A stretch of DNA of 64,000 bases from an uncultured delta proteobacterium. Lineage in GTDB: Bacteria; Desulfobacterota; Desulfomonilia; Desulfomonilales; Desulfomonilaceae. Shown here piece after piece: positions 1 through 64,000 of the stretch. Location of the stretch: NCBI GenBank assembly GCA_963700305.1, contig CAVOXB010000027.1:320358-384357 (forward strand), given 5' to 3'. Each line of letters opens with the position of its first letter. Position 1 is the first letter of the stretch. The translations under genes were made by a program, and so were the position numbers. Under the pieces are notes generated by a model. It worked only from the letters and a program-made list of their open reading frames with translations. It did not search any database and was not told where the DNA came from.

Positions 1-1844
1 AGTTCGTGCAAAGCCCCCATAGACTTACCAAGCCTCTTATCCGCAAAGACGGCGAACTGCAAGAAGCATCGTGGGACGAAGCACTAGATTTTGCGGCCTC
101 CCGCCTCAAAGAAATAAAAGAAGCCCATGGCGGGGACAGCCTTGCTTTCTTGACATCAGCAAAATGCACGAATGAAGAAAATTACTTGCTTCAAAAATTC
201 TGCCGTGTGGGGTTCGGAACTAACAACATTGACCACTGCGCCCGTCTCTGACACTCCTCCACGGTGGCAGGTCTTGCCGCCGCTTTCGGAAGTGGAGCGA
301 TGACGAACTCGATCCCGGAGATAGAAGACGCTGAATGTATTTTTATAATAGGGTCCAACACAACCGTTGCCCATCCCCTTATCGCCTCAAGGGTCTATAA
401 GGCCAAAGCCAAAGGGGCCAAGATTATCGTAGCTGATCCGCGGCGAATTCAAATGGCCCACAACGCGGACATTTACGTCAAACAGAATCTCGGCTCGGAC
501 GTAGCCCTGCTAAATGGGATCATGAACGTAATCTTGTCTAAGGGCCTGCATGACAAAACATTCATAGAGGAACGCACTGAAGGCTTCGAGCAGCTCCAGG
601 AAGTGCTGAAGAATTATCCGCCGGAAAAAGCCTCCGAAATTTCGGGAGTCTCGGTCGAAGATGTTGTCCGCATTGCGGAAATGTACGCAGGAGCCGAAAG
701 CGCTTCGATCCTTTACACAATGGGCATCACTCAGCATACCCACGGCGTAGACAACGTAAAGAGTCTGGCCAATCTTGCCATGATGACGGGCAACCTGGGG
801 AAGCGCTCCTCAGGAGTAAACCCGCTTAGAGGCCAGAACAACGTGCAGGGTGCTTGTGACATGGGTGGATTGCCCAATGTCTATCCAGCGTATCAGGCTG
901 TGACTGACGAAGGAGTCAAGAAGAAGTTCCAGGATGCCTGGCAGGCACAGCTTTCCGCTAAGGTCGGAAAAACCATCATGGAAATGATGCACGACCTGGA
1001 AGAAGGTTCAATAAAAGGAATGGTCGTCATGGGAGAGAATCCGGTGGGTAGCGACCCCGACATGAACCACGTCAAACATGCCCTCAGCTCCGCCGAGTTT
1101 CTCCTGGTAATGGACATATTCCTTACGGACACGGCAAAGCTCGCTCATGTTGTGTTGCCGGGAGTTTCCTTCGCGGAAAAAGACGGCACTTTTTCAAATA
1201 CTGAACGAAATGTTCTGCGGGTCCGCAAAGCCGTGGAACCGGTCGGCGAGTCCAGACCCGACTGGGATATCATATGCGATCTATCGACCAGATTCGGGCT
1301 ACCCATGAACTATAGCTCGCCCAGCGAGATCTTTGACGAGATTGCCAAGGTGGCCCCCAGCTATGCTGGCCTGAATTATGAGCGTCTGGAAAAAGGACCG
1401 ATAGCTTGGCCATGCCCCACGCCGGATCATCCGGGAACACCCGTTCTGCATAAAGACCGGTTCACCAGAGGGAAGGGCCTGTTCCATGCGATTGAATACA
1501 GGCCTCCTGAAGAGCTCGCGGACGACGAATTCCCCATGCAGCTCACGACTGGTCGGTACTTCCCGCATTACCACACGGGCACGATGACAAGAAATTCGCC
1601 GACGCTGCATAGCGAAATGCCTGAAGGACACGTGGAAATTCACCCGGAAGATGCGGCCAGAATCGGACTTAAGAGCTACGATTTGGCCAAGGTGGTTTCG
1701 CGGCGTGGTGAAGTGGTTACGAAGGCCATAGTTACGGACATTATCAAACCAGGGAACATATTCATGAGCTTCCATTTCATGGAGGCCAACGCAAACGTGC
1801 TTACAAATGCAGCCCTAGATCCAATCAGCAAGATTCCCGAGTAA
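1..1844 (+). CDS. fdhA: Formate dehydrogenase alpha subunit (molybdopterin oxidoreductase), selenocysteine-containing. The 5' end lies outside the window. ORFs 6..251 and 264..1844 are one frame joined by the in-frame TGA at 249-251.
   Basis: Translation gives ...CRVGFGTNNIDHCARL-[TGA]-HSSTVAGLAAAFGSGAMTNS, the canonical Sec site of Fdh-H/FdnG-type enzymes. Downstream motifs are typical of the molybdopterin oxidoreductase family. The two ORFs are in the same frame (264-6=258, divisible by 3). Confidence 0.9.
249..300 (+). promoter_or_regulatory. Selenocysteine UGA codon (249-251) with a bacterial SECIS-like stem-loop immediately 3'
   Basis: About 11 nt after the UGA there is a hairpin CUCCAC-GGUGGC-AGGUCUU-GCCGCC..GUGGAG. 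Its apical loop contains GGUC, as in the E. coli fdhF SECIS. Confidence 0.6.
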
Positions 1845-1911
1845 CAAGGTATGCGCGGTACGAGTTGAAAAAGCGGACCTTGCTCAAACTGCAGTTTAGG
1901 ACCTTTCTGCT

Positions 1912-1941
1912 GGGAGGAACTTTTGTGAAAAAGTTCCTCCC
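1912..1941 (+). terminator. Perfect 13-bp stem-loop (GGGAGGAACTTTT-gtga-AAAAGTTCCTCCC) 68 nt after the fdhA stop. It is a putative terminator or attenuator, but no U-run follows it.
   Basis: Read directly from the sequence. The lack of a T-tract makes an intrinsic terminator uncertain. Confidence 0.3.
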
Positions 1942-2176
1942 ACATGCCCTCACCGAAAAATCTTTGATGCATATCTGGACAATCTAGTCACCATTTTTTA
2001 GCATAAGAACTATATTTGACCAAATATATGGGATGAGTGCCTACTGCGTCACGCAGATGGGCATCCGGAAGGAGCTCCTTTTGAGCACTACGGCTCGATA
2101 CAAAGCGAAGAAGCGATCAAATACGCCGGTGAGATACTTGAGTTCGTAAGTATTCAGATGGCCGGATCGCCACCAA

Positions 2177-2551
2177 GTGTACGAGTCGGCTCGTAAGTGG
2201 GCTGCTCGGGCTGGAGAAATTCATACCGAAGCGATACGAATTGGGTACTTCGGATCCTATGCGCGTGGAGAATGGGGGGTAGGAAGCGATTTGGATCTGA
2301 TTGCTGTTGTTACTCGCGGATCGGAACCGTTTGAGCGACGTTCCTTGGCATGGGATCTGGATGAACTTCCAGTTCCAGCAGAACTTCTTGTATACACCGC
2401 GACCGAATGGAAAGTGATTCAGGAGGAAGGCGGACGCTTTGCCAGGACTTTGAGCGAGGAGACAATATGGGTATACGACTATGCCCCCCCGCAGCCGAGC
2501 ATTCTTGACGATGTTATTGAGTGTTCTCCCGGCGGTTGGCCGACTTCATAA
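2177..2551 (+). CDS. Nucleotidyltransferase domain protein (MNT/Pol-beta superfamily, antitoxin-like), GTG start
   Basis: The GS-x9-DxD motif is present: IGYFGSYARGEWGVGSDLDLIAVV. An in-frame stop lies just upstream at 2147-2149. Confidence 0.6.
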   Translation: MYESARKWAARAGEIHTEAIRIGYFGSYARGEWGVGSDLDLIAVVTRGSEPFERRSLAWDLDELPVPAELLVYTATEWKVIQEEGGRFARTLSEETIWVYDYAPPQPSILDDVIECSPGGWPTS

Positions 2552-2561
2552 AGGCTTGCGG

Positions 2562-2786
2562 CTACATAACCACGCGGAACTCCATGCTGGTAAGATCGGG
2601 AATCCTGTTGGAAGCGTCCAGGATTTCCAGACTGACAAGATGTCCATTTTCGTCATAGTCCAAGATGACCCCAGGCTTGTCTTCATCGCTTTCTGATACT
2701 GGACCAGGCTTGAGGATCACGGTCAGTGTGTCGGTTTTTGTGTCAAGGGTGACGTTCATTGCTGTCTCCCAGTCACGGGTTCGCAT
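2562..2786 (-). CDS. DUF2283 family protein (74 aa) with no DUF4258 partner
   Basis: Small protein containing ...ILDYDENGHLVSLEILDAS, typical of DUF2283. Confidence 0.5.
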   Translation of the reverse strand: MRTRDWETAMNVTLDTKTDTLTVILKPGPVSESDEDKPGVILDYDENGHLVSLEILDASNRIPDLTSMEFRVVM

Positions 2787-2823
2787 AAGACGCGAGGTGC
2801 GATCCAGAAGAAGAATCCGTGCT

Positions 2824-3174
2824 TTAGGCGCTCACTACCTTTACGGAATAATGATCCGGTTTCATTTGTGCTGCAGGAACAATCACGTCGTTGAACCAAT
2901 TCTGAAAAGCTCTGTTTATGAGCTGTATTGCTTCTTCCCAGGAACCATCGTAATCGGATTCCTCAAGATCCTCGATAATCTCTGGTGTCAATCCCGAGAA
3001 TTCGGCGAGGTCTTCTCGAGACATGCGCAATTTATTGCGGATATCGTAGATTTGCCGGGCAAGATCAGCTTGCCTGCGGAGGAGTCCCACGCAGGCGATA
3101 CGCTCGGGATGTCCCTTGATGTATCGACTGTACGCCCATTCCAGCGCATCGTTACTGAATTTCTTTTCATCCAT
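2824..3174 (-). CDS. HTH (XRE-like) antitoxin, HigA-like
   Basis: 116 aa. It overlaps the upstream toxin gene by 8 nt and has a helix-turn-helix-like middle region (MSREDLAEFSGLTPEIIEDLE). Confidence 0.55.
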   Translation of the reverse strand: MDEKKFSNDALEWAYSRYIKGHPERIACVGLLRRQADLARQIYDIRNKLRMSREDLAEFSGLTPEIIEDLEESDYDGSWEEAIQLINRAFQNWFNDVIVPAAQMKPDHYSVKVVSA

Positions 3175-3547
3175 CGTCCGATTCCCAATTGAAGGTATGA
3201 GATTCCGGGTCCGCGTGATGTCTGGCCCATTTCACTTTAGCTCGTTTGATCTCGATAGGTGGGACCCTCTTGACGTCCTTGTGGAATCCATGCGTTATGA
3301 TTGCTGTTTCTCTTTCGTAGAAGAAGTGTAACATACGCAGGCGGACTTTCTTTACTCGCGCTCTCAATTCCCAGATTCCATCTCCAAGATGTTCGGTTGC
3401 AGGGAATCCGAGTTCATACACCTGGTCGCGCAATCTCTCGAGCCGTTCATAACACGCGTCCGGCTCTTCATCAGATAGCTTGTCGAGCCAATCCTGAATG
3501 GGGACTTTATCTCTTTCCTGATAGAATAGGACTCGAACTGATGGCAA
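3167..3547 (-). CDS. RelE/ParE-superfamily toxin (Gp49/HigB-like)
   Basis: 126 aa. The sequence ...WELRARVKKVRLRMLHFFYERETAIITHGFHKD resembles the phage Gp49-like HigB toxin family. Gene order is toxin first, then HTH antitoxin. Confidence 0.6.
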   Translation of the reverse strand: MPSVRVLFYQERDKVPIQDWLDKLSDEEPDACYERLERLRDQVYELGFPATEHLGDGIWELRARVKKVRLRMLHFFYERETAIITHGFHKDVKRVPPIEIKRAKVKWARHHADPESHTFNWESDDG

Positions 3548-3629
3548 TGGTTCATCGCTCGCGAGTTCTCATTATACCGAAAGAGCAGTCAAATCCAAGA
3601 TCCGCTTTCTGGGTTGCGCCGACAGGGGA

Positions 3630-4817
3630 TTACATAGGCTTCTGGGCCCAGCGATAGACCTTTTCAGCGGCTTTGAAGTGATTGGGAGAATTGAGGACGA
3701 CCACCATGTGCTCTTTGTCTTTGTCCTTGAACAGGGCAACTATGCACCTGCCTGCCAAGTTGGTGAATCCCGTTTTTGCTCCAACAAGCGGCAAATTCTT
3801 GGTAAGTAGCTTATCATTGGAGACTAGAGCGTAATCACGGGGGGTAGAATTTCGGGTTCGCATGGTATGGGTCCGGGTGCTGCTGATTTTGGATATCAGC
3901 TGATTCTTGAAAGCAGCTCGCGCAATTATGGCCACGTCTTCCGCACTTGCCATATTGGCCTTGCGGGCCTCAAGATAACGGCCGTCTTTTCGGCCAAGCG
4001 TCATTTTGCTGTCCAACCCACTGGGAGTGTGGAAACTCATCTTGGACGCACCTAGCTTAAAGGCTTTTCTGTTCATGGCTGCAATAAAACCGTCTCTGCC
4101 GCCGCTGGGATACGCTCTGGCAAGAGTCTCGGCACAATCGTTTCCCGATTCGATAAGCAACCCGTGGAGCAGATCTCTGACCGAGAGCTGATCACCTGCC
4201 TTGAGCCCCACGACGTGGCGTTCAACCTGCCCTATGTCTTCCGGGACTTCGATAACTTTGTCCAGGTCCATTTCTTCGACGACAATCATTGCGGTAACGA
4301 GCTTGCTGATGCTTGCAATGGGCAGTGGGGCGCACGTGTTTTCCGCCAACATAACCTTGTTTGATGAGCAATCCACACAATAGAGGGCTTTCGCCTTGAC
4401 GGGCGGCCTATAGCCGTTCAAACCTTTCGCCCCTCCTGCCGCTGACAATGTCTTCCCATGCCAGGACGGTTGGACGCTGGCTGATTTTAAGGGCGAGACG
4501 CTGGCGAGTCGTTCGGTGTTCGCACTGAGCTTCTGGGCCGGCATTGCGATAAGGTTTTTCGGCTTGGCAGGGAGACTGGGTTTTTTTGATTGGGTGAGAC
4601 GATTCGCACGTTGAATCGGAAGCGACTTCTCCGGCACTTTTTTCTCGTGAATTGAAACTTGCTGACGCTGAGGTTGCGGTTTAACAACCGCTCCCGGAGG
4701 AGACGCGTTCATCATTTCGCTAATGGATATCGCAGAACGAACCGGTTCCAGAGCGAATACGACGCCTCCGTTCAACAACAGCAGTCCCAGTGAAAATGCC
4801 AGAAACTTGAGGAACAA
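3630..4817 (-). CDS. D-alanyl-D-alanine carboxypeptidase (peptidase S11, PBP5/6-like) with a Pro/Lys-rich linker
   Basis: N-terminal signal peptide. SxxK motif (ASISKLVTAM) and SGN motif (LIESGNDCAETLA) are both present. Confidence 0.75.
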   Translation of the reverse strand: MFLKFLAFSLGLLLLNGGVVFALEPVRSAISISEMMNASPPGAVVKPQPQRQQVSIHEKKVPEKSLPIQRANRLTQSKKPSLPAKPKNLIAMPAQKLSANTERLASVSPLKSASVQPSWHGKTLSAAGGAKGLNGYRPPVKAKALYCVDCSSNKVMLAENTCAPLPIASISKLVTAMIVVEEMDLDKVIEVPEDIGQVERHVVGLKAGDQLSVRDLLHGLLIESGNDCAETLARAYPSGGRDGFIAAMNRKAFKLGASKMSFHTPSGLDSKMTLGRKDGRYLEARKANMASAEDVAIIARAAFKNQLISKISSTRTHTMRTRNSTPRDYALVSNDKLLTKNLPLVGAKTGFTNLAGRCIVALFKDKDKEHMVVVLNSPNHFKAAEKVYRWAQKPM

Positions 4818-4998
4818 CGCCCCTCCTGAGCAAAAGCCGGTCGATACTCAAAGGCCGGAACAAATGATTACTTCAAAAAATGATCGCAATCCAGAAAATT
4901 ATTCCCAGATCTTGGGAACATCCTTTGAAATCCTAACAAAAATATACACAAAAAGGAAATGTGTCAAGCCAAATCCGTTGAAAATAGATCTAATCAGC

Positions 4999-5838
4999 TT
5001 ACGCGCCACCATTGAATCTCAAGGATGTCGGCCCGGTGAAGCATTCAGGTTCTGGTGAGAAGTCCTTTTCTATCATTGCGTACGCACTGTGGTTGTGGAT
5101 GGATTCGAAATTTTCGGCCTCTATACGGTACCAAGGAAAATTATTCTTTTCAGCGAGGCGCGATAAGGCCATCCTCACTACGTCTTCCACGAACATTGGG
5201 TTTTCGTAGGCCTTTTCCGTAACGAATTTCTCATCGGGTCTCTTAAGTAACGAATAAATCTCCGAACTGACAGAAGATTCGACGACCTCAATGATTTCTT
5301 CAATCCAGAAAAGCTTCTTGAATCGCAATTGGACGCGCACTATCCCTCGCTGATTGTGGGCGCCGTATTCGGAAATCTCTTTGGAACACGGGCACACGGT
5401 GGTGACCGGGACTTCTACCCCTACAATCAAATCGAACCGTTCAGCCAGCGATCCTCGCATGAAACAGGTGTAGGACATCAAACCCGGTGTTCCCGTAATG
5501 GGCGCGTTCTTCTCTATAAAATATGGAAATTCAACATTCAAATGGGCGCTTTTTGCATTCAGCTTGGTCTTGATTTTCTCAAGAATTTCGCGGAATTTCT
5601 CCATTGAAATTTCTCCGCGAAATTCATTGAGCGCTTCAATAAAGCGACTCATATGCGCGCCCTTGAAATCGTGAGGCAGATTCACGAATAGGTCAAAAAG
5701 TCCCACGGTATGCTGCAATCCCTTTTGGCGGTCCTTGACCGACATTGGATATCGTAAGCCTTTTACGCCCACCTTATCGATGGGAATCTTCCGCTCGTCC
5801 GGTTGGTTCTGGATGTCAGGTAGGCATGCGTAGTCCAC
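4999..5838 (-). CDS. folE2: GTP cyclohydrolase FolE2/MptA (type IB)
   Basis: N-terminus MDYACLPDIQNQPDERKIPIDKVGVKGLRYPM matches the FolE2 (DUF198) signature. Confidence 0.8.
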   Translation of the reverse strand: MDYACLPDIQNQPDERKIPIDKVGVKGLRYPMSVKDRQKGLQHTVGLFDLFVNLPHDFKGAHMSRFIEALNEFRGEISMEKFREILEKIKTKLNAKSAHLNVEFPYFIEKNAPITGTPGLMSYTCFMRGSLAERFDLIVGVEVPVTTVCPCSKEISEYGAHNQRGIVRVQLRFKKLFWIEEIIEVVESSVSSEIYSLLKRPDEKFVTEKAYENPMFVEDVVRMALSRLAEKNNFPWYRIEAENFESIHNHSAYAMIEKDFSPEPECFTGPTSLRFNGGA

Positions 5839-5923
5839 TAAAACTTCTCCTTAAGGCCCCCACATTTGTTGCGGCCTCCGCGATCGGTGAGCAGAGGTCG
5901 TGGTCTGTTTGACCTGGTGCTTG

Positions 5924-6301
5924 TCAGTCAGTGTCCCTAATATAACACGCTCTGGACGTATCTGACTCCCATACTGTCACGCTGTACAAAATTCCGGCAC
6001 GGTCCTCGAGCTGTTCATAGGTCTCATGGAAAATGTGGGCAGCGATATTTTCTGCCGAGGGTTCTATTTCGTCAAATGGTCTGATATCATTAAGATACTT
6101 ATGGTCCAGTTTTTCAAGGACGGGCCTGGCCGCATTCTTTAGATGGTTGAAATCAATTACCATTCCGCCTTTGCCGGGTGACGAAGCCCGAGCGGCGATC
6201 TGGACCTTGTAGTTGTGGCCATGAAGTTGCTCGCATTTACCGTTATATTCACGCAAGCGATGTGCTGCTGAAAAGCTCAGAATAATCTCGACTTCGTACA
6301 T
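5924..6301 (-). CDS. queD: 6-carboxy-5,6,7,8-tetrahydropterin synthase
   Basis: MYEVEIILSFSAAHRLREYNGKCEQLHGHNY is the classic QueD/PTPS motif (CxxxHGH). It is adjacent to folE2. Confidence 0.85.
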   Translation of the reverse strand: MYEVEIILSFSAAHRLREYNGKCEQLHGHNYKVQIAARASSPGKGGMVIDFNHLKNAARPVLEKLDHKYLNDIRPFDEIEPSAENIAAHIFHETYEQLEDRAGILYSVTVWESDTSRACYIRDTD

Positions 6302-6393
6302 GAGTTGAATCTCCAGGTTGCAAGAAATTTAATAAACAACTTTAGGAAAATAAAGAAACATCTGGATAGCTTGGTAAAAACAGTAAAAAACCG

Positions 6394-6423
6394 TTGACAC
6401 GGTCGCTCCGCCGGGATTATACC
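6394..6423 (+). promoter_or_regulatory. Candidate sigma70-type promoter (TTGACA-N18-TATACC) upstream of the protease gene
   Basis: Hexamers read directly. A GGAG RBS precedes the ATG at 6493. Confidence 0.25.
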
Positions 6424-6492
6424 CAATCCACTCCCCGGATAACCGCATTCCGACTGCGGCGACATTCCGGAAACCGTTTGAAGGAGTCATGA

Positions 6493-7500
6493 ATGACGGC
6501 TTTCCGATTCGGAACCCCCTCTATAATGATTGTTTTCCTCGTCTGCATATTCTCTGTTTCCGTGTGGGCTGCGGATGATCCTATGGTTCGAAAAGCTGCC
6601 ACCCCGTCATCTCCCGGGAGCGCTTCAGGTTACAAGTCCAGTCTTGGTGCGGATTCAGGTCCAGGAAAAAGACTTCAGCTTGGGTTGTCACCCGTTCCCT
6701 ACAAACCCGAACTATCCGAAGAGCCGCAAGAGCAACCTGCGGTACGCGCTTCTTCTTTCCCAGATATAAGAGACCTTGTCAAACGAGTCAATCGCTCCGT
6801 GGTGTCCATCCGAATGCTTGACGCAGGGTCGTCCTTTTCGCTCGGTTCCCTGGGTTTTTCCGGCGATCAGGGCAGCAAGGCGATGGGTTACGGATCGGGG
6901 TTTATAATTTCCAATCAGGGCCATATTATCACCAATGAACACGTTTTGCGAAATGGAACTCAGACGGAGGTGGAAATCCTGGGAGGCAAGAAGTTTCTCG
7001 CGAAGACGCTCTTCAAGGACGCGAAGAATGACATCGCCCTATTGAAGATTGATGCTACCAATCTCCAGTCCGTGGTTTTGGGAAATTCAGACGCTGTGGA
7101 TTTGGGCGAGTGGGTGGTAGGAATTGGAAATCCTTACGGAATCGGTCAGTCCATCATGATAGGGATCGTAAGCGCACAAAAGAGAGTCGTGCCAGGGTCC
7201 GGATATCCACCATTGATCCAGATCGACGCTGCAATGAATCTGGGCAATTCAGGCGGCCCACTGTTCAATATGGATGGTCAAGTCATTGGAATCAATACCA
7301 TACTGTTGTGGAAGAGCCAAGGAATCGGATTTGCGACCCCCATCAATGTGGCCAAGGAGTTTCTCGAAAAAAGAAGTTATCCCACTGTGAAAGCCGCTTC
7401 TGCACAACCGCATGGGCCTATGGGCCCGGCAGGTGACGATCCACGCGCACTACAGGGCCAGTTCAATCCTTTGGATCCTCCGTGGAAATTCGGGCGATAA
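6493..7500 (+). CDS. Trypsin-like serine protease (S1C/HtrA-like protease domain without PDZ), secreted
   Basis: Signal peptide present. The catalytic triad context is visible: ITNEHV (His), DIALLKID (Asp), GNSGGPL (Ser). Confidence 0.75.
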   Translation: MTAFRFGTPSIMIVFLVCIFSVSVWAADDPMVRKAATPSSPGSASGYKSSLGADSGPGKRLQLGLSPVPYKPELSEEPQEQPAVRASSFPDIRDLVKRVNRSVVSIRMLDAGSSFSLGSLGFSGDQGSKAMGYGSGFIISNQGHIITNEHVLRNGTQTEVEILGGKKFLAKTLFKDAKNDIALLKIDATNLQSVVLGNSDAVDLGEWVVGIGNPYGIGQSIMIGIVSAQKRVVPGSGYPPLIQIDAAMNLGNSGGPLFNMDGQVIGINTILLWKSQGIGFATPINVAKEFLEKRSYPTVKAASAQPHGPMGPAGDDPRALQGQFNPLDPPWKFGR

Positions 7501-7653
7501 GTTAGACTCCACGTACCATTCGAACGGTCCATCTGAGGTAATCATCCAGAGCTGCCGATGATTTGCCTGCTCGGATTTGCTTTGAAAATAGTCAAATTTG
7601 ATCGAACCTTCTTTCAAGGAGAGTTCAGGCCCTTGAATTGATCTCGAACAGCC

Positions 7654-9114
7654 TTGCTCAAATCAGTGCCGGACGTGAGGGAAAACATGCCTTCAAACAA
7701 AGAAAAAGGGAAAAAAGCAGACGTTACGAAAGAATTAAAGGAAAAACTCTACCAAGAACCTACACGGAGTTGGGATAAGTTTTCCGCAACCGAAAGAAAA
7801 CAGGCTTTCGATTATGCTGAACAGTTCCGTAATTTTCTCAACGAGGCCAGAACAGAACGAAGAGCGATTCAAGTTTTTGTAGATCGAGCGTCTAAACAAA
7901 AATTCAAAGAATTAACAGCTGCAGGCAAAAGCACGAAAGTTTTTCAGGCCATGCGAGGCAAGACCCTCGCCGTCGCAGTGATCGGAAAAAAACCGATGAC
8001 AGAAGGGCTCAGGATCATAACTGCACACGTGGATTGCCCGAGGCTGGACCTCAAGCCAAACCCTCTTTATGAAGAATCCGGAATGGCTTTCTTGAAGACC
8101 CATTACTATGGAGGCATCAAGAAATACCACTGGGTTGCACGATCGTTGGCCATTTGCGGGACAATTATCCGCGGAGACGGGTCGACGCTGGAAATTCAGG
8201 TGGGGCTCGATCCTGACGATCCGATCTTCACCATCCCCGACCTTTTGCCGCACCTTGCCCGAAAACAAATGGACCAGAAAGCCTCGGAATTCATTCCGGC
8301 TGAAAATTTGAACGTTGTTGTAGGCTCAACGCCTTTTGACGACAAGGATGCGGATGAACGAGTCAAACTTGCCCTTTTGGATCTGCTGAACAAGAAGTAC
8401 AACATTACCGAAGAGGACTTCACAAGCGCCGAGCTTCAGATTGTCCCATCTGAATCAGCCCGAGACGCGGGATTCGATAGGGGTTTGATAGCTGGTTATG
8501 GCCAAGATGACAGGGTTTGCGCATACACCTCCTTCACGGCGGCAATGGAAACCGAAAAACCTGAACACACGGCAGTCGCTGTCTTCTACGACAAAGAAGA
8601 GATTGGCAGTGAAGGCAACACCAGCGCGAAGTCCCGCTTCCTGGAGGCCTTCGTTATGGATTTGATGCAAAAGACCGGGATTCAGCCAACCGCGCGCGAC
8701 CTTTACAGAGTGTTCATGAACAGCAAGGCCCTCTCCGCGGACGTCGCGGCCGGACTCGATCCAACATATGGTGATGTATATGAAAAGCGCAACAGCGCAA
8801 AATTGGGCTACGGAATAAACATCACCAAATATACTGGACACGGCGGAAAATACATGGCTTCCGACGCGAACGCCGAATATGCAGCGTGGATTCGCAAGCT
8901 GTTCAATGACAACGGAATAGTCTGGCAAGCGGGAGGCCACGGGAAAATCGACGAGGGTGGCGGAGGCACCGTGGCGAAATTCCTCGCAATGACAGGAGTG
9001 GACATCATAGATTGCGGTCCCCCGGTGTTGAGTATGCACTCGCCCATGGAAATCAGCTCAAAAGAAGACATTTGGATGTGCCACAAAGCATTCAAGGTGT
9101 TTTTGAACAGCTAA
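7654..9114 (+). CDS. M18-family aminopeptidase (aminopeptidase I-like)
   Basis: 486 aa. Metal-site-like motifs TAHVDCPRL and GYGQDDRVCAY. Family placement is by recollection, not alignment. Confidence 0.55.
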   Translation: MLKSVPDVRENMPSNKEKGKKADVTKELKEKLYQEPTRSWDKFSATERKQAFDYAEQFRNFLNEARTERRAIQVFVDRASKQKFKELTAAGKSTKVFQAMRGKTLAVAVIGKKPMTEGLRIITAHVDCPRLDLKPNPLYEESGMAFLKTHYYGGIKKYHWVARSLAICGTIIRGDGSTLEIQVGLDPDDPIFTIPDLLPHLARKQMDQKASEFIPAENLNVVVGSTPFDDKDADERVKLALLDLLNKKYNITEEDFTSAELQIVPSESARDAGFDRGLIAGYGQDDRVCAYTSFTAAMETEKPEHTAVAVFYDKEEIGSEGNTSAKSRFLEAFVMDLMQKTGIQPTARDLYRVFMNSKALSADVAAGLDPTYGDVYEKRNSAKLGYGINITKYTGHGGKYMASDANAEYAAWIRKLFNDNGIVWQAGGHGKIDEGGGGTVAKFLAMTGVDIIDCGPPVLSMHSPMEISSKEDIWMCHKAFKVFLNS

Positions 9115-9419
9115 ACGCTTACTGCAAAACACACTCGTATTTCCGCATGACCGCAAGGGGTGAGTCGCCCTTGCGGTCATGCCCTGTCAGAACGACCGCG
9201 CTCTATCAAACATCTCGGATTTGTAGCTTGAGCAATTGTTATCAGGTGCGATATACCTGATTCTGGCATGGTTTTGGCGAGCCCCGCATGTGCGGTTCCA
9301 ATGAATAATTAATTAGCAGCTCTAAGAAAGGGCGTGAGGATTCACTTGGTATCCTGTTAGACAGTATCGCGCCTGTCTTTCTGGTCATTGCTCTGGGATA
9401 CGTCCTGAGACGCCAGGGC

Positions 9420-10268
9420 ATGATTGACGAGAAGTTTCTCAACGTCTCAGATAGGCTGATCTATTTTATTTTCTTTCCAGCCCTGCTTTTCTGGAAAATC
9501 GGGAAGCCCTCACCATCTGGAGGTCTGGATTGGAATTTGATATTGGCGGTAATCTCGGCGGTATTCGTAATCTTCGTGCTGGGTTTGCTGTTCGTGAAAT
9601 TGTTTCGAATTCAGGATTATGAGGTCGGGTCTTTTTCCCAGGGGTGCTACAGGCTCAGCACATACATCGGTATGGCCGTCATTTTCTCCGCTCTTGGGGA
9701 AGAAGGCGTCAGGAGCTTTGGGGTCCTGATCGGGTTCGTCATTCCGTTCATCAATATACTAGCGGTGTCTTCTTTGATCTGGTTTTCCGGTGAGTCTTAT
9801 GCATGGAATCGCCAGGCGCTGATTCTTGGCAAGGCAATGATTTCCAATCCTCTTATTATCGCCTGCGGCTGCGGAATAGCTTATTCGAGTCTCAAGACGC
9901 CGTTTCCCACTTTTGTGGACAACACTCTCGGCCTAATGGCTCTGCTGGCACTGCCGCTCGCTCTCATATCAATCGGCGGCTCGCTTACTTTCACCAAATT
10001 CAAGGGGAATGCGTCATTAGCTCTTATTTCGACAGTCTTCAAGCTCGTCTTGCTGCCCATCATCGGCTATTTCTTGCTCTGGACTTTTGACGTTTCCGGA
10101 CTTTCGTCCAAGGTGGCAATGCTGTATTTTGCCCTACCCACGTCTCCATCCAACTATATTCTTTCCGCTCAATTGAACAGCGACGTGGATTTGGCCGGCG
10201 CGACGGTGGTGATTTCGACTCTACTATGTGTCGTGTCACTGTCTGTCGTACTGATTATCTTTTGCTGA
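9420..10268 (+). CDS. AEC-family (auxin efflux carrier-like) membrane transporter. The N-terminus probably extends upstream using a non-ATG start.
   Basis: The upstream in-frame translation LDSIAPVFLVIALGYVLRRQG matches the AEC N-terminal consensus. The protein has multiple TM segments. Confidence 0.65.
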   Translation: MIDEKFLNVSDRLIYFIFFPALLFWKIGKPSPSGGLDWNLILAVISAVFVIFVLGLLFVKLFRIQDYEVGSFSQGCYRLSTYIGMAVIFSALGEEGVRSFGVLIGFVIPFINILAVSSLIWFSGESYAWNRQALILGKAMISNPLIIACGCGIAYSSLKTPFPTFVDNTLGLMALLALPLALISIGGSLTFTKFKGNASLALISTVFKLVLLPIIGYFLLWTFDVSGLSSKVAMLYFALPTSPSNYILSAQLNSDVDLAGATVVISTLLCVVSLSVVLIIFC

Positions 10269-10287
10269 GGGACGAATGGCGACGACA

Positions 10288-10725
10288 TCAGCAGTTGTCT
10301 GGAAGGGCTTCATTCCCCAGGGCCTTCGCTAAGACGCTTCTAAGAGCCTTTAAAGCCACTTCCGCGCACTGCTTTTTTTCGGGGGGCAGTCCTCCAAGAT
10401 AATCAATTAAATCCTGACTGGTGAGACTTGCCGCCTCGGACAAGGAGAGCCCTCGCGCGATACACGTGACCGCACTGGAACATGCAACAGTGGGGCCGCA
10501 GCCATCCGACACGAAGCTAATGCGGTCAATTTTGCCTTCGTTGATAGCGACATACATTACGACCGTCTCACCGCAAGTACCGTCAGTTGCGGCATAATGA
10601 TCGAACCCATCAGGTATCCCAAAGTTTTCAGGCTCCATGAACAATTCGACCACTCGAGGGGAAAACCTTTTCCTCGCGTCTTCGAGTATCATTTCTTGAA
10701 TTTCATCGAACGGGTCCTCAGGCAT
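10288..10725 (-). CDS. NifU/IscU-like Fe-S cluster scaffold domain protein
   Basis: Three conserved Cys regions: TCGETVVMYV, DGCGPTVACSS, KKQCAEVALKA. Confidence 0.65.
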   Translation of the reverse strand: MPEDPFDEIQEMILEDARKRFSPRVVELFMEPENFGIPDGFDHYAATDGTCGETVVMYVAINEGKIDRISFVSDGCGPTVACSSAVTCIARGLSLSEAASLTSQDLIDYLGGLPPEKKQCAEVALKALRSVLAKALGNEALPDNC

Positions 10726-11012
10726 GATCGGACATCCTAATAAAATTGATGGATGAGACTAGTCAATTATAGCGCCTCAATCCACTCTTGCAAGAGTCCC
10801 GCAAATACTGACAAGCGAAGATAGTTGAACCTGCTTGAAACCAGATAGGGGTTGATTTTCAACAAAAAAAGGGTAACCTCCCTATCCTAAATAATACACT
10901 GAGCACGAGGCTGGGTTTCACACTGGCAATATAAGCGGAGCTGCTCTTGAAAAGAAAGTCCTCCTCGATTTTTGCTAGTTGAATACGATCGGCATCGTAG
11001 GGAGATTATCGA

Positions 11013-11991
11013 ATGGCCGTTAGCAACAACGGTAAACTGGTAATAGTTACCGGAGGTGCTGGATTTATTGGAAGTCATCTGGTTGAAGGTCTCCTGGAGA
11101 AAGGAGAGAAAGTCAGGGTTCTGGACGATCTGAGCACCGGAAAAGAAGAAAATCTTCATAATCTCGGCAACAGCCGCTGGCAAATGGGACGAGATTTCGA
11201 GTTTGTAAAGGGCGACATAAGAGATGCGGATACGGTAGATAATGCAGTCAGAGGTGTTGACGCAATTTTGCACCAGGCGGCCTTGGGAAGCGTTCCCAGA
11301 TCAGTCGCTGATCCGCTGACAACTCAGGGGGTCAACGCCGGACGGGACCTTGCAGGTGTTTTGGGCGGCTCACAATCATGGAGTCTCCAGAGTAGTGTAC
11401 GCTTCGTCGTCTTCGGTTTATGGAGACAGCGAGCTGCTGCCGAAAAGGGAAGGCGAAGAAGGCCAACCGCTGTCTCCTTACACGCTGACCAAAAAGGTCA
11501 ATGAGGAATTCGGCAAATTATTTAATAGCCTGTACGGCGTTGAGACCATTGGATTACGCTATTTTAATGTATATGGCCCCAGACAAGATCCCACATCCGC
11601 GTATGCCGCTGTTATACCCAGATTCTTGACCGCGTTGCTTTCCGGAAATCCGCCTGTGATCTACGGAAGTGGCGAACAGAGCCGAGATTTCACATATGTC
11701 AAAGATGTGGTCGACGCGAACCTCCTGGCATTGGACGCTCCTGACTCAGCATGTGGGGCTGCATACAATATAGGGCGCGGGGACCAGGTGGACCTCTTGC
11801 ATCTTTTGGAAACGCTCCAAAAGCTTCTCGGCACGGACATCAAGCCCATATTCGATCCTCCAAGGCCGGGTGATGTCATGCATTCCTCCGCGGACACTTC
11901 CCGCGCGGAAAAGATGCTGGGATTCAAAGCGACAAACGACCTGATGTCCGGTCTGGAAAAAAGCATTCACTGGTATAAGGAGAATCTCTGA
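11013..11991 (+). pseudogene. NAD-dependent sugar epimerase/dehydratase (UDP-GlcNAc/UDP-Glc 4-epimerase, WbpP/TviC-like) disrupted by a +1 frameshift near 11343
   Basis: N-terminal frame: VIVTGGAGFIGSHLVEGL...HQAALGSVPRSVADPLTTQGVNAG. It then continues in the +1 frame as GTLQVFWAAHNHGVSRVVYASSSSVYGD...YxxxK. Removing one C from 'gccggaCggg' restores a contiguous protein. Confidence 0.75.
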
Positions 11992-13118
11992 AAAAGCCGG
12001 TCAGAACAAATGAAAACCCGGAGCGGGGTCAGGTAGGAGCACCGGGTTTTCGGCCTTGCGCAGCTTTAGGAGCTGGTAGGCAAGGTTATCCTAACATAGA
12101 TACGCCGCTAATGTCAACCGTTACTTGATTTATAGCCCATTGTCATTTAATTATTCAGACTAATCCATGCAGTACAGTGGATGATTTGAGGGAAGGCTCA
12201 CAATCGGTGCATTAGGCTGAGTCTGAGAACCATCTATGATAGACAGGACAAAATTCCCCCCATTGGGTAGCCATATAGGGCCCTGTGTGCCAAATATGGC
12301 CCAATTATAATATGTTAGAACAAGCAAGGAATATATTAGAAGTGGCTGGAGCTTGCGGTGTTTTGGCGACAATCTTGATATGATAGTCGAGAGGGGAAGG
12401 TGACTTTTGAAGTCTAGATAGATAACTGTTTGTAATTAGAACTAAATCGGCTACACTGTCGCCTTCGAAATAAAAAGAGTCCGACCCTAACCCCTATACC
12501 CTCGCCGGACTCAACTAACATGCCAGGATCAGAAATCCCGGACAAACAAAATTTATTCCAGAAACGGATGAACCATACACTTGAAGAGGCTCGTTTGTCA
12601 AACTAGAAACTACTTTAAGCATTACACACATTTTATTACAGGTACATGTAACGCTAATGTAATTAACTTTCTGGTATATGAAGTTAACTTGATGCGCAGT
12701 TTGCTTCTTAATTACAGCTAGTTGAGGTTGTCATGGCTTCTGCAGGCTTTGTTGTAATATTTTCGGAGTAGCACATTTCTTTTTTGCACAAATATTTGCA
12801 TCGGCAATCGTTCAAGAACTTCTATCGTTTGCTCTTTTCACCAAAGAAGACTGGACAAAGATTACTACCTTGAGGATGTCCATTAACCGGCGATAAATCA
12901 CCGGCCTATTATCCAATGTTCCTCCGGAACAGGATACAAGAGGAAGCTAAGTTAGCACCTACAAGGGAAGGGGGGAACTTTTGATGTCCTCCCCTTCCTC
13001 TCCGATTCTACCTTGCCTGAATGTGTCCGGTATCAGACGATTTCCACGAGTTCTATCTCGAAGATAAGATTTTTTCCGGCCAGCGGATGATTGGCGTCCA
13101 AAGTGATGTTCATTTCGG

Positions 13119-13460
13119 TCACTTCGGTAACCATGACAGGGAAAAAGTTGCCGTCCGATCGACGTATTTCCAGTTGTTGGCCCAGCTCAGGGTTGAGATC
13201 TGGCGGTAATTTTTCTCGATCAAGACAATTACCATCTCTTCGCGATGAGGTCCGTAGGCATCTTCTAAGCCGATTTTCGTTGTCTTGGATTCACCAATGT
13301 TCATCCCGATCACCGCTTGTTCGAAGCCCCCAATAACCTGCCCCTCACCGATCTTAAATTCTAGGGGATCTCGGCCGGACGAGGTGTCAAACACTGAACC
13401 ATCTTCAAAGGTGCCTGTGTAGTTGATCTTGACTGTGTCCCCTGTTTTTGCCTCTGGCAT
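13119..13460 (-). CDS. FKBP-type peptidyl-prolyl cis-trans isomerase (SlyD/FkpB-like)
   Basis: MPEAKTGDTVKINYTGTFEDGSVFDTS...EFKIGEGQVIGGFEQAVIGMNIGESK matches the FKBP domain. The start was chosen at the internal Met that has an RBS. Confidence 0.75.
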   Translation of the reverse strand: MPEAKTGDTVKINYTGTFEDGSVFDTSSGRDPLEFKIGEGQVIGGFEQAVIGMNIGESKTTKIGLEDAYGPHREEMVIVLIEKNYRQISTLSWANNWKYVDRTATFSLSWLPK

Positions 13461-13681
13461 TTTCTTCTCCTCTCGTTCTTGATGGAAGCGAAGGCGAGTC
13501 AGTGAGTGGTCAGGGGGTAACAACAGCGGCGGACCTGCAATTATTCACCAGCCCTTACGGACAGGCCTAAGCATGTGCTCGCAGTCTACTACACTTTCTG
13601 CATGCAGTAGAGAGGAGCCTGAGTGGCAACACCCGAATGGCTGAGATATTGCTCCCCCTCCAGTGATCCGGCTCGTTGTCT

Positions 13682-14194
13682 TCAATCAGGTCTGACTTTG
13701 CGAAGAAATTCTATAATGAATACGGTTAGTATGCCTTCAACGACCATGACAGGGATTTGAGATAGAACGATCAGGCGTGCGGCTGTATAAAAGGATTCGC
13801 CTGTGGCCAGGAGTGAAACCGCCACCAGCAGCCCTGAAGCAAGTATAACCCCGGCGCCCGCGGAAAATTCAGCAGCGAATCGTACTTTCTTAGCAGGACT
13901 CTTTATCCCTTTTCGACAAATGTAATAAAAAACTACAGCAGGAAAGGCCATGTTAAAGGTGTTGACTCCCAAAGTCGTCAATCCGCCGAACTGAAATAAA
14001 AGCGCCTGAAGCGTCAACCCCACCAGAATTGCAGGAAAGGCAGCCCACCCCAATAGCAGTCCGCAAACGCCGTTCAAAACGAGATGCGCAGCGGACGGCC
14101 CTACCGGAACATGGATCAGAGAGGCCACAAAGAAAACTGACGCCAGAACGGCTACCTCGGGCAGTTTCTCATAATCTGTCCTTTTCAGTCCCAC
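13682..14194 (-). CDS. CbiM/NikM-family membrane protein (ECF-type Co/Ni transporter substrate component), N-terminally short (170 aa, GTG start)
   Basis: LTLQALLFQFGGLTTLGVNTFNMA and [16 protein letters not shown] match CbiM core motifs. No in-frame extension is possible (upstream stop at 14246-14248). The N-terminal MHxxxG metal-binding segment is therefore absent. Confidence 0.6.
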   Translation of the reverse strand: MGLKRTDYEKLPEVAVLASVFFVASLIHVPVGPSAAHLVLNGVCGLLLGWAAFPAILVGLTLQALLFQFGGLTTLGVNTFNMAFPAVVFYYICRKGIKSPAKKVRFAAEFSAGAGVILASGLLVAVSLLATGESFYTAARLIVLSQIPVMVVEGILTVFIIEFLRKVRPD

Positions 14195-14278
14195 AGCAAC
14201 TCCGGCCGCTGTGAAAACTGCCCCCGCAACAAGTACCGGGGGCGCTCAACACTCCTTCGGATATGTGCATGCGCTACT

Positions 14279-15142
14279 CTATTTCATGGGATAAGCATAA
14301 ACCCAAATTACTGCAGCCAATTCCACCTTGCGGTCCTTGCCTTCGTGATTGATGGGTTTGTCTCCTTCCATGATCGCTGAAAATCCCCACCAGCCGTCTT
14401 TCGGCATCACGAAATGGAACACACCATTGGCGTCAGCCTTGATCACCTGAGTCACATGTGCGTCAGTAGGGGCTTTTGTGACACCTTTCCCCCACCATTC
14501 CACTTCCACATCTACTCCCGGAACCGGCTTTCCGTCTCTGACGACCTGACCTGAAAACAGGTTGCCCACGTAAAGGCTGTAAGGCCGAGCCATAGGTAAG
14601 ATCTCAGTCGGGAGTCCGGCAAGCTCGGCTACTGGTTTGTCCCAACCTTCCTCAGCTCCCAATGCGTCAACTATGACTTTCGTCACATGCACGATGAATT
14701 TGTCTTCTGCCGGCTCCCAATATGGCTTCGGGTAAAGAAAAAACATATAATCGCCCGGTTTGGCGATTTTGAATGTTGCTTCCCAGGTGGACTTGTTGTC
14801 AACTTTTTTTTCTTTTAAAGTGTCCATCAGATTTGTTACGGAGTCTCCAAGGACCACGCCGAATTTTTCCGGCTTGGCCATTTCCATCTGAGGACCACCC
14901 TCGAAAGGATGTGTGAATTGAAGCATGAGAGTGATTTCTCTTTTGTCCTCTTTTCCCACGACATCTTTCGAAGGTATGATCATTGCGAAATGGGCTTCAA
15001 GCTCGCCATGGAAGCCCAGAGCGCTGAACATGATAAGTGTTGTGATTACGATGAGTTTTCTCAAAATTAAATCCTCCGGTGCTAGAATCTCACGAGTTTT
15101 CTTATTCGTAATACGGATGACATAAAGCGTAGCACTTGACAA
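14279..15142 (-). CDS. DUF4198-like periplasmic protein (Ni/Co uptake-associated, NikL/CbiL-like). Signal peptide and a transthyretin/carboxypeptidase-regulatory-like beta domain.
   Basis: Signal peptide present. The GQVVRDGKPVPGVDVEVEWW motif is typical of this family. It lies directly upstream of the CbiM-like gene. Confidence 0.5.
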   Translation of the reverse strand: MSSATLYVIRITNKKTREILAPEDLILRKLIVITTLIMFSALGFHGELEAHFAMIIPSKDVVGKEDKREITLMLQFTHPFEGGPQMEMAKPEKFGVVLGDSVTNLMDTLKEKKVDNKSTWEATFKIAKPGDYMFFLYPKPYWEPAEDKFIVHVTKVIVDALGAEEGWDKPVAELAGLPTEILPMARPYSLYVGNLFSGQVVRDGKPVPGVDVEVEWWGKGVTKAPTDAHVTQVIKADANGVFHFVMPKDGWWGFSAIMEGDKPINHEGKDRKVELAAVIWVYAYPMK

Positions 15143-15214
15143 GCTTTATTTGGACTATCGTGGCACTATTCTGGTTTGGTCTGGTTCTCGATGAGGTGAA
15201 ATCATCAGGCCGAG

Positions 15215-15412
15215 GTGCTAGAAGCGAAGATGCTGATGGTACTAAAGAGAATTCTCAGGATTGCGTTGGCTTTATACATCGCCATAGGCTTGTCCGCATG
15301 CGCGGCATTTACCATAAATGAATCCGGAGAGCCGGACGTCGACCAGAAAGGGTCCGCAAAGAGAATTCCTCTACCTCCAACAATCAAGGACTTGGATAGA
15401 GATCCTGAGTAA
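15215..15412 (+). CDS. Small putative lipoprotein (65 aa)
   Basis: Signal peptide with lipobox LSAC. Only a weak call. Confidence 0.25.
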   Translation: MLEAKMLMVLKRILRIALALYIAIGLSACAAFTINESGEPDVDQKGSAKRIPLPPTIKDLDRDPE

Positions 15413-15510
15413 CCGCCTCGACCTTGAGTGCAGAAATGTTCATTTCCGGAGGGTGTGGACCAAGAGGCTTGTCCATTGACAGGGTTATAATGGTAGTCTA
15501 ATCTTGAGCC

Positions 15511-16299
15511 ATGCAGAATAGAGTCTCCGGAGTCAGTATGAAAGGGGTTAACGGGCGAGTCTTCCGGCGATCCTTTTTTCTGGAGACTCTGTGGAACTAC
15601 GAAAAGATGCAGAATGTAGGGTTTGTTCACTGCTTTTTCCCCGCCCTGGAGAAGCTGTATACTAATGAACAGGACAGGCAGGAGGTTGTTGCCCGCCATC
15701 TGGAGCCGGTTAACACTCATCCGTCCATGGGGCCCTTGCTTGCGGGGCTTACCGCTCGATTGGAACACGACCTGGAAGCCTCCACGGTCATTCCTTACAG
15801 AAAACGAGTCATGGCCACACTTGCCGCGGTGGGTGACCGGATCTTTTGGAGCCACCTGAAACCCTTGGCGTCTGTTTTCGGCAGCATATTAGGATTCATT
15901 GCTTTCGGGTCTTTTATTGGCAGTATGGTGCTGCTCGTAATATACAATTTTCCGCATTTGTTCTTGCGTGCACGTGGGTTCAAGATTGGCTGGACTGAAG
16001 GTCTTCAGGTCCTTCAGATGCTCAAATCCCACGGGATAACGGCTCTGGTCACAGGCGTCAGAGATCTGCTCTCGCTGGGGCTGGGTCTTCTGGCTGGAAC
16101 AGTAGTATACTTGGCTGTGAAGGCTCCTGATTCTGTGTGCCTGTCGAGATCTTTCACAGGCGTTTGTTTGGTTATAGGCGCATTAGGAGCTTTTGGATTG
16201 TTAAGGAAACGGGTTTCCCCTTCGGCGGTGATTTATCTGATCGCTTTAGGGGTGTTTTCTGTTTTTCTAATTTTTCAGACGGGGAACTTGTTTGTATGA
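15511..16299 (+). CDS. PTS mannose/fructose/sorbose-family EIID component, with no IIC/IIB/IIA partner in the window
   Basis: RRSFFLETLWNYEKMQNVGF...ARHLEPVNTHP...AAVGDRIFW aligns with ManZ/IID family signatures. Its stop overlaps the ptsH start (ATGA). Confidence 0.75.
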   Translation: MQNRVSGVSMKGVNGRVFRRSFFLETLWNYEKMQNVGFVHCFFPALEKLYTNEQDRQEVVARHLEPVNTHPSMGPLLAGLTARLEHDLEASTVIPYRKRVMATLAAVGDRIFWSHLKPLASVFGSILGFIAFGSFIGSMVLLVIYNFPHLFLRARGFKIGWTEGLQVLQMLKSHGITALVTGVRDLLSLGLGLLAGTVVYLAVKAPDSVCLSRSFTGVCLVIGALGAFGLLRKRVSPSAVIYLIALGVFSVFLIFQTGNLFV

Positions 16300-16583
16300 T
16301 ACTGGAAACTGAAATCACGGAAACAACTCTCAGAGTAGGTAACCAATTAGGGATTCACGCAAGAGTGGCTACCATGATGGTTCAGGCTATGCAAAATTAT
16401 ACCTGCCAGGTTACGTTGGTGAAAGATGGTGTGGAAGTTGATGCCCGAAGTGTGCTAGGATTATTGCTTTTAGCCGCCACACCAGGAAGTGAACTTGTCG
16501 TACCAGCACACGGCCCGGATTCCAGGCAAGCAATTCAGGAGATAAGCCGACTTATACAAGATGAAGAGACCGAAGAAGGTTGA
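16296..16583 (+). CDS. ptsH: Phosphocarrier protein HPr
   Basis: 95 aa. MILETEITETTLRVGNQLGIHARVATMMVQ contains the active-site His15 context (GIHARVA). Confidence 0.85.
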   Translation: MILETEITETTLRVGNQLGIHARVATMMVQAMQNYTCQVTLVKDGVEVDARSVLGLLLLAATPGSELVVPAHGPDSRQAIQEISRLIQDEETEEG

Positions 16584-16635
16584 CAAGAAAAAATCCCGGA
16601 CGCCCAAAGTAAGCGAAAACGATACCAACAGGTTG

Positions 16636-18394
16636 ATGAGGGGGATTGGAGTATCCGGAGGTGTGGGAATAGGCCAAGCTGTCGTAATCGAACGCCTTAC
16701 CACGGAAATATGCCCCAAGCGCATCCTCAATCCCGAGGAAGTGCCTCTCGAGATTTCACGATTCGAAGCTGCCGTAGAAACCGCCGCAGAACGAATAAAA
16801 GCCATTAAGGGGCACATAGACCCGCATCATCCTCTGGGTGAGCACGCGTACATTCTTGATACTCACATTTTGCTCCTTAAGGACAAGATGTTTTATGAAG
16901 GCACAAAGAAGGCCATAGACGCGGAACGACAGAACGCGGAATGGGCTGTATCCGAAATAGTCATGAAAATCACGTCCGCGTTCGATACAATTGAAGACGA
17001 ATACCTGAAGGAGCGAGCGCGAGACATTTATTTTATTGGTGAGCGCGTCCTGCGAATACTGATGGGTATTTCTACGGAAAGTAAGATCCATCAGCTTCCC
17101 CCTAATTCCGTCATAATATCTCATGATCTATCACCTGCTGATACGGCGCAGATAAAAAGAGAGTGCGTGCTTGGCTTTGCCATAGACATGGGAGGACGCA
17201 CGTCTCACACCGCCATCATGGCGCGGTCCTTGAAAATTCCCGCCATAACCGGTTTGGAGAGCATCAGCGGTCAAGTCCAGACAGGTGACACGATAGTCAT
17301 AGACGGCAGTACCGGTATTGTGATCATCAATCCCGACCCTGAAATGATTTTCAGGTACAGGGAAAGGCAGGAGCTATACAAAAAATATCAGCAGTCTTTG
17401 ATGGCCTACGGCAGATTGCCTGCGGTCACTCGCGACGGTTCCAGAACAGTTAGGATCTCCGCTAATATCGAATTGGTGGATGAGCTTGAATTCGCAAAAA
17501 GCCACGGAGCGGAAGGCATAGGGCTTTTTCGGTACTGAATACCTGTTCTTGGGCAGGCCTGATCTGCCTTCGGAAGAGGAACAGTTTGAAGTCTATCGCC
17601 AGGTGTTGAAGGAGAATGCTCCCAATCCTGTGACAATTCGAACTCTGGACATCGGCGGAGACAAGATCGCCATAAGCGTGGGCGTCTCACATGAGACCAA
17701 CCCGGCAATGGGATTGAGGGCGATCCGACTCTGCCTGAACCGCCCGGATATTTTCAAGACTCAACTCAGGGCAATTCTCAGGGCCGCCGTTGATGGTGAG
17801 TGCCGGCTCTTGATTCCAATGGTCTCCTGTCTTACGGAACTCGTGACCACGAAACAGCTGCTGGAAGAGGCAAAAAAAGACCTGGATTCCGATGGTCTAC
17901 CGTATGCCCAGCACCTCAAGTTGGGGATTCTGGTTGAGGTACCTTCCGCTGTCGCCATTGCGGACATTCTGGCGAAGAATGTAGATTTCTTTAGTATCGG
18001 AACAAACGATCTGATTCAGTACGCTCTGGCCATTGACAGAGTCAACGAGCACGTAAATTACCTTTATGACACCCTTCATCCTGCCGTTCTAAGGCTGATT
18101 CGCCAAATAGTGAGTGCAGCGCAGGCTGGAGGCATTCCTGTGTCCATGTGCGGTGAAATGGCCGGCGATCCGGTCAACATTCCTATTCTCTTGGGTCTCG
18201 GGATTGACGAGCTTTCCATGAACGCCCTAGCCATCCCTATGGTAAAGAAGCTGATTCGAGCCATCAGCATGGACGAATGCAGAGAACTCACATGGCAGGC
18301 CTTTCAATTTTACGACGCCCGGGAAATCCACGGGTTCCTTGAGTCCTGGATCACAGAACGTTTCCCCAAAGACTATTTCATAGACCAGTCCTAG
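16636..18394 (+). pseudogene. ptsI: Phosphoenolpyruvate-protein phosphotransferase (PTS enzyme I) split by a +1 frameshift at about 17533
   Basis: ORF 16561..17538 ends ...GAEGIGLFRY*. ORF 17549..18394 continues in the +1 frame as (TEYLF)LGRPDLPSEEEQ.... Canonical EI reads GIGLFRTEFLF. Deleting T17533 fuses the two frames. The catalytic His (GGRTSHTAIMARSL) and the PEP-binding C-terminal domain are both present. Confidence 0.85.
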
Positions 18395-18402
18395 CGGTTT
18401 CC

Positions 18403-18876
18403 ATGACGCAGAATGACGGTATTAAAATAATCTGTAAGAACCGTAAAGCGTTCTTCAATTTTGAAATTGAGGACACTTTCGAAGTAGGAATCTGTCTATT
18501 GGGTTCGGAAGTGAAGTCTTTGCGAAATGGCAAAGCCAACCTCTCGGATTCTTACGGCAAATTTCGCGGCGGCGAAATGTTTCTGGTAGACGCTCATATT
18601 TCTCCTTACGCGCAGGCCAACATACAGAACCACGATCCGCTTCGTGACCGCAAGCTTCTCCTGCACAAACGCGAACTGAAGAAGCTGACCGGAAAGATCA
18701 CAGAGCGCGGCTATTCGTTGGTTCCGTTGAAAATGTATTTCAAGCGTGGTAAGGTCAAATTGGAAATGGCTTTGGCAAGGGGAAAAAAGACTTACGACAA
18801 AAGAGAAGCCATTAAGAAGAAGGATCAGCGCAGAGAGCTCGAGAGAATGGTGAAATATCGCCAGAGATCGTCCTGA
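18403..18876 (+). CDS. smpB: SsrA-binding protein
   Basis: ...FNFEIEDTFEVGICLLGSEVKSLRNGKANLSDSY...LLLHKRELKKL is the SmpB signature. It lies directly upstream of tmRNA. Confidence 0.9.
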   Translation: MTQNDGIKIICKNRKAFFNFEIEDTFEVGICLLGSEVKSLRNGKANLSDSYGKFRGGEMFLVDAHISPYAQANIQNHDPLRDRKLLLHKRELKKLTGKITERGYSLVPLKMYFKRGKVKLEMALARGKKTYDKREAIKKKDQRRELERMVKYRQRSS

Positions 18877-18984
18877 GCTGGGAGGGCTTTGTGCGCTATT
18901 CGTGGATTGCGGAAAAAATTAGAAACAAATTCTCAGGATAAGTTGTCTCTAATTTGAACGCAAAGTGTCTTCCTATCTTTCATA

Positions 18985-19341
18985 GGGGGCGACATGGTTT
19001 CGACGGGGATAGTTGAGGTCAAGGCTGCATGTCGAGCACTCCGGTGACTCGTTAAACCGCCGGTAAATAAATTTACTCGCCAATAATCACGAGTACGCAC
19101 TAGCCGCGTAAGGCTAGCGTTTCTCTGCTTTTCTCCTGCGGGGGTGGAAGAAGCGACGGTCAGCAGGATAGCCGAGTTTCCGTGCCTGTTGGGAACAACG
19201 CGAAAAAAAAAGCGGGCTGGTCCGACGAGAAACCTTGTCTGAGGGGGTCTCAGCGGACGAGAAACAAAACTCGGAATAAGCATGTAGACGCCTTCGGCTG
19301 AAGATTTCCGGACGCGGGTTCGATTCCCGCCGCCTCCACCA
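18985..19341 (+). ncRNA. ssrA: tmRNA (SsrA). Tag reading frame 19079-19111 encodes ANNHEYALAA*.
   Basis: 5' GGGGGCGACAUGGUUUCGACGGGG. 3' GGACGCGGGUUCGAUUCCCGCCGCCUCCACCA. The acceptor stem has the G3:U70 identity pair. The resume codon is GCC and the tag ends ...YALAA-UAA. Confidence 0.9.
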
Positions 19342-19433
19342 GTTAACTTGTTGATTTTATTGAAATCGAACCCTCAGAAAGTTATCAGTAAATTAGTAAC
19401 CATTTCCGTGTTATATAATATCAGTGAGGCGAA

Positions 19434-19514
19434 ATGGTGAAACTCAAGGTCATCGTTCACGAAGCATCAGAAGGCCATTTGCCGGACGAGAATGATTTCA
19501 TCAACTGCCAGTAG
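19434..19514 (+). pseudogene. HicB-like (UPF0150) antitoxin N-terminal remnant (26 codons then a stop)
   Basis: MVKLKVIVHEASEGHLPDEN resembles the HicB N-terminus (MKYKVIVHEAEEGGYWAEVP...). It is truncated. Weak call. Confidence 0.25.
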
Positions 19515-19609
19515 GGTTGGATCCACACGCTCAACGGCAATCCGTCAATTAGAGTTCCGGGCGGAACGATTGAACTGATCCTTTGCGCCTTGCTGATAAC
19601 TCGGGAGCC

Positions 19610-22600
19610 TCATTCCTCCGCGCCTCGCGACTCCAACAGCCTGACGATTTCCCTGTTGTCCTCTTCCTCAGCCAACTGCAGAGCTGTATTGCCGTTAGCT
19701 GCCTCGGCATGTACGTCGGCTCCGCTGTCCAGGAGAAATCTCACTGTTTCGAGGTCTCCTTTCGCGGCCACAGCCATAAGCGTCGTCTTGCCGTCCTTGT
19801 CTCTTGCGTTCACGCTGGCGCCTCTGTTGACAAGGTGCTTCACGAGTTCGAGATTACCGGACAGGGCAGCGTACATGAGGACTGTGGAGCCGTCCTGGTC
19901 CTTGGCACTTACATCGGCGCCTTTTTCAAGCAAGGTTTTGACTTCTTCCAGGGAACCCTTCTTGGCTGCTTTCAATAGCTTATCATTGACTTCAGAGTAG
20001 GGCGTGCTTCGAATTGGAGGTCTGAAAATCACAATACCATAGGATGACGGGCCTAGTTCCCTGATTCGAATTTCATACGCTTTTTTTATGCACTGCGCAT
20101 CCTGACATTCATTGCGTTCATTCTCCAGCCATTGATTTTGGCTTTGAATCATTTCCTCTTTTTTCCTAGTTCGGTCGAGCACTTGCTGGTACGCCATAAC
20201 TAAGGAATTATCCAGCGTCAATAATTCATCACTGGCGCAGATTATCTTCTCTACTTCTGATCTCGCTTTTGAGCAATCAAAGCTTGCAGCGTGGATGTTT
20301 CCGCCAAATGCCCGCTTGCTATCTTGCGTTTGTGGCGCTGGTTGGGGTGGTTCAATTTTGAATTTGTTGAAATCTAAAACGCGCAAAGGCCCCGGGTTTC
20401 CTTGTGGCAATGGAACGCCCTTAGGGATAAAGAAGGCTGCTGGGTCGCTATCTAAACCTGCCGGGAATGTGAACGGCTTGAGGACCACGTACGTATTGTG
20501 AATTCCTGGACGCCTGGGCATTGCACGGGCTTGGCCGGCGATCCGTGGATCTGTTTTTGGTGCGTTGGCGATTTCTGCATTCACCCAGGCATCCGCATCG
20601 GCATCAGTAGCCTTGCGCAACAACCCTTTTCGAACCGCGTCCTTTAGACCTGCGCGGCCCGCCCGTGGCGCGGTCTTATCATAGAACGATTCTGGGGGAT
20701 TGGATTCAGAAGTAATGAGTTTTTCTCCTGCCGGTACAGGGTCGCCCACGACAGCCTTGCCATTCTTGGTCAGATAGACGAGATCCACGGGGTGCCCAAA
20801 GAGACGGCGTGACATAGGGTTGAACTCGAGGAGTTCCTTTTCTGCTTCGCCGACAACGGCATAACCACAAGGGCCCTTGTTGTCATAACTGGAATTCAGC
20901 ACAGGAACGTTAGCATCCAGACCGGCAACGGCCTGGCGATGATACCCGCTCACAAACACGGCTGCAATACGGGTGGCTGCAGTCCATTTGATATTCCAGA
21001 TAGTCGGTCCGTAAGCTCCGAGCATGATCACTACGGGCTTGGTGGAATAGTTCACCGTCACATCCATTTGAGTTGCTTGATTTCCGCTTTGGTCTATCTG
21101 GAAATGTAGTTTTCGTCGCGAATAGCCTCCTGCAGCAAATATTGCGTAATTCTCGGGAAGCGCCAGGCCTGGAAACTCGCAACCTTTTCTGGTTTGGTCC
21201 TCAGATAGCCCTTCCTGATCTTCCCCGAGTTCCTCAAGCGCCTTCTTGTATGCCTTGAGATGGTTGAAATTGTAAACAAACGAGTGCCCAGGATCCCCTT
21301 TTGGCTGTGGTACTCCCTCCGGGACGAAAAGGTTTGCCAAGTGGCCACCATAGAGCCCTGCTGGGTAAGAGAACGGCTTCAGTACAACATACGCATCCCA
21401 TGTATGGGGACGCGGGGGCTTGGGGCGGCCTTTTCCGGCAATCAATGGCACATCTCGATCAGGTCCGTTGGCTATCAGCGCATCAACCCAAGCGTCAGCA
21501 TCCGCTTCCGTCGCTTTACGCAAGAACCCTTTCCGAACAGCGTCCTCCAAACCAGCCGGGCCAGCAATTGGTGCTGTCGTGTCATGGAAGGATTCCGGGG
21601 AATTGGATTCTGAAGTAATGAGTTTTTCTCTCGCCGGTACGGGGTCGCCTATGACAACTTCGCCATTCTTGGCTGGATAAACCAGATCCACGGGGCGTCC
21701 GAATAGATTACGTGATATCTGGTTTATCTTTTCAGAATTTTCTCGTTGTCCGACATAGAAATATCCACAGGGACAAGGTCCTCGGTCGGCAGAACTCGAA
21801 TTCAGCACGGGGACAGTGGCATCGAGACCGGCAATAGCCTGGTGGTGATACCCGCTTACGAGCACACCAATGATGCGGGTGGTCGCAGTCCATTTGATGT
21901 TCCAGATCGTCGGTTCGTACGCTCCGAGCATCAATACGATAGGTTTGGAGGAATAGTTCACCGTCACATCCATTTGAGTCGCTTGATGCCCGCTCTGGTC
22001 TATTTGGAAATCCAGCGTTCGTCCCGAATAGCCTCCTGCAGCGAATATTGCATAACTCTCGGGAAGCGCCAGACCTGCAAACTCACAGGTTTTCTTGCGA
22101 TGATCCACAGATTGTCGTTTCCGCTCCTCTTCCTTTTTGTAATCAGGGGCGGAAGCAGCGTCAGAAGGCAGGGTGGATTGAGTGGTCAGATGACATTTGC
22201 TGATCTTCTCGATTGCACGGGGAATAGCTTGGCTCGCCTCACTCCATCTCGGAGGTTCACCCGGATGCAGCGCCCAAGACACCTCTTTCACGAGTTTAAC
22301 AGTCTCAAGCTGATGCTTAAGGGCACTAAGAGCCTTCTCCTGGCTCTTAGCAGACATGCGGCAGACGACGGAATCGCCGTAATCATATTCGCCGCCCAAG
22401 ATCTCAACCACAGTGCGTAGTGTGGTTAGTCTCTTCAGCCCTATCAGGAGATCGTCAAGATTTTGCTCCAGGAGAGTGATGCGTGGATCTGCGGCAGAAT
22501 CCTTGTTTTTGGCAGAATCCTTGTCTCTGACAGATTCATCATCTGCGTCAGAATCACCTTCTGGGCCAGAATCAATATCTCTATAGAAACTGGAAAGAGA

Positions 22601-23263
22601 GTGTGCGGCACTGGCTCTCACTTTGGGATCCGGGTCATGCGCCATTGCTTTGATCAACAATGGCACAGAATGATCACCACTCATGAAAGAAGCCGCCTTT
22701 GCCCTCACCACTGGAGAAGGATCTCTCAATCCAATTTCGTTGTATTTGTCCCTTTCCGGATGACCTTGCTGATTGATTACTTCCAGCGCCTTTTGTCGTT
22801 CGGTTGCCGACTTGCTATTGAGGAAACTCGCCGTCTGGTCCTCAGCAAGCGCTGGATCGACCCTATAGTAATGACAATCCATCCCGAGGTTACCGGCGAA
22901 CGCTTCGTTACGAGTCCTGAAGCCCGAGACGCGTAATCCGTCCTGCACGGAATTGGGATCATCCTGCTTCGAGCCCTCCAGCCGGACAAAGGGCAGATAG
23001 CAGTCTGATGAGGAGATTTCAAGAAGGACATGTTGCTCGTCAGCTTCGACAACTGTGTAGGGGACATTTTTACTCTTGCACTCATCCCAGGTTATGTTCT
23101 CTTTCCGCAGGACTATGATGGAAGTCATGCAGGCGCGGGATTCTCCCTGATATGTTCCGATAAAAGACGGCGGCACTTCTGCGCCGAAAGCCACTGAGGA
23201 GACGGCAAGCGCCAGAAGAATGGCCAAAAGCAGCACCCTATCAGAAGTAGAACTCATGACCAC
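19610..23263 (-). CDS. Large secreted multi-domain protein (1217 aa): signal peptide, HEAT/PBS-lyase repeats, two tandem ~330-aa repeats of an unrecognised domain, an LprI/DUF1311-like domain, and C-terminal ankyrin repeats
   Basis: Signal peptide MVMSSTSDRVLLLAILLALAVSSVAFGA. HEAT-like segment DPSPVVRAKAASF...HDPDPKVRASAAHSL. Duplicated module CEFAGLALPE(S/N)YAIFAAGGYS...TQMDVTVNYS. DUF1311-like segment FDCSKARSEVEKIICASDELLTLDNSLVMAYQQVL...WLENERNEC. Ankyrin repeats DGSTVLMYAALSGNLELVKHLVNRGASVNARDKDGKTTLMAVAAKGDLETVRFLLDSGADV. Confidence 0.7.
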   Translation of the reverse strand: MVMSSTSDRVLLLAILLALAVSSVAFGAEVPPSFIGTYQGESRACMTSIIVLRKENITWDECKSKNVPYTVVEADEQHVLLEISSSDCYLPFVRLEGSKQDDPNSVQDGLRVSGFRTRNEAFAGNLGMDCHYYRVDPALAEDQTASFLNSKSATERQKALEVINQQGHPERDKYNEIGLRDPSPVVRAKAASFMSGDHSVPLLIKAMAHDPDPKVRASAAHSLSSFYRDIDSGPEGDSDADDESVRDKDSAKNKDSAADPRITLLEQNLDDLLIGLKRLTTLRTVVEILGGEYDYGDSVVCRMSAKSQEKALSALKHQLETVKLVKEVSWALHPGEPPRWSEASQAIPRAIEKISKCHLTTQSTLPSDAASAPDYKKEEERKRQSVDHRKKTCEFAGLALPESYAIFAAGGYSGRTLDFQIDQSGHQATQMDVTVNYSSKPIVLMLGAYEPTIWNIKWTATTRIIGVLVSGYHHQAIAGLDATVPVLNSSSADRGPCPCGYFYVGQRENSEKINQISRNLFGRPVDLVYPAKNGEVVIGDPVPAREKLITSESNSPESFHDTTAPIAGPAGLEDAVRKGFLRKATEADADAWVDALIANGPDRDVPLIAGKGRPKPPRPHTWDAYVVLKPFSYPAGLYGGHLANLFVPEGVPQPKGDPGHSFVYNFNHLKAYKKALEELGEDQEGLSEDQTRKGCEFPGLALPENYAIFAAGGYSRRKLHFQIDQSGNQATQMDVTVNYSTKPVVIMLGAYGPTIWNIKWTAATRIAAVFVSGYHRQAVAGLDANVPVLNSSYDNKGPCGYAVVGEAEKELLEFNPMSRRLFGHPVDLVYLTKNGKAVVGDPVPAGEKLITSESNPPESFYDKTAPRAGRAGLKDAVRKGLLRKATDADADAWVNAEIANAPKTDPRIAGQARAMPRRPGIHNTYVVLKPFTFPAGLDSDPAAFFIPKGVPLPQGNPGPLRVLDFNKFKIEPPQPAPQTQDSKRAFGGNIHAASFDCSKARSEVEKIICASDELLTLDNSLVMAYQQVLDRTRKKEEMIQSQNQWLENERNECQDAQCIKKAYEIRIRELGPSSYGIVIFRPPIRSTPYSEVNDKLLKAAKKGSLEEVKTLLEKGADVSAKDQDGSTVLMYAALSGNLELVKHLVNRGASVNARDKDGKTTLMAVAAKGDLETVRFLLDSGADVHAEAANGNTALQLAEEEDNREIVRLLESRGAEE

Positions 23264-23523
23264 ACCTCCTTGTTAACCCGCCAATGGATTGGATTAATCT
23301 GCATAATGTGCGGACTCTCGATCTTCTTCGGCATACCACGCCATTCTGGTGATTGCCAGAGAAATACTAAGGTCTCTGTGTCGGGATCAAGCCCGCCGTG
23401 CATTGCCTTGTCGCCCTTGGGGACAACATGCCATCGGTTCGTGAATCTGTGATGGCATCGATAAGGAAAATAGGAGGAAATTTTGCGCAAATTCAGTGCA
23501 ACGATCAGATTGTCCTGATCCAT
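23254..23523 (-). CDS. Hypothetical small protein immediately upstream of, and overlapping, the giant gene
   Basis: The ORF frame runs on through the IS200 left-end hairpin, so its true 5' end is probably the internal Met (MDQDN...) or has been disrupted by the IS. It overlaps the 1217-aa gene start by 10 nt. Confidence 0.3.
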   Translation of the reverse strand: MDQDNLIVALNLRKISSYFPYRCHHRFTNRWHVVPKGDKAMHGGLDPDTETLVFLWQSPEWRGMPKKIESPHIMQINPIHWRVNKEVWS

Positions 23524-23569
23524 CAGGAGGTCACCACAGCAAGAGCCATTGTAGCGTAACCAGAAAATG

Positions 23570-24190
23570 GTAAGCCCCCGGCTTTGCCGGGGAGACTCCC
23601 CAAGGTTTGACCGTGTGAGGCAGTAAGAGGCAACCTCCCAGAACACACCAAATTTCAATTCTGGGAGGTTTTCATGAAAGACTATAAGAGCCTAAATCAC
23701 ACGAAGTGGGATTGCAAGTATCATGTGGTTTTCATTCCCAAACGCCGGAGAAAGCAGATTTACGGTTCCCTTCGGAAATACCTGGGAGAGATATTTCATG
23801 AGTTGGCTCGCCAAAAGGAGTCCCAGATAGTGGAAGGACATCTGTGCTCGGATCATGTCCATGTGTGCATGAGTATTCCACCCAAGTTTGCTGTGTCCAA
23901 CGTGATCGGGTACATCAAAGGCAAGAGTGCGATCTCCATTGCAAGGAATTTCACAGCGAGAAAGCGGAACTTTGCAGGAGAGAGCTTTTGGGCTCGTGGC
24001 TACTATGTCTCAACAGTGGGTTTGGACGAAGAGTCTGTAAGGAAGTACATTTCGCGAGCAGGACGCCAAAGACGCAAGGCTCGATCAACTGAACTGGCTT
24101 TCTGACGACGACCCGTCCCCTTCAGGGGACTCATGAGCTGACCCCCTTGGGGGGCTAACAGGAATATGCCCCCGGCTTTGCCGGGGGTAA
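23570..24190 (+). mobile_element. IS200/IS605-family insertion sequence (tnpA only) with subterminal hairpins
   Basis: Left-end hairpin CCCCGGCTTTGCCGGGG at 23575-23592. Right-end hairpins GTCCCCTTCAGGGGAC, CCCCCTTGGGGGG and CCCCCGGCTTTGCCGGGGG at 24100-24188. Confidence 0.7.
23674..24105 (+). CDS. tnpA: IS200/IS605 family transposase TnpA (HUH Y1)
   Basis: 143 aa. MKDYKSLNHTKWDCKYHVVFIPKRRRK...HLCSDHVHVCMSIPPK contains the HuH motif (HVHV) and the catalytic Tyr region (GYYVSTVG). Confidence 0.85.
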   Translation: MKDYKSLNHTKWDCKYHVVFIPKRRRKQIYGSLRKYLGEIFHELARQKESQIVEGHLCSDHVHVCMSIPPKFAVSNVIGYIKGKSAISIARNFTARKRNFAGESFWARGYYVSTVGLDEESVRKYISRAGRQRRKARSTELAF

Positions 24191-24231
24191 TTTAACCTAA
24201 CTGATATGTTGCGATTTATCGGTGCCTCAAT

Positions 24232-24260
24232 CGGGTTCGATTCCCGCCGCCTCCAACAGT
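24232..24260 (+). repeat. attR-like direct repeat of the tmRNA 3' end (CGGGTTCGATTCCCGCCGCCTCCAaCAGT)
   Basis: 24 of 24 identical to tmRNA 19315-19338, with continued identity after one mismatch. No D-arm or anticodon arm upstream, so it is not a tRNA gene. Confidence 0.6.
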
Positions 24261-24439
24261 AACAACTTAATATGATTGGACGTTTCTTAACCGAAACGGA
24301 GTGTAATAGGGGAGGTTCTGTCGGAGAACGGAGCCCCACGATGATAAGGGAACCTATGTCCTGAACGGTTCTCAGACAGTAAGTCCGTCGGCTGGCGACG
24401 TCAGTCCGGAAGAGAAATCGGTCGAATCGTCCTCATTGG

Positions 24440-24781
24440 TTATCTCGCTCTGTAAGCCGAGTGCGCCAACAGGGCCGTCAGGACAGCATGCACCACGACC
24501 GCCGGCCACAACAGCGGCCCCGCCCATTCGCTAAGGATGCCGATGTAAGCCAGATAGGCTGTCACCAGGGCGCTGTAGGTCAGCATGCCGAGCAATGCCA
24601 ATCCCGGCAAGCAAGCGATACCCAACGCAATCAGGGCGATGCCGGCCACACGAGCTACCGGAATCGAAACTCCGGTAAGCTCGGCGCCGAGCAATACCCG
24701 TCCGACAAGCCCTGGAACAACCAGCAGCGCCAAACCCGTGGTCGCTTCGGCCACAGCGGCGAGAGTCAGCAGTCTTTTCAT
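24440..24781 (-). CDS. Small hydrophobic membrane protein (113 aa), GC-rich
   Basis: Three to four predicted TM helices. It sits in the GC-rich segment with the sulfatase. Confidence 0.4.
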   Translation of the reverse strand: MKRLLTLAAVAEATTGLALLVVPGLVGRVLLGAELTGVSIPVARVAGIALIALGIACLPGLALLGMLTYSALVTAYLAYIGILSEWAGPLLWPAVVVHAVLTALLAHSAYRAR

Positions 24782-24804
24782 TCGTCGAACCGCGTTCAGT
24801 CTCG

Positions 24805-27288
24805 CTACCGGGCGACAGCCTCAGCGGCTTGTTTGTGTTCCGTTTCGGCGTGCTGCGCCGGTTCGAGTTTGAAGGTCAGCTTGTTGATCTTGCCGGTGAA
24901 CTTGAATGGGACGTCGTAGCGATACTCCAGCATCGCGACCCCGGTCCGCGTGTCCTGGCCTATATCGAAGGTTTCGTCCTCCGGGAACGTGATCGGGGTG
25001 GTGTGTTCCAGGGAATTCCGGGCCACTTCCTGACCGTCCACATACAGCACGCCCGTACCTCCCTTGCCCAGGCCCGGGCCGGCAGACTTGAAGTCGAAGA
25101 CGATGGTGTGCTTCCCCGATTTCAACTCAGGCCCCTCCCATGTCGTGCGCTTGAGATCGAGCAGGTTGTAGAGAAACACCACCTTACCGCGCCCGAAGCC
25201 GAACTCGCCCTTGCTCAGGAACAGGCCGTAGCCGCCGAAGCGTCCGCCATCGGTGACGATCATGCCTTCCGCTCCACCTTCAGGAATTTCTACCTCGGCA
25301 GTAATTGTGTACGACTTGTTCAGGATGTTCGGTGCGCCACTGTTAGGGACGCCGGTCAGTTCTCCCGAATAGGTGAAGACCGTTCGTCCCCCCGTGAGGT
25401 TCGGCCGAGGCGTGTTCCAGCGCGCGAGCGACGAGTTGTCGAGCGGCAGCACGTCGTATTTTTGCGCCTCCAGATAGAAGATGGCCTGCATCTGCTTGAG
25501 CTTCTCCGGCATCTTGGCGGCCAGGTCGTTGAACTGGGTGGGGTCCTCCTGGACATTGTAGAGCTCCCACTTGTACCCGGTTATCACGTCCGGCGGCGTG
25601 GCGGTGCTGAGCTCCCAGGGAAGGTTCGCCGGTGTCGTGCACGCAACCCAGCCATCGTGGTAGATGGCTCTGTTGCCGAGCATCTCGAAGTATTGCGTGG
25701 AGTGCCGGGTCGGGGCATTGGCGTTTGCCTTGTCCCAGGTGTAAATCGTGCTCACTCCTTCGATGGGGCGTTGTTTGATGCCGTTGATCGTCTCGGGTGA
25801 CGGGATGCCTGTCGCTTCGAGGATTGTCGGCACGACGTCGATGACGTGATGGAACTGGTGGCGGATGCCGCCCACGTCCTTTATGTGGCCAGGCCAGGAC
25901 ACCGCCATGCCCTGGGCCGTCCCTCCGAAATGGGACGCCACCTGCTTCACCCACTTGAACGGCGTGCTCATCGCCCACGCCCAACCTGCCGCAAAGTGTG
26001 GGAACGTCCGTTCCGAGCCCCAGAACTCGTACCAGAGAAACTGGTCCTTGACCGGAACGGCAACGCCATTGAACGTGGTGAACTCGTTCGGCGTACCGTT
26101 GAGCATACCCTCAGCGCTCGCGCCGTTGTCACCGCTGATGTAGATGATCAAGGTGTTGTCGAGTTGCCCGAGGTCTTCGACGGCCTGGATGACCCTGCCG
26201 ATCTCATGGTCGGTGTACGCGAGGTACGCCCCGTAGACGTCGGCCTGCTTGATGAAGAGCTTCTTCTCCTCCAAGCTGAGTGAATCCCACTCCGGCAGTT
26301 CCTTCGGCCAAGGCGTCAGCTTCGCGTTCTCGGGCATGATGCCCAGCCGCTTCTGATTAGCGAAGATGGTCTCGCGGACTTTGTTCCAGCCCTCATCGAA
26401 GAGATGCATGTCGCTGACCTTCTTGATCCATTCAGAAGTAGGATGATGCGGCGCGTGCGTGCCGCCCGGCACGTAATAGACGAAGAACGGTTTATCGGGC
26501 GCGATCTCTTTGAGCTGCTTCATGTACTGGATCGCCTCGTCGGCCATGGCCGTGGTCAGGTTCCAGCCGGGGCTGCCCTGAAAGGGGTAGATAGACGTCG
26601 TGTTGCGAAACAGGTTCGGTTGCCACTGGCTGGCGTCGCCGCCAACGAAGCCGTAGAAATACTCGAAGCCCAATCCGTTCGGCCACTGGTCGAACGGCCC
26701 GGCCTGGGTTGCCTGATAAAACGGTGTGTTGTGGTTCTTGCCGAACCACGAAGTTGCATAACCATTGTCCCTAAGGATGGCGCCTATTGTGCCGTTCTCC
26801 TTCCGGATGATCGAGTCGTACCCCGGGAACCCCGTCGCGATTTCGCCCACGACGCCGAAGCCGGCCACGTGATGGTTGCGTCCCGTGATAATCGCAGCCC
26901 GCGTCGGTGAGCACAGCGACGTGGAGTGGAAGTTCGTGTAACGCAGTCCATTGTTCGCGATGCGATCCAGGGCCGGGGTCGGGACAACGCCGCCGAAGGT
27001 GCCCGGCGCGCCGTAGCCGACATCGTCCGTCATGATGAGTAACACATTGGGCGCGCCCTTCGGGGGAACGACGCGTGGCGCCCACCACGCCTTCGACTCA
27101 GAGGCTTTCTCCTTGATCACCCCCCCAAATTTCGGGTCTGGTGGAGGAAGCTGCTTTCCGTCAATGGTTGTGGTCGCATCCGGTGAGCCCGGTACGCCGG
27201 TGATCTGCTGAGCGTTGCCGGGACTGGCAACAGCCGTGACGAGGGCAATCAAGGCTACGTACATCAATAGTTGATTTCGAGGACGCAT
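24805..27288 (-). CDS. Arylsulfatase (Cys-type sulfatase family S1), secreted, with a roughly 300-aa C-terminal extension
   Basis: Signal peptide (MRPRNQLLMYVALIALVTAVASPGNAQQ). Sulfatase signature LIMTDDVGYGAPGTFGG...TNFHSTSLCSPTRAAIITGR (C-x-P-x-R). GC is visibly higher than in flanking DNA. Confidence 0.85.
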   Translation of the reverse strand: MRPRNQLLMYVALIALVTAVASPGNAQQITGVPGSPDATTTIDGKQLPPPDPKFGGVIKEKASESKAWWAPRVVPPKGAPNVLLIMTDDVGYGAPGTFGGVVPTPALDRIANNGLRYTNFHSTSLCSPTRAAIITGRNHHVAGFGVVGEIATGFPGYDSIIRKENGTIGAILRDNGYATSWFGKNHNTPFYQATQAGPFDQWPNGLGFEYFYGFVGGDASQWQPNLFRNTTSIYPFQGSPGWNLTTAMADEAIQYMKQLKEIAPDKPFFVYYVPGGTHAPHHPTSEWIKKVSDMHLFDEGWNKVRETIFANQKRLGIMPENAKLTPWPKELPEWDSLSLEEKKLFIKQADVYGAYLAYTDHEIGRVIQAVEDLGQLDNTLIIYISGDNGASAEGMLNGTPNEFTTFNGVAVPVKDQFLWYEFWGSERTFPHFAAGWAWAMSTPFKWVKQVASHFGGTAQGMAVSWPGHIKDVGGIRHQFHHVIDVVPTILEATGIPSPETINGIKQRPIEGVSTIYTWDKANANAPTRHSTQYFEMLGNRAIYHDGWVACTTPANLPWELSTATPPDVITGYKWELYNVQEDPTQFNDLAAKMPEKLKQMQAIFYLEAQKYDVLPLDNSSLARWNTPRPNLTGGRTVFTYSGELTGVPNSGAPNILNKSYTITAEVEIPEGGAEGMIVTDGGRFGGYGLFLSKGEFGFGRGKVVFLYNLLDLKRTTWEGPELKSGKHTIVFDFKSAGPGLGKGGTGVLYVDGQEVARNSLEHTTPITFPEDETFDIGQDTRTGVAMLEYRYDVPFKFTGKINKLTFKLEPAQHAETEHKQAAEAVAR

Positions 27289-27952
27289 CGCTGTCTCCTC
27301 CATCAAGAGATTCTTAACCTTTAATATCATTTATTTTTCGACCTTAACCCGGCATTCAAAGAAGGCCTCGCAATTCTACCTTCGCAGCGGGCGATGAAAA
27401 TTCACGGATTTGTTACCTGCGACCCGCTCAGGCCTTTTGTAACACCCCACAGTGTCCTAGATCATCAAATCCGTCATCAACATTATCAATAAATTCTCCT
27501 ATTCAGCATAACTGTCCCCACGCGTCTCCGTCAATCAGAATCCTTCGCGTTTCCGCATATCATTGATGATTGCCTAGAGCGGCGCCAGAAAAAGGGCCTG
27601 ATTCAAGAATGAACAAATCGCTAGTCAAGTCCCCTCCCGGCCAATCATCGACAGAAACAGCCCACTTGAAAATCAGCTCGTTTAGCGGAAAGGACGTCGT
27701 GCATTTCATCGGATGCAATCTACCAGAAGACAGAGGTAATAGCATGATATGACAGCATTTAATGACTTGTGGATCGGGTTAGATTCCGCGTCTTCCCCCT
27801 GTGATTGCTAGGCATTGATGCTTTGTACCGAAAAACAAAGGCGTGCAAACCAATGCGCACCTTGGTAGTGTACTCGTCATTTGTGATCTCGAATTGTTTC
27901 CAAGGCGCGGGACAAGCAACGGTAACCCACCAAATAAAATTGCAGGCAAACC

Positions 27953-28207
27953 ATGTCTGAGACTCCGTTTAAATCCTGGAATCGCACTGCAGTCCGATGC
28001 TTGGCTAGTTCCAGGGCAGACGAAAGGCCCCTCTCGTTTTTGGTGGGCGATGACGAGATCCAGGTTGCCTCGGTTGTGGAGTCCTGGCGGGAACCGGATT
28101 ATCTCTATTTCAAAGTAGAGACCAGAGCTGGCCGGATATATGACCTCAGGCATCATGAATATGAGGATTCTTGGCAGGTAAGAGAATCGCCGCACCAGGC
28201 AACCTAG
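27953..28207 (+). CDS. Hypothetical protein (84 aa)
   Basis: ORF only, no recognisable motif. Confidence 0.2.
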   Translation: MSETPFKSWNRTAVRCLASSRADERPLSFLVGDDEIQVASVVESWREPDYLYFKVETRAGRIYDLRHHEYEDSWQVRESPHQAT

Positions 28208-28273
28208 AACCACGTCAATCGCAAGCAAATAGCCTGAAAAACCCGGCGCTCTATGTCAAAGAAACAGAAAAAA

Positions 28274-28801
28274 TCAGAAAAACACAGACCCGAACCAGTG
28301 AAAGAAGGCGTATGTGCTGACCATACCCTCGATAGCTGCTGCTCCAAGCAATGCCCAGCGGGAGCGCTGGGTCGGCGCTACGAAAGCCGAAAGGATGAAG
28401 GCGGCGGCCAGCAGCGGCGCTGCGAACATCAGCAGAACCGCGAGAAACTCAGCGATGACCCATCGGGGCTCATGGAGTGGCCAGGAAGAAGCAAATGCGA
28501 TTACCGAAGCGGCGGCTATGCCGGTAACGGCAAGCGCCAATGATATTATTGAGATGGCGGTCCAGAATGGTCGAAAAAGCCGCAGAAAGTAGAGTGCCAA
28601 TCCAGTCGGGAAGAGCGCCACAACGCCAAATACGAACATAAAAAGGATGCTGTCTCCGAATGCATACATTCCCGATGAAGCTTGCGCATCTGGACCCTGC
28701 GTATGAAGGATTCTGTAGTAAACAGAAGCACTTGCAACAAGACACGCTATGAGATAACCTGCAAGGACTGCGCTGACCTTGATGAGTCTGTTAATGAACA
28801 C
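28274..28801 (-). CDS. Hypothetical membrane protein (175 aa, about 5 TM)
   Basis: Hydrophobic helices, no recognised family. Confidence 0.4.
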   Translation of the reverse strand: MFINRLIKVSAVLAGYLIACLVASASVYYRILHTQGPDAQASSGMYAFGDSILFMFVFGVVALFPTGLALYFLRLFRPFWTAISIISLALAVTGIAAASVIAFASSWPLHEPRWVIAEFLAVLLMFAAPLLAAAFILSAFVAPTQRSRWALLGAAAIEGMVSTYAFFHWFGSVFF

Positions 28802-28910
28802 CCTCCAACAGTAACGCGACTGAAACTCGTAGCAAACCAGGATGCAGTCGGACTTTATCCGGTTTCCGCGTTTTTAGGTGATAAGATTCGTATCTGTTTG
28901 GACTCTGAAC

Positions 28911-29252
28911 TCATCTCTCTTCCGCAAGAACTGACTTTGTTTCTTCTTCAAGAATTGGGATCTTATCTTGGATTGCCGTCCATGCAGTCTCCAGGTTCAC
29001 TCCGAAATATTCGTGGATAAGTATGTTACGAAACCCAATGATTTTTGCCCACTCGACATCGAGGTATAGAGACTTGACGTCCTGCGGTAGACGATTCGCT
29101 GCCTCCCCTATGACTTCGAAGTTCCGGATGACTGCGTCTTGGGTCTTGAGGTCAGCCTGGAATTCTTCAAATGACATTCATTCAGTAAACCTCCGAATCT
29201 TCCGGCAAGATTCGAGGATGTCATCGAGATAGAGCCTAAAGTCCCGGGGCAT
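28911..29252 (-). pseudogene. hepT: HepT-like toxin (HEPN/DUF86) copy 1, interrupted by an in-frame TGA at 29178-29180
   Basis: The minus strand reads MPRDFRLYLDDILESCRKIRRFTE-[TGA]-MSFEEFQADLKTQDAVIRNFEVIGEA...RNILIHEYFGV (the Rx4HxY HEPN motif). The paralog at 30209-30556 has YTAGFSYEQF at the equivalent position. The start overlaps the mntA stop by 17 nt. Confidence 0.7.
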
Positions 29253-29535
29253 AAATGGTCTCCTCCAGGATGGCGGTGCGTATTCTCGGCTTTATGGTGT
29301 CTGAGATGACGAGATCAACTGGTCGTTCAAACAGTCCTTCCAAAAAAAATTTCAGATCGAAATAGTTGTCAAATGTGGCGCTCTCGAATTCCACGAGGAA
29401 ATCCATGTCGCTGGCCTCTGTTTGCTGATCGTGGGCGTACGATCCGAAAAATCCGAGGCGACGCACTCCGAAGCCACGAATCATTTCCAGATTCTCCTCA
29501 AGCCTGCGTAAGATTTCGTCGCGGTTCACTTCCAT
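29236..29535 (-). CDS. mntA: MntA-like nucleotidyltransferase antitoxin copy 1 (intact)
   Basis: 99 aa. RRLGFFGSYAHDQQTEASDMDFLVEF shows the GSxxxxxx...DxD minimal nucleotidyltransferase motif. Confidence 0.75.
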   Translation of the reverse strand: MEVNRDEILRRLEENLEMIRGFGVRRLGFFGSYAHDQQTEASDMDFLVEFESATFDNYFDLKFFLEGLFERPVDLVISDTIKPRIRTAILEETIYAPGL

Positions 29536-29576
29536 TGCCTCAATCTATTTCTAGCTAAGAAATACTTGTCAAATTT

Positions 29577-30212
29577 TCACAAAACTGCTCGGATCAGTTC
29601 TTTGAGAAGAACGGAGTCTTTCGCAGAAATCGAGAATATTTCAAAGCCTGCGGCCGAGATGTCCAGGTCCTCACCTGGCTCTACCCATTTAAAAAAGGCT
29701 TCCAAGCGTATCTCGTCTGTATCGAGCAGATCCTCCGGATGAATGGCGATGGTGATTCTTTCTCCTGTCCGCACGCCGAGCCCCATGACGCACCCGCCTT
29801 TTTCATTTATGTCAATAAGTAACCCCGGCGGAAGCTGCGGACAGTCGATACAGGAAACAGGTAGGAGTCGCTTCAAGGGATATCGTGGAGTTGACCTTTT
29901 GTCATCGGTTTCAACTTCGTAATCGTAGAGGATGGGCCTCCAGTAAACGTCACTTGAGCTGACCGCGCCCTCACGGATAAGACTTAAAAGCCTTCTTCTC
30001 AGTTCAGCCGCAGTAATTCGATACTTCTCCATGAGCTCCAAATCGGTCATGCTGCTCCCAAGGTCACTTATGAATAAGTCTTCTGCACGCTCCATGATTT
30101 GAGACTCCGTTTCTTTCGCAGAACTACTCTTAGCATACTGGAGATATTCATTGATCGCCATTGTTTTGAGCAATCGCGCGATCTTTGGGGCGCTCTGCCG
30201 GCTCCGTATCAC
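29577..30212 (-). CDS. Hypothetical protein with a possible C-terminal PilZ-like (c-di-GMP-binding) domain and an N-terminal HTH-like segment. Co-oriented with hepT copy 2, with a 4-nt overlap.
   Basis: RSTPRYPLKR (RxxxR) followed about 25 aa later by DINEKGGCVMGLGV, which resembles the PilZ (D/N)xSxxG motif with S replaced by N. Assignment is tentative. Confidence 0.4.
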   Translation of the reverse strand: MIRSRQSAPKIARLLKTMAINEYLQYAKSSSAKETESQIMERAEDLFISDLGSSMTDLELMEKYRITAAELRRRLLSLIREGAVSSSDVYWRPILYDYEVETDDKRSTPRYPLKRLLPVSCIDCPQLPPGLLIDINEKGGCVMGLGVRTGERITIAIHPEDLLDTDEIRLEAFFKWVEPGEDLDISAAGFEIFSISAKDSVLLKELIRAVL

Positions 30213-30556
30213 TCCTTTGGTTCGAGAATGCGTTGCACGCTATCTCTAACCCGCGGCAGATCGTTTTGAATTATCTTCCAGATCACATCGAGCTTGATCC
30301 CGAAATACTGGTGCACAATAATGTCTCTTAATCCGGCCATATCTCGCCACGGAACCTCAGGATAGTGGGAACGTATTTCTTCTGGGATGTTTTTCGTTGC
30401 TTCTCCAATAATTTGAAGGTTCCACACTACTGCTTCAACAGTCTTTTGATCGGCAGCGAATTGCTCATACGAGAATCCCGCTGTGTATCCTAAGACTTTT
30501 CCGGAGGCTTCCAGAATATCGTCCAGGAATACTCTATAATCCCTCGGCATAAACAA
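30209..30556 (-). CDS. hepT: HepT-like toxin (HEPN/DUF86) copy 2 (intact, 115 aa)
   Basis: MFMPRDYRVFLDDILEASGKVLGYTAGFSYEQF...RDIIVHQYFGI (Rx4HxY). Confidence 0.8.
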   Translation of the reverse strand: MFMPRDYRVFLDDILEASGKVLGYTAGFSYEQFAADQKTVEAVVWNLQIIGEATKNIPEEIRSHYPEVPWRDMAGLRDIIVHQYFGIKLDVIWKIIQNDLPRVRDSVQRILEPKE

Positions 30557-30827
30557 CCTCGTTAAGGATGATTGGTCTGAGCCTCGGCTTCACTGCGTCC
30601 GCAAAAACAAGATCCACGGAACAGCCAAACAGCTGCTCAAGGAACTCTTTCAGGTTCAAGTAGTTTTGGAGCGTAGCATCATAGAACTCCACCAGGAAGT
30701 CTATGTCGCTGGACTGTTTCTCTTCGCCACGCGGCATACGAACCAAAGACACCTAGGCGATGCACTCCGAAACCTCGGATGGCCTCACGATTCTCCTCTA
30801 ACGTTTTCAGGATGATGTCGGAAGTCA
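30534..30827 (-). pseudogene. mntA: MntA-like nucleotidyltransferase antitoxin copy 2, with a frameshift (1-nt insertion near 30730)
   Basis: Upstream frame: MTSDIILKTLEENREAIRGFGVHRLGVFGSYAAWRR. ORF frame: (R)MPRGEEKQSSDIDFLVEF.... The expected contiguous sequence is ...GVFGSYARGEEKQSSDIDFLVEF. Confidence 0.7.
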
Positions 30828-31244
30828 TAGCGATGATCTCCGAATCACATCATGGTTGTCCGGATCATGTTGCCAATGGGATGGATGTTCCTCAAAGTAT
30901 TTTCGACTAGCGTGCAAGCCTTTTCCTTCCGGACGACGTGTTCGTAATAGTTGCGTTGCCAGGGTTTCGCGCTCTATTGATCCCCATAATTCGTATTCAG
31001 GTGTCGAATAAATTCATTGGTCATCACCGTTTTGAAGCATGCACGATCTTTGGTAGGGGGTCACCCGCGTGTGCGCCCGAATCTGAGCAGACGCGTGGGT
31101 CTGCCTCTACCCCTGGGATTATGCCATGAAAATGGTTGGTTGGGCATAATCACATAAGCATCACTCTCATAGTGGAAATTTGTTCTTCTAGCGTCTTACA
31201 CGAATGAAATTTTCATACTTGAAATACAAAGACACGCATTGTTC

Positions 31245-32762
31245 CTATTTCTTGACCTGCTTGTCAGCCGGTAGAGAACTGTCAAGAGTCTTGCCCGTAT
31301 CCGTGGCTTTACCCAGGAATTCGGGCAATTGCAGGCCTACTGTTTTCGCTAAATCATGCATCGGAGGAAGGACCCCCAAAAGACGGCGACCAAGATCCGA
31401 AACACCACCATCGCCGCCGCCGTCCCACACAACCATTTTCTCGATGGGGAGATTCTTTATTGCCTCAGCCTGTATATGGGTCAGGTCCACAATCTTTTCA
31501 ATCAAGAGAAGCGACGCAGTGAGCGAAGGATCTGCCGCACATGATCCGATAAGAGACTTGTAACCAGCAGCTTTTGCGTCCAGTTGAGCCTGAGCACCCT
31601 GCGCTTCAGCCTGCATGCGAACGAGAATGCCTTCAGCTTCGCCTTTTGCAACCAACACTTTTTGTTGTCGCTGGGCTTCTGCGTTTACCACGGCCTTTTG
31701 CCGCTCGGCCTCAGCCGGCACAACCACTTCGGCGTTCAATCTGGCTTCCTCTCGGCGTGCCCGAGCCTGTTCTGCCAGCTTCTGAGATTCTTCCTGAGCG
31801 ACTCTAATTGTGGCATCCGCCTGGACAGAGGCGCTTTGTGCTTTGGCTCTGGCTTCTTCCTCGGCAACTTTCTGCGTGGCCTGGAAACCAGCTTTGTTTG
31901 CATACGCCCCGGATTCTGTTTCTACAGCTTGCGCATCAAGCACGGAAGTTTTCTGTCGGCGGTCGCGAGAGGCTTCTGCCTCTCCTATGGATGCGCCCGC
32001 TTCTGCTGCAGCGACTGCTTTGCGGCGATCCCGCTCGGCTTCAGCTTCTCCTACGGACGCTTGCGCATTGGCTGCTGCAACGGCTCTGCGCTGGTCGCGC
32101 TCGCGTTCAGCCACTCCTATTTTTCCCAGCTTCTCCTGTTCAGCCACATCGATAATCGCCTGGTTTACGGCTTCCGCTGCCGCTTTTCTGCCTAATGCCT
32201 TTATATAGCCGCTATCATCCTCGATGTCCTTGATATTTACATTGATGACACTAAGACCTATTTTTTCAAGCTCCACAGAGACAGCGTCATTGACTTTTGC
32301 CATGAACGCTTGCCGATCCCGGTTGATCTCTTCTATTAACATGGTGGCGATTACCGCACGCATCTGCCCGAGAATGATGTCTTGTGCCTGTTTTCGGATA
32401 TCGTCGATAGTCTGCCCCAGGAGTCTTATTGCGGCGTTCTGCATAATGCCGTGTTCAGTGCTGATTGCAGCGGTGACCGTAGTGGGCACGGAGACACGGA
32501 TGTTCTCCCTAGAAAGAGCATTCGCAAGTTCGATAGGAACAACGAAAGGCTCCAGGTCCAACCATTCAAACGACTGCAGAACAGGCCAAACAAAAGCCGC
32601 TCCGCCGTGCACGCAATTCGCAGCTCCCTCTCCGGTTTTTCCGTAAATTACGAGGATGCGGTTGGATGGGCAGCGTTTGTACCGTCCAACAAATACCCAC
32701 AGTAATCCGCATAGAATTACCGCAAGCAGCACCGTCAACGTGACGGCAGTCATCATGTTCAT
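31245..32762 (-). CDS. Flotillin-like SPFH/band-7 protein (YqiK/FloT-like) with a long Ala/Glu-rich coiled coil
   Basis: N-terminal TM segment, SPFH domain, then the repetitive AEAERDRRKAVAAAEAGASIGEAEASRDRRQ coiled-coil region. Confidence 0.8.
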   Translation of the reverse strand: MNMMTAVTLTVLLAVILCGLLWVFVGRYKRCPSNRILVIYGKTGEGAANCVHGGAAFVWPVLQSFEWLDLEPFVVPIELANALSRENIRVSVPTTVTAAISTEHGIMQNAAIRLLGQTIDDIRKQAQDIILGQMRAVIATMLIEEINRDRQAFMAKVNDAVSVELEKIGLSVINVNIKDIEDDSGYIKALGRKAAAEAVNQAIIDVAEQEKLGKIGVAERERDQRRAVAAANAQASVGEAEAERDRRKAVAAAEAGASIGEAEASRDRRQKTSVLDAQAVETESGAYANKAGFQATQKVAEEEARAKAQSASVQADATIRVAQEESQKLAEQARARREEARLNAEVVVPAEAERQKAVVNAEAQRQQKVLVAKGEAEGILVRMQAEAQGAQAQLDAKAAGYKSLIGSCAADPSLTASLLLIEKIVDLTHIQAEAIKNLPIEKMVVWDGGGDGGVSDLGRRLLGVLPPMHDLAKTVGLQLPEFLGKATDTGKTLDSSLPADKQVKK

Positions 32763-33373
32763 TCCTCCTCTTTGAGGGATGTGACTTCAAGCACGTTGTC
32801 TTCGCCGATTCCCACGACAATGATTTTGGTCCCGGCAGGTAGAGGCAGTCCGTCTAGGGAACGAGCCTTTAAGAAGCTGATAACGCCGCTGGCAGAAACT
32901 CGAATCTGTCCGACGCCCTGTTCGGGAATATCCAGGTAAACAGTTCCATCAGTTCCAACTGCAGTCCAGAAACTAATATTGCCCCTCTCCTGCAAGCGAA
33001 GAAGAGCATACAGCAGATAGGAAACTGCAAACATGGCAACCAAGCCCCAAAAAAAGCTATAAAGCACCGCAAATGTCGGCGTGGTCCCGCCGGACAAATA
33101 GAGTGTCCCCGCCCAACTAAACAAAGTCCCAAATGCAACAATCGATCGGACTGAGACGAGAGTAAACGTTACCGCACCCTCACCACCATGCGACGCGTGA
33201 TCATGAACGTCCGCGCCATGGTCCATGGCCGCTCCATCGACTTGGACGTGCGAGTCAGGGTCCATGCCGACCAGGATAGCAATTACTTGCCAAACGAAAA
33301 GAACACTGAATAGGAGAGCGGATGACGCGAAGACTTTGTTCAATAGTGAAAGTCCTTGCCACCATGCTTCCAT
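32759..33373 (-). CDS. NfeD-like membrane protein (YqiJ-like), co-transcribed with the flotillin gene
   Basis: 204 aa. Membrane segments plus a C-terminal OB-like segment (IIVVGIGEDNVLEVTSL). The 4-nt overlap with the flotillin gene mirrors the E. coli yqiJK arrangement. Confidence 0.6.
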   Translation of the reverse strand: MEAWWQGLSLLNKVFASSALLFSVLFVWQVIAILVGMDPDSHVQVDGAAMDHGADVHDHASHGGEGAVTFTLVSVRSIVAFGTLFSWAGTLYLSGGTTPTFAVLYSFFWGLVAMFAVSYLLYALLRLQERGNISFWTAVGTDGTVYLDIPEQGVGQIRVSASGVISFLKARSLDGLPLPAGTKIIVVGIGEDNVLEVTSLKEEE

Positions 33374-33716
33374 TGTTTGTGCCCCAGGCTGAGATCGTAT
33401 TTCCGTCCGAAAGGGACTAGTCGCCCGATTGAGAATGACAGACCTAATGGCGGAAGATTCGATCTTCCACCAGGATGCGTGACGCTACATGAGAGTTGTC
33501 GGTATGGACGAAGGGTATCTCTTTGATGAGCTGGAATCAAGCAAAACCGAAAGGAAAAAATCGCTTCTCAAACCGACTCCTCTTGCCCCCTTTTTGAAAG
33601 GGAGGATGAAAGGCCCTTCAACCTCCGTTTCTTAAAGGGGCATAAGAGGTTTTCAACACCGGCAAGGTTCAATTTTGATGCCCATATTTACATGGTGTAG
33701 TCAAGTCGCCTCCCTA

Positions 33717-33917
33717 TTACTTGATCTGGGAACTACCCGCTTCAAATGTGCACTTGGAGAAATCAATCGTCTGACTGCAACCCTTGCAGATGTGTGACTT
33801 TTCGAATTCGTCCGAGAAAATCTCCTTTTCTTTACCGCAATTGGGACACTTGCAGATAAACGATGAGAGATTCTTGTGTGCCTGCAAACCGGGACAATGT
33901 AGTGGTGTGTTATCCAT
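33717..33917 (-). CDS. Small zinc-ribbon protein (66 aa)
   Basis: Two CxxC pairs (CKCPNCGKEK ... CKGCSQ). Confidence 0.4.
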   Translation of the reverse strand: MDNTPLHCPGLQAHKNLSSFICKCPNCGKEKEIFSDEFEKSHICKGCSQTIDFSKCTFEAGSSQIK

Positions 33918-34146
33918 AGTGAGACTCCTTATATGATCTTAAGCTTTCCCTCTCCGTCTTATAAGGACGTTGAAGCAAGTTGAGGGCCCCTGCAAGAAAG
34001 CGTTAACAACAGATTCTCAATCTCGTTGACAGGATTGTTGCTCCATTGTATGTGGAAAGCTCTCCACGTTTCATTTCATATTGTCCCGGCCGCTACGTTT
34101 TATAGCTTGGAGTGTTGCAGTTTCGGGCTTTGGTTCAGGAGGAATT

Positions 34147-34371
34147 ATGAGTTTTCTCCCGAGGCGCTCGCCCGTTCCTGTGTGGGGCTTTATTCTGGTT
34201 TTCATTTCGACCATGGTTACTGCTGTGAATGCGCAAGAGTCCTTCAGGATGGGGTTGTCCGGTCTGCCTTCCTTCATTGGTTCCGGCTTCTTCTGGACGG
34301 GCGCAGTGACAATTCGGCCGACCGTACAAGTTGGAGATCAGAAAATCTCGAGAAGCGGGGTGTTGAGTTGA
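34147..34371 (+). CDS. Small secreted/membrane hypothetical protein (about 75 aa)
   Basis: Strong RBS AGGAGG 6 nt before the ATG. Signal-peptide-like N-terminus. No homology recognised. Confidence 0.3.
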   Translation: MSFLPRRSPVPVWGFILVFISTMVTAVNAQESFRMGLSGLPSFIGSGFFWTGAVTIRPTVQVGDQKISRSGVLS

Positions 34372-35120
34372 GGAAAGGGACTTCCGTTTCCAATCTTGAA
34401 TAAAAGTTGAGCGCAAAAAAGGTGATTCCGAACCCGTAGACATGCCGCTCGGAATTGCTAGACGCTTAATTTTCCTATCTAATATTTAGTTTTCTTGTCG
34501 CTGAATGACAAAACGGTTGACGCGTGAGGCGGCGTCATATAATTCATAAGTTACATTTTTGTTCACTACCAGGCGAACACGTCATCAATTAGGTTGCCAT
34601 ACCAATTGGTGAACTCTGTGCAATATTTTTTGCTTATTAATTCCCCTGAGGGTCCTTGCCCTAAGATCCCCCTGATGCGGTACTAATTTGCGCCGCCTCA
34701 CTACGCTCTTTACGTAGTGCAAATCGAGTGCCAAACAACAAATTCCCTTTAAACAATGGTATCCGCGATCCAACTCATTTCTGAATTTCTTACCATAGGG
34801 TAAAAAAAGCCCGTTCTGTCCCGTGCTCAAGTCCCGATCCCGCGTCCAAGGACGGGATCGCACTGTAAAGATTGCACCTTTGATTAAGATTGACGGCTTA
34901 TGCGAGGCGGGGCTAAAACGCCCATGTCTTTAGCATTGGGGAAAACTAGTCACTCCCATGCGCGATTTTGTCAGCTTTGGACCAGGACAATTGTATCGAG
35001 ATGGAATTTTGTAGGTCGAGTGCCGGCTTTTCAGACATTCATCGTGCGGTCAGTCCGAATCCTGGTTGAAATGATGTCCTGATGCCAGTCGCAGCAACAT
35101 ATAGCAACCCCAAAAATAAT

Positions 35121-35450
35121 GTCCGTTTCCTCGTCATTCCTGCGAAGGCAGGATTCCAGAATCTGGACCCCGGATCAAGTCTTAATGCTTTTGAATTAGG
35201 ATTAATTCCCCGGATCACGCCGTAGGCGCGATCGTCACCCCGACGAAAGTCGGGGTCCAGTATTAGCGTTTCGGTGCATTGAAAAACCTGGATTCCGTCT
35301 TCCGACGTAATGACGATAGGTGGTCTGCATTCGCGGATTGACGGCTTGAGTCGACAGCATTGGGATCAAGTCCGGGGTGACGGGTACAATTCCCTTAAAT
35401 TGGACAAGAATTTTGGCAATTGGTATAAGCTTAGGATTTCGGCCCTCTGG
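35121..35450. repeat. Repeat family 1, copy A. MITE-like element 35121-35315 bounded by about 28-nt hairpin-containing terminal inverted repeats (CGTCATTCC..GGAATCCAG), plus an adjacent partial module at 35350-35450.
   Basis: Left TIR CGTCATTCCTGCGAAGGCAGGATTCCAG. Right TIR is the reverse complement of CGTCATTACGTCGGAAGACGGAATCCAGG. Internal hairpins CCCCGGATCA.., CCCCGACGAAAGTCGGGG. It shares the GGATCAAGTCCGGGG...AAATYGGACAAGAMTTTTGGCAAYTG module with copy B. Confidence 0.6.
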
Positions 35451-35486
35451 TAAAGATTGCGGGAAATACGCTGTGACGAAATCTTT

Positions 35487-36170
35487 TTATAGAGGACTTT
35501 TCCGCGCTATTCCCACGATACCAAATCTGGATTCGTGCCGAACGCCTTGCACCAGATGGAGATTCTGCAATTCGAGCGCTCTCAGGAATTGAGGACCGTC
35601 GAATCGGTCCTCTGTGGGGTGACGCACCAGGCGCTTCATGAAGAAGTTGGCGTAAAGGGGTGGATAGATCTCCTCAAAATAGAAAAGGCCGCCAGGCCGA
35701 AGCACTCTTGAGATCTCCGATATACAGCGCCTCCAGTCCAGCACGTGGTGAATTATGCCGAAGTTCACTACTGCGTCGAAGGACGAGTCTCCAAAAGGCA
35801 GATCCTGAGCGTCTCCCACATAGAATGATATTTTTTCTTTGAGGACATCAGGGGTGCCTCTTGCTGCCCGGACGACCAGGCGTTCTTCTAAATCGAATGC
35901 TACGACATCGCGGAATCCCATCCTGTTTACCATCAATCCAGCTCCGCGACCCAACCCGCATCCTATCTCCAGGGCGTTTTCTGCATTTGTCTTGCCCACC
36001 AACTTCAGCCATTCCCGAATCTCACGGATTTGAAAGAATACCCGAACCGGGCTGTAAATCCAGACGCGTTCCGGCCAGTTCATGAGCATTTTTTCTTTGT
36101 CGGAAAGACCCAGGTTGAAAATCCGTCGAAACGGTACTATCAGGGGCCTAATATTATTATTGCACTTCAT
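35487..36170 (-). CDS. Class I SAM-dependent methyltransferase (UbiE/COQ5-like)
   Basis: Motif I LEIGCGLGRGAG and post-I DLEERLV. Motif II/III region FDAVVNFGIIHHV...RVLRPGGLFYF. Confidence 0.7.
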   Translation of the reverse strand: MKCNNNIRPLIVPFRRIFNLGLSDKEKMLMNWPERVWIYSPVRVFFQIREIREWLKLVGKTNAENALEIGCGLGRGAGLMVNRMGFRDVVAFDLEERLVVRAARGTPDVLKEKISFYVGDAQDLPFGDSSFDAVVNFGIIHHVLDWRRCISEISRVLRPGGLFYFEEIYPPLYANFFMKRLVRHPTEDRFDGPQFLRALELQNLHLVQGVRHESRFGIVGIARKSPL

Positions 36171-36182
36171 TGTCTAATCGAA

Positions 36183-37142
36183 TCAAAGCGGTAGCAAAAT
36201 GGAAATTAGCACGACGACAAGAAACCCCAAGGGCATGTAGCTCGCCTTGTTGAACAAAGAAGCTGCTGCTGCGTAGGTCGGATTGTAGTAGACCTCCCGA
36301 GCCGGCTCGAGCAGCAACTTCCAGGAAACGAGAGCTGCGCCGATCAAATAAAATGGGCCGATTCCAGGTCCAGCCGTCCAGTAGATGGCTATTCCTGCCA
36401 GGGTAGCCATAGAAATTCCTGCAAGGAGTATAAAAACCGATTCTCTTAATCCGAGGACTGTGATCGTGGTACGAGCGGATACTTTGGCATCATCCTCCAT
36501 ATCGACTATATCATTGGCAATATTTTGACCGCCGACCTCCCATGCCGCTAGCCATAAGAATAGCACAGCCACAAAACCCGGTGCAGGACTAGGGTCGACA
36601 GCGTACACGCCGGCCAGTCCGCCGGTAGCTTTTACAATTGCGGATGGAATAATCTTCAGATGACTCACACGTAGCAACTTGCAGTATAGCGATTCCATGG
36701 AAGAAGAAATCAGGAACAGAAGCCCACAAAACGGATTGAGCCAATATGCGCCCGCCAACGCGATCATCGCCCATGCAGCGAACCAGATTGCACCGCTTCT
36801 GAAAGACAAAACACCACGGGCTACTGGATGACGCGTCAGAATTTCATCGACGCGCACCACTTCTTTGGAGTCCGGCGTCGGGACTAGTCTTTCTTTGTCA
36901 ACGCGGCAATCGATGAGGTCGTTAAGCGCATATACGGCGGTATAGCCTGCGAATGCCGTAATCAGCCCAACGAGAACGACCAACACACGCGGAAAGCTCC
37001 CCAGCCACAGCATGGCAGCCATTGCTGGCGTGCACATATCAAGCAGCCCGTGAGGCGTTCTGGACAAACTGAAAAACAATCTTAGGTTTATTGAAGGCAG
37101 GCCGCCCAACCATTCCGAGAGCCGGACGCTGACTTGATTCAT
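36183..37142 (-). CDS. UbiA-family aromatic prenyltransferase (membrane)
   Basis: NDLIDCRVDKER matches the NDxxDxxxD first Asp-rich motif. Multiple TM helices. Confidence 0.75.
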   Translation of the reverse strand: MNQVSVRLSEWLGGLPSINLRLFFSLSRTPHGLLDMCTPAMAAMLWLGSFPRVLVVLVGLITAFAGYTAVYALNDLIDCRVDKERLVPTPDSKEVVRVDEILTRHPVARGVLSFRSGAIWFAAWAMIALAGAYWLNPFCGLLFLISSSMESLYCKLLRVSHLKIIPSAIVKATGGLAGVYAVDPSPAPGFVAVLFLWLAAWEVGGQNIANDIVDMEDDAKVSARTTITVLGLRESVFILLAGISMATLAGIAIYWTAGPGIGPFYLIGAALVSWKLLLEPAREVYYNPTYAAAASLFNKASYMPLGFLVVVLISILLPL

Positions 37143-37215
37143 TTAACAATCCTCTACAAGTAATTGTCGCCCAAGCGGATAGCTTGGCTGCTCCGCATCG
37201 CACAATAGCTTACAA

Positions 37216-38028
37216 TTAATGACTTTCATAAGGAAAAACCAATTTTCCACCCAAGAACCCAATACAAGAAGCAATTACTGCAAGGGCCCAGAGTGCGCCT
37301 GCATAGGCCAGCACGGAGATGGCGGGAAAACTAAGTGGGTCGTCCAACAAAAACGATCTCGCGAGCACTGCGAGGATCGCAATCGTGAGAGAAAGCCACG
37401 CTAGATGTCGCTTCTTGGAAATGATCTTTGAATCACGTAGCTCGTAATTAATCCACCATGTGAAATAGCCTGAAGCCATTGCCGGAGGTATCGAAATTGT
37501 CGCAATTAATAAGCAGCAATAAGCAGCCCACTCGGTTCTAGGCGAATTCGATAATATTCCCAGGGTCTCCAACAGAGGTGCACCCATGAGGAAACCTAAT
37601 GGAAAATGGACTGCAGCAGGATGAGGATGCCTTCGGAACCATGGATAAGCATCCAAGAGTGCTTCTACTTTCGCTCTCAATCCCTCTGTGGGCACTTTTT
37701 CTACGCGGGCCAACAATCCGACCGTCTCGAAACGTTCCAACACTTCTAGGCCGTGAGGGGCGGACAAGATGTCATTACTCAGATCCGCACCGGCCTTGTG
37801 CCGTTTCATGTGAGTGCCGCTGGGCCATTTCTTGCTTGACGTTAAGTCGTAAACCTTTTCGTTTACCGCTACTAATGCTTGTCTTCCGTCCAGTCCATTG
37901 TTTTCGGCAAGTTCTTCGCTACTAATGGATTTCACTGCTTTCCCCGAACTCTTCAAGCTTATGATTCCATGAATAAAATCGAACTGTACAGTTACGAACC
38001 GGACGGCCGCACAATAGATGTCAGGCAA
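37216..38028 (-). CDS. Cytochrome b5-like heme/steroid-binding domain fused to a C-terminal multi-TM (DUF2231-like) domain
   Basis: ELAENNGLDGRQALVAVNEKVYDLTSSKKWPSGTHMKRHKAGADLSNDI fits the cyt-b5 fold signature. The C-terminal half is hydrophobic. Confidence 0.5.
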   Translation of the reverse strand: MPDIYCAAVRFVTVQFDFIHGIISLKSSGKAVKSISSEELAENNGLDGRQALVAVNEKVYDLTSSKKWPSGTHMKRHKAGADLSNDILSAPHGLEVLERFETVGLLARVEKVPTEGLRAKVEALLDAYPWFRRHPHPAAVHFPLGFLMGAPLLETLGILSNSPRTEWAAYCCLLIATISIPPAMASGYFTWWINYELRDSKIISKKRHLAWLSLTIAILAVLARSFLLDDPLSFPAISVLAYAGALWALAVIASCIGFLGGKLVFPYESH

Positions 38029-38068
38029 TCGGGCCGATCTAAAGATCCACGGGGCAGCCTCACATTTT

Positions 38069-38401
38069 CTATATCAGAGCGCGCAATTTCCAACAATTTT
38101 CGCCCGCAGGCTGAGTGACCTCAAATTGATCGCCTGAAGAGTGTTTCTTCAGAACGTCTTTGAGTATCCTGAAGGGCTTCAAGACGAAGAAATCATGGTT
38201 TTCGTCCGAGTCGTCCGAGACCACAGTTACAATCATCTGAACATTTTCATCGGCATAGATGGCTTCTTTGCCAACTAAAACACGGGGGTATCGAGGATTG
38301 CTCGATATTTCGCAAGTGCCAAGCTTTTCTGCTGCTTTGACGCTCTTGGCCTCTGTTTGGTGCGAATGTCCTGAGCAGCTTCTACATCCAGCCATAGTCA
38401 A
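38069..38401 (-). CDS. Hypothetical protein (110 aa) downstream of dnaX. Not YbaB-like.
   Basis: ORF only. Confidence 0.3.
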   Translation of the reverse strand: MTMAGCRSCSGHSHQTEAKSVKAAEKLGTCEISSNPRYPRVLVGKEAIYADENVQMIVTVVSDDSDENHDFFVLKPFRILKDVLKKHSSGDQFEVTQPAGENCWKLRALI

Positions 38402-38497
38402 TCTCCTGAATTGAATCTATCCGCAGGTTAGAAATTTGCGGCTTGTCTGTCAAGTCAGTCGGCGTCGGAATATTTCTCATGGGATCATTTATGAGCG

Positions 38498-40231
38498 TTA
38501 CACTTTGATTGTGCTCAAGATTTTTATATCTTCTACGAAGCTGCCCTCAAATTCCGCGAGTGCAGCCTTTGTGATGGAGTTTTCTATAGCTTCGGTCTTG
38601 AGCGCCCGAATGAAATCGCTCTCGTCACTAGATAGCTCGGCAAATTGATCGGAGGTGTCCAGCGAGGTAGGCTGAGCCAATGTGAGTGTCTTTATTTTTG
38701 CGCCCCCGAAAAAATCCTCGATCGTTTGATTTAATTCGGGTTTGTTGTTCAGTATTGTCTCAAAGCTTTTCTTGTGAATTTTCTTGTTGAACCCGATCTC
38801 CACCTCCGTAGTCCCGAAATTCAGGAGATTTCCGTGTTCCATAACTGAGAGCAGCCTGGATTCATTTAATGGCCTTAGTAATTCCTTCAAATCCATCCAC
38901 ACTTCATCAGGAGTGCCTGAGGGCAGAGGTGTGATCTTGGTAATAGTGAATTTGTTAGAAGGAATCTCCTCAGCAACTGTGACAGCCCCGGGAACTGCGA
39001 CCTCTGTGGGCCGTGTACTGACGTGTCTTCGGTCAGAAGGTTCCGGTTTGCCCCGCGTTTCAGGCCGCTTCGTAGGAGGAGCGCCTGAATCCATGCGACG
39101 AATGATCTCGGACAAGTCCATCAGTTCAGGCGCGTACGCCATCTTGAGCACCGTCATTTCCAAACTTATCCATGGATTGCCCGAGCGCTTTATTTCTCCC
39201 TCGCTCTTGACCAGTATACTGAAGAAATTTTGAAGCTCATGTGGGGAGGATCGCTTCGAGAGCTGTTCCATCTCCTCTAGTTCAAATGGGGGTGCGTTAA
39301 TCAGTCCCTCAACTCTGTCGTTTTTGTGGACAGCAGCCACAACTATCAAATTGCGCATGTATTGAATCATGTCCAGAACGAACTGCTCCGGATCGTAACC
39401 CTCGTGGAACAGCTCATGAACCACTGCCAGTGCGGCTGCAGGATTCCGGTCAATGATTGAGGTCATGAGGCGTCCGAAGCGGTCTATACCCGCTATTCCA
39501 AGAATGCTTACGACATCTTTGGCGGAAATCCTCTGCGAAGTGAACGCAATCACCTGATCTAGAAGGCTCAACGCATCTCTGAAAGATCCCTGGGCTTCTC
39601 TTGCTACAAGGGTCAGAGCGTTTTCATCCGCCTCTATCTTTTCTTCCGCCAGAATGCGAGCCATTCCCTCGGCGATTTCATTAATGGAGATGGTCCTGAA
39701 ATTAAACCGCTGACAACGGGAATTAATGGTTGCAGGCACTTTGTGGGATTCAGTGGTAGCGAACATGAATTTTGCGTGACGAGGTGGCTCCTCCAAAGTC
39801 TTGAGCAGTGCGTTAAAAGCGTTTATTGAGATCATGTGGACTTCATCAATAATTATGATCTTATAAGGCGAGCCGACCGGAGGGTATTTTATATTTTCGT
39901 TAATTTCACGGATATTTTCCACGGAAGTGTTGGACGCACCGTCGATCTCTTGCACATCCACGCTTGTTCCCCTGCTGATTTCCTTGCATGACGAACACTT
40001 GTTGCAAGGATTGGGATCCGTTTCCGCCCGCCCCGAGCAATTTAGCGCTTTTGCCAGGATCCTTGCTACGGTGGTCTTGCCGACTCCGCGGACCCCGCAG
40101 AAAAGAAAAGCATGAGCCACCCTGCCCGACAGGATGGAATTGGACAAGGTTTGCACCACATGGTTTTGTCCAACCACCTCTGCGAACGTTGAGGGTCTGT
40201 ATTTTCTTGCTAAGACGAGGTACGAAGACAT
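38498..40231 (-). CDS. dnaX: DNA polymerase III subunit gamma/tau
   Basis: MSSYLVLARKYRPSTFAEVVGQNHV...FLFCGVRGVGKTTVARILAKALNC shows the Walker A motif and a Zn-finger-like Cys cluster (CNKCSSC). Confidence 0.9.
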   Translation of the reverse strand: MSSYLVLARKYRPSTFAEVVGQNHVVQTLSNSILSGRVAHAFLFCGVRGVGKTTVARILAKALNCSGRAETDPNPCNKCSSCKEISRGTSVDVQEIDGASNTSVENIREINENIKYPPVGSPYKIIIIDEVHMISINAFNALLKTLEEPPRHAKFMFATTESHKVPATINSRCQRFNFRTISINEIAEGMARILAEEKIEADENALTLVAREAQGSFRDALSLLDQVIAFTSQRISAKDVVSILGIAGIDRFGRLMTSIIDRNPAAALAVVHELFHEGYDPEQFVLDMIQYMRNLIVVAAVHKNDRVEGLINAPPFELEEMEQLSKRSSPHELQNFFSILVKSEGEIKRSGNPWISLEMTVLKMAYAPELMDLSEIIRRMDSGAPPTKRPETRGKPEPSDRRHVSTRPTEVAVPGAVTVAEEIPSNKFTITKITPLPSGTPDEVWMDLKELLRPLNESRLLSVMEHGNLLNFGTTEVEIGFNKKIHKKSFETILNNKPELNQTIEDFFGGAKIKTLTLAQPTSLDTSDQFAELSSDESDFIRALKTEAIENSITKAALAEFEGSFVEDIKILSTIKV

Positions 40232-40265
40232 TACTGCGAGGTGTCCGTTGCCGGCCTATGCGGCC

Positions 40266-40372
40266 AAGTCCGGTGATCGGGTGAGGGCCGGCCCCCGAGA
40301 TTACTTCCGCTGCTTCCTTCCGGACCTGACGGGTTCAGTAACTCCAGGCCGCCCTCACCCGGTCACCGGATA
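40266..40372 (-). ncRNA. ffs: Signal recognition particle RNA (4.5S RNA), small bacterial type, immediately upstream of dnaX
   Basis: The minus strand reads ...CCGGUGACCGGGUGAGGGCGGCCUGGAGUUACUGAACCCGUCAGGUCCGGAAGGAAGCAGCGGAAGUAAUCUCGGGGGCCGGCCCUCACCCGAUCACCGG. It contains the conserved domain IV motif GUCAGGUCCGGAAGGAAGCAGC inside a long terminal helix. Confidence 0.8.
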
Positions 40373-40847
40373 TTTGCTTTTCACCGGCCAAATGAGGGAA
40401 GAACTGGCCAAATCTAAAAAGATCTTTTTACCAGAAAAAGGGGGCCTGCGTCAAGAGCATGATGGGCAAGACCTGCATCCGTTCGCTTGCGTGGTAAAGA
40501 TTGTGATCGCGAGCAGAAGCCAGAGCAAGCCAGCGCTTGGCCATTTTTTCGTTCTGCTTCTTTGGTCCAGAAAGGTCCAGATTCGAAATTGACAGATCAT
40601 TAGCCGAGCCTAATCTAGTCTCTTACGAAGGTTCGTGATAGCGACTTCCTTTCTGTTATACGTTTCCAAATGAGAATCCGTAGTGTAAATGTCCTTTACC
40701 TCATATCTACTATATCTCTCTTTTATATATATATTTTTTGATACTACGCTTGCCTCTCATGATGCCGCTGTCACGGTTGAACGGCGCCAGACCCGCGAGA
40801 CTGGTGATTTCGAGCGCGACTTGCCTCGCCCAGCGGAGCCAGGTCTG

Positions 40848-41480
<633 letters not shown>

Positions 41481-41615
41481 CTCCCTTGTGGATACGGCCT
41501 CAGAAGGCCCAGCGACTGTTCGGGCTTTTCGCACGTCGGCTCCGGCGATCCAGCTATGGGACAGCCTTTGAAGGCCCAGGCGTTAACGATCTGCCGGTCC
41601 GTTGTCTAGCTTTCT

Positions 41616-41987
41616 TCAGAAAACCAAACGGCCGTGCGACCCCCCTATACAGCTAGTACTGTGGGTGACACAAATAGTCTTGTAGGCGGTTAATGACGCC
41701 AAGATCAATGAATCCATAGAAGGAATTCCCAATCCATGAGATAGCCGAGCAGCCCGGCTGAGTATTTCTGAATCCAGCCATGCTACCAAAGTCACAGAAT
41801 TTATGGCGTCCAGGATTGCTTCGCATTCCTTGAGTTTCCCTTTCAGGCCGAGGCGTTCAATCTCGAACAATGTCAAGGAGGAAACGACGAGATCCTCTTT
41901 GTCATCAAGACCTGATTTCCAGATTGTTAACGCTTCGGGGTTTCCATTCATAAGTTCAATGAAGAAACCAGTATCAAGCCCTATCAT
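41616..41987 (-). CDS. vapC: PIN-domain protein (VapC-like toxin). The C-terminal region is atypical.
   Basis: N-terminal MIGLDTGFFIEL is the PIN Asp motif. The C-terminus ...VTHSTS lacks the usual final acidic residue, so it may be inactive. Confidence 0.5.
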   Translation of the reverse strand: MIGLDTGFFIELMNGNPEALTIWKSGLDDKEDLVVSSLTLFEIERLGLKGKLKECEAILDAINSVTLVAWLDSEILSRAARLSHGLGIPSMDSLILASLTAYKTICVTHSTSCIGGSHGRLVF

Positions 41988-42204
41988 CTATTCTACCCTG
42001 TTCAAGCTCATCCCAGATGTCGGACGAAACGACGCCGGGATGGATCAGCTCAAGAAGACGGGTTCCCGCTTCCTTTTTTCGTTTCTGTTTCAGATATGCC
42101 TCAAGGGCTTTGGCTGTAAACGCCGACAAGGATAGGCCTTCGTTTTCGGCTGCTTGCTTCAATGTCGGTCCGATATTATCGGGAACGTGCACTGTTATTC
42201 GCAT
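41974..42204 (-). CDS. vapB: Ribbon-helix-helix (CopG/VapB-like) antitoxin
   Basis: MRITVHVPDNIGPTLKQAAENEGLSLSAFTAKALEAYL has an RHH beta-strand and helices. Overlaps vapC by 14 nt. Confidence 0.55.
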   Translation of the reverse strand: MRITVHVPDNIGPTLKQAAENEGLSLSAFTAKALEAYLKQKRKKEAGTRLLELIHPGVVSSDIWDELEQGRIDDRA

Positions 42205-42356
42205 GACGCCCTCCGCAGCATATACGTGTGTATGAGCATAACATGCCACTTAATTAATGACCACTAAGATCCCCTACGGTTCAGTGACCACAGTGACCAT
42301 GGACTAAGAGGCCCCTATGACTAGAAATCTTACCACATCAATCAACCTAAAAATCT

Positions 42357-43103
42357 TCAAGGCTCTATCGAGTCGGGGTTCCGTCCCAACAGTCGCAACA
42401 AATTGCCTCCTAATACGGCTCTTGTATCCATTCCGGAAAAGAGACACTCTATCTTGCGCTTTTCGTGAGCAGGCGTGCCGAAGGGATAATCCGAGCCGAA
42501 CATTATACGATCGCATCCGTAAGTGCTCGAGAAATCCTTGATCTCGTCACGACTCCCCAGCGCTGTGTCTACCCATACACTCTCATTTTCAAACACACCT
42601 GCCCGTTTGAGTTGATAGTAGCCGCCATTCAGTGCTCCCATGTGAGGAATAATCACCGTTGTTTTGCCGGCAATTTTCTTAAGATACTTGATCGTGTTGT
42701 GGAATTCTTCCTCGAGAACCACAGGCAAATGTTTGCCGCAAATTTCTTCAATTATTCTGTTACACTCAGATGTGCCGTACGAATAAATGGGCTCATCGGA
42801 ATGGCGATGCCATTTTATGCCTACAAAGCCATCCGGAACTGGAGGAAAGTCGTTCCATACGAAAAAGTAAGGGAAGACTACATTATCGGTTGCTTTTTCC
42901 AGGAGATAGCTATGTACACGGCCTCGGCTTTGCGCGTATTCAAGCGAGTCCTTGAAAAGAGGATCGTATCGGTCGTAAATCTCTTCAACCGGCGAAAACA
43001 GTACTCCCCCATCTATTTCGCCTGCTTGCCATTCTCTTGCGATTTCTTCATACGGAATTGTGAGTCCGCAATGAGCATGAGCATCCAATATCAAATCCGC
43101 CAA
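42357..43103 (-). CDS. Amidohydrolase-2 family metal-dependent hydrolase (TIM barrel)
   Basis: N-terminal LILDAHAHCG (HxH) and C-terminal IMFGSDYPF (Asp) motifs. Confidence 0.65.
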   Translation of the reverse strand: MADLILDAHAHCGLTIPYEEIAREWQAGEIDGGVLFSPVEEIYDRYDPLFKDSLEYAQSRGRVHSYLLEKATDNVVFPYFFVWNDFPPVPDGFVGIKWHRHSDEPIYSYGTSECNRIIEEICGKHLPVVLEEEFHNTIKYLKKIAGKTTVIIPHMGALNGGYYQLKRAGVFENESVWVDTALGSRDEIKDFSSTYGCDRIMFGSDYPFGTPAHEKRKIECLFSGMDTRAVLGGNLLRLLGRNPDSIEP

Positions 43104-43120
43104 GACGACCCCCAGCTTTT

Positions 43121-43591
43121 TTATCGTGATTCCATAAACTTTGAAGGAAACTGATCCGAATGCGCCAGAGGGAAATCAGGCAGAACGATCAGCGTAGAGG
43201 TTCCATGGGCCAATACCTTGCCTTCCTGATCCGTCACTTTGGCTTCTCCCAATCCTAGAGTCTTACCTAATTTGATCTTCTTGCCCTTGGCAATGAGTTT
43301 GCCGTTCTTGGCGGGTGCGAGGTAGTTAAGTTTCAAATCTACAGATGTCATGCCCGAGCTTTCATCCACTTCCGCGAACAAGCACCAAAAAGCAGCCGCG
43401 TCGATTATGGAAGAGAATACGCCTCCATGAACCACGCCGAAAGGTTGAAGGTGCTTTGTTTCAAGAGAAATCTCGAGCAAAGAACGGCCAATGTCGAAAT
43501 CAAGCAACTTCATGGACAACAAGCTGAAATAAGGGCATTGATTGACATCTGCTTTTACCGCTTGTACATATTCGGGGTTGATTTTCGGCAT
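43121..43591 (-). CDS. PaaI/4HBT-family hotdog-fold thioesterase
   Basis: QPFGVVHGGVFSSIIDAAA...LKLNYLAPA is typical of PaaI-type thioesterases. Confidence 0.7.
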   Translation of the reverse strand: MPKINPEYVQAVKADVNQCPYFSLLSMKLLDFDIGRSLLEISLETKHLQPFGVVHGGVFSSIIDAAAFWCLFAEVDESSGMTSVDLKLNYLAPAKNGKLIAKGKKIKLGKTLGLGEAKVTDQEGKVLAHGTSTLIVLPDFPLAHSDQFPSKFMESR

Positions 43592-43637
43592 GTAGTCTCC
43601 TTAAAGCACGTATCCAAAAAAAGCAGGCCGTTTTTCT

Positions 43638-44567
43638 CTAAAAAAACCTCATTCTTGGCCTGACACGATCGTCAAGTCTGGTTATGCCTTCCTTTCGTGC
43701 ATCATCCAAGGCGCGGGCGTATTCTTCTCCAGTCACTGATCTATTCACACCCTTTTTGCCCACAGCTTTTCCGCACGGTCTGTACTGATCCATAATGTTT
43801 ACGTACGTATTTCGGGAGAGGCCTGCCAGGAACCGCATGGCTTTGCGGGTATCCGCCAGGCCATCAGGCATTACGAGATGTCTCACAAGAAGCCCACGCG
43901 TGGCTATTCCCTGCTCGTCAATCTGTAAATCACCCACTTGTCGGTGCATTTCCGTGATGGCCGCTTGAACCACCTGCGGATAATCCTCGGCGTCCATGAG
44001 TTCCTTGGATATTTTTGGGTCCATGAATTTCAGGTCGGGCATGTAGACGTCCACAACACCGTCCAGGAGTTGCAGGGTCTCAACCTTGTCATAGCCGCCG
44101 GTATTGTAAACCAGCGGGACGCTCAATCCATTGCCTGCGGCCCAATAAACCGCTTCCAGTATTTGTGGGACCAGATGTGAGGGCGTGACGAGATTTATGT
44201 TGTGACATCCCATCTGCTGCAATTTAAGCATGAGCCCTCCCAGAGCGGTCTCATCCACTTCTTCGCCTTCCATGAGATGGCTGATCTCGTAATTCTGGCA
44301 AAATATGCATTTGAGATTGCAGGAAGTGAAAAATATTGTACCTGAACCGCCTGACCCCACCAACGGTGCTTCCTCACCGTAATGCGGATGCGCTGATGCA
44401 ACCATCGCCCGAGCCCCGAGACCACAGAGGCCTGTTTCTCCCTCAAGCCTGTTCACCCCGCACTCGCGTGGGCACACACCGCAATTTTTGAGCAAAGCCC
44501 GCGCTCGGGAGATCTTTTCCGGGAATGCTCCTTCTTGCATCGTCTTGAGATAAATCGGCTCAAACAT
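43638..44567 (-). CDS. Radical SAM enzyme of the PFL-activase-like AmmeMemoRadiSam-system type, with no AMMECR1/MEMO1 partners in the window
   Basis: N-terminal Cys cluster CGVCPRECGVNRLEGETGLCG followed by the radical-SAM motif CNLKCIFCQN. Confidence 0.65.
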   Translation of the reverse strand: MFEPIYLKTMQEGAFPEKISRARALLKNCGVCPRECGVNRLEGETGLCGLGARAMVASAHPHYGEEAPLVGSGGSGTIFFTSCNLKCIFCQNYEISHLMEGEEVDETALGGLMLKLQQMGCHNINLVTPSHLVPQILEAVYWAAGNGLSVPLVYNTGGYDKVETLQLLDGVVDVYMPDLKFMDPKISKELMDAEDYPQVVQAAITEMHRQVGDLQIDEQGIATRGLLVRHLVMPDGLADTRKAMRFLAGLSRNTYVNIMDQYRPCGKAVGKKGVNRSVTGEEYARALDDARKEGITRLDDRVRPRMRFF

Positions 44568-44707
44568 TCGTATCTTCCTTTATCCGTGTTATTCCAGTGC
44601 GAATTCGCTTCCTGTGAACATACGAACATCCAACCAATCTAAAGAGTAGCATTTCATTATGATGTTAAGACTCATATGGAATTCTTTTTGGGGGTTGATG
44701 GACTGCT

Positions 44708-45448
44708 TCAATACTCTACCCATTGAAGACACAGACCATTCGGCGGTGCGGCCGGACCGGAACGTGATCGATCGCAGGACGCCAGAATTTCAGAAAAATC
44801 CGAAGACCTGATTTTTCCTCTCCCCACAAGCACAAGGGTCCCCACAATGGAACGCACCATGTATCTCAAGAACCCCGTGCCACAGATTGCGAAAGACAGT
44901 AGTCCCTGGCCCTCGTCAAATTGCCATTCCGCCCTTAGAATCTGCCTCACGGTGGAAGGCGTGCCATCTGTAGGACTGCCGAAAGCTGCAAAATCATGGG
45001 ACCCTACGAGAAAAGACCCCGCCTCTTCCATAGACTTCAGATCCAGGGCATAAGGAATGTGCCAAGCATACAACCGGTTCATTGGAGACCTGAGGGACCG
45101 ATTCAGAATAGTATAAACATACGTTTTACAATGCGCAGAGTGTCTTGCATGGAAGTCCTCCGGGGTAGGCGCCAAATCGCGAATCATCACGTCCGAAGGC
45201 AGTAGAGCGTTGAGGCTCCTGTGCAAGTCCGCAGGTGAGCGATTCCATTCAGCAGTGAAATGAGCCACTTGGCCAGTGGCGTGCACTCCTGCGTCAGTGC
45301 GTCCAGCCCCATGAACCCGAGTCAACTTGCCGAAGATCCGGGCGAGGGCGGTCTCCAATGCCCCTTGAATCGTGGGCAACTCCTTCTGCAGTTGCCATCC
45401 GTGATACGCTGTGCCGTCGTATTCAACTACGGCCATGAATTTGGTCAT
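44708..45448 (-). CDS. truA: tRNA pseudouridine(38-40) synthase
   Basis: MAVVEYDGTAYHGWQLQ...VHGAGRTDAGVHATGQVAHF contains the catalytic Asp motif RTDAGVHA. Confidence 0.85.
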   Translation of the reverse strand: MTKFMAVVEYDGTAYHGWQLQKELPTIQGALETALARIFGKLTRVHGAGRTDAGVHATGQVAHFTAEWNRSPADLHRSLNALLPSDVMIRDLAPTPEDFHARHSAHCKTYVYTILNRSLRSPMNRLYAWHIPYALDLKSMEEAGSFLVGSHDFAAFGSPTDGTPSTVRQILRAEWQFDEGQGLLSFAICGTGFLRYMVRSIVGTLVLVGRGKIRSSDFSEILASCDRSRSGPAAPPNGLCLQWVEY

Positions 45449-45564
45449 TTTTGTGCCGAAAGATTGAATGGGTCTAGAATAGCGGCAGACAAGTAATGAC
45501 CATAAAAAGATGAATCATTTCCAGTCCCCTAACTTTAATGCTATCCGAGGAGGGATAGCATTGT

Positions 45565-45632
45565 GAGGCAGGCTTTCGAGCCTGCCTGTCCTAAAATGGC
45601 AAAAATGGCAGGCTGGAATGCCTGCCCCGCAA
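45565..45632. repeat. Repeat family 2 (REP-like) paired unit: GCAGGCTTTCGAGCCTGCC - 18-nt spacer - GGCAGGCTGGAATGCCTGCCCC
   Basis: Homologous paired hairpins at 53641-53707 with a near-identical spacer, and more degenerate copies at 47927-47952 and 57034-57096. Confidence 0.55.
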
Positions 45633-45643
45633 TGCATGCAATA

Positions 45644-46252
45644 TCAGCCTTGGACAGAGGCCTGTTCGCACATTCTCAGGAAATACCGGTGAATTCTATC
45701 ATCCGATGACAATTCAGGGTGAAAAGCGGTAACCATTAAAGAGCCTCGTCGCGCGGCGACTATTCGGCCATCTTTGAGGCGACTGAGGACCTGAACCTCG
45801 GTTCCCACTTTTGTAATCACGGGAGCCCTAATGAAAACGCCGTGAAATGAGCCGCCTTCCAGTCCCTCTATTTCAAGATCTTCCTCGAAGCTGTCCACCT
45901 GTCTGCCAAAAGCGTTTCGCTCCACGGTCATATCCATAACCGCTAGAATGGCCTGTTGCATTCCCACTTCCTTGGCCATGAACACCAGTCCCGCACATGT
46001 GCCCCACACCGGGATGGACTTGGCGGCCTCTTTCATGGGTTCTATGAGGCCGTGCCAGTCCGCGAGTTTGCCTATGGTTGTGCTTTCTCCTCCGGGGATG
46101 ATCAGACCGTCGAGATTTTCCAGTTCTTCCGGAAGTCTGACTTCAACAACTTCGACCCCGAGTCCCCTGAGAATTTTGCAGTGCTCGCGGAACGCCCCTT
46201 GAAGGGCCAACACTCCTATTCTCATGGGCTTTTTACCATCCTCGGGCTGCAA
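45644..46252 (-). CDS. pdxT: Pyridoxal 5'-phosphate synthase glutaminase subunit
   Basis: [15 protein letters not shown]...[11 protein letters not shown]...WGTCAG (catalytic Cys). Confidence 0.85.
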
Positions 46253-47114
46253 GCCGCTCCGTCTCAGGCAATGTCGTCACTCCGATTCCCACCATGGGCT
46301 CTCCGAGTCCTTTGCTGATTTCTGCCAGAATTTTAGGATCGTTATAGTGGGTCACCGCCTGAACGATGGCCTTGGCTCTTAAAGAGGGGCTGCCGCTCTT
46401 GAAGATTCCCGAACCGACAAAAACGCCATCCACTCCGAGTTGCATCATCAACGCGGCATCCGCAGGGGTAGCTAGTCCTCCAGCAGCGAAGTTCACCACC
46501 GGGAGGGTTCCCTTTTCCGCTGTTTCTTTGACCAATTCATAGGGAGCCCCTATTTCCTTGGAGTAGGACATCATTTCGTCAGGTCGCATGGTTGTCAGCC
46601 GGCGGATTTCACCCAGCACTGCCCTCGCATGCCGAACCGCTTCAACCACGTCACCGGTCCCGGCTTCCCCTTTTGTACGGATCATTGCCGCTCCTTCGCC
46701 GATGCGCCGGAGCGCTTCGCCAAGATTTCGGCATCCGCACACAAATGGAACCTTGAAATCATGCTTGTTTATATGATTATGCTCGTCAGCGGGGGTGAGG
46801 ACTTCGCTTTCGTCTATATAGTCGACGCCGATGGCTTCGAGTATCTGCGCTTCCACAAAATGGCCAATGCGACACTTCGCCATTACCGGAATACTTACGG
46901 TTTTCATAATTTCGAGAATCAGACCGGGATCGCTCATGCGGGCCACTCCCCCGTGGGCACGAATGTCCGCGGGGACCCTTTCGAGGGCCATGACCGCGCA
47001 GGCCCCGGCATCTTCCGCGATTCGGGCATGTTCAGGGGTTACAACGTCCATTATCACTCCGCCCTTTAACATTTGGGCGTGACCTCGTTTAACGGTTTCG
47101 GTCCCTGTTTGCAT
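46233..47114 (-). CDS. pdxS: Pyridoxal 5'-phosphate synthase lyase subunit
   Basis: [45 protein letters not shown] is near-invariant PdxS sequence. Confidence 0.9.
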
Positions 47115-47256
47115 TTACCTTCTCCGAAAATACTTTAAGATTTGACCATGCTTCTGAAGTGACTTACCGAATTCTAAATTATAGCACGATTTCGCAGGAA
47201 TCCCAGAGGACGCGAGGGGATTTCGGGCAGAAATGTCCGTGGTCCAAGAAAAAAGA

Positions 47257-47727
47257 TTACGGATGAGATATGCTTTGGTGGTGCTCCCTGTCTTCGGGAA
47301 TGAGAACCGGCGTCGTGTGGTTGAGGTTCATTCTTTCAGGTTCTTTTTTTCTTTTCCAAATGCGGCTCATCTCGGCAATGCGCGTGAGCTTGCCTGAACC
47401 ATGAGAGCGATCCTCACGAGCGGGGATAGGTTTTCCTGTCACCTCGCCGTACACGGCGTTCAAGACTTCTTGAAGGCTGTTGAAGATAGTCTGTACGATG
47501 GCAGGGTCCAGGTCGAAATCGCCGCAATGGGTTCGACCTTTTTCGAGAGCATCTTCCGTTATGTTGTACGCTGCCAGTACGCTCCGAATGATGTTTCTTT
47601 TCCTATGAATCTCGCGCCAGGCAATCCAGGAGGCGAAAAGAGAAATCATTCCAAAAACCACACACATAACAAAAACGATCACATTGAAATACTTGATCGT
47701 AATGTCCAACAGATTCATTGATTCCAT
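47257..47727 (-). CDS. Hypothetical protein with an N-terminal TM helix
   Basis: The start was chosen at MESMNLL. No recognised family. Confidence 0.35.
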   Translation of the reverse strand: MESMNLLDITIKYFNVIVFVMCVVFGMISLFASWIAWREIHRKRNIIRSVLAAYNITEDALEKGRTHCGDFDLDPAIVQTIFNSLQEVLNAVYGEVTGKPIPAREDRSHGSGKLTRIAEMSRIWKRKKEPERMNLNHTTPVLIPEDREHHQSISHP

Positions 47728-47926
47728 GTTCGGCTCCTTTCCGGAAAGCAAAAGAAGGCAATACTGTCCCGGCGGTCCACCCCTATCAGGAACCGGAGAA
47801 GCCGTCAATGACAAATCGAAAGGAAATTACGCGATTTCAGCCTGACTTACCGGAATTTAGGTGTAATTGAGATTAGTCGTCGCGACTGCGGCATGGCCTT
47901 CGGACAGGCGCGCTGAGAACGGTAAA

Positions 47927-47952
47927 AGCAGGCTGCAAAGCCTGCTCCACAC
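47927..47952. repeat. Repeat family 2, single unit (GCAGGCTGCAAAGCCTGCTCCACAC)
   Basis: Matches the second hairpin unit of family 2. Confidence 0.4.
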
Positions 47953-48086
47953 GGATCTGCATGTGTTGCCAGAATTAATGCCCGATTGGGGAAAAGAATA
48001 ATTCGTAGGTGCCAGCCTCCGTGCCGGCACATCTTCGAAAATGATCAATGATGTCTATAAAATGAGCCGGCAAGGACCTGGTCACT

Positions 48087-48518
48087 TTACTTTTTCTGCT
48101 CTTCTATCTTCCTGATTTCCTCTTTCACGAAGTCTTTGAATGCATCATCAGGTGACATGAGAGCGGCCATCTCGGCCTCCAGATTGGACGGACGAATTTT
48201 ACAGATCCAGGCCTCTCCGTAAGGGGATTCGTTCATCTTCTCAGGTTCGTCTTCCAGCATTGAATTGACTTCCGCCACTTCGCCGCTTACTACCGCGTAA
48301 ATCCTGCCCACCCACTTTCCGGATTCAATCGAGCCGTATGGCTTTCCTTGAGCGAGTTCATCCCCCTCCTGAGGAAGATCGACAAATGTTATTTCTCCGG
48401 CTTGCTTAGAAATAAATTCCGTAGCGCCTGTCACAACAAGATCACCCTCGACTTTTGCCCAGAAATGGTTCTTTTCGTATGTTAGATCGTCGGGGAAAAA
48501 ATAACCTTCATAGTCCAT
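48087..48518 (-). CDS. GcvH-like lipoyl-carrier protein (glycine cleavage H-protein family), adjacent to hdrB and hdrC
   Basis: ...GKPYGSIESGKWVGRIYAVVSGEVAEVN... The lipoyl-Lys context (ES.K) is conserved. Confidence 0.7.
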   Translation of the reverse strand: MDYEGYFFPDDLTYEKNHFWAKVEGDLVVTGATEFISKQAGEITFVDLPQEGDELAQGKPYGSIESGKWVGRIYAVVSGEVAEVNSMLEDEPEKMNESPYGEAWICKIRPSNLEAEMAALMSPDDAFKDFVKEEIRKIEEQKK

Positions 48519-48580
48519 TGCAGCCTCCTTCGAAAGGCCGATTTGCGATCGACCAAATACCTAGAATCAATTGCACAACC

Positions 48581-49456
48581 TCAACCCTCAACGATCTTCA
48601 GAAGACCGGAAGGCTTAACACGATTGAGTTTGAATCCCAGTTGCTCTGAAGTCAGGCCTAACGCCAGACCCAGGATCTGCGGATAGTAGACTACAGGAAC
48701 TTTTAGATCAAGACCGGCACTCTTGGCTATCTTTTTTTGCTGACCCTCGTACATCACGTTGCAAAATGGACAGACAAGGACCAATGCATGAGCCCCGGTT
48801 GCCGCCACATCCTTGAGCTTCGTAGCCGCCAAGGCATTGGCAGTTATTTCGGAAGTTCCGAGAACTCCCCCTCCGCAACAGTCCTGAAGCGACGGATACT
48901 TCGCGACACTAGCTCCGGTAGCTTCGATGAGTCCCGCTAGCGTCCTAGGCATGTGCGGCGAGTCAAAGCCTGCAGTGAGCTCGGAAGGCTTGAGATAATG
49001 ACAACCGTAATGTGGAGCTAGCAACACATCAGTCAACGGTCGAACAACAGCGCTTCTGATTGCCTCCACCCCGATCTCTTCCCACAGTAGCCTCATATAA
49101 TTGCGAACCCGCACGGGGCCTTCGTAGCGCAGCCCTACTTTTTCCAGCCGCTCGTTTACTTTGGCTTTTAGATCCGGGTCAGAGTCAAGCATATGCGCGG
49201 TTTCAGTAAGGGTTCCCGCACACGCATTGCACAGCGCGCATATTTCTAAACCTTCTCGGTCGGCAAGCGCAAGATTGCGCGTGGCCGTGGTGATCGTGTC
49301 GAAAACGTCAAGCGACTTCAGCGGAAATCCGCAGCAGCCGAACGACTCATGATCACGAAAAGAGATCCCAAGCCTCTCAGCGGTCAGCCGAGCCGACACT
49401 TCATAATTCAGATTGCGGACCGGAACAGTGCACCCAAGGTACAAAAGCGCTTTCAT
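48581..49456 (-). CDS. hdrB: Heterodisulfide reductase subunit B-like protein (two CCG domains)
   Basis: N- and C-terminal Cys-rich CCG motifs (CTVP...CCGF, CPFC...CCGG). Confidence 0.75.
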   Translation of the reverse strand: MKALLYLGCTVPVRNLNYEVSARLTAERLGISFRDHESFGCCGFPLKSLDVFDTITTATRNLALADREGLEICALCNACAGTLTETAHMLDSDPDLKAKVNERLEKVGLRYEGPVRVRNYMRLLWEEIGVEAIRSAVVRPLTDVLLAPHYGCHYLKPSELTAGFDSPHMPRTLAGLIEATGASVAKYPSLQDCCGGGVLGTSEITANALAATKLKDVAATGAHALVLVCPFCNVMYEGQQKKIAKSAGLDLKVPVVYYPQILGLALGLTSEQLGFKLNRVKPSGLLKIVEG

Positions 49457-49550
49457 GAAATTTTTCTCTTAGCTCCTCGTTTCTGGGTTCCAGCCTGGGG
49501 CATACATAGATTCGTTTCATAATCGCCGACAGGACAAACTATAAAAATGA

Positions 49551-50015
49551 TCACAACAGGCCCGCGTAATCTTCCGGATGCTCGACAATCCGAGGCAGAC
49601 CCAGTTTTTCTCGTTTCTCGTTTTCGAAATCAGTGACCTCGTACAAACGGCCGTGCTCTTTGAGCAGATTCCTTTGGGCAGTCAAACCCGGAGGAATGCA
49701 TGCCTCCGCTACAGCAAGATTTTTCAGGGCGAACATGACTTCAGTGAATCGCACGTTTTGAGGACACACCTCATGGCAACCATAGCAGGACGAACACAGC
49801 CAGAGGAAGTCGCTTTCCAGCACTTCTTTCTCCATTCCCAGCAGGATCATCCTAATGATTTTGCGCGGATCGTATCGCTTGTCCACCGCTTCGACCTGGC
49901 ACGCTGAAGTGCACGCTTTACAACCGAAACAAGCTCGAATGCCTTCCCCGCCCGGTTGTTGTGCCACACGGTCTTTGAAGCAAGGGTTGAAATCATTTAT
50001 TTTCTTGCGGCTCAT
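49551..50015 (-). CDS. hdrC: Heterodisulfide reductase subunit C-like 2x[4Fe-4S] protein
   Basis: CFGCKACTSAC ... CSSCYGCHEVCP, two ferredoxin-type CxxCxxCxxxC(P) motifs. Confidence 0.75.
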   Translation of the reverse strand: MSRKKINDFNPCFKDRVAQQPGGEGIRACFGCKACTSACQVEAVDKRYDPRKIIRMILLGMEKEVLESDFLWLCSSCYGCHEVCPQNVRFTEVMFALKNLAVAEACIPPGLTAQRNLLKEHGRLYEVTDFENEKREKLGLPRIVEHPEDYAGLL

Positions 50016-50037
50016 GGGGAACTCCGGCGAGGCTAGA

Positions 50038-51642
50038 TCAAGTTGTCCTTGCCCCGGAATCGATAAATTTAAGGGCGTCCATTCTCTTCAATGCAGTCAG
50101 AAGAGCGTCGGGTGTATTCCCAGCCAACGGGACGAACATCACTTGCTCGGCGTTTATCCCGCTTTGTGCAAGCAATGCTGCCGCATGGCGAGTTTTTTCT
50201 TCAGCCAAAGACGTGCCGTAAACCGAGGCACAGTTGCCCTTGAAGCAGCCGGTCACTATCACACCCTTTGCCCCTTCCCGAAAAGCGGCAAGGATGTGAG
50301 CTACATCCACGGTCCCCGCGCACGGCATCTCTATGAGCACGGCGGAATCATGGATTTGATCGGCAATGTAACTTGCGGCCTGTGCACCGGAATGAGAGCA
50401 CACAAGAATAACCGTTTTCTTACCTGCGTGGCCTTGAAATTCTGCTCTTATTCGTTGAGAGATCTCTTGATCCTCGGAAGAATGCTCAAGCTTGATGGCA
50501 GACATCGGGCACGCTGTCGCGCAAATCCCGCAACGCATACAAGAGCCAGGATCTGCGAAAGCGTATCGTGTGAATCCCATTGCTCCATGAGGACACAATC
50601 GAACACATGTCAGGCAAATCGCACATTTGTCGGGGTCAATCTTTGGAGGTCCAGGAGCCTTTGCGTTCGAGCCGGGGACTTCCAAGCTCTTGAGATAAGA
50701 CGGAATGACCTCAATATCTGAATCCACCAACTCCGGAGAAAAAATCCCTCGAGAAGCCCCCACGGCCAGGATTCCTGCCTTGGGTGTTTCAACGGAAGAG
50801 AATCGCGGCGACTCCGGCTGCAAGTAGGGGATGCAAGCAGGAGATGATGGCAACGCGGCCCAAAGAGGCTCCAGACCCTGTGGAGGCAAGAAGTCTTCAT
50901 CCACCACAACCAGGTCAGGGGTCAGTTCCATTTCCAGGCCCAATAGAGGTTCCCTGAATATCATCGTGAGGCCGTCTGAAGCTTGCTCAAAAACCGGACC
51001 TTCACCGTCGAATTTGAAAAACAGGGTCCCGTTTTCCCTGCATTCTCGATAACGTCTTTCCAGACCGTCCGCTGCTACTTTGAGATTCCGCGTAAATACG
51101 TGACACTGAATCTGGTCTGCACTTCGGAGTTTCTCGATTGCGGCCAAGATTCTGGCAAACGTCGGGGGATCGGATTCTCCCTCCAATCCGAAGAGAAAAG
51201 CCGCATGAAACCAATCCCATCGAGATTCTGGCAGCGGTTCACCGGCTTGGAGCTTCAGTTCCAGCTCTGATAACGAAATAACCCGACTATCGGCCTGAAT
51301 TCCGTACGCTTCAAATTTCGGCTTCACACGTGGAGGTTGAGCCGCAATGATGGCTCCGACCCGTTCTCTACGGCGACCAGAAGGTGTGCGCAAGACTATC
51401 TGAAAGTCACCGGCGAAGCCCTGGATTTCGTCCAGCGTAGCGTCCGGAATGACTCTGATATTGCTGTCAGACGCGTTGTTTTCGACTTCTCCGACGAGCA
51501 GGATCTTGAATTGATGTTCCGAAAGCCTGCAGGCCAGTTGAAAACCCGTACGATCACCACCGAGCACCAGCACGCAGCGGAAATCCCGCTCTCCAGGCTC
51601 GTTCCCGGTGAGGAAAACAGAATCACATGCCACCGTTTTCAC
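50038..51642 (-). CDS. HdrA-related protein (degenerate nucleotide-binding region, 2x[4Fe-4S] ferredoxin domain) fused to a C-terminal MvhD/FlpD-like domain
   Basis: CAICLTCVRLCPHGAM...CMRCGICATACPMSAI (dicluster ferredoxin). MvhD-like C-terminus: VILVCSHSG...EMPCAGTVDVAHILAAFREGAKGVIVTGCFKGNCASVYG. Confidence 0.65.
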   Translation of the reverse strand: MKTVACDSVFLTGNEPGERDFRCVLVLGGDRTGFQLACRLSEHQFKILLVGEVENNASDSNIRVIPDATLDEIQGFAGDFQIVLRTPSGRRRERVGAIIAAQPPRVKPKFEAYGIQADSRVISLSELELKLQAGEPLPESRWDWFHAAFLFGLEGESDPPTFARILAAIEKLRSADQIQCHVFTRNLKVAADGLERRYRECRENGTLFFKFDGEGPVFEQASDGLTMIFREPLLGLEMELTPDLVVVDEDFLPPQGLEPLWAALPSSPACIPYLQPESPRFSSVETPKAGILAVGASRGIFSPELVDSDIEVIPSYLKSLEVPGSNAKAPGPPKIDPDKCAICLTCVRLCPHGAMGFTRYAFADPGSCMRCGICATACPMSAIKLEHSSEDQEISQRIRAEFQGHAGKKTVILVCSHSGAQAASYIADQIHDSAVLIEMPCAGTVDVAHILAAFREGAKGVIVTGCFKGNCASVYGTSLAEEKTRHAAALLAQSGINAEQVMFVPLAGNTPDALLTALKRMDALKFIDSGARTT

Positions 51643-52672
51643 TTGTCCTCCCCGGTTTGGATTTTTCTATATAGGAAGCTACTTCGCCAGCGGTCCGGAT
51701 TGCATCGAACATGCTTTCCTCTATGGAGCGAGGTCCTTTGGCCGCTCCGGTAACAAACAGTCCGCTGCGTTTCGAGCCAGCTGCCAAAACATCTGGGCCC
51801 AGAAATCCGTCAGCACCGACATTAAGGCCCAAGAGATCTGCCAGTTGCGCCGAAGACTCACCCGCAGCGATGCCTACGCTCAATACCACCAGATCATAAG
51901 CCTCGAAAACTCTCTCATCTGTCGGTCCGTGATAAACCAGCTCCGGCCGACCATCCGAATCCTCACGAATCTGAGACGGAATCGCCCTCACGAGCCTCAT
52001 TTCTTTCTGAGCGGCTAGAAGGCGGGAATCGAAATCGCGGTCAAAAGATTGTATGTCCATGTAGAAAATAGATGCTTCTAATTCCGGAAAACGGTTTCGC
52101 AACAATCGGCCTAGTCTCAGTGCGTAAGCACAACACACTCTAGAGCAATAATTAGCCCCAATTTTGGGATCACGACTGCCTACGCATTGTATGAAGGCCA
52201 CCCTTTTGATGCCTTGACCCAAAGAGTTTGCTCTGAGACGGTATTCCAGCTCCAGTGAAGTGATTACGCCCGGAATACGGCCGCAACCAAACTGGGGTTT
52301 CATCTGAGGGTTGAACGTTGTAAAGCCGGAAGCAATTACAAGCGCTGATGCGTGAACCTGAGTTTGATCAGTGCTACCGATCTTAGAGAGATTGAGCTGC
52401 CACCCGTCCTGTGTCATATGAGCTTCGGAAAGCGAGGAGTTCGTCATCGTGAAAACTCTTTTCGAGTTCTTCGCCTTTTGAAGCGTCTCTTCCCACAAGC
52501 ACGCTCCACAGCGCTGACATTGATCCGTTGCTTTACAACAGAGTCCGGCAGCGTGACCACCCAAGATTTCCTCTTTTTCCAACACGAGTGAGTCAAACCC
52601 TAGACGCGCCAATTCTGCAGCGCACGAAAGCCCGCCGATACCGCCGCCAATAATAACTGCGTCTCGTCTCAT
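51623..52672 (-). CDS. hdrA: Short HdrA-like FAD-dependent oxidoreductase (FAD domain only, 349 aa)
   Basis: VIIGGGIGGLSCAAELARLGFDSLVLEKEEILGGHAAG (FAD GxGxxG). HdrA hallmarks FIQCVGSRD, YCSRVCC, IFYMDIQSFDRDFD, DLVVLSVGIAAGE are present. The N-terminal Fe-S and C-terminal ferredoxin domains of canonical HdrA are absent. Confidence 0.7.
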   Translation of the reverse strand: MRRDAVIIGGGIGGLSCAAELARLGFDSLVLEKEEILGGHAAGLCCKATDQCQRCGACLWEETLQKAKNSKRVFTMTNSSLSEAHMTQDGWQLNLSKIGSTDQTQVHASALVIASGFTTFNPQMKPQFGCGRIPGVITSLELEYRLRANSLGQGIKRVAFIQCVGSRDPKIGANYCSRVCCAYALRLGRLLRNRFPELEASIFYMDIQSFDRDFDSRLLAAQKEMRLVRAIPSQIREDSDGRPELVYHGPTDERVFEAYDLVVLSVGIAAGESSAQLADLLGLNVGADGFLGPDVLAAGSKRSGLFVTGAAKGPRSIEESMFDAIRTAGEVASYIEKSKPGRTSENGGM

Positions 52673-52850
52673 AAAATTGTCCCATAATTCGGCATTATGA
52701 ACATTTTTAATCCAGAGCTTGGGAGGCTGAAAATCTCGAAGGAAAGCCCGATGCAGACAAAAAAAACGGAATCAGGTATTCCTGGTTCATCTCTTCATCA
52801 AACGGCATGTCGCAGTGTAAAAGAAATGACTGTCGATCAGCCTCTGCAGC

Positions 52851-53528
52851 TCAACCCGAGGGAAACCTCTTCTGAAATTCCGGACGAACCACTTTGCCCG
52901 GATGTGAGCTTCTATCATAGCTCCTGGGCGGCACTATTTCCATAAGAATATCGAGCCGCGATTGCTTTTCCAGCCTTTTGATGATTTGAACCCAGGCACA
53001 ATCTCTTTCCGAGTCAGTCTCACATTTTCCGTTAGTGGGGCCTCCACAAGGGCCGTTCAGGAGACTTTTCGCGCACATGGTCACCGGACAGATTCCGCCC
53101 GTGATTCCTAGATAACATTGATTGCACGATCTACAGCGCTCAGTCCACACCCCCGCGTCTTCGGCTACTCCTATGAAGCTGGTATCAACTCCGGGGAAAA
53201 CAGGAGTCTCCGGGTACGCTTGCGCAAGAAATTGTATGCCTGCACCGCAGGCAAGAGATACGACAGCGTCTACTCGGGACACACGATCTCTGAGAAGATA
53301 CAAAAACTCTCTGTCACACTGGCGCTCAACAGTGGCTGCAGACACTTGCATGTCTTTGCCTTCGACTGAGGCTGCAAGTTTTAGCTGAGTAGCCAGAAGA
53401 CCTGCTTCCTTTTCACCACCGGCAAGGCACACAGCGACGCACGTGCCGCAACCCACGACGAGAATTCTCGAGTAATTATTTATCAGGGCTTTGATTTCAG
53501 AAAATGGCTTGGGTTGGGCGACTATCAC
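52851..53528 (-). CDS. Protein with an MTHFR C-terminal-like zinc-ribbon domain (MetV-like)
   Basis: CRSCNQCYLGITGGICPVTMCAKSLLNGPCGG is the MetV/MTHFR_C signature. Confidence 0.55.
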   Translation of the reverse strand: MIVAQPKPFSEIKALINNYSRILVVGCGTCVAVCLAGGEKEAGLLATQLKLAASVEGKDMQVSAATVERQCDREFLYLLRDRVSRVDAVVSLACGAGIQFLAQAYPETPVFPGVDTSFIGVAEDAGVWTERCRSCNQCYLGITGGICPVTMCAKSLLNGPCGGPTNGKCETDSERDCAWVQIIKRLEKQSRLDILMEIVPPRSYDRSSHPGKVVRPEFQKRFPSG

Positions 53529-53640
53529 TCGTACCTCCGTTTCCGGGACTCCGCCACTTCAAAGGATACTGGATGGAAGCGAGAACTGTCAAGGATGGCA
53601 GGTGACATTCACTCGACCTTGTACAGAAAGCACTTTGTGG

Positions 53641-53707
53641 GGCGGGCTTTCCAGCCTGCCTGCTCTAAAGAGCCAATGATGGCAGGCTGGAAAGCCTGCC
53701 CCACGGC
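53641..53707. repeat. Repeat family 2 paired unit (GGCGGGCTTTCCAGCCTGCC - 18-nt spacer - GGCAGGCTGGAAAGCCTGCCCCAC)
   Basis: Near-identical architecture to 45565-45632. Confidence 0.55.
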
Positions 53708-53789
53708 TTGCTCACATCCTCCAACTGCGTTCATCGGTTGCCCCAGGCTAAAGAAAATATAAGTTTCCCTCGAAATCGGCAAAAGTGGA

Positions 53790-54785
53790 TCAAGGAATTA
53801 AAACAGCTCCCGCCGTCAATTCACTATGCTTCATCATGGCAAGGACTTCGTTAGCTTCATACATAGGAAATTCATTTACTACAGTTCTAATCGGTATTTC
53901 AGCTGCTATTTTAAGTAGTTCCGCCGCATCTCGGCGAGTAGTGTTCGCTACACTGCGTATGGTGCGTTCCCAGTAGAGCAAGCCGTAGTCCATTTCAGGA
54001 ATCGCTGTCATCGTGATGCCTGCAAGAACCAAAGTCCCTCCCTTATCCAGAGCCTCCAGAGCGACCGGCACCAACGAGCCCGCAGGAGCAAAAATGATGG
54101 ACGCGTCCAGCGGTTCAGGAGGCTTTTGATCAGCAGTGCCCACCCATGCTGCTCCCAATTCACGCGCCAATTTCTGATGTTTAGAACTTCTGGTAAAAAC
54201 GTGAACGCGGCAGCCCATTTTTACTGCGACTTGAATCACTACATGAGCCGAATTTCCGAATCCGTACATTCCGAGCCTGCCGCCTGGCTTGACGTCACTC
54301 AACCTGAGGGCTCGGTAACCGATGACCCCGCCGCACATCAAAGGAGTTGCCTCCGCATCGGAAAAGACAGACGGAACTGCAAATGCAGATTCTTGCGGAA
54401 TCACAATGAATTCTGCATACCCGCCGTCCGCGTTATAACCAGTGAATTTGGCGCTGCTGCAGAGGTTCTCTCTATCCTCAGAACAAAACCTGCATGAACC
54501 GCAACTGGAGAAAAACCAAGTGACTCCCACTCTGTGTCCTTTGCGGTACAAATCAGCACCAGTACCCGTTTTCTCTACAACTCCCACAACCTGGTGGCCG
54601 GGAATCACAGGGAGCTTTCTGAGTTCCAGATCTCCTTCCACTGTATGTAGATCAGTGTGACAGACTCCGCAGGCCGACACCCTGATTAGGATTTGCCCGG
54701 GGCCGGGCGCTGGCAAAGGCAATTCCCTTAACCTAAGTGGCTTTTGCTCTATTGGCGCAGTATGTTCGAGTAACATCGCTTTCAT
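53790..54785 (-). CDS. Zinc-dependent alcohol dehydrogenase (MDR family)
   Basis: GVCHTDLH (catalytic Zn), structural Zn Cys cluster (CGSCRFCSEDRENLC), GxGxxG (GMYGFGNSA). Confidence 0.8.
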   Translation of the reverse strand: MKAMLLEHTAPIEQKPLRLRELPLPAPGPGQILIRVSACGVCHTDLHTVEGDLELRKLPVIPGHQVVGVVEKTGTGADLYRKGHRVGVTWFFSSCGSCRFCSEDRENLCSSAKFTGYNADGGYAEFIVIPQESAFAVPSVFSDAEATPLMCGGVIGYRALRLSDVKPGGRLGMYGFGNSAHVVIQVAVKMGCRVHVFTRSSKHQKLARELGAAWVGTADQKPPEPLDASIIFAPAGSLVPVALEALDKGGTLVLAGITMTAIPEMDYGLLYWERTIRSVANTTRRDAAELLKIAAEIPIRTVVNEFPMYEANEVLAMMKHSELTAGAVLIP

Positions 54786-54859
54786 GAATTACTCCTGAAG
54801 CCGAGTTGCAGATTGAATTATAGCGGGTGACAAAATTTTGGCGGATTGGTGGCGGCTAC

Positions 54860-54978
54860 TTCCCGTCATTCCTGCGGAAGCAGGAATCCAGGATCTGGGC
54901 CCCGGATCAAGTCCGGGGCGACGGCGTCACTCTCGTAAATCGGACAAGACTTTTGGCAACTGCCATAACCTGCTCGGA
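54860..54978. repeat. Repeat family 1, copy B (CGTCATTCCTGCGGAAGCAGGAATCCAG...CCCCGGATCAAGTCCGGGG...AAATCGGACAAGACTTTTGGCAACTG)
   Basis: Shares both the TIR hairpin module and the internal module with copy A. Confidence 0.55.
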
Positions 54979-55019
54979 TCAACTATTCACATGGCTTTGG
55001 GTCTGATTCGGGATGCTTG

Positions 55020-56984
55020 CTATTTTACGACGTCTGTCGACAACGTACTCTTGTCAGTAAAAGTCAGAGTAACCGTAAGTCTTGCATTGGGATCAGACAG
55101 CAATCCGTTATCCGCCGCATATAAATGAAGGGTCTTCCTACCGGAGAGGGGTAACTGCATGGGGCTTGGTTTCGTGTTAACCAGTTTATATATTTCTGGG
55201 TAGACTGCCACGCCGAGAAACATTACGGGAGCCTTGGGGTCGCTGGACCATCTCATTGTTCCATCGGAACCGCTGATGTCCACGCGGGCCAATTTCTTGT
55301 CGTCAACCTGGAGCCTCGTGATGAATGTCCCGTCAAGATAGCCGTCTTTTCCGGGTCTGGTTGATGTGTTCACCAGGTCAGCTACGAAGCCCCTGAATTC
55401 AGAAGTCACAACACCTTTCGCCTTGGGAGATTCATCTGTGCCCGGCACCACGCTGGAAGTGGATGCCGGCTTGAGAAATAACTGCTGGTAAGAGGACCCA
55501 TCCGCAAGATGGACGATCATCCGGAATTGCTGAGTAGAGGTTGTCACGTCTCCAGAATCAGCAGCATATATATTGAACTGGACCCGATTATCTACAGGTA
55601 TTCTAATGGTTCCGTCAGGTTTGTTTAGCAGGGCTGTCGGCGCGGAACGATAAGCCGCGGCCAGACCCCAGGCTTTGGAGTTCGGTTGAGTGCTCCATTT
55701 CCTAGAGGTTCCGCTCGCTGTTTCTATCTCGATCCCTGTGATCTCATTCTTTGGGATGATTTCTATGTCCAAGCTGAAGACAGCGTCCGCAACACCATCC
55801 GGCTTTATGCCTGGATAAGGCCCAACTGCATCTGTAGTGACAAATCCTAGCCAGCTCGGCTGAAAATTGACTTTCTTCGAAGCGCCGGCCGGGACCTCCT
55901 CCTTCGACTCCTGCGGAGATGCCGAGGCTTTTTGCACCGGACACCAGGATACCCCTCCATCACTGAACGTCACAGAAACCCTGTAATTGGTTTTTCCGCC
56001 TTCAATGCTGCCGTTGTCAGCGACGTACAAGTTAAGCTCGACCCGGTCCTGCACGCTAATCCTTACTGTACCGTCGCGGCTGTTCAACAGCTTGACCGGG
56101 TCTGACGCCAACGCTACGCCAAGGGCCCCGTTCGGGCTGCTCGCAATGCTATCCCAGGCGGATTTAACCCCATCCGTGTTTCTGATCTCTACTCCAGTTA
56201 TTTCCTTGTCTTTGGCTTCCATTGTCAGGACAAATAGTCCGTCGGCCTTATCGTCACCTGCTATGTTTTTTCCGGGATTGACAGCGTCGTAGTTGGAGAC
56301 TCCTTTTAACACAGCGGACATTCGGACAGGATAAGCTGCTTGTTGCGCAGGGGCCTCTTCCGCTGGCCCCGCTTCAATTTTCACGGGCAAAGCCCAAGAC
56401 GTCCCGTCTGCCGCTATGACTTTGACCTGATATTTGCGATTTTTGTTGGCAAAATGCCCGTCATCTGTCGCCATGAGCAAGAGATAAGGATCATCCTGAG
56501 GATTAATGCGTACTTGTGCAGGTTGGCTGTTTATGATTTGTGACGGGGTTTTGGCTTTTGCCACGCCAAGGTAGGCTTCCGGTGCGGTTTTGGCTGAACT
56601 CCACACTCCAGGAGGTCCTGAAAGCGTACGGATTTCAATTTCGGAAATGGTTTGTTCGCCCGGACTGGACTTGAGGCTGAGCGTAAACACCGCGTCGGGT
56701 TTGCCATCGGGCTGGGCCTGGTTCTTGCCAACGCGGTCTGTCTTCTTGACTCCAACGAAAACTGCTTCGCCTCTGGGCTGACTCTGGGCAAAGATCAGTC
56801 CTGCAAGGGACAGAAGCGCCCCCGTGAGGAGGAGTCGAAAAAACAGCTTGAAAAATGAGGATTTAATAACCAGCCGGAGCCTCCCCTCAACTGGAAAACC
56901 AGAAGCCGCAAAATTCATCCATAATTGGCAATCTAGTTGACAACATTTCGGAATGTCAACTAAAAATTCCCGTCCTAGAAACAA
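55020..56984 (-). CDS. Secreted protein composed of four tandem ~110-aa repeats of an unrecognised domain
   Basis: Signal peptide present. Repeated blocks resemble G(K/D)xDAVF(T/S)L...EI(T/S)(G/E)IEI....G...W...............LLN...DG(T)IRI.V.....L.(L)YAAD.G. Confidence 0.55.
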   Translation of the reverse strand: MFLGREFLVDIPKCCQLDCQLWMNFAASGFPVEGRLRLVIKSSFFKLFFRLLLTGALLSLAGLIFAQSQPRGEAVFVGVKKTDRVGKNQAQPDGKPDAVFTLSLKSSPGEQTISEIEIRTLSGPPGVWSSAKTAPEAYLGVAKAKTPSQIINSQPAQVRINPQDDPYLLLMATDDGHFANKNRKYQVKVIAADGTSWALPVKIEAGPAEEAPAQQAAYPVRMSAVLKGVSNYDAVNPGKNIAGDDKADGLFVLTMEAKDKEITGVEIRNTDGVKSAWDSIASSPNGALGVALASDPVKLLNSRDGTVRISVQDRVELNLYVADNGSIEGGKTNYRVSVTFSDGGVSWCPVQKASASPQESKEEVPAGASKKVNFQPSWLGFVTTDAVGPYPGIKPDGVADAVFSLDIEIIPKNEITGIEIETASGTSRKWSTQPNSKAWGLAAAYRSAPTALLNKPDGTIRIPVDNRVQFNIYAADSGDVTTSTQQFRMIVHLADGSSYQQLFLKPASTSSVVPGTDESPKAKGVVTSEFRGFVADLVNTSTRPGKDGYLDGTFITRLQVDDKKLARVDISGSDGTMRWSSDPKAPVMFLGVAVYPEIYKLVNTKPSPMQLPLSGRKTLHLYAADNGLLSDPNARLTVTLTFTDKSTLSTDVVK

Positions 56985-57033
56985 GCATTCAGTTGGAGTG
57001 CAATGAGCCTACCGAGAGATCTTGAGCCGTGCG

Positions 57034-57096
57034 TCAGTCTTTCCAGCCTGCTATTGTTGGCTTTTTTGGACAGGAAAGCTGGAAAGACTGCCCCAC
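57034..57096. repeat. Repeat family 2, degenerate paired unit (CAGTCTTTCCAGCCTGC ... GGAAAGCTGGAAAGACTGCCCCAC)
   Basis: Similarity to 53641-53707. Confidence 0.4.
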
Positions 57097-57203
57097 AAAA
57101 GATCTTCCGACACTGATCGCAGCTGTTTGGTTTAACTTTGACATGGCGGCTTCACAGATCTTACAATCATTCCCCATTACTTTGTCCATGCGGGAGGCTT
57201 GAC

Positions 57204-57989
57204 GTGATAAAAATCGGCATGATCGGAGGGTCGGGCTTCGACGATCCTGATTTTCTAACGGACGTGAAGTTGATAAAAAAGGGGACGCCGTTCGGCTCTA
57301 TTTCGCATGATCTAATGATCGGAAAGGCCGGCGAAACGGAAGTGTTCATTCTCCTCCGGCACGGAAAAGGGCACAGGATAATGCCTTCGGCGGTGAACTA
57401 CAGAGCGAACATCTGGGCGCTCAAAGAGATTGGGGTAACCCACATTATTGCGACGAGCGCGTGCGGGTCTCTGCGAGAAGAAATCGAACCCGGACACCTG
57501 GTGTTCCCAGATCAGTTCATTGACCGCACCACCTCCCGCAAGAGCACGTTCTACGAAGGCGATCAGGTAGTTCACATTTCCGTTGCCGATCCATTTTGCG
57601 AGAGACTACGGAAAATTCTCAACGACACTGCAAAGTCCGAAGGAGTAGCTCACCACGAGAAGGGCACGGTCGTCACTATAGAAGGCCCGAGGTTCTCCAC
57701 ACGCGCGGAAAGCCGCATGTTTCGCATGTGGGGTGGGGACATAATCAACATGTCCACCGTCCCGGAGGCTGTGCTTGCCAGGGAAGCCGGCATCTGCTAC
57801 GCGGTAGCAGCCATGAGCACCGACTACGACTGCTGGCACCACAGCGAAGAGCCTGTTACCTGGGAAATGATAGTAGAGACCATGAATAAGAATGTGGAAA
57901 ACGTAAAAAGAATCTTTTTCCAGGCCCTTCCCCGCATAAACTACGAGGACTGCGAATGCAGGACTGCCATAGAAACCGCTGCAGTTTAA
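57204..57989 (+). CDS. mtnP: S-methyl-5'-thioadenosine phosphorylase
   Basis: GTG start with a GGGAGG RBS. IKIGMIGGSGFDDP...GVTHIIATSACGSL are MTAP signatures. Confidence 0.85.
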   Translation: MIKIGMIGGSGFDDPDFLTDVKLIKKGTPFGSISHDLMIGKAGETEVFILLRHGKGHRIMPSAVNYRANIWALKEIGVTHIIATSACGSLREEIEPGHLVFPDQFIDRTTSRKSTFYEGDQVVHISVADPFCERLRKILNDTAKSEGVAHHEKGTVVTIEGPRFSTRAESRMFRMWGGDIINMSTVPEAVLAREAGICYAVAAMSTDYDCWHHSEEPVTWEMIVETMNKNVENVKRIFFQALPRINYEDCECRTAIETAAV

Positions 57990-58049
57990 GTTGTGTTCAC
58001 TTTAAGTAAGGGCGCCTTAGAATGAGCCCAGAGAATTAAGGAGGGAGTC

Positions 58050-59759
58050 ATGAATGTTGCGGAGCGAATTGTCGCCGCACTGGGTAGCGAGCCAGCGGAC
58101 TTGCTGCTGAAAAACGCTCGACTTGTAAATGTCTTTTCCGGAGAGATTCATCCAGTGTCCGTTGCCGTGAAAAAGGGCCTGGTAATAGGTTTTGGAGATT
58201 ATGAAGCGGCTGAGACAATTGATTTAGACGGACGGTACATTGCACCTGGATTTATAGATGGCCACCTTCACCTCGAATCCAGCATGCTCAGCATCCCGGA
58301 GTTTGCGAAGAATGTAGTCCCGTGGGGCACCACTTCAGTGGTCGCGGACCCTCATGAGATAGCCAACGTGATGGGGGTTAAAGGAATACAATATATACTC
58401 GATTCCAGTGAAGGGCTCCCTGTTCGGGTTTTCGTCATGTTTCCCTCGTGCGTGCCGGCCACCCCTTTTGAGACTTCCGGCGCGGAATTGACTCACGCGG
58501 ATATGATTCCTTATAAAGATCATCCCCGCATCCTGGGCCTGGCCGAAATGATGAATTTTCCTGGACTGCTCTTTTCAGACCCGGAAATCATCAAAAAGAT
58601 CGAGGTCTTTCAAAGCAAAGTCCTTGACGGGCACGCTCCGGGTCTCTCGGGAAAAGGCTTGGCTGCGTACGTCGCTGCTGGCATTGGTTCGGACCACGAA
58701 TGCACTTCGTTGGATGAGGCCAAAGAAAAGCTCCGCATGGGCATGCGCATAATGATCAGGGAAGGTTCCGCTGCCAAGAATCTCGATGCTCTGCTTCCAC
58801 TCGTAACTGAGCATAATTCCAGAAACCTGTTGTTCGTAACCGACGATTTGGACCCTGAAGACATCATGGAGAAAGGTCATTTGAACAGCCTCATACGAAC
58901 AGCCATAAAGAAAGGGATCGATCCGGTTCGAGCAATTCAAATGGCCACATTGAATCCCGCCTCGTACTTCAAGTTAAAGGGACTTGGAGGAGTGGCTCCC
59001 GGATACACGGCGGACCTGGTAGTGCTGGAAGACCTGGTGGATGTCAAAGTGACACGAGTGTATCAATCGGGCGTGCTGGTAGCAGAAAACGGCAAGACAA
59101 CCGCCGTGGTTAAGCGACACGGCAGCGAGCTCCCCAAGAGCATCAACGTGGATTGGGGCAAGGCGAGCGATTTGTCCATTGAAGCTCTAGGAAACACGGT
59201 AAACATCATTGGAGTTGTTCCGGGCCAGATCGTCACCAGACGAATCATTGAGAAAGCTCCGATCTCGGATGGAAAAGTGGTGGCAGATCCAGACAGAGAT
59301 ATTCTCAAGATTGCGGTAATCGAGCGTCACAAAGGCACAGGAGCACATTGCGTGGGGCTGATTCGAGGATTCGGCCTCAAGAGCGGAGCTATCTCAAGCA
59401 CCGTTGCTCACGATTCCCATAACATTATAGTAGTTGGTGCAAAAGAAGAGGATATGCTCATGGCTGCTCGCGAAGCGGCTGATATGGGGGGCGGAATGGC
59501 CGCGGTGGAGAATGGTCAAGTGCGTGCAAAATTGCCCCTTCCCATTGCCGGGCTGATGTCGGATGCTGGAATTGAATCTGTGCGCGCAGCTCTGGTGGAA
59601 CTCGGCCATGCGGCAACGGGAATGGGATGCAATTTGGAGAATCCCTTTGCAACGCTTTCTTTCATGGCGCTCACTCCAATACCTGAGCTAAAACTGACCG
59701 ACCAAGGGTTGTTTGATTCCTCAAATTTCAGATTTATTTCATTGTTCGACGAGTCTTGA
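58050..59759 (+). CDS. ade: Adenine deaminase
   Basis: 569 aa. ...IAPGFIDGHLHLESSML shows the metal-binding HxH motif. Matches the Ade family. Confidence 0.85.
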   Translation: MNVAERIVAALGSEPADLLLKNARLVNVFSGEIHPVSVAVKKGLVIGFGDYEAAETIDLDGRYIAPGFIDGHLHLESSMLSIPEFAKNVVPWGTTSVVADPHEIANVMGVKGIQYILDSSEGLPVRVFVMFPSCVPATPFETSGAELTHADMIPYKDHPRILGLAEMMNFPGLLFSDPEIIKKIEVFQSKVLDGHAPGLSGKGLAAYVAAGIGSDHECTSLDEAKEKLRMGMRIMIREGSAAKNLDALLPLVTEHNSRNLLFVTDDLDPEDIMEKGHLNSLIRTAIKKGIDPVRAIQMATLNPASYFKLKGLGGVAPGYTADLVVLEDLVDVKVTRVYQSGVLVAENGKTTAVVKRHGSELPKSINVDWGKASDLSIEALGNTVNIIGVVPGQIVTRRIIEKAPISDGKVVADPDRDILKIAVIERHKGTGAHCVGLIRGFGLKSGAISSTVAHDSHNIIVVGAKEEDMLMAAREAADMGGGMAAVENGQVRAKLPLPIAGLMSDAGIESVRAALVELGHAATGMGCNLENPFATLSFMALTPIPELKLTDQGLFDSSNFRFISLFDES

Positions 59760-59992
59760 TAGTTTCGCGAATGGACGAATGTGATCCAAACCCCTGCGTC
59801 TCGTCTGCCACGACAGCTATTTTGCGCGTCCATGCGGAAACGCGCGAATCAATGGCTCGAGGAAAAGCGCCCTTAGGAGTCAAAAAATAACGCACGCGTT
59901 ATGGTAATGTTGGGCGACCTTGAGGTGGCTACGAAATGGCGCAATGGCCGTCAGTAGGGGTCGGCGTCCTGCCGGCCCAATGTTGTTGACTT

Positions 59993-60086
59993 TTGCCGTC
60001 ATTCCGACGGAAGTCGGAATCCAGGCCGTTCAATGTTTTCTGGACCCCGGCTTTCGCCGGGGTGACGACGTGGGCTGAGGTCACCC
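59993..60086. repeat. Repeat family 1, copy C (CGTCATTCCGACGGAAGTCGGAATCCAGG...CCCCGGCTTTCGCCGGGG...)
   Basis: The first hairpin is the reverse complement of the right TIR of copy A. The second hairpin is nearly identical to the IS200 end hairpin CCCCGGCTTTGCCGGGG. Confidence 0.55.
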
Positions 60087-60184
60087 TATTTAACTCAACA
60101 GTATTGGGAAGCCGGCCCGAGGCAAGACTGCCTTATATTGACGCCGATGGCAAAAACGCCTCGAATATTTTCTCTGATCAACAT

Positions 60185-61144
60185 TCACAACGCTTCCCGC
60201 AACCTCGAAATCATGGCGCTCCAATGTGAATGATCCTTGAAAATCATCAGGCGCCCATCCAGCCCGATAAGTTGATTGTTTTGCTTTCGAGCCTTCATCC
60301 TGTACTTTGAGGCAAGGGTCACGGCGTGCTCCACAGGCTTCTTCATGTGAACGGTCCCGACTATTTTAATTTCAGGGTTTTTCGCCAGAAGGGTAGGGAT
60401 CGTATCGAGTACATCTTTATCGAACCAGCAATCAAAGTACGCTATTTTCGTCAATCTCGATCTGAAGACTTCCGCGTACGGATCGTCCTCGGGGCTTCGT
60501 GCAAGCCAGTTTCCCAAAGAATTCAGAACCCTTCCACCTCCGGAAAAACCAGCCAAAGCTAAGGTGGTTTTCTCCTTTTTTATGTGCGGAAATCTCTTTC
60601 TGAAGGCCTTGAAAATCCTGTTTACAGTCCTGAACAGTATTTCAGGCTTTTCGCCCGACGGAGGGGAAAGCGAAGCCCAACGATCTTGGCTCCTGAATTG
60701 ATGCAGATTGGGCGTATCTACAAATCCCACAAAAAGAAACGGACGATCTCGCCTTTCGGCGGCCAATAATTCCAATTCATTGCGGAAATCTCGATAGTAG
60801 TCCTTGGAGTGCATTCCGTGAAAATAGAGTATCAATTCGACTTGATCGAATCGTCTGAAATCATGACTTCCAACAAGCCACACGTAGCGCAGCTCATCGT
60901 CCCATGGGGGCACCCGCCACTTCTGATACGGAATTTTACCGCCCGGGCCGACGACCAGGCCCCTGTTTTCTTCCATAATGGGTAATTGTGTTTGCTGATC
61001 AATGTAAGGAGATCGGGAGAGCAGAGTGCAAGAGCATCCACAAAAACATACCGCCAGGACCAGTATGAATCGAAATACGCATACAGCCCATTTAGACCCC
61101 TTCGGGGCTGCTCGGCTATATTTACTGTTCCAGAGCGGAATCAT
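60185..61144 (-). CDS. Putative alpha/beta-hydrolase-like lipoprotein
   Basis: Lipobox-like FCGCS and a GxSxG-like motif (GFSGGG). Weak family assignment. Confidence 0.45.
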   Translation of the reverse strand: MIPLWNSKYSRAAPKGSKWAVCVFRFILVLAVCFCGCSCTLLSRSPYIDQQTQLPIMEENRGLVVGPGGKIPYQKWRVPPWDDELRYVWLVGSHDFRRFDQVELILYFHGMHSKDYYRDFRNELELLAAERRDRPFLFVGFVDTPNLHQFRSQDRWASLSPPSGEKPEILFRTVNRIFKAFRKRFPHIKKEKTTLALAGFSGGGRVLNSLGNWLARSPEDDPYAEVFRSRLTKIAYFDCWFDKDVLDTIPTLLAKNPEIKIVGTVHMKKPVEHAVTLASKYRMKARKQNNQLIGLDGRLMIFKDHSHWSAMISRLREAL

Positions 61145-61227
61145 GAGGATGAAAATCCCTCCATGTGGGATTTCCCTCCCCAGGCGGTCAATTTTATCAG
61201 TGTAAGGACGTCGTTGTCAACAGAGCA

Positions 61228-62169
61228 TCATTTTATATCATCAGCAACGCAATTATCAGCGTAAAATTTAAAGAATTGTCCCATGATGAAATTCACAGTG
61301 GTCTGGTTTACATGAAAATTCTCTCTTCCCTCGGCGAAAATGGAGTTTCCCATTAAAGGCATGTAAATGGTCGCCATTTCATAAGCTGGAAAATAGAAGA
61401 CATTTTCATGGTTTTCGGCAAATTGGTCAGCAACGGCCCTCAACGTGGATTTAGAGTTGCAGCTCGCTGCTATCACGTCCGAGTCTCTTCGGAAAGTAGC
61501 CCAGAGGTGAACCGGCGACACTGTGACGACTATCTTGCATGAAGGATTGTGCCTCGACATGATGGAGTGTATGCGCTCCAGGTTTTCAAGATTCTCATCG
61601 TACCTACTCACCCGGAACCTGTACCTGCTCATGTCCCCGCGTTCATTGACATAGGGCCCGGACGGCAAGCATATGACAGAGCCGTCTTCAACGTCCTCCC
61701 ATATCTCCGTGAGCCCCAGGGTCAGAATCGGTACCTCCGCTTTTTCGAGAGCCAGCCGAGAGTATGCACGGTGGTCCCGGAAATCAGCGTTGGCCTGCTC
61801 TTCGTTGTCGTAGAGAATAATTCTGCGGTAAGGGTCCTGAATTTTTCGGGAGGCAGGCGCTTTCCACCATCTTATCTGAGGATTCCATTCCTCGAAGGTG
61901 TACTGGAAGATCTGCCGCATAGAAAAGGAGTTGTAAAGCCGCTCCCAGGCGGCGCTTGCATGTTTTGATGCTGGGTGGTGGGTTTCCTCGGTAATGTAAG
62001 AATATCCCTCTCTTAAGAGCACTGTCTTTATCTCTCTGGCAAAACACGACCCCATGGAAGCAATGGGAGTGGATCGAGTGATCGAAAGATCTTGTCTCCC
62101 AGGGTGAGGGTACAAATCCATCCGCAAGAGGATTGTCGTACGAACCCGGCCACACTTGCCAGGATTCAA
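61228..62169 (-). CDS. GSCFA-domain protein
   Basis: The eponymous motif IASMGSCFAREI is present. Confidence 0.6.
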   Translation of the reverse strand: MNPGKCGRVRTTILLRMDLYPHPGRQDLSITRSTPIASMGSCFAREIKTVLLREGYSYITEETHHPASKHASAAWERLYNSFSMRQIFQYTFEEWNPQIRWWKAPASRKIQDPYRRIILYDNEEQANADFRDHRAYSRLALEKAEVPILTLGLTEIWEDVEDGSVICLPSGPYVNERGDMSRYRFRVSRYDENLENLERIHSIMSRHNPSCKIVVTVSPVHLWATFRRDSDVIAASCNSKSTLRAVADQFAENHENVFYFPAYEMATIYMPLMGNSIFAEGRENFHVNQTTVNFIMGQFFKFYADNCVADDIK

Positions 62170-62395
62170 ATGAATGAACAGGATGAACGTCAGACTTGGC
62201 CATTGGATGCCTCTTCAAAGCGGTAAGACTTGGAGGAACCTTTCGATTGTTAACACGTTCGCGTGCAAGCGAACACATATCTGTTAAATCGCGGAAGCAC
62301 GGAACTATTTGCAATATTTAGGAGTTTTTGGGGAGGGGTCCGGGGAGACCCTTTCTGCAAAAAGGGTCTCCCCGGGAATTCTTCCCAAGGCTCTT

Positions 62396-63619
62396 CTAAG
62401 CTCCGTATTTCGCCTGCCTGAGGGCGTGTGCGGTGATAAGTTTCATGAGGTCTACTCCCTTGAATTGACCCAAAGCACCTCGCAAACAGTGGCTTTCACC
62501 GAATTCAGTAACGTCCGGGTTTCGTCGCGTCAGTCCGGGTGCCCACAGGAGAACCGGAACCGGATGCCAACTGTGGGATTTTAAGACTGCGGGAGTTGAA
62601 TGGTCTCCGGTGACTACCAACACGTCAGGCTTAAGCTCTAAAATTCTTGGGATAACTTGGTCTACTTTCTCGATTTCAGCCACTTTCGCGTCAAAGTCGC
62701 CATCTTCCCCGCGGCTGTCGGTGTACTTATAGTGCACGAAGAAGAAATCAAAAGAGTCCCATTCCCGCTTCAGGGCATCTACCTGATCATCGATATTGGC
62801 CAGTTGTTCAATAAGTGTCATGCCTACCAGGCTGGCAAGTCCTTTATACATCGGATATACAGCCAAAGCGGCGGCCTTCAATTTGAATACACTTTCGAAC
62901 GTCGGCAAACCGGGCTCCCTGGACCACCCGCGCAGAGTAACCATATTTGCGGGTTTTTGGTCCTTGATTCGTTCGCGAACTTTTTCCACCCACTGATTCA
63001 CAAGGTCCGCAGTTCGTTTTGCCTCGGCCGAACCGTCCTGAACTTGCACCCGGAGGGGCTTGAGGCCCGTCTTCTGCGGGTCTGTTTCGTTAAGATTTTG
63101 AGACAGGCCGGGGCTTCTCAGGATGAGGGCGAACCTGTAATCCCTTACCGGCTTAACTATCACTTCCACGCCTGGCAGGGTAATGTCCTCTATCAGGCTC
63201 ACCATTCGAGCGCATTCCTCAGTCGAGATCCGTCCTGCTCGGCGATCCGTGATCACGCCGTTTTGGTCTACAGTGCAGAAGTTGCCTCTGGCCGCTACAT
63301 CGTTCTCCGACAGTTCAAGACCGATCCCCACCGCTTCCAGCACGCCTCTTCCTATAAGTGATTTCAGAGGATCATAACCGAAAAGGCCCAAGTGTCCTGG
63401 TCCGCTGCCCGGCGAAATACCGATGCCCACAGGATTCATGAGTCCCACCGCGCCTTCTCTGGCCAAACGGTCTAGGTTCGGGGTAGATGCGGCTTCCAGC
63501 TCCGTTGGACCTCCCGTTTCACGAGGAAGACCCCCAAGACCGTCCATAACTAAAAGAACGATCTTCGTTTCGCCTCCCTGGGTCAAATTTTTCATTAGAT
63601 CCAAATCAGTCATTTTCAC
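62396..63619 (-). CDS. apgM: Cofactor-independent phosphoglycerate mutase, archaeal type
   Basis: IVLLVMDGLGG...TPNLDRLAREGAVGL and the C-terminal metalloenzyme domain (VVTGDHSTP) are present. Confidence 0.8.
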   Translation of the reverse strand: MKMTDLDLMKNLTQGGETKIVLLVMDGLGGLPRETGGPTELEAASTPNLDRLAREGAVGLMNPVGIGISPGSGPGHLGLFGYDPLKSLIGRGVLEAVGIGLELSENDVAARGNFCTVDQNGVITDRRAGRISTEECARMVSLIEDITLPGVEVIVKPVRDYRFALILRSPGLSQNLNETDPQKTGLKPLRVQVQDGSAEAKRTADLVNQWVEKVRERIKDQKPANMVTLRGWSREPGLPTFESVFKLKAAALAVYPMYKGLASLVGMTLIEQLANIDDQVDALKREWDSFDFFFVHYKYTDSRGEDGDFDAKVAEIEKVDQVIPRILELKPDVLVVTGDHSTPAVLKSHSWHPVPVLLWAPGLTRRNPDVTEFGESHCLRGALGQFKGVDLMKLITAHALRQAKYGA

Positions 63620-63977
63620 CCTCCGAAATCAAAATTGTATTTAAGCACCAGAAAGTTAAAGGACTGGAGTTAGTTTGCGTTTTCGGCTTATTACCGACGC
63701 TTCTGCCACCTTCGATAACCCTGAGTGCGAGATTTCCGTCGTAGGCCCCTGATTCCAGAAGGGCCCGTCTGAAACGCGGCATATAAATTAGCTCAAATTC
63801 GGGATCCTTACCTGGAAAAAGGCGCATGGCAAATTCTTTTACACCGCAAATCATGGAATCCGCTTCAGACATTGAGACGCTGCCGGTCATCAAAAGCTGA
63901 ATCAAAAGGTCGGTCATTATTCTTAACTGTCGAATCCTACGATTCTCTTCCTGAATTTCCGGCTGCAATAAAGTCAT
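63606..63977 (-). CDS. Hypothetical protein (123 aa)
   Basis: ORF only. Overlaps the apgM start by 14 nt. Confidence 0.3.
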   Translation of the reverse strand: MTLLQPEIQEENRRIRQLRIMTDLLIQLLMTGSVSMSEADSMICGVKEFAMRLFPGKDPEFELIYMPRFRRALLESGAYDGNLALRVIEGGRSVGNKPKTQTNSSPLTFWCLNTILISEGEND

Positions 63978-64000
63978 TCAGAAATCTCCTCTCGCAAAAG

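What the first reader, a model, noticed from the sequence alone, without database searches (positions are those of the whole stretch)
18985..24260. Integration scar at the tmRNA gene: a 29-nt direct repeat of the ssrA 3' end brackets a roughly 4.9-kb integrase-less island
ssrA 3' ends are classic att sites. The sequence CGGGTTCGATTCCCGCCGCCTCCA(C/A)CAGT occurs at 19315-19343 (the tmRNA end) and again at 24232-24260. The interval holds cargo unrelated to the flanking housekeeping genes: a giant secreted repeat protein, a HicB-like stub and IS200. There is no integrase or excisionase, so the element looks immobilised or degraded. Alternatively it is the remnant of a larger island whose other end was lost.
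Basis: partly seen in the sequence, partly recalled or inferred. Interest (0 to 1): 0.7.

Follow-up and report, generated by a model that had tools for sequence, protein, structure and literature searches.

The report
Decayed island array at the tmRNA gene
The end of the tmRNA gene is repeated downstream because foreign DNA modules integrated there one after another and then lost their integrase genes, which is a well-known way that bacterial genomes pick up accessory genes.

Summary
The tmRNA gene is at 18985-19341. Its last 29 nt (19315-19343) recur at 24232-24260 with one mismatch, and the 24-nt core is expected 0 times by chance. The second copy is only a 3' fragment, not a gene.

The interpretation as an integrase-less island is supported but incomplete. 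Two further decayed copies exist, at 27775-27802 (about 22/29 matches) and 28802-28815 (a 14-nt stub plus flank). The structure is therefore a tandem array of about 9.5 kb:
- Module 1 carries a 1217-aa secreted HEAT/ankyrin protein and an IS200.
- Module 2 carries an arylsulfatase. Its GC is 0.58 against a background of 0.50, and it is 84-90% identical to proteobacterial enzymes.
- Module 3 carries two small ORFs.

In Desulfomonilaceae relatives the upstream synteny (PTS-ptsI-smpB-ssrA) is invariant and the downstream content is not. One relative (L212) has ssrA joined directly to the gene that follows copy 3 here, which serves as an empty site. Another (L016) keeps an integrase C-terminal fragment next to a decayed copy.

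No recombinase other than the IS200 transposase was found in the 64 kb. A metagenome contig (L205) spans module 1 exactly from repeat to repeat, so that module may still be polymorphic.

This is a known kind of feature (tandem, partly decayed ssrA islands) and of modest interest.

The parts
18403..18876 (+). smpB, the conserved upstream neighbour of ssrA
   Evidence: Pfam SmpB 7.7e-61. PTS-ptsI-smpB-ssrA synteny is present in all family loci.
18985..19341 (+). ssrA (tmRNA gene), the integration target
   Evidence: ARAGORN; Rfam RF00023, 188.9 bits.
19315..19343 (+). Copy 1 (attL-type core): T-stem, T-loop, acceptor 3' strand and CCA of the working tmRNA gene
19344..19404 (+). Right flank of copy 1, conserved with the flanks that follow tmRNA-end copies in many relatives (candidate element arm or terminator region)
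   Evidence: Family flank profile matches 19315-19404, E 3.7e-23; flank listing.
19434..19514 (+).
   Evidence: Translation; no Pfam family.
19610..23263 (-). Module 1 cargo: a 1217-aa protein with a predicted signal peptide, HEAT repeats, two copies (about 67% identical) of a 277-aa uncharacterised domain, an LprI domain and C-terminal ankyrin repeats. The start is probably the ATG at 23257.
23560..24196 (+). IS200-family insertion sequence (approximate ends): tnpA 23674-24105, left-end hairpin 23571-23592, right-end hairpin 24165-24186, RBS stem-loop 23632-23670
   Evidence: Pfam Y1_Tnp 1e-35; repeats; present at the same place in L205.
24197..24231 (+). Left-arm remnant next to copy 2, homologous to the left flanks of copy 3 and of L026 copy 2
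   Evidence: Junction profile hit 24197-24302, E 1.2e-15; alignment A1.
24232..24260 (+). Copy 2: displaced tmRNA 3' end (28/29 identical to copy 1)
   Evidence: not a gene
24440..24781 (-). Module 2: 113-aa hydrophobic ORF, GC 0.62
   Evidence: no Pfam or PHROG family
24805..27330 (-). Module 2 cargo: arylsulfatase, GC 0.60, GC3 0.79
   Evidence: Pfam Sulfatase 1.1e-57; composition; 84-90% aa identity to arylsulfatases of Pseudomonas, Bosea, Bradyrhizobium and Chromatiaceae.
27683..27774 (+). Left arm of copy 3, homologous to the left flanks of L026 copy 2 and L008 copy 3
   Evidence: Junction profile hit 27683-27865, E 3e-16, the best hit in the window.
27775..27802 (+). Copy 3: decayed tmRNA 3' end, CGGGTTAGATTCCGCGTCTTCCCCCTGT (about 22 of 29 positions, one gap)
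27803..28207 (+). Conserved flank plus the 84-aa ORF at 27953-28207 (weak DUF6504 match). In L212 this block directly follows the intact ssrA.
28274..28801 (-). 175-aa ORF of unknown function (module 3)
28802..28887 (+). Copy 4 remnant: CCTCCAACAGTAAC (28802-28815, identical to the end of copy 2) plus a flank (28821-28887) of the L015/L208 type
   Evidence: 14-mer found twice, 0.02 expected; flank profile E 0.0022, third-best hit in the window after copies 1 and 2; alignment A3.
28911..30752 (-). Accessory region just beyond the array: two MNT/HepT toxin-antitoxin pairs (HepT 28911-29177 with MNT 29236-29535; HepT 30209-30556 with MNT 30534-30752) and a 211-aa ORF

Best explanation
The region from 19315 to about 28890 is a tandem array of remnants of integrative elements. 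These elements inserted one after another, by site-specific recombination, into the 3' end of the tmRNA gene.

Each incoming element carried its own copy of the tmRNA T-arm and acceptor 3' end. Recombination within that shared core rebuilt a working ssrA and pushed the previous 3' end downstream as a direct repeat. Selection acts only on the copy inside the gene, so the displaced copies decay: copy 2 is 28/29, copy 3 about 22/29, and copy 4 is a 14-nt stub.

The recombinase was most likely a tyrosine integrase encoded next to the distal repeat. It has been deleted from every module here. In module 1 an IS200 now occupies the position where the integrase gene would be expected. What remains is cargo: a secreted HEAT/ankyrin protein, an arylsulfatase and small ORFs.

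What is shown: the repeats, their gradient of decay, homologous junction flanks in relatives, an empty site in a relative, the foreign composition and cross-phylum similarity of the cargo, and the absence of a recombinase.

What is inferred: the integrase class, the order of the insertions, and how the integrase genes were lost.
For: Repeats:
- The 24-nt core is exact twice, with 0 expected by chance.
- Copy 3 and its flanks match a junction profile built from relatives at E 3e-16, and copy 2 matches at E 1.2e-15.
- The copy 4 14-mer occurs twice against 0.02 expected, and it is followed by a flank hit at E 0.002.
- All copies are in direct orientation. Identity begins at the T-stem, and the sequence to the left is unrelated to tmRNA.

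Comparative evidence:
- Upstream synteny is conserved in about 35 family loci, while the downstream content is shared by none of 23.
- Extra tmRNA-end copies occur in L002, L008 (4 copies), L026 and L031, with decayed ones in L016, L022 and L032.
- L212 has ssrA followed directly by the ortholog of ORF 27953-28207 (67% aa) with a homologous flank, which serves as an empty site.
- L016 has a tyrosine-recombinase C-terminal fragment (LLGH..RYSH) ending about 40 nt before a decayed core.

The core as an att site: among 120 IMG/VR contigs carrying the same 24-nt core, 65 have only the fragment, and 21 of those have a tyrosine integrase within 2.5 kb.

Foreign cargo:
- Module 2 has GC 0.579, against 0.502 +/- 0.013 (maximum 0.527) elsewhere in the window, and sulfatase GC3 is 0.79.
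- The sulfatase is 84-90% identical to proteobacterial enzymes.
- The repeat domain of the module 1 protein is 56-72% identical to proteins of Beta- and Gammaproteobacteria.

Precedent: the tDNA island principle (PMC4383910); tandem ssrA islands, about half of them lacking an integration module (PMC3146451); degenerate elements and partial tRNAs in islands (bioRxiv 10.1101/2020.12.28.424599).
Against: - No integrase or integrase fragment was detected anywhere in the window, so the recombinase class rests on relatives and on general knowledge.
- No empty site was found in the same species. L212 is a different species (SmpB 81%, tmRNA 88%).
- The module 2 cargo looks recent (unameliorated GC) while copy 3 is strongly decayed. 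A simple one-event-per-repeat history does not fit, and cargo replacement or loss of an intermediate copy must be assumed.
- Module 1 has native-like GC (0.511).
- About 70 nt to the right of many copies is also conserved across the family. That stretch could be an ssrA terminator region rather than an element arm.
- No viral contig shares the flanking arms.
Confidence: 0.85

Rival explanations
1. Module 1 (and perhaps the others) is not a dead scar. It would be a cis-mobilisable cassette: it keeps two usable att copies, and an ssrA-specific integrase encoded elsewhere in the genome, or in a co-resident element, excises and inserts it.
For: - Copies 1 and 2 share 24 exact nt plus conserved flanks.
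- ENA contig L205 (4981 nt, 97.75% identical, with long-read-like indels) aligns end to end with window 19347-24260. That is exactly one repeat period, as expected for a presence/absence bubble or a circular form.
- Integrase-less modules bounded by tmRNA-end copies recur in the family. The DUF4331 module appears in L002, L008, L026 and L213.
- The idea has precedent for ssrA islands (PMC3146451).
Against: - No integrase was seen in the 64 kb or within 10 kb of ssrA in the relatives, apart from one fragment in L016.
- No read-level evidence, attP junction or conspecific empty site could be retrieved.
- The ends of L205 could reflect how the assembler handles strain heterogeneity.
- A rare RecA-type deletion between the repeats would give the same polymorphism.
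- The DUF4331 module is equally well explained by vertical inheritance of an old scar.
Confidence: 0.25
2. The elements were delivered by a serine recombinase rather than a tyrosine integrase, as in the Dehalococcoides ssrA islands (DsiB, a CcrB-like enzyme).
For: Dehalococcoides shows the same architecture, with tandem direct repeats of the ssrA 3' end and many modules lacking an integration module (PMC3146451).
Against: - The only recombinase remnant found next to a decayed copy in the family is a tyrosine recombinase C-terminus (L016).
- Viral contigs with this exact core carry tyrosine integrases.
- No Resolvase or Recombinase Pfam domain appears in any window ORF scanned.
- Serine recombinases were not specifically screened for in the relatives.
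Confidence: 0.07
3. The extra copies come from local duplication or unequal recombination of the ssrA 3' region, or from a tRNA-like fragment carried by the IS200, with no site-specific integration involved.
For: Similarity extends somewhat beyond the core on the right of every copy. The IS200 lies 36 nt from copy 2.
Against: - The left flanks of copies 2 and 3 are unrelated to the tmRNA body, but are homologous to each other and to junctions in other species that have no IS200.
- The intervening DNA is compositionally foreign.
- L212 lacks the whole insert.
- The relatives have no IS200 homolog at their copies.
Confidence: 0.03

Closest known systems
tRNA/tmRNA-gene genomic islands as defined for Islander/TIGER (Williams and co-workers; PMC4383910)
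   Same: The target gene is regenerated and a displaced 3' fragment lies in direct orientation marking the island end. The identity block covers the T-stem region through to the 3' end. The tmRNA gene is the most enriched target. Tandem arrays occur.
   Different: No module here has an integrase gene, so Islander's filter would reject it. The distal copies are decayed or truncated.
[quoted passage not shown]
   Same: Multiple tandem islands lie downstream of ssrA, delimited by roughly 20-bp direct repeats of its 3' end, in a hypervariable region. About half of the modules lack an integration module and are discussed as cis-mobilisable or fixed.
   Different: Those islands use a CcrB-like serine recombinase module next to attL and carry reductive dehalogenase cargo. 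Here the only recombinase trace in the family is of tyrosine type, next to the distal copy, and the cargo is different.
Tycheposon-built islands of Prochlorococcus (bioRxiv 10.1101/2020.12.28.424599)
   Same: Successive integrations at tRNA or tmRNA genes push older elements inward. Those islands contain remnants, fragmented integrases and scattered partial tRNAs.
   Different: Tycheposons are defined by their integrase and replication modules, and none is present here. The lineage is also different.
Cis-mobilisable elements (CIMEs) derived from ICEs/IMEs
   Same: The unit is flanked by att sites but encodes neither integration nor transfer functions.
   Different: Mobilisation in trans has not been shown here. 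Contig L205 is only suggestive.
CP4-57 cryptic prophage at E. coli K-12 ssrA
   Same: Both are foreign DNA integrated at the 3' end of ssrA, immediately downstream of smpB-ssrA.
   Different: CP4-57 retains its integrase IntA directly next to ssrA. IntA detects nothing in this window or in the relatives.

Membership tests
tDNA-targeting genomic island (Islander definition) | An intact target tRNA/tmRNA gene plus a displaced 3' fragment of it in direct orientation on the same replicon | tested here: met
   One tmRNA gene. The 24-nt exact fragment at 24232-24255 is on the same strand. There are further decayed copies.
tDNA-targeting genomic island (Islander definition) | A tyrosine integrase gene lies inside the interval | tested here: not met
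   Pfam on all ORFs of the interval and on all window ORFs of 250 aa or more; tyrosine-recombinase HMM on six-frame ORFs of 60 aa or more; tblastn with 26 integrases. The HMM was validated on viral contigs.
tDNA-targeting genomic island (Islander definition) | Sporadic occurrence: relatives have an uninterrupted site | tested here: met
   L212 has ssrA directly followed by the flank and ORF that follow copy 3 here. This is an inter-species comparison; no conspecific empty site was found.
tDNA-targeting genomic island (Islander definition) | The identity block starts in the T-stem or anticodon region and runs to the 3' end of the gene | tested here: met
   The block starts at CGGG of the T-stem 5' strand in copies 2 and 3 and in the copies of relatives.
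Cis-mobilisable element (CIME) | Both flanking att sites are intact and there are no integration or transfer genes | tested here: met
   Applies to module 1 only. Copies 1 and 2 are 28/29 identical, and no recombinase is present except the IS200 TnpA.
Cis-mobilisable element (CIME) | Excision or integration is driven in trans by a related element's integrase | not testable with these tools
   The only indirect hint is contig L205, which is bounded by the repeats.
Dehalococcoides-type ssrA-GI | An integration module with the serine recombinase DsiB overlapping attL | tested here: not met
   There is no recombinase domain next to copy 1 or anywhere in the interval.
IS200/IS605 insertion sequence (the element at about 23560-24196) | Y1 HUH transposase and subterminal hairpins at both ends | tested here: met
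   Pfam Y1_Tnp 1e-35. Hairpin GCCCCCGGCTTTGCCGGGG at 23571-23592 and 24165-24186.

The most novel reading that the evidence does not exclude
In Desulfomonilaceae the ssrA 3' end might act as a cassette-like acquisition site. Integrase-less cargo modules bounded by tmRNA-end copies would still be exchanged, excised or lost as discrete units by a recombinase encoded elsewhere. Module 1 of this window would be one such active unit, as hinted by a metagenome contig that spans it exactly from repeat to repeat.
Probability: 0.2. Interest if true: 0.5.

Novelty: new member of a known kind. Interest (0 to 1): 0.3.

Why it matters
The finding documents how a Desulfomonile-like genome acquired accessory genes at ssrA: a secreted HEAT/ankyrin protein, a proteobacterial-type arylsulfatase and toxin-antitoxin pairs. 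It also shows that island finders requiring an integrase would miss the whole array. For annotation, it sets the true limits of the acquired region at about 19344-28890 rather than 19344-24260. The biology is textbook-level. The only part with wider interest is whether integrase-less modules at ssrA remain mobile in trans, and that could be tested directly from reads of the metagenomes named in this report.

Tried and rejected
- **Exact-protein look-ups.** Look-ups for SmpB, a 170-aa upstream protein, the 113-aa ORF and the IS200 TnpA found nothing on record. The 98%-identical SmpB contig (L214) ends right after smpB. No conspecific empty-site test was therefore possible.
- **Metagenome scan.** A scan with the species-type tmRNA 3' region returned only other species (82-89% identity), but one of them was the informative L212.
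- **Viral contigs.** 120 contigs share the 24-nt core, but none shares the flanking arms; scores of about 30-37 bits reflect the core alone. No parent element was identified.
- **E. coli IntA alone as a probe.** It found nothing. It was replaced by a 6-sequence HMM.
- **Left arm of copy 2 across the IS200.** I tested whether the arm continues on the other side of the IS200. In-silico excision raised the profile score only from 52.9 to about 57 bits, which is inconclusive.
- **HicB identity of the 26-codon ORF.** No Pfam hit.
- **Excisionase or phage families in small ORFs.** None found in PHROGs.
- **Further copies beyond 28.9 kb.** None found by three profiles or by pattern searches.
- **D. 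tiedjei DSM 6799.** It has no second copy or integrase within 10 kb of ssrA, and it is not the source of the window (SmpB 87%).


Full report
**1. Observation**

ARAGORN and Rfam agree on a single tmRNA gene at 18985-19341 on the + strand (tag ANNHEYALAA; RF00023, 188.9 bits). It lies just downstream of smpB at 18403-18876. The 24-nt string CGGGTTCGATTCCCGCCGCCTCCA occurs exactly twice in the 64 kb, at 19315-19338 and 24232-24255, on the same strand. No match appeared in 100 dinucleotide-preserving shuffles, even with 3 mismatches allowed. Read directly, the two 29-mers differ at one position (CCACCAGT against CCAACAGT). The coordinates and the claim are correct.

The second copy is not a gene. 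ARAGORN finds no tRNA or tmRNA there, and Rfam in E-value mode gives 17.4 bits against a gathering score of 47.

**2. Content of the interval**

- A conserved flank of about 60 nt follows copy 1.
- A 26-codon ORF lies at 19434-19514.
- A 1217-aa ORF lies on the minus strand at 19610-23263. It has a signal-peptide-like N-terminus, HEAT repeats, two copies (about 67% identical) of a 277-aa domain, an LprI domain and ankyrin repeats.
- An IS200-family element follows. Its Y1 transposase gene is at 23674-24105, matching hairpins lie at 23571-23592 and 24165-24186, and an RBS stem-loop lies at 23632-23670.
- Copy 2 starts 36 nt after the IS200.

**3. No recombinase**

Pfam was run on every plausible ORF between 14 and 40 kb and on all window ORFs of 250 aa or more. 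It found no integrase, resolvase or other recombinase apart from the IS200 transposase.

I built an HMM from E. coli IntA, lambda Int, XerC, XerD and two family recombinases, and searched all stop-to-stop frames of 60 aa or more. It found nothing in the window. A tblastn search with 26 integrases found nothing either.

The probe works. Among 120 IMG/VR contigs that contain the same 24-nt core, 65 carry it without a full tmRNA gene, and in 21 of those the HMM finds a tyrosine integrase within 2.5 kb. This also shows that this exact core is used as an att site by integrase-bearing elements.

PHROGs found no excisionase-like or phage family in the small ORFs.

**4. More copies**

Comparison with relatives revealed a third copy. 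A profile built from the junctions L026 copy 2 and L008 copy 3 (about 95 nt left, the core, 70 nt right) gives its best window hit at 27683-27865 (E 3e-16). The next hits are 24197-24302 (E 1.2e-15) and copy 1 (E 2e-8). The core of this third copy is CGGGTTAGATTCCGCGTCTTCCCCCTGT at 27775-27802, which matches about 22 of 29 positions with one gap.

A fourth remnant lies at 28802-28815. It is CCTCCAACAGTAAC, identical to the end of copy 2. This 14-mer occurs twice in the window against 0.02 expected. It is followed at 28821-28887 by a flank that matches the right flank of the tmRNA gene in L015 and L208 (E 0.0022, the third-best hit after copies 1 and 2).

No further copy was found.

The structure is therefore:
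- ssrA with copy 1
- module 1 (19344-24231)
- copy 2
- module 2 (24261-27774)
- copy 3
- module 3 (27803-28801)
- copy 4 stub
- two MNT/HepT toxin-antitoxin pairs (28911-30752)

**5. The modules are foreign**

Module 2 consists of a small hydrophobic ORF and an arylsulfatase. Its GC is 0.579, while equal-sized windows elsewhere average 0.502 +/- 0.013 (maximum 0.527). Sulfatase GC3 is 0.79, against 0.52-0.60 for neighbouring genes. The sulfatase is 84-90% identical in protein sequence to arylsulfatases of Pseudomonas, Bosea, Bradyrhizobium, Chromatiaceae and others.

Module 1 has native-like GC (0.511). However, the repeat domain of its protein is 56-72% identical to roughly 325-aa hypothetical proteins of Rhodocyclaceae, Hydrogenophaga, Pseudomonas, Marinobacter, Desulfobulbus and Nitrospira. 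That again suggests lateral spread.

**6. Relatives**

The window comes from a Desulfomonile-like organism. SmpB is 90% identical to a D. tiedjei MAG and 87% to strain DSM 6799, so the window is not from that strain.

In about 35 family loci the upstream order PTS genes-ptsI-smpB-ssrA is conserved. None of the 23 loci with more than 1 kb of downstream sequence shares the window's downstream genes, and these loci share little with each other.

Extra tmRNA-end copies occur in L002, L008 (four copies), L026 and L031. Decayed copies occur in L016, L022 and L032.

The left flanks of window copies 2 and 3 are homologous to each other and to those of L026 copy 2 and L008 copy 3. None of these flanks resembles the tmRNA body. 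Identity always begins at CGGG of the T-stem. This is the signature of att junctions, not of a local duplication.

**7. Empty site**

A scan of JGI metagenomes with the tmRNA 3' region returned L212 (Ga0172368_10030324). It carries ptsI, smpB (81% aa) and an intact ssrA (88% nt). About 160 nt downstream lies the ortholog (67% aa) of window ORF 27953-28207. The intervening flank aligns with the sequence to the right of window copy 3.

Relative to L212, the window carries about 8.4 kb of inserted DNA between the tmRNA end and that flank, subdivided by copy 2. This is an inter-species empty-site test. A conspecific test could not be obtained.

Because copy 4 lies beyond that ORF, the ORF may itself belong to an older, fixed module.

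**8. Recombinase class**

In L016 an 83-aa frame carries the tyrosine-recombinase C-terminal motif (…LLGHSDPLQTMRYSHL…). It ends about 40 nt before a decayed core, GGTTTCTATTCCAAGCGCCTCCA. In the viral contigs the integrase gene also commonly lies directly beside the core fragment.

By analogy, the integrase of module 1 would have sat where the IS200 now is, and that of module 2 in the 440-nt non-coding stretch left of copy 3. This is inference. A serine recombinase, as in Dehalococcoides (PMC3146451), is not excluded.

**9. Is module 1 really immobile?**

The closest database relative of the module 1 protein (P0001, 96%) lies on ENA contig ERZ25039459:contig_113286 (L205, 4981 nt). The contig aligns end to end with window 19347-24260 at 97.75% identity, with 75 gap positions. 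These look like long-read errors.

The contig starts 3 nt after copy 1 and ends on the last base of copy 2, so it spans exactly one repeat period. Three situations would produce this: a presence/absence bubble, a circular form, or differing flanks among co-occurring strains. It is hard to explain by chance.

The contig shows that the module behaves as a discrete unit in at least one natural population. It does not distinguish integrase-mediated excision in trans from deletion between the repeats.

**10. Difficulties**

Copy 3 is heavily decayed, although the module 2 cargo looks recent. A one-repeat-one-event history is therefore too simple. Cargo replacement, loss of an intermediate copy, or integration into a secondary copy must be assumed.

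About 70 nt to the right of many family copies is conserved, including a [TC]GCA[AG] motif at about +48 nt. This could be an element arm with integrase-binding sites, or the ssrA terminator region. I could not decide between these.

**11. Comparison with known systems**

The architecture matches the textbook tDNA-island principle (PMC4383910). It is closest to the tandem ssrA islands of Dehalococcoides, where about half of the modules lack an integration module and were discussed as cis-mobilisable or fixed (PMC3146451). It also resembles the remnant-rich tRNA/tmRNA islands of Prochlorococcus (bioRxiv 10.1101/2020.12.28.424599).

It fails the Islander membership criterion of an internal integrase. 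It is best described as a decayed tandem array, a new member of a known kind.

**12. Verdict**

It needs extending to a four-copy array of about 9.5 kb. Interest is modest (0.3). The one open point is possible trans-mobilisation of integrase-less modules, and read-level analysis of the named metagenomes would test it.

Noticed in passing
window 17480-17600 (ptsI, ORFs 16561-17538 and 17549-18394): ptsI is split by a +1 frameshift. The window reads CGG-T-ACTGAATACCTG where L001 reads CGAACCGAGTACTTG. Relatives L001, L002 and L214 (SmpB 98%) have a single frame. This is either a pseudogene or a sequencing error.
   Followed up: partly
[not shown]
   Followed up: partly
about 45-60 nt downstream of tmRNA-end copies: L015 6414-6440, L017, L024, L212; window 27838-27856 and 28841-28850: A [TC]GCA[AG] motif sits at a fixed distance of about 48 nt (and 59 nt) after the tmRNA end in about 15 of 37 family flanks, sometimes as tandem 11-nt units (e.g. 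CCGGATGCAAATCGGATGCAA). It could be a set of integrase arm sites or part of an ssrA terminator loop.
   Followed up: partly
L002 14608-15681, L008 12282-13295, L026 11203-12216, L213: The same DUF4331 gene sits in an integrase-less module bounded by tmRNA-end copies in several species, at different positions in their arrays.
   Followed up: partly
L008 10896-16404: There are four exact copies of the tmRNA 3' end within 5.5 kb. Two of them are much longer partial tmRNA genes (about 137 and 270 nt), which made ARAGORN call spurious 'permuted tmRNAs'.
   Followed up: no
window 28706, compared with L206 (JGI 3300069203): A contig 97% identical to the window over 27115-28706 diverges completely from 28706 onward, inside ORF 28274-28801 and about 100 nt before copy 4. 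This looks like a strain-level recombination breakpoint.
   Followed up: partly
L215 (D. tiedjei DSM 6799, CP003360.1, downstream of ssrA): In the type strain the 10 kb after ssrA holds NYN, SIR2_2, MNT and PIN genes (defence and toxin-antitoxin types). There is no integrase and no second tmRNA-end copy.
   Followed up: partly
window 28911-29535 and 30209-30752: Two MNT/HepT toxin-antitoxin pairs lie side by side. The first pair is 76-80% identical at protein level to a pair 6 kb downstream of ssrA in L012.
   Followed up: no

Follow-up and report, generated by a model that had tools for sequence, protein, structure and literature searches.

A predicted Sec-exported mosaic protein from a tmRNA-linked islet points to a large domain family apparently missing from curated libraries

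Eukaryotic-type ankyrin repeats occur in bacterial proteins such as the Dot/Icm effectors AnkY, AnkH and AnkG of Legionella and Coxiella. Substrates of the Dot/Icm type are not expected to bear a Sec signal peptide. DUF1311/LprI proteins, which include LprI of M. tuberculosis, ScwA of Salmonella and YecT of E. coli, are periplasmic and disulfide-bonded, and lysozyme inhibition is unproven for the DUF1311 domain itself (PMC7933661). DUF2339 is the Arc3B family, defence proteins of Pseudomonas that protect against a T6SS phospholipase (bioRxiv 10.1101/2021.08.22.457286); the partner of Arc3B, Arc3A, corresponds to Pfam PF13163. In vertebrates, the orphan domain (OR/OD) of betaglycan (TGFBR3) and endoglin is accompanied by a ZP module. 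Its fold was described as new in the endoglin paper, which places endoglin in amniotes only. Finally, genomic islands linked to tmRNA genes are flanked on either side by a direct repeat of the ssrA 3' end. Here we describe a gene with affinities to several of these systems, found in a 64,000-nt stretch of Desulfomonilaceae DNA (the window).

Architecture of the protein and its islet

The gene is a single intact reading frame on the minus strand. Read from a GTG it encodes 1217 aa, but translation probably starts at the ATG at 23257 (1215 aa), because the motif AAGGAGG precedes this ATG by 7 nt but the GTG by only 1 nt. The N terminus reads as a Sec-type signal peptide (MSSTSDRVLLLAILLALAVSSVAFG, followed by AEV), which is also present in the orthologues; by these features, the protein is predicted to be Sec-exported. 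The first-pass annotation had described a 1217-aa secreted protein, and its ORF is confirmed. Its domain order was essentially right as well, to which we add a small β domain after the signal peptide. From the N to the C terminus, the signal peptide and β domain are followed by a HEAT-type α-solenoid, two modules of ~285 aa, a DUF1311/LprI-like Cys-rich helical element and four ankyrin repeats:

19610..23263, minus strand: whole ORF, 1217 aa from GTG or 1215 aa from ATG 23257, stop codon included
23265..23271, minus strand: ribosome-binding site AAGGAGG, read off the sequence, 7 nt upstream of ATG 23257
23183..23263, minus strand: Sec-type signal peptide, aa 1-27, predicted cleavage between AFG and AE (sequence features and orthologue conservation)
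22859..23182, minus strand: small N-terminal β domain, aa 28-135, containing 4 Cys (about 8 strands in the AF2 model)
22184..22855, minus strand: HEAT/PBS-lyase-type α-solenoid, aa 137-360, broken by an acidic disordered loop (aa ~231-256)
21251..22087, minus strand: module copy 1, aa 393-671, canonical signature (self-comparison and family alignment)
20357..21181, minus strand: module copy 2, aa 695-969, degenerate signature (self-comparison and family alignment)
20048..20281, minus strand: DUF1311/LprI-like four-Cys helical element, aa 995-1072 (sub-cut-off Pfam score and homology to relative P0006)
19613..19999, minus strand: four ankyrin repeats, aa 1089-1217 (Pfam); orthologue L005 has one extra

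Promoter and terminator scans returned sites no more numerous than in shuffled sequence. Exact-sequence look-ups of the ORF, from either start, and of SmpB matched no record.

The N-terminal region has only 7 homologues in 5.8e9 clusters, and its β domain, which has no PDB or Pfam match, is apparently lineage-restricted. The HEAT/PBS-lyase repeats reported earlier are borne out both by Pfam, with HEAT_2 scoring 38.3 bits at aa 179-226 against a gathering cut-off of 27.7 (PF13646, PF02985), and by the α-solenoid fold. Ankyrin repeats are likewise clear (PF00023/PF12796; Ank 81.6 bits, cut-off 21.1; Ank_2 82 bits, cut-off 27.3), with PDB DARPin and ankyrin matches down to E 2e-75. They were initially counted as three; the four Pfam stretches (aa 1090-1216) give four, capping repeats included. 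Matches to MzaA, PDC-M72A and Legionella Ank models stem from these repeats alone.

The element between the modules and the ankyrin repeats had been called an LprI/DUF1311-like domain of the lysozyme-inhibitor type. Its LprI score (PF07007; 20.8 bits, E 5e-4) is under the gathering cut-off of 22, and orthologue L005 gives no LprI match at E<=1e-3. The DUF1311 likeness stands on other grounds: the element is 41% identical (E 1e-20) to the N terminus of P0006, which bears the source name 'YecT, DUF1311 family'; relatives with an equivalent element pass PF07007 (e.g. P0142, 43.5 bits); and its four Cys, in FDC, IIC, NEC and AQC, match the conserved four-Cys pattern. The inhibitor label, however, goes beyond what experiments support for DUF1311 itself (PMC7933661). 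With LprI, ScwA and YecT the protein shares a short four-Cys helical element of their type. It has no MliC domain, and its element follows the modules on their C-terminal side, while most relatives have theirs N-terminal.

The gene sits in a small insert next to ssrA, with these landmarks:

18985..19341, plus strand: tmRNA gene (ssrA), whose 3' end forms the left attachment repeat
19315..19343, plus strand: left copy of a 29-nt direct repeat (attL-like)
23674..24105, plus strand: IS200/IS605-family TnpA, flanked by 22-nt hairpin repeats (23571-23592 and 24165-24186)
24232..24260, plus strand: right copy of the 29-nt direct repeat, 28/29, attR-like

Synteny with Desulfomonile tiedjei ends exactly at the tmRNA 3' end, and the 29-nt repeat of that end, 28/29 identical, brackets a 4.9-kb insert (0 expected from shuffles), which agrees with the integrated island proposed in the first reading. 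As in tmRNA-linked islands, the repeat of the ssrA 3' end is present on both sides. In contrast to these islands, the insert is only 4.9 kb long and has no integrase gene in 19344-24260, where the only gene-like ORFs are the one cargo gene and the IS200 transposase. The islet is a decayed remnant, not an active island. Downstream of ssrA, each of three related genomes has a different region, and in D. tiedjei this variable hotspot holds toxin-antitoxin and defence genes. A PTS enzyme I gene near the islet is frameshifted in this assembly.

The duplicated module and its family

The two modules match one another far beyond chance (aa ~385-671 versus ~687-969; BLASTP E 6e-134), and the repeat is also detected in the DNA (blastn E 4e-141) with a period of 900-906 nt, confirming the ~900-bp internal tandem duplication noted at first. 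It had been described as recent, with ~85% DNA identity between copies. We measure 73.5% over 840 nt (76-82% within the best ungapped blocks) and 67% at the protein level. With a dS of 0.92 between copies (dN/dS 0.22), both copies present in orthologues just 68-71% identical, and copy-1 and copy-2 sequences falling into separate orthologous clades, the duplication is real but old, not recent. The two clades are sisters in a NJ tree, which rejects a fusion of distant paralogues in favour of in-situ duplication.

The idea of faulty assembly of the ORF or its repeat, or of a pseudogene decaying within a degraded island, is hardly credible. Such a reading could draw on the IS200 element and lack of an integrase in the islet, and on the frameshift in the nearby PTS gene. 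The frame, however, is open over 3.65 kb behind a good ribosome-binding site, the low dN/dS between copies speaks against decay, and copies that are 27% divergent cannot have been collapsed or mis-joined. Mis-assembly over a collapsed repeat, a possibility raised in the first-pass annotation, is excluded: more than one base in four differs between the copies, and the identical two-copy architecture is found in two independent assemblies.

Neither single-sequence nor profile searches matched the module to Pfam-A (2025; E up to 10), NCBIfam (2026), PADLOC or PDB sequences (profile search of the PDB: 0 matches at E<=10). The suggestion that it is an undescribed domain is therefore upheld, yet the domain belongs to a large conserved family. 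A first homologue search returned 691 matches, mostly ~325-aa exported proteins, with identities of 55-64% across classes. At E<=1e-3 the family comprises 2477 representatives (clusters at 50% identity), 529 of them at E<=1e-30, and module identity across classes is 55-65%. We confirmed 140 module loci in GTDB species genomes, from Beta- and Gammaproteobacteria, Desulfobulbus, Syntrophaceae, Nitrospira, Bacteriovorax and Archangium. Stand-alone exported proteins of ~325 aa, from free-living Proteobacteria, make up most of the family, and the module's relatives are mainly 325-aa exported singletons found in environmental members of the Beta- and Gammaproteobacteria, Nitrospira and Myxococcota. 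These data indicate that the ~285-aa module is a widespread domain named in no curated library. With about 2500 clusters at 50% identity and neither a name nor a curated model, the family merits description.

Stand-alone members have no conserved neighbours, as judged from four homologues viewed by hand and ORF clustering of 84 loci, and hence no pathway can be assigned. The neighbours that recur at the 84 loci (LysR, GGDEF-EAL, SDR, ABC, MFS) are generic superfamilies and were rejected as chance. Among 75 long members, the partners are LprI (10), DUF2339 (6), Ank (3), EF-hand (3) and HEAT (2), as well as DUF4153, SoxYZ and dockerin; DUF1311, ankyrin, HEAT and DUF2339/Arc3B are the recurrent ones. 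The DUF1311-like element, carried by 30 family members, is the commonest partner of all. One relative (P0133) combines DUF1311, an N-β domain, HEAT and the module, and two others (P0167, P0193) combine ANK with the module. Tandem duplication of the module arose independently in different lineages.

The predicted fold of the module has a β-helix-like N-terminal half and a mixed α/β C-terminal half, with a conserved Cys pair holding it together. For the N-terminal half, the closest structure is the betaglycan/endoglin orphan domain, whose fold is taken as β-helix-like with 12 strands and one helix; no more than this half aligns, at a TM of about 0.28 and 7-16% identity. There is no sequence similarity between the two: Pfam gives no match, and the PDB profile search gave none at E<=10. 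Moreover, the window protein has no ZP domain, and the orphan domain, which is vertebrate, has no known counterpart of the polar signature conserved in the bacterial module. If it holds, the resemblance would be of evolutionary interest.

This signature consists of nine polar residues, DSHEYHQHS (Asp-Ser-His ... Glu ... Tyr-His-Gln ... His-Ser), and is exact in 163/242 single-copy members; in multi-copy proteins it is often degenerate. Copy 1 is canonical (D422, S424, H426, E450, Y472, H473, Q475, H660 and S661). Copy 2, which reads DSNGYHQPL, is without four of the nine residues in all orthologues (H to N728, E to G752, H to P959, S to L960), the Glu-to-Gly change being common to every one of them, and shows further changes of FY to AV and YG to D-. 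These losses date from soon after the duplication. Despite this loss, copy 2 is kept under purifying selection (dN/dS 0.22 between copies).

Candidate functions

The nine signature residues may form a putative metal- or substrate-binding, possibly catalytic, pocket, their clustering in space being predicted. Given such a pocket, copy 1 would be the working unit and copy 2 a non-catalytic structural or binding copy, while the HEAT solenoid, DUF1311-like element and ankyrin repeats could tether the copy-1 activity to envelope partners. We infer that the protein works at the envelope, in the periplasm, by binding a ligand or by catalysis. Envelope maintenance or protection is the most likely process because DUF1311 and the Arc3B-type membrane protein DUF2339 are recurrent fusion partners. 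Against this, just a minority of members bear DUF2339, which is absent from the window protein. Our best explanation, a tentative one, is that of a Sec-exported, periplasm-facing mosaic protein with a putative binding or catalytic pocket in copy 1 and a role in maintaining or protecting the envelope.

Alternatively, the module may bind or neutralise without catalysis, the protein as a whole being a periplasmic binder array (HEAT, ANK, DUF1311, module) that guards the envelope from toxins of other bacteria, like immunity or Arc-type defence proteins. The top fold matches of the module are protein-ligand co-receptor domains, DUF1311 proteins appear in the literature as T6SS immunity candidates (PMC12135965), and the gene occupies the hotspot that in D. 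tiedjei contains toxin-antitoxin and defence genes. At least six module relatives, moreover, are C-terminal fusions to a full DUF2339 membrane domain. These fusions are the sole link between the module and Arc3B, as the window protein has no DUF2339 in Pfam, the module does not match PF13163, and the only other gene of the islet encodes an IS200/IS605 transposase rather than a membrane protein. Immunity proteins usually evolve fast and lie adjacent to their toxin. The module, by contrast, retains its high identity across classes with His, Glu, Asp and Ser nearly invariant, has no conserved neighbour, and has no toxin gene beside it within the islet. We consider this binder function rather unlikely.

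The effector or adhesin-like function proposed in the first-pass annotation fares worse. It would have the protein act on a eukaryotic host or on surfaces, with ankyrin and HEAT repeats mimicking host proteins. In its favour are the resemblance of the ankyrin repeats to those of Legionella Dot/Icm Ank effectors, the location of the gene within a horizontally acquired islet and the dockerin on one distant family member. But the Legionella Ank effector models (NCBIfam NF0430xx) score only 11.6-52.5 bits against equivalog cut-offs of 450-1400, through the ankyrin repeats only, the remainder of the protein being unrelated, and the Sec signal peptide fits a Dot/Icm-type substrate poorly. Furthermore, the host lineage is of the free-living Desulfomonile type, an orthologue comes from an environmental MAG and a different locus, the ORF is not flanked by genes for secretion systems or host interaction, and adhesin-type Pfam repeats are absent. 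These data make the proposal improbable; this is probably an ordinary cell-envelope protein and not a host effector.

A much more specific proposal extends the envelope role favoured above. In it, the module would serve as working head in a widespread, undescribed family of periplasmic proteins, with a putative metal- or substrate-binding (catalytic) site, would join Arc3B-type DUF2339 membrane proteins in envelope defence, and would give the first prokaryotic family with the β-helix-like fold otherwise known only from the vertebrate betaglycan/endoglin orphan domain. Taken as a whole, we regard this proposal as unlikely. On its own, the window protein adds one more to the exported, repeat-rich mosaics; it does point, however, to a large family without a name. 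That family is attractive for follow-up, with a confident predicted fold, an almost invariant polar site, independent tandem duplications and, in some members, the Arc3B fusion, and a name for the domain would give thousands of 'hypothetical proteins' an annotation. For mutagenesis, direct targets are offered by the signature residues and by the pair of canonical and degenerate copies.

Gene product and internal duplication

The gene is a single uninterrupted ORF (19610..23263, minus strand) that would encode 1217 residues from a GTG start, the numbering used here. The upstream sequence, AAGGAGG-TGTGGTC-ATG, leaves a spacing of 7 nt between the Shine-Dalgarno and the ATG at 23257, against just 1 nt for the GTG, and hence the true product is probably the 1215-residue protein initiated at the ATG. 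Its N-terminus (MSSTSDRVLLLAILLALAVSSVAFG, followed by AEV) is built like a Sec signal peptide that lacks a lipobox, with charged, hydrophobic and small-residue parts. The recognizable elements are as follows.

Residues 179-228: HEAT_2/HEAT (Pfam, above cut-off)
Residues 997-1069: LprI/DUF1311 (Pfam, 20.8 bits, slightly below the cut-off of 22)
Residues 1090-1216: ankyrin, four stretches (Pfam, about 82 bits)
Nucleotides 22493-22528: 18-nt tandem repeat inside the ORF, two copies of GGCAGAATCCTTGTTTTT

Extra NCBIfam matches to the whole protein were all sub-threshold and all on the ankyrin repeats. The N-terminal 335 residues are rare: a search of 5.8 billion clusters found only 7 homologues, each on a short contig. 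The 18-nt repeat falls in an acidic, predicted-disordered loop of the solenoid (residues ∼231-256, 'KDSAKNKDSA'), the length of which varies among orthologues.

Direct-repeat families inside the ORF have a period of 900-906 nt. Copies 1 and 2 of the repeated module (residues 393-671 and 695-969) share 73.5% DNA identity over 840 nt (blastn self-comparison, E 4e-141), and BLASTP aligns residues 385-671 with 687-969 at 67% identity (E 6e-134). These data bear out the tandem duplication, of about 300 codons, reported in the first-pass annotation, although at lower DNA identity than the 85% or so given there. Nor is the duplication recent, as had been claimed: dS between the copies is 0.92 (dN/dS 0.22), and both copies are already present in two orthologues. 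One, P0125 (71% identical), is a fragment of 798 aa that derives from a JGI metagenome; the other, at 4822-8583 of contig L005 from an uncultured delta proteobacterium MAG, is a full-length protein of 1253 aa, 68% identical end to end, with unchanged domain order and one extra ankyrin repeat. Neighbour joining groups the copy-1 sequences of the three proteins in one clade and the copy-2 sequences in its sister, with stand-alone proteins outside. Together, these comparisons show a single duplication event in the lineage of this protein, predating the divergence of these organisms. With the copies diverging by 27% in DNA, and with independent assemblies in agreement, mis-assembly across a collapsed repeat, a possibility raised with the original observation, is excluded.

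The module family and its predicted site

The module had been proposed to be an undescribed domain, and this holds: no match was found in Pfam for one copy (283 aa, E<=10), in NCBIfam for the module region when searching with the whole protein, or among PDB sequences for a 48-member module profile (E<=10). A word-indexed search with the module returned 691 proteins, of which the best 120 match the module over its whole length at 55-70% identity. Most proteins from this search are about 325 aa long, comprise a signal peptide plus the module, and are labelled 'hypothetical protein'. Against 1.84 billion representatives, a profile searched exhaustively recovered 2477 proteins at E<=1e-3, 529 of them at E<=1e-30. 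Carriers from the word-indexed search include Hydrogenophaga, Iodobacter, Halopseudomonas, Marinobacter, Pseudomonas cichorii, Ottowia, Andreprevotia, Desulfobulbus, Rhodocyclaceae and Zoogloeaceae. Scanning GTDB species genomes confirmed 140 module loci, mainly in Beta- and Gammaproteobacteria but also in Desulfobulbus, Syntrophaceae, Nitrospira, Bacteriovorax and Archangium. No conserved neighbours of module genes were found. In Ottowia testudinis (CP071796; locus L004, 5001-5999), a stand-alone module gene interrupts the otherwise conserved string of dnaX and ybaB-recR, and those in loci L001 and L003 adjoin IS110 or rve transposase genes, which suggests that the stand-alone gene is mobile cargo.

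Two to five tandem modules occur in 19 of 265 retrieved proteins. In the cases tested by tree (P0122, P0123, P0131, P0154), copies within each protein are each other's nearest relatives, and thus tandem duplication of the module has recurred independently. For 75 long members, Pfam identifies as partners LprI/DUF1311 (10), DUF2339 (6), ankyrin (3), EF-hand (3) and HEAT (2), with single cases of DUF4153, SoxY/SoxZ, DUF4124 and dockerin. By BLAST, the DUF1311-like element of the window protein is present in 30 family members, usually directly behind the signal peptide. P0133 combines DUF1311, the N-terminal beta domain, HEAT and one module, while P0167 and P0193 have ankyrin repeats and then the module. 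Six proteins of ∼1200 aa (P0150, P0170, P0204, P0226, P0143, P0129) have one module behind a complete DUF2339 (Arc3B-type) polytopic membrane domain, and P0159 has a DUF4153 membrane domain in place of DUF2339. All identifiable partner domains are extracytoplasmic or membrane-embedded. The window protein is thus a re-shuffled set of the family's usual partners.

The fold of the module is confidently predicted (AlphaFold2 model of copy 1 from a 48-sequence alignment, pLDDT 91.2, pTM 0.80). In the model, the N-terminal 100 or so residues stack short strands with a repeated G/S-Y motif (AAGGYSG, LGAYEP, VSGYHHQ, NSS...), and a mixed alpha/beta half follows; the closest known structure to this prediction is the betaglycan/endoglin orphan domain (N-terminal half only, TM about 0.28). 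Invariant columns in close relatives include D, S, G, E, Y-H-Q, H-S and two Cys. We defined a nine-residue signature, D72-S74-H76-E100-Y122-H123-Q125-H307-S308 in profile numbering, which is exactly DSHEYHQHS in 163 of 242 single-copy domains and one position off in most others. In multi-copy proteins it is commonly degenerate in one or all copies. P0121 (1705 aa), with five tandem modules, every signature degenerate, shows the family's tendency towards arrays at its extreme.

Copy 1 of the window protein retains DSHEYHQHS (D422, S424, H426, E450, Y472, H473, Q475, H660, S661). Copy 2 reads DSNGYHQPL, with further changes at conserved positions (FY to AV, YG to D-). Its Glu-to-Gly change is common to copy 2 of all orthologues, so the loss is old, and the degenerate copy has nonetheless been maintained (dN/dS 0.22). 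The signature may mark a pocket that binds a metal or a substrate and is possibly catalytic. If so, copy 1 would be the active module, while copy 2 would serve in structure or binding.

Possible role in the envelope

The module is strongly conserved across classes, its polar site is almost invariant, and sequence features of the window protein include an export signal. The module could be a self-sufficient periplasmic domain, ligand-binding or catalytic, with the solenoid repeats serving as putative protein-binding arms. The fusions to DUF2339 and DUF1311 are the only functional lead. DUF2339 is the Arc3B family, which in Pseudomonas prevents lysophospholipid build-up from a T6SS phospholipase (bioRxiv 10.1101/2021.08.22.457286). 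DUF1311 proteins are periplasmic and disulfide-bonded (PMC7933661) and have been linked to cell-wall homeostasis (PMC7933661, PMC12135965); that the domain itself inhibits lysozyme is unproven (PMC7933661). Given these fusions, we tentatively favour a role in envelope maintenance or protection.

The main rival, a purely binding or immunity-like role, draws on the suggestion that DUF1311 proteins act in immunity (PMC12135965); we consider it rather unlikely. A classical immunity protein fits poorly with such high conservation across classes and with the lack of a toxin next to the gene. The effector or adhesin-like function put forward in the first-pass annotation is very improbable: it is contradicted by the Sec signal, by a host that is free-living, by the environmental distribution and by effector-model scores far below threshold. 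The window protein is best classed with exported multidomain envelope proteins that contain a domain of unknown function. In itself the ORF is not surprising, since public databases already contain its relatives under the label 'hypothetical protein' and mosaics of this exported, repeat-rich type are common. The new element is that a large, uncurated family of domains has been recognized, which has a confidently predicted fold, a defined signature and a fusion link to Arc3B, and in which tandem duplication recurs and extra copies degenerate.

Genomic setting downstream of ssrA

18985-19341: tmRNA gene (ssrA; ARAGORN), directly downstream of smpB
23571-23592 and 24165-24186: 22-nt repeats, GC-rich hairpins (TAAGCCCCCGGCTTTGCCGGGG)
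23674-24105: IS200/IS605-type TnpA, flanked by the 22-nt repeats
24232-24260: recurrence of the last 29 nt of the tmRNA gene (28/29 identical; 0 matches expected in shuffles)

The 4.9 kb between the 29-nt repeats contain only the large gene and TnpA, with no integrase gene. The 90%-identity cluster of this TnpA takes in Desulfomonile tiedjei copies, and SmpB is 87-90% identical to that of D. tiedjei. The order PTS-EIID, HPr, EI, smpB, ssrA is kept in D. tiedjei and one related metagenome contig, and similarity to both ends at the tmRNA 3' end. Beyond it, D. tiedjei has NYN/SIR2/nucleotidyltransferase/PIN genes and the related contig a resolvase/ERCC4/D5-primase/integrase element (L085, L086); the region downstream of ssrA (19344-24260 here) is a hotspot of variable content. 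The L005 orthologue lies at an unrelated locus. The repeats, the differing content and this unrelated locus together show that the large gene is part of the flexible genome and lies in a decayed islet at a hotspot of integration, in line with the integrated island proposed earlier.

PTS enzyme I is split at 16561-18394 (plus strand) into two ORFs, 325 aa and 281 aa long, the frame changing near 17522-17549; D. tiedjei and the related contig have one 612-aa gene in the corresponding syntenic place. The split reflects either a frameshift that has made the gene a pseudogene or an error in the assembly. Just past the right repeat, an 841-aa ORF (24805-27330, minus strand), unannotated and on reading a putative arylsulfatase, lies in a patch with a G+C content of 55-59%, clearly above the roughly 50% elsewhere, and may be a further acquired segment. 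By tblastx, 29230-29535 and 30522-30828 match the post-ssrA nucleotidyltransferase (NTP_transf_2) of D. tiedjei at up to 78% amino acid identity, and are probably toxin-antitoxin-type genes of the same variable region.

What the first reader, a model, noticed from the sequence alone, without database searches (positions are those of the whole stretch)
28911..30827. Two tandem MntA/HepT modules, each with one partner inactivated, flanking a PilZ-like gene
Module 1 has an intact MntA antitoxin, and its HepT toxin carries an in-frame TGA at 29178. Module 2 has an intact HepT toxin, and its MntA antitoxin is frameshifted near 30730. An intact toxin whose own AMPylating antitoxin is broken should be lethal unless the intact MntA of module 1 cross-neutralises it. 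This would be a rare naturally 'rewired' trans-acting pair. Embedded between them, with a 4-nt overlap with hepT-2, is a 211-aa protein with PilZ-like motifs (RxxxR ... DINEKGG). This hints at c-di-GMP input to the locus.
Basis: partly seen in the sequence, partly recalled or inferred. Interest (0 to 1): 0.6.

Follow-up and report, generated by a model that had tools for sequence, protein, structure and literature searches.

The report
Two damaged HepT/MntA modules beside PilZ
Two ordinary toxin-antitoxin gene pairs, each carrying a single-base defect, sit on either side of an unrelated, independently conserved c-di-GMP-receptor-type (PilZ) gene. The defects are most likely assembly error and/or routine gene decay, not a rewired circuit.

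Summary
The sequence facts are mostly right. On the minus strand lie mntA-1 (intact), hepT-1 (in-frame TGA at 29178-29180), a PilZ-domain gene, hepT-2 (intact ORF) and mntA-2 (one extra G at 30732, which splits the GSX10DXD motif). The PilZ gene is 172 aa, not 211 aa. It starts at ATG 30095, 113 nt after hepT-2, so there is no 4-nt overlap.

A sister genome (about 90% nt identity) has PilZ-mntA-1-hepT-1 with hepT-1 intact (GGA where the window has TGA). It lacks an 878-bp segment carrying module 2 and part of a decayed RAYT transposase relic. Twelve other PilZ-homolog loci show no adjacent MntA/HepT, so the PilZ link is accidental.

Both lesions are single-nucleotide events in otherwise well-conserved genes. 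The same window has two more +1 insertions, in PtsI and in an epimerase. Its relatives come from Nanopore-only MAGs, so an assembly artefact is the leading explanation for the mntA-2 frameshift.

If the frameshift is real, HepT-2 carries rare substitutions at two near-invariant positions (R43W, E46Q) and may already be attenuated. Trans-neutralisation by MntA-1 is not excluded but has no positive support (about 0.08).

Verdict: new members of a known kind, low interest.

The parts
28911..29252 (-). hepT-1, a class I HepT (DUF86/HEPN) toxin gene interrupted by an in-frame TGA at 29178-29180. An ATG follows immediately at 29175-29177, leaving an 88-aa ORF that keeps R75-x4-H80-x-Y82.
   Evidence: PF01934 E 4e-32; translation; orthologs P0033 and P0034 are intact 113-aa proteins with Gly at this codon; GGA in the sister versus TGA here; dN/dS 0.084.
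29236..29535 (-). mntA-1, an intact 99-aa minimal nucleotidyltransferase antitoxin with GS-x10-DMD. It overlaps the hepT-1 start by 17 nt.
   Evidence: PF01909 E 1.3e-12; NF047752 44 bits, below the 60-bit cutoff; 93% nt identity to the sister ortholog, dN/dS 0.12; has H35 where the sister and 82% of relatives have R.
29577..30095 (-). PilZ-domain gene, 172 aa. It has an N-terminal three-helix region and a C-terminal PilZ beta-barrel with invariant R67-x3-R71 and D95-x-N97-x-x-G100.
   Evidence: Homologs are 172-175 aa; 24 of 30 family members hit PF07238; AF2 model pLDDT 77.8; top Foldseek PDB hits are all PilZ domains; the start is fixed by DNA conservation.
30138..30188 (-). Right copy of a roughly 45-50-nt direct repeat (derived from the RAYT mid-region), lying upstream of pilZ at the edge of the indel.
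   Evidence: 43 nt, 77% identity, E 0.01 in a self-comparison of 3.5 kb.
30209..30550 (-). hepT-2, an intact 113-aa HepT ORF with R75-DIIV-H80-Q-Y82. It has W43 and Q46 at positions that are R in 72/73 and E in 70/73 relatives.
   Evidence: PF01934 E 1e-30; NF047751 48.8 bits, below the 60-bit cutoff; column counts; no other sequence at 90% identity or more in the 15-billion-protein collection.
30534..30828 (-). mntA-2, an MntA gene broken by one extra G at 30732, between the GS and DID of the GSX10DXD motif. The N-terminal 49-aa ORF ends at TGA 30679. The C-terminal part reads from ATG 30737 or GTG 30752.
   Evidence: With the base removed, all 18 columns conserved in 72 relatives are retained.
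30848..31195 (-). Decayed REP-associated tyrosine transposase (RAYT/IS200-like) relic with stops and an insertion.
   Evidence: Translation; weak hit to NF047646, E 2.4e-5, 24 bits versus an 80-bit cutoff; no Pfam hit.
31002..31053 (-). Left copy of the direct repeat, lying inside the RAYT relic.
30194..31071 (.). 878-bp segment present here and absent from the syntenic sister locus L010. It contains the RAYT C-terminal part, mntA-2 and hepT-2.
   Evidence: blastn blocks window 34346-31072 = L010 5791-9046 and window 30193-27930 = L010 9059-11315; three-way junction alignment.

Best explanation
The locus holds two diverged class I HepT/MntA (type VII toxin-antitoxin) modules that happen to flank an unrelated, independently conserved PilZ gene in a Desulfomonilaceae-like metagenome-assembled genome.

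Module 1 is older in this lineage. The sister genome has it in the same place, intact, and it evolved under purifying selection. Module 2 sits with a decayed RAYT transposase relic on an 878-bp presence/absence segment edged by short direct repeats.

I take the mntA-2 frameshift (one extra G) to be most likely a consensus error of a long-read assembly. In that case module 2 is a normal working pair: MntA-2 would oligo-AMPylate Tyr82 of HepT-2, inferred by homology with S. oneidensis and T. cleftensis HepT/MntA.

The hepT-1 TGA (a G-to-T change in a Gly codon) is either a very recent real nonsense mutation or a consensus error. Losing the toxin first is the harmless route of TA decay and would leave MntA-1 as an orphan antitoxin.

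No rewiring and no c-di-GMP input is needed. The PilZ protein is a separate small c-di-GMP-receptor-type protein.

Shown: gene identities, motifs, positions of the lesions, the indel, and the lack of conserved PilZ-TA linkage. Inferred: that the frameshift is an artefact, and the AMPylation mechanism.
For: 1. The family and motif assignments are solid (motifs as defined in PMC7641770).

2. Each lesion is a single nucleotide in an otherwise undecayed gene.
- hepT-1 differs from JGI protein P0034 only at the stop and one residue.
- hepT-1 has dN/dS 0.084 against the sister.
- Repaired MntA-2 keeps all 18 conserved columns.

3. The same 64-kb window has two more +1 insertions that break conserved genes.
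- PtsI has an extra T at 17533, inside GIGLFRTE; the PEP-utilizers_C profile is split 7-47 / 55-291.
- An NAD-dependent epimerase has an extra G at 11340; the profile is split 1-92 / 98-240.

4. The syntenic sister assembly has frameshifts in UbiA and in the sulfatase gene at sites where the window is intact. This is the pattern expected of random consensus indels.

5. PilZ relatives in GTDB genomes are Microflora Danica 'MFD...bin' MAGs with Flye-style contig names. That project is Nanopore-only, assembled with Flye and polished with one round of Medaka (PMC12313526). The sister contig is also named contig_9249.

6. In 70 of 70 related metagenome loci with upstream sequence, HepT has an intact MntA. 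A genuinely broken antitoxin beside an intact toxin is therefore rare.

7. PilZ is not part of the system.
- 12 of 13 other homolog loci have no adjacent MntA/HepT.
- Its start is 113 nt from hepT-2.
- Module 2 is absent from the sister.
Against: - I could not retrieve the window's own record or reads. The sequencing technology of this contig is inferred from its relatives, not shown.
- The extra G is not in a homopolymer, the classic Nanopore error context.
- A G-to-T substitution that creates a stop is an unlikely consensus error.
- HepT-2 carries unusual residues at two near-invariant positions, which fits real decay of module 2 better than an intact working module.
- The complementary pattern (toxin dead in one module, antitoxin dead in the other) is what the rewiring idea predicts.
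Confidence: 0.55

Rival explanations
1. Both lesions are real, and module 2 as a whole is decaying. HepT-2 was first weakened or inactivated by missense changes (R43W, E46Q on helix 2) or is not expressed. After that the mntA-2 frameshift was tolerated. Module 1 lost its toxin by a nonsense mutation. Under this reading there are two independent, ordinary TA pseudogenisations.
For: - HepT-2 has W where 72/73 relatives have R, and Q where 70/73 have E.
- Single substitutions outside the Rx4H motif abolish SO_3166 toxicity (PMC4621449).
- Helix 2 carries a second active-site element in HEPN domains (PMC3710099).
- Module 2 lies next to a decayed transposase relic on a variable segment.
- Toxin-first decay is the non-lethal order of events.
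Against: - HepT-2 keeps E50, R75, H80, Y82 and 22 of the 26 columns that are at least 80% conserved among relatives.
- The role of R43 and E46 is unknown; they could be a co-varying pair.
- mntA-2 shows no decay beyond the one base.
- The assembly has other single-base insertions in housekeeping genes.
Confidence: 0.25
2. Both lesions are real, HepT-2 is active, and it is kept in check in trans by the intact MntA-1. MntA-1 would AMPylate the Tyr of the shared Rx4HxY motif, making a natural hybrid type VII pair. A variant has a different MntA paralog elsewhere in the genome do this job.
For: - The pattern of lesions is complementary.
- MntA-1 and MntA-2 are 59% identical, with identical catalytic residues.
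- The sequences around the acceptor Tyr are similar: FRNILIHEYFG versus LRDIIVHQYFG.
- Neutralisation is enzymatic (PMC7641770), which could be less partner-specific than stoichiometric binding (inference).
- Antitoxin loss alone is lethal in S. oneidensis, and 70 of 70 relatives keep MntA. A real frameshift would therefore need some compensation.
Against: - There is no direct evidence of cross-reactivity, and no report of non-cognate MntA/HepT neutralisation was found in the two papers searched for it.
- The HepT proteins are only 41% identical.
- The window's MntA-1 has H35 at a position that is R in the sister and in 82% of relatives.
- The frameshift may be an artefact.
- HepT-2 may be attenuated.
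Confidence: 0.08
3. The PilZ protein is a functional component of the locus. It would provide c-di-GMP control of one or both TA modules, for example through a pilZ-mntA-1-hepT-1 operon.
For: - pilZ and mntA-1 are only 41 nt apart on the same strand, in both the window and the sister genome.
- No terminator-like site was found.
- The protein has a PilZ fold and an invariant RxxxR.
Against: - The adjacency is seen only in these two close relatives. Twelve other loci have the PilZ homolog without an adjacent MntA/HepT.
- There is no overlap with hepT-2.
- The pilZ-mntA-1 spacer evolves like neutral DNA, and its -35-like TTGACA is not conserved.
Confidence: 0.04
4. The in-frame TGA of hepT-1 is decoded (as selenocysteine, through a reassigned code, or by read-through), so HepT-1 is made full-length.
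For: - The organism does use selenocysteine. A formate-dehydrogenase-like gene has TGA at 249-251 in the motif HCARL-U-HSS, followed by a hairpin with a GGUC loop.
- The aligned residue in relatives is Gly, as in genetic code 25.
Against: - There is no SECIS-like hairpin after the hepT-1 TGA (MFE -8 kcal/mol, z +0.9).
- Orthologs have GGA (Gly), not Cys or Sec.
- TGA is the commonest ordinary stop codon in the window, at 17 of 34 genes with domain support.
- The G+C content is 50.7%.
Confidence: 0.01

Closest known systems
Class I HepT/MntA (HEPN/MNT) type VII toxin-antitoxin systems, e.g. S. oneidensis SO_3166/SO_3165 and T. cleftensis CL1_0071/0070 (PMC4621449, PMC7641770)
   Same: - A PF01909 minimal nucleotidyltransferase gene lies directly upstream of, and overlaps, a PF01934 HEPN gene.
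- MntA-1 has GSX10DXD, and so does repaired MntA-2.
- Both HepT proteins have RX4HXY.
- The small size (about 99 and 113 aa) resembles the archaeal and Thermus minimal forms. The closest solved structure to MntA-1 is 1WOT.
   Different: - Scores fall below the NCBIfam equivalog cutoffs: 44-54.5 bits against 60.
- One partner of each pair is interrupted in the sequence as assembled.
- HepT-2 has W43 and Q46 at near-invariant positions.
- No activity data exist.
Single-domain and small PilZ c-di-GMP receptors (MotI/DgrA 5VX6, Alg44 PilZ 4RT0, YcgR 5Y6G, MapZ 5XLY)
   Same: - The C-terminal six-strand beta-barrel matches these structures best (Foldseek probability 1.00, E down to 2.6e-5).
- The RxxxR motif is invariant, and a DxNxxG motif lies 23 residues downstream.
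   Different: - The Ser of (D/N)xSxxG is Asn in 29 of 30 family members.
- The window's own protein gives no Pfam PilZ hit at E of 1 or better.
- The N-terminal roughly 45-aa three-helix region is not YcgR-N. It gives only insignificant HTH-like hits (GntR in 4/30, best E 0.019).
- The family appears restricted to Desulfomonilaceae-like bacteria.
Orphan antitoxins and cross-talk between paralogous TA modules ('anti-addiction', as described for chromosomal ccd versus F-plasmid ccd; from my own knowledge, not checked here)
   Same: An intact antitoxin without its own toxin lies next to a related toxin. This is the arrangement in which trans-protection has been proposed for type II systems.
   Different: Nothing here shows cross-protection. 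For the enzymatic type VII systems I found no report of non-cognate neutralisation.
REP-associated tyrosine transposases (RAYT, IS200/IS605-like Y1 transposases)
   Same: The relic upstream of mntA-2 retains YVIMPN... and WQRNYYEH-like motifs and gives a weak hit to NF047646.
   Different: It is heavily decayed, with stops, an insertion and an N-terminal truncation. It scores far below the family cutoff and gives no Pfam hit.

Membership tests
Class I HepT/MntA type VII TA (as defined in PMC7641770) | A PF01934 (or PF08780) HEPN gene neighbouring a PF01909 MNT gene | tested here: met
   HepT-1 scores 110.8 bits and HepT-2 106.2 bits on PF01934. MntA-1 scores 48.4 bits and the MntA-2 C-terminal fragment 33 bits on PF01909. 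All are above the gathering cutoffs.
Class I HepT/MntA type VII TA | RX4HXY motif in the toxin | tested here: met
   HepT-1 has R75-NILI-H80-E-Y82 and HepT-2 has R75-DIIV-H80-Q-Y82. R, H and Y are invariant in 73 relatives.
Class I HepT/MntA type VII TA | GSX10DXD motif in the antitoxin, encoded in one reading frame | tested here: not met
   Met for MntA-1 (GS-YAHDQQTEAS-DMD). Not met for MntA-2 as assembled: GS lies in the ORF 30679-30828 and DID in the ORF 30534-30752. The motif is restored only by deleting G 30732.
Class I HepT/MntA type VII TA | Full-length toxin ORF | tested here: not met
   Met for HepT-2 (113 aa). Not met for HepT-1, which has a TGA at codon 25.
Class I HepT/MntA type VII TA | Score above the NCBIfam equivalog cutoffs (NF047751 HepT_toxin, NF047752 MntA_antitoxin; 60 bits) | tested here: not met
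   Scores are 54.5 and 48.8 bits (HepT) and 44 and 46.5 bits (MntA). These are members of the broader Pfam families, not equivalogs of the characterised proteins.
Class I HepT/MntA type VII TA | HepT is a toxic RNase, and MntA neutralises it by oligo-AMPylation of the motif Tyr | not testable with these tools
   This needs toxicity and rescue assays and mass spectrometry.
PilZ domain c-di-GMP receptors (PF07238) | Match to the Pfam PilZ model | tested here: inconclusive
   The window protein gives no hit at E of 1 or better. However, 24 of 30 family members (50-79% identical to it) do hit, with best E 1.9e-7.
PilZ domain c-di-GMP receptors | PilZ beta-barrel fold | tested here: met
   AF2 model with pLDDT 77.8; residues 78-155 mostly score 82-94. 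The top 31 Foldseek PDB hits are all PilZ-domain structures.
PilZ domain c-di-GMP receptors | RxxxR and (D/N)xSxxG c-di-GMP-binding motifs | tested here: inconclusive
   RxxxR is present and invariant (R67, R71). The second motif is DxNxxG, with Asn in place of Ser in 29 of 30 members. Ligand binding was not tested.
REP-associated tyrosine transposase (NF047646) | Score above the family cutoff, with intact HUH and Tyr motifs | tested here: not met
   The score is 24 bits against a cutoff of 80. The region has stops and an insertion. It is a relic only.

The most novel reading that the evidence does not exclude
Both lesions are genuine and HepT-2 is an active RNase. The cell would then survive because the orphan MntA-1 of the neighbouring module (59% identical to the broken MntA-2) AMPylates HepT-2 in trans. 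That would be a naturally formed hybrid type VII toxin-antitoxin pair, showing that enzymatic antitoxins can serve non-cognate toxins.
Probability: 0.08. Interest if true: 0.55.

Novelty: new member of a known kind. Interest (0 to 1): 0.2.

Why it matters
As it stands the finding matters little. HepT/MntA is among the most abundant TA families, damaged copies are common, and long-read MAGs carry single-base errors that mimic pseudogenes.

The useful outcomes are practical:
- The locus shows how a 'complementary lesion' pattern can arise from assembly noise plus ordinary decay.
- The PilZ neighbour is a separate gene, conserved in Desulfomonilaceae-like bacteria, with an unusual DxNxxG motif.
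- Comparison with the sister genome pins module 2 to an 878-bp presence/absence segment next to a transposase relic.

If reads confirmed both lesions and HepT-2 proved toxic, the locus would be a cheap natural test of whether AMPylating antitoxins act across paralogous modules. I found no report addressing that question.

Tried and rejected
- Selenocysteine or an alternative code at the hepT-1 TGA: rejected. There is no SECIS hairpin, orthologs have GGA, and TGA is the commonest stop codon.
- Programmed frameshifting at mntA-2: rejected on sight. The site UAU GCC GCG UGG has no slippery run or stimulator. This was not modelled further.
- Recent tandem duplication of one module: rejected. Identity is 41-59% at the protein level, and only 66-118-nt stretches of the two modules align, at 72-74%.
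- Conserved PilZ-TA linkage: rejected.
- Retrieving the window's own contig or record: failed.
- Exact-DNA scan of metagenome contigs around the TGA, to look for population variants: no match. The protein-based scan found only relatives at 81% identity or less, so there are no population data for the lesion.
- PDB sequence searches: none for HepT-2 or the PilZ profile; only 1WOT for MntA-1.
- tblastn of the transposase relic against plasmids: no match. Pfam also gave no hit.
- Promoter and terminator scan: no better than shuffled sequence.
- Supplementary tables of the Microflora Danica paper, to tie ERZ25039527 to that project: not held.
- Literature search for non-cognate MntA/HepT neutralisation: nothing found.
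Full report
**What is in the sequence**

Window 28911-30828 carries five genes, all on the minus strand. In the direction of transcription they are:
- mntA-2 (30828-30534)
- hepT-2 (30550-30209)
- a PilZ-type gene (30095-29577)
- mntA-1 (29535-29236)
- hepT-1 (29252-28911)

Pfam assigns both toxins to PF01934 (HepT-like; 110.8 and 106.2 bits). It assigns MntA-1 and the C-terminal part of MntA-2 to PF01909. In both modules the toxin start lies 17 nt inside the 3' end of the antitoxin gene and has its own Shine-Dalgarno sequence.

The motifs that define class I HepT/MntA (PMC7641770) are present:
- RX4HXY in the toxins: RNILIHEY in HepT-1 and RDIIVHQY in HepT-2.
- GSX10DXD in the antitoxins: GS-YAHDQQTEAS-DMD in MntA-1 and GS-YARGEEKQSS-DID in repaired MntA-2.

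The NCBIfam equivalog models for HepT and MntA are hit, but below cutoff: 44-54.5 bits against 60. The two modules are old paralogs, with MntA 59% and HepT 41% identical.

**The two lesions**

- hepT-1 reads ...RRFTE-TGA-MSFEEF..., with the stop at 29178-29180. The codon aligns with GGA in module 2 and in the sister ortholog. In 73 relatives this column is Gly in 42, Asp in 15 and Asn in 9.
- mntA-2 has one extra G at 30732 (GCC-G-CGT). This places GS and DID of the catalytic motif in different ORFs.

**The middle gene**

The 211-aa ORF is an over-extension.
- All 30 database relatives align from Met40 onwards and are 172-175 aa, or carry unrelated N-terminal extensions.
- Against a 79%-identical relative, DNA conservation starts about 30 nt before ATG 30095, at GAAACGGAG, and is absent upstream of that.
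- The gene is therefore 172 aa and lies 113 nt downstream of hepT-2. The 4-nt overlap does not exist.

The PilZ call itself is correct.
- 24 of 30 family members hit PF07238.
- An AlphaFold model (pLDDT 77.8) has a C-terminal barrel whose best PDB matches are all PilZ domains: MotI/DgrA, Alg44, YcgR, PlzA and MapZ.
- R67-x3-R71 is invariant. The second motif is DxNxxG rather than DxSxxG in 29 of 30 members.

The N-terminal three-helix part has no significant family match.

**Context from relatives**

- An exact-sequence look-up showed that the 88-aa HepT-1 fragment clusters with two intact 113-aa proteins. One of them lies on a syntenic contig from a sister genome, L010, at about 90% nt identity over more than 13 kb.
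- The order there is Band_7 - RAYT relic - PilZ - MntA (99 aa) - HepT (113 aa, intact) - a 175-aa membrane protein.
- Window 30194-31071 (878 bp) has no counterpart in the sister. This segment carries the C-terminal part of the RAYT relic, mntA-2 and hepT-2.
- The segment is edged by two copies of a roughly 45-nt repeat derived from the relic: 31002-31053 and 30138-30188, 77% identical. Whether it was deleted in the sister or inserted here cannot be decided.
- In 12 other loci carrying PilZ homologs, no MntA/HepT is adjacent. One locus has an unrelated pair 5 kb away and another has one 2 kb away.
- The PilZ-TA adjacency is therefore specific to this small lineage, and there is no case for c-di-GMP input.
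- Between the window and the sister, dN/dS is 0.084 for hepT-1, 0.12 for mntA-1 and 0.065 for pilZ. hepT-1 was thus under purifying selection until very recently.

**Are the lesions real?**

I could not reach the reads or even the source record, so the evidence is indirect.

Points favouring an artefact for the frameshift:
- The same window has two more single-base insertions that break conserved genes. One is an extra T at 17533 inside the GIGLFRTE motif of PTS enzyme I. The other is an extra G at 11340 in an NAD-dependent epimerase. Both were recognised because the Pfam profile continues across the frame change.
- The sister assembly has frameshifts in UbiA and the sulfatase gene where the window is intact.
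- The GTDB genomes holding PilZ relatives are Microflora Danica MAGs with Flye-style contig names. That project used Nanopore-only assemblies with one round of Medaka polishing (PMC12313526). The sister contig has the same naming style.
- Repaired MntA-2 retains all 18 conserved columns.
- In 70 of 70 related metagenome loci, HepT has an intact MntA upstream.

Points against an artefact:
- The site is not a homopolymer.
- The technology of this particular contig is inferred, not shown.

The TGA is a substitution, which is a rarer type of consensus error. Toxin loss is also harmless, so I rate it more likely real than not.

**If the frameshift is real**

Antitoxin-only deletion could not be obtained in S. 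oneidensis (PMC4621449), so some compensation would be needed. Two routes exist.

- HepT-2 may already be weakened. It has Trp43 where 72 of 73 relatives have Arg, and Gln46 where 70 of 73 have Glu. It keeps Glu50, Arg75, His80 and Tyr82. Single substitutions outside Rx4H abolish toxicity in SO_3166. Helix 2 contributes to the HEPN active site (PMC3710099).
- HepT-2 may be neutralised in trans by MntA-1 or by another paralog. Nothing tests this here, and I found no report of non-cognate neutralisation in this family. The window's MntA-1 has His35 where the sister and 82% of relatives have Arg.

**Rejected readings of the TGA**

The organism does use selenocysteine. A formate-dehydrogenase-like gene has TGA at 249-251 in the motif HCARL-U-HSS, followed by a GGUC-loop hairpin. 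The hepT-1 TGA has no such hairpin. TGA is also the commonest ordinary stop codon, at 17 of 34 genes.

**Verdict**

The locus consists of two ordinary class I HepT/MntA modules beside an unrelated PilZ gene.
- The antitoxin frameshift is most likely an assembly error (about 0.55).
- Otherwise it is part of ordinary decay of a weakened module (about 0.25).
- The rewired trans-acting pair remains possible but unsupported (about 0.08).
- c-di-GMP control is not supported (about 0.04).

These are new members of a known kind, of low interest unless reads confirm both lesions.

Noticed in passing
window 3-1844 (+), TGA at 249-251: A molybdopterin oxidoreductase (formate-dehydrogenase-like) gene has an in-frame TGA in the motif HCARL-U-HSSTVAG. 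The TGA is followed by a hairpin with a GGUC apical loop, which looks like a bacterial SECIS. This is a probable selenocysteine codon, so the organism decodes Sec.
   Followed up: partly
window 16561-18394 (+), extra T at 17533: PTS enzyme I (PtsI) is split into two ORFs by a single-base insertion inside the conserved GIGLFRTE motif, in an otherwise intact EIID-HPr-EI cluster. This is probably an assembly error.
   Followed up: partly
window 11013-11991 (+), extra G at 11340: An NAD-dependent epimerase/dehydratase is split into two ORFs by a single-base insertion. The Pfam profile reads 1-92 in one frame and 98-240 in the next.
   Followed up: partly
window 30848-31195 (-): This is a decayed REP-associated tyrosine transposase (RAYT/IS200-like) relic between the flotillin (Band_7) gene and mntA-2. 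A roughly 45-nt piece of it is repeated upstream of pilZ, at 30138-30188.
   Followed up: yes
window 2177-3547: There are further TA-like genes here. A 124-aa NTP_transf_2 protein (2177-2551, +) is followed by a 175-aa ORF with no family hit (2665-3192, +). On the other strand lie a Gp49/HigB-like toxin (3167-3547, -) and a weak HTH partner (2824-3174, -).
   Followed up: no
L010 2520-3480 and 12297-14757 (sister contig ERZ25039527 contig_9249): The sister assembly has UbiA split into 73 + 225 aa and the sulfatase split into 663 + 124 aa by single-base indels. The window has intact ORFs of 319 and 841 aa at these places. This is consistent with long-read consensus errors.
   Followed up: partly
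JGI sample 3300075153, contig of P0005 (no DNA available), locus coordinates 3418-4218: About 2 kb upstream of another PilZ homolog, an NTP_transf_2 gene is followed by a HepT-like gene that is called as two ORFs (51 + 78 aa). This looks like another interrupted HepT.
   Followed up: no
window 29359-29374 and 29559-29574: A 16-nt direct repeat, GAAATA(G/C)TTGTCAAAT (15 of 16 identical), occurs once in the pilZ-mntA-1 spacer and once inside mntA-1. It is probably a chance match (E 0.44 in the self-comparison).
   Followed up: no
window 19610-23263 (-): This is a 1217-aa protein with HEAT repeats, an LprI-like domain and C-terminal ankyrin repeats. That is unusual for a bacterium. It was not examined further.
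   Followed up: no
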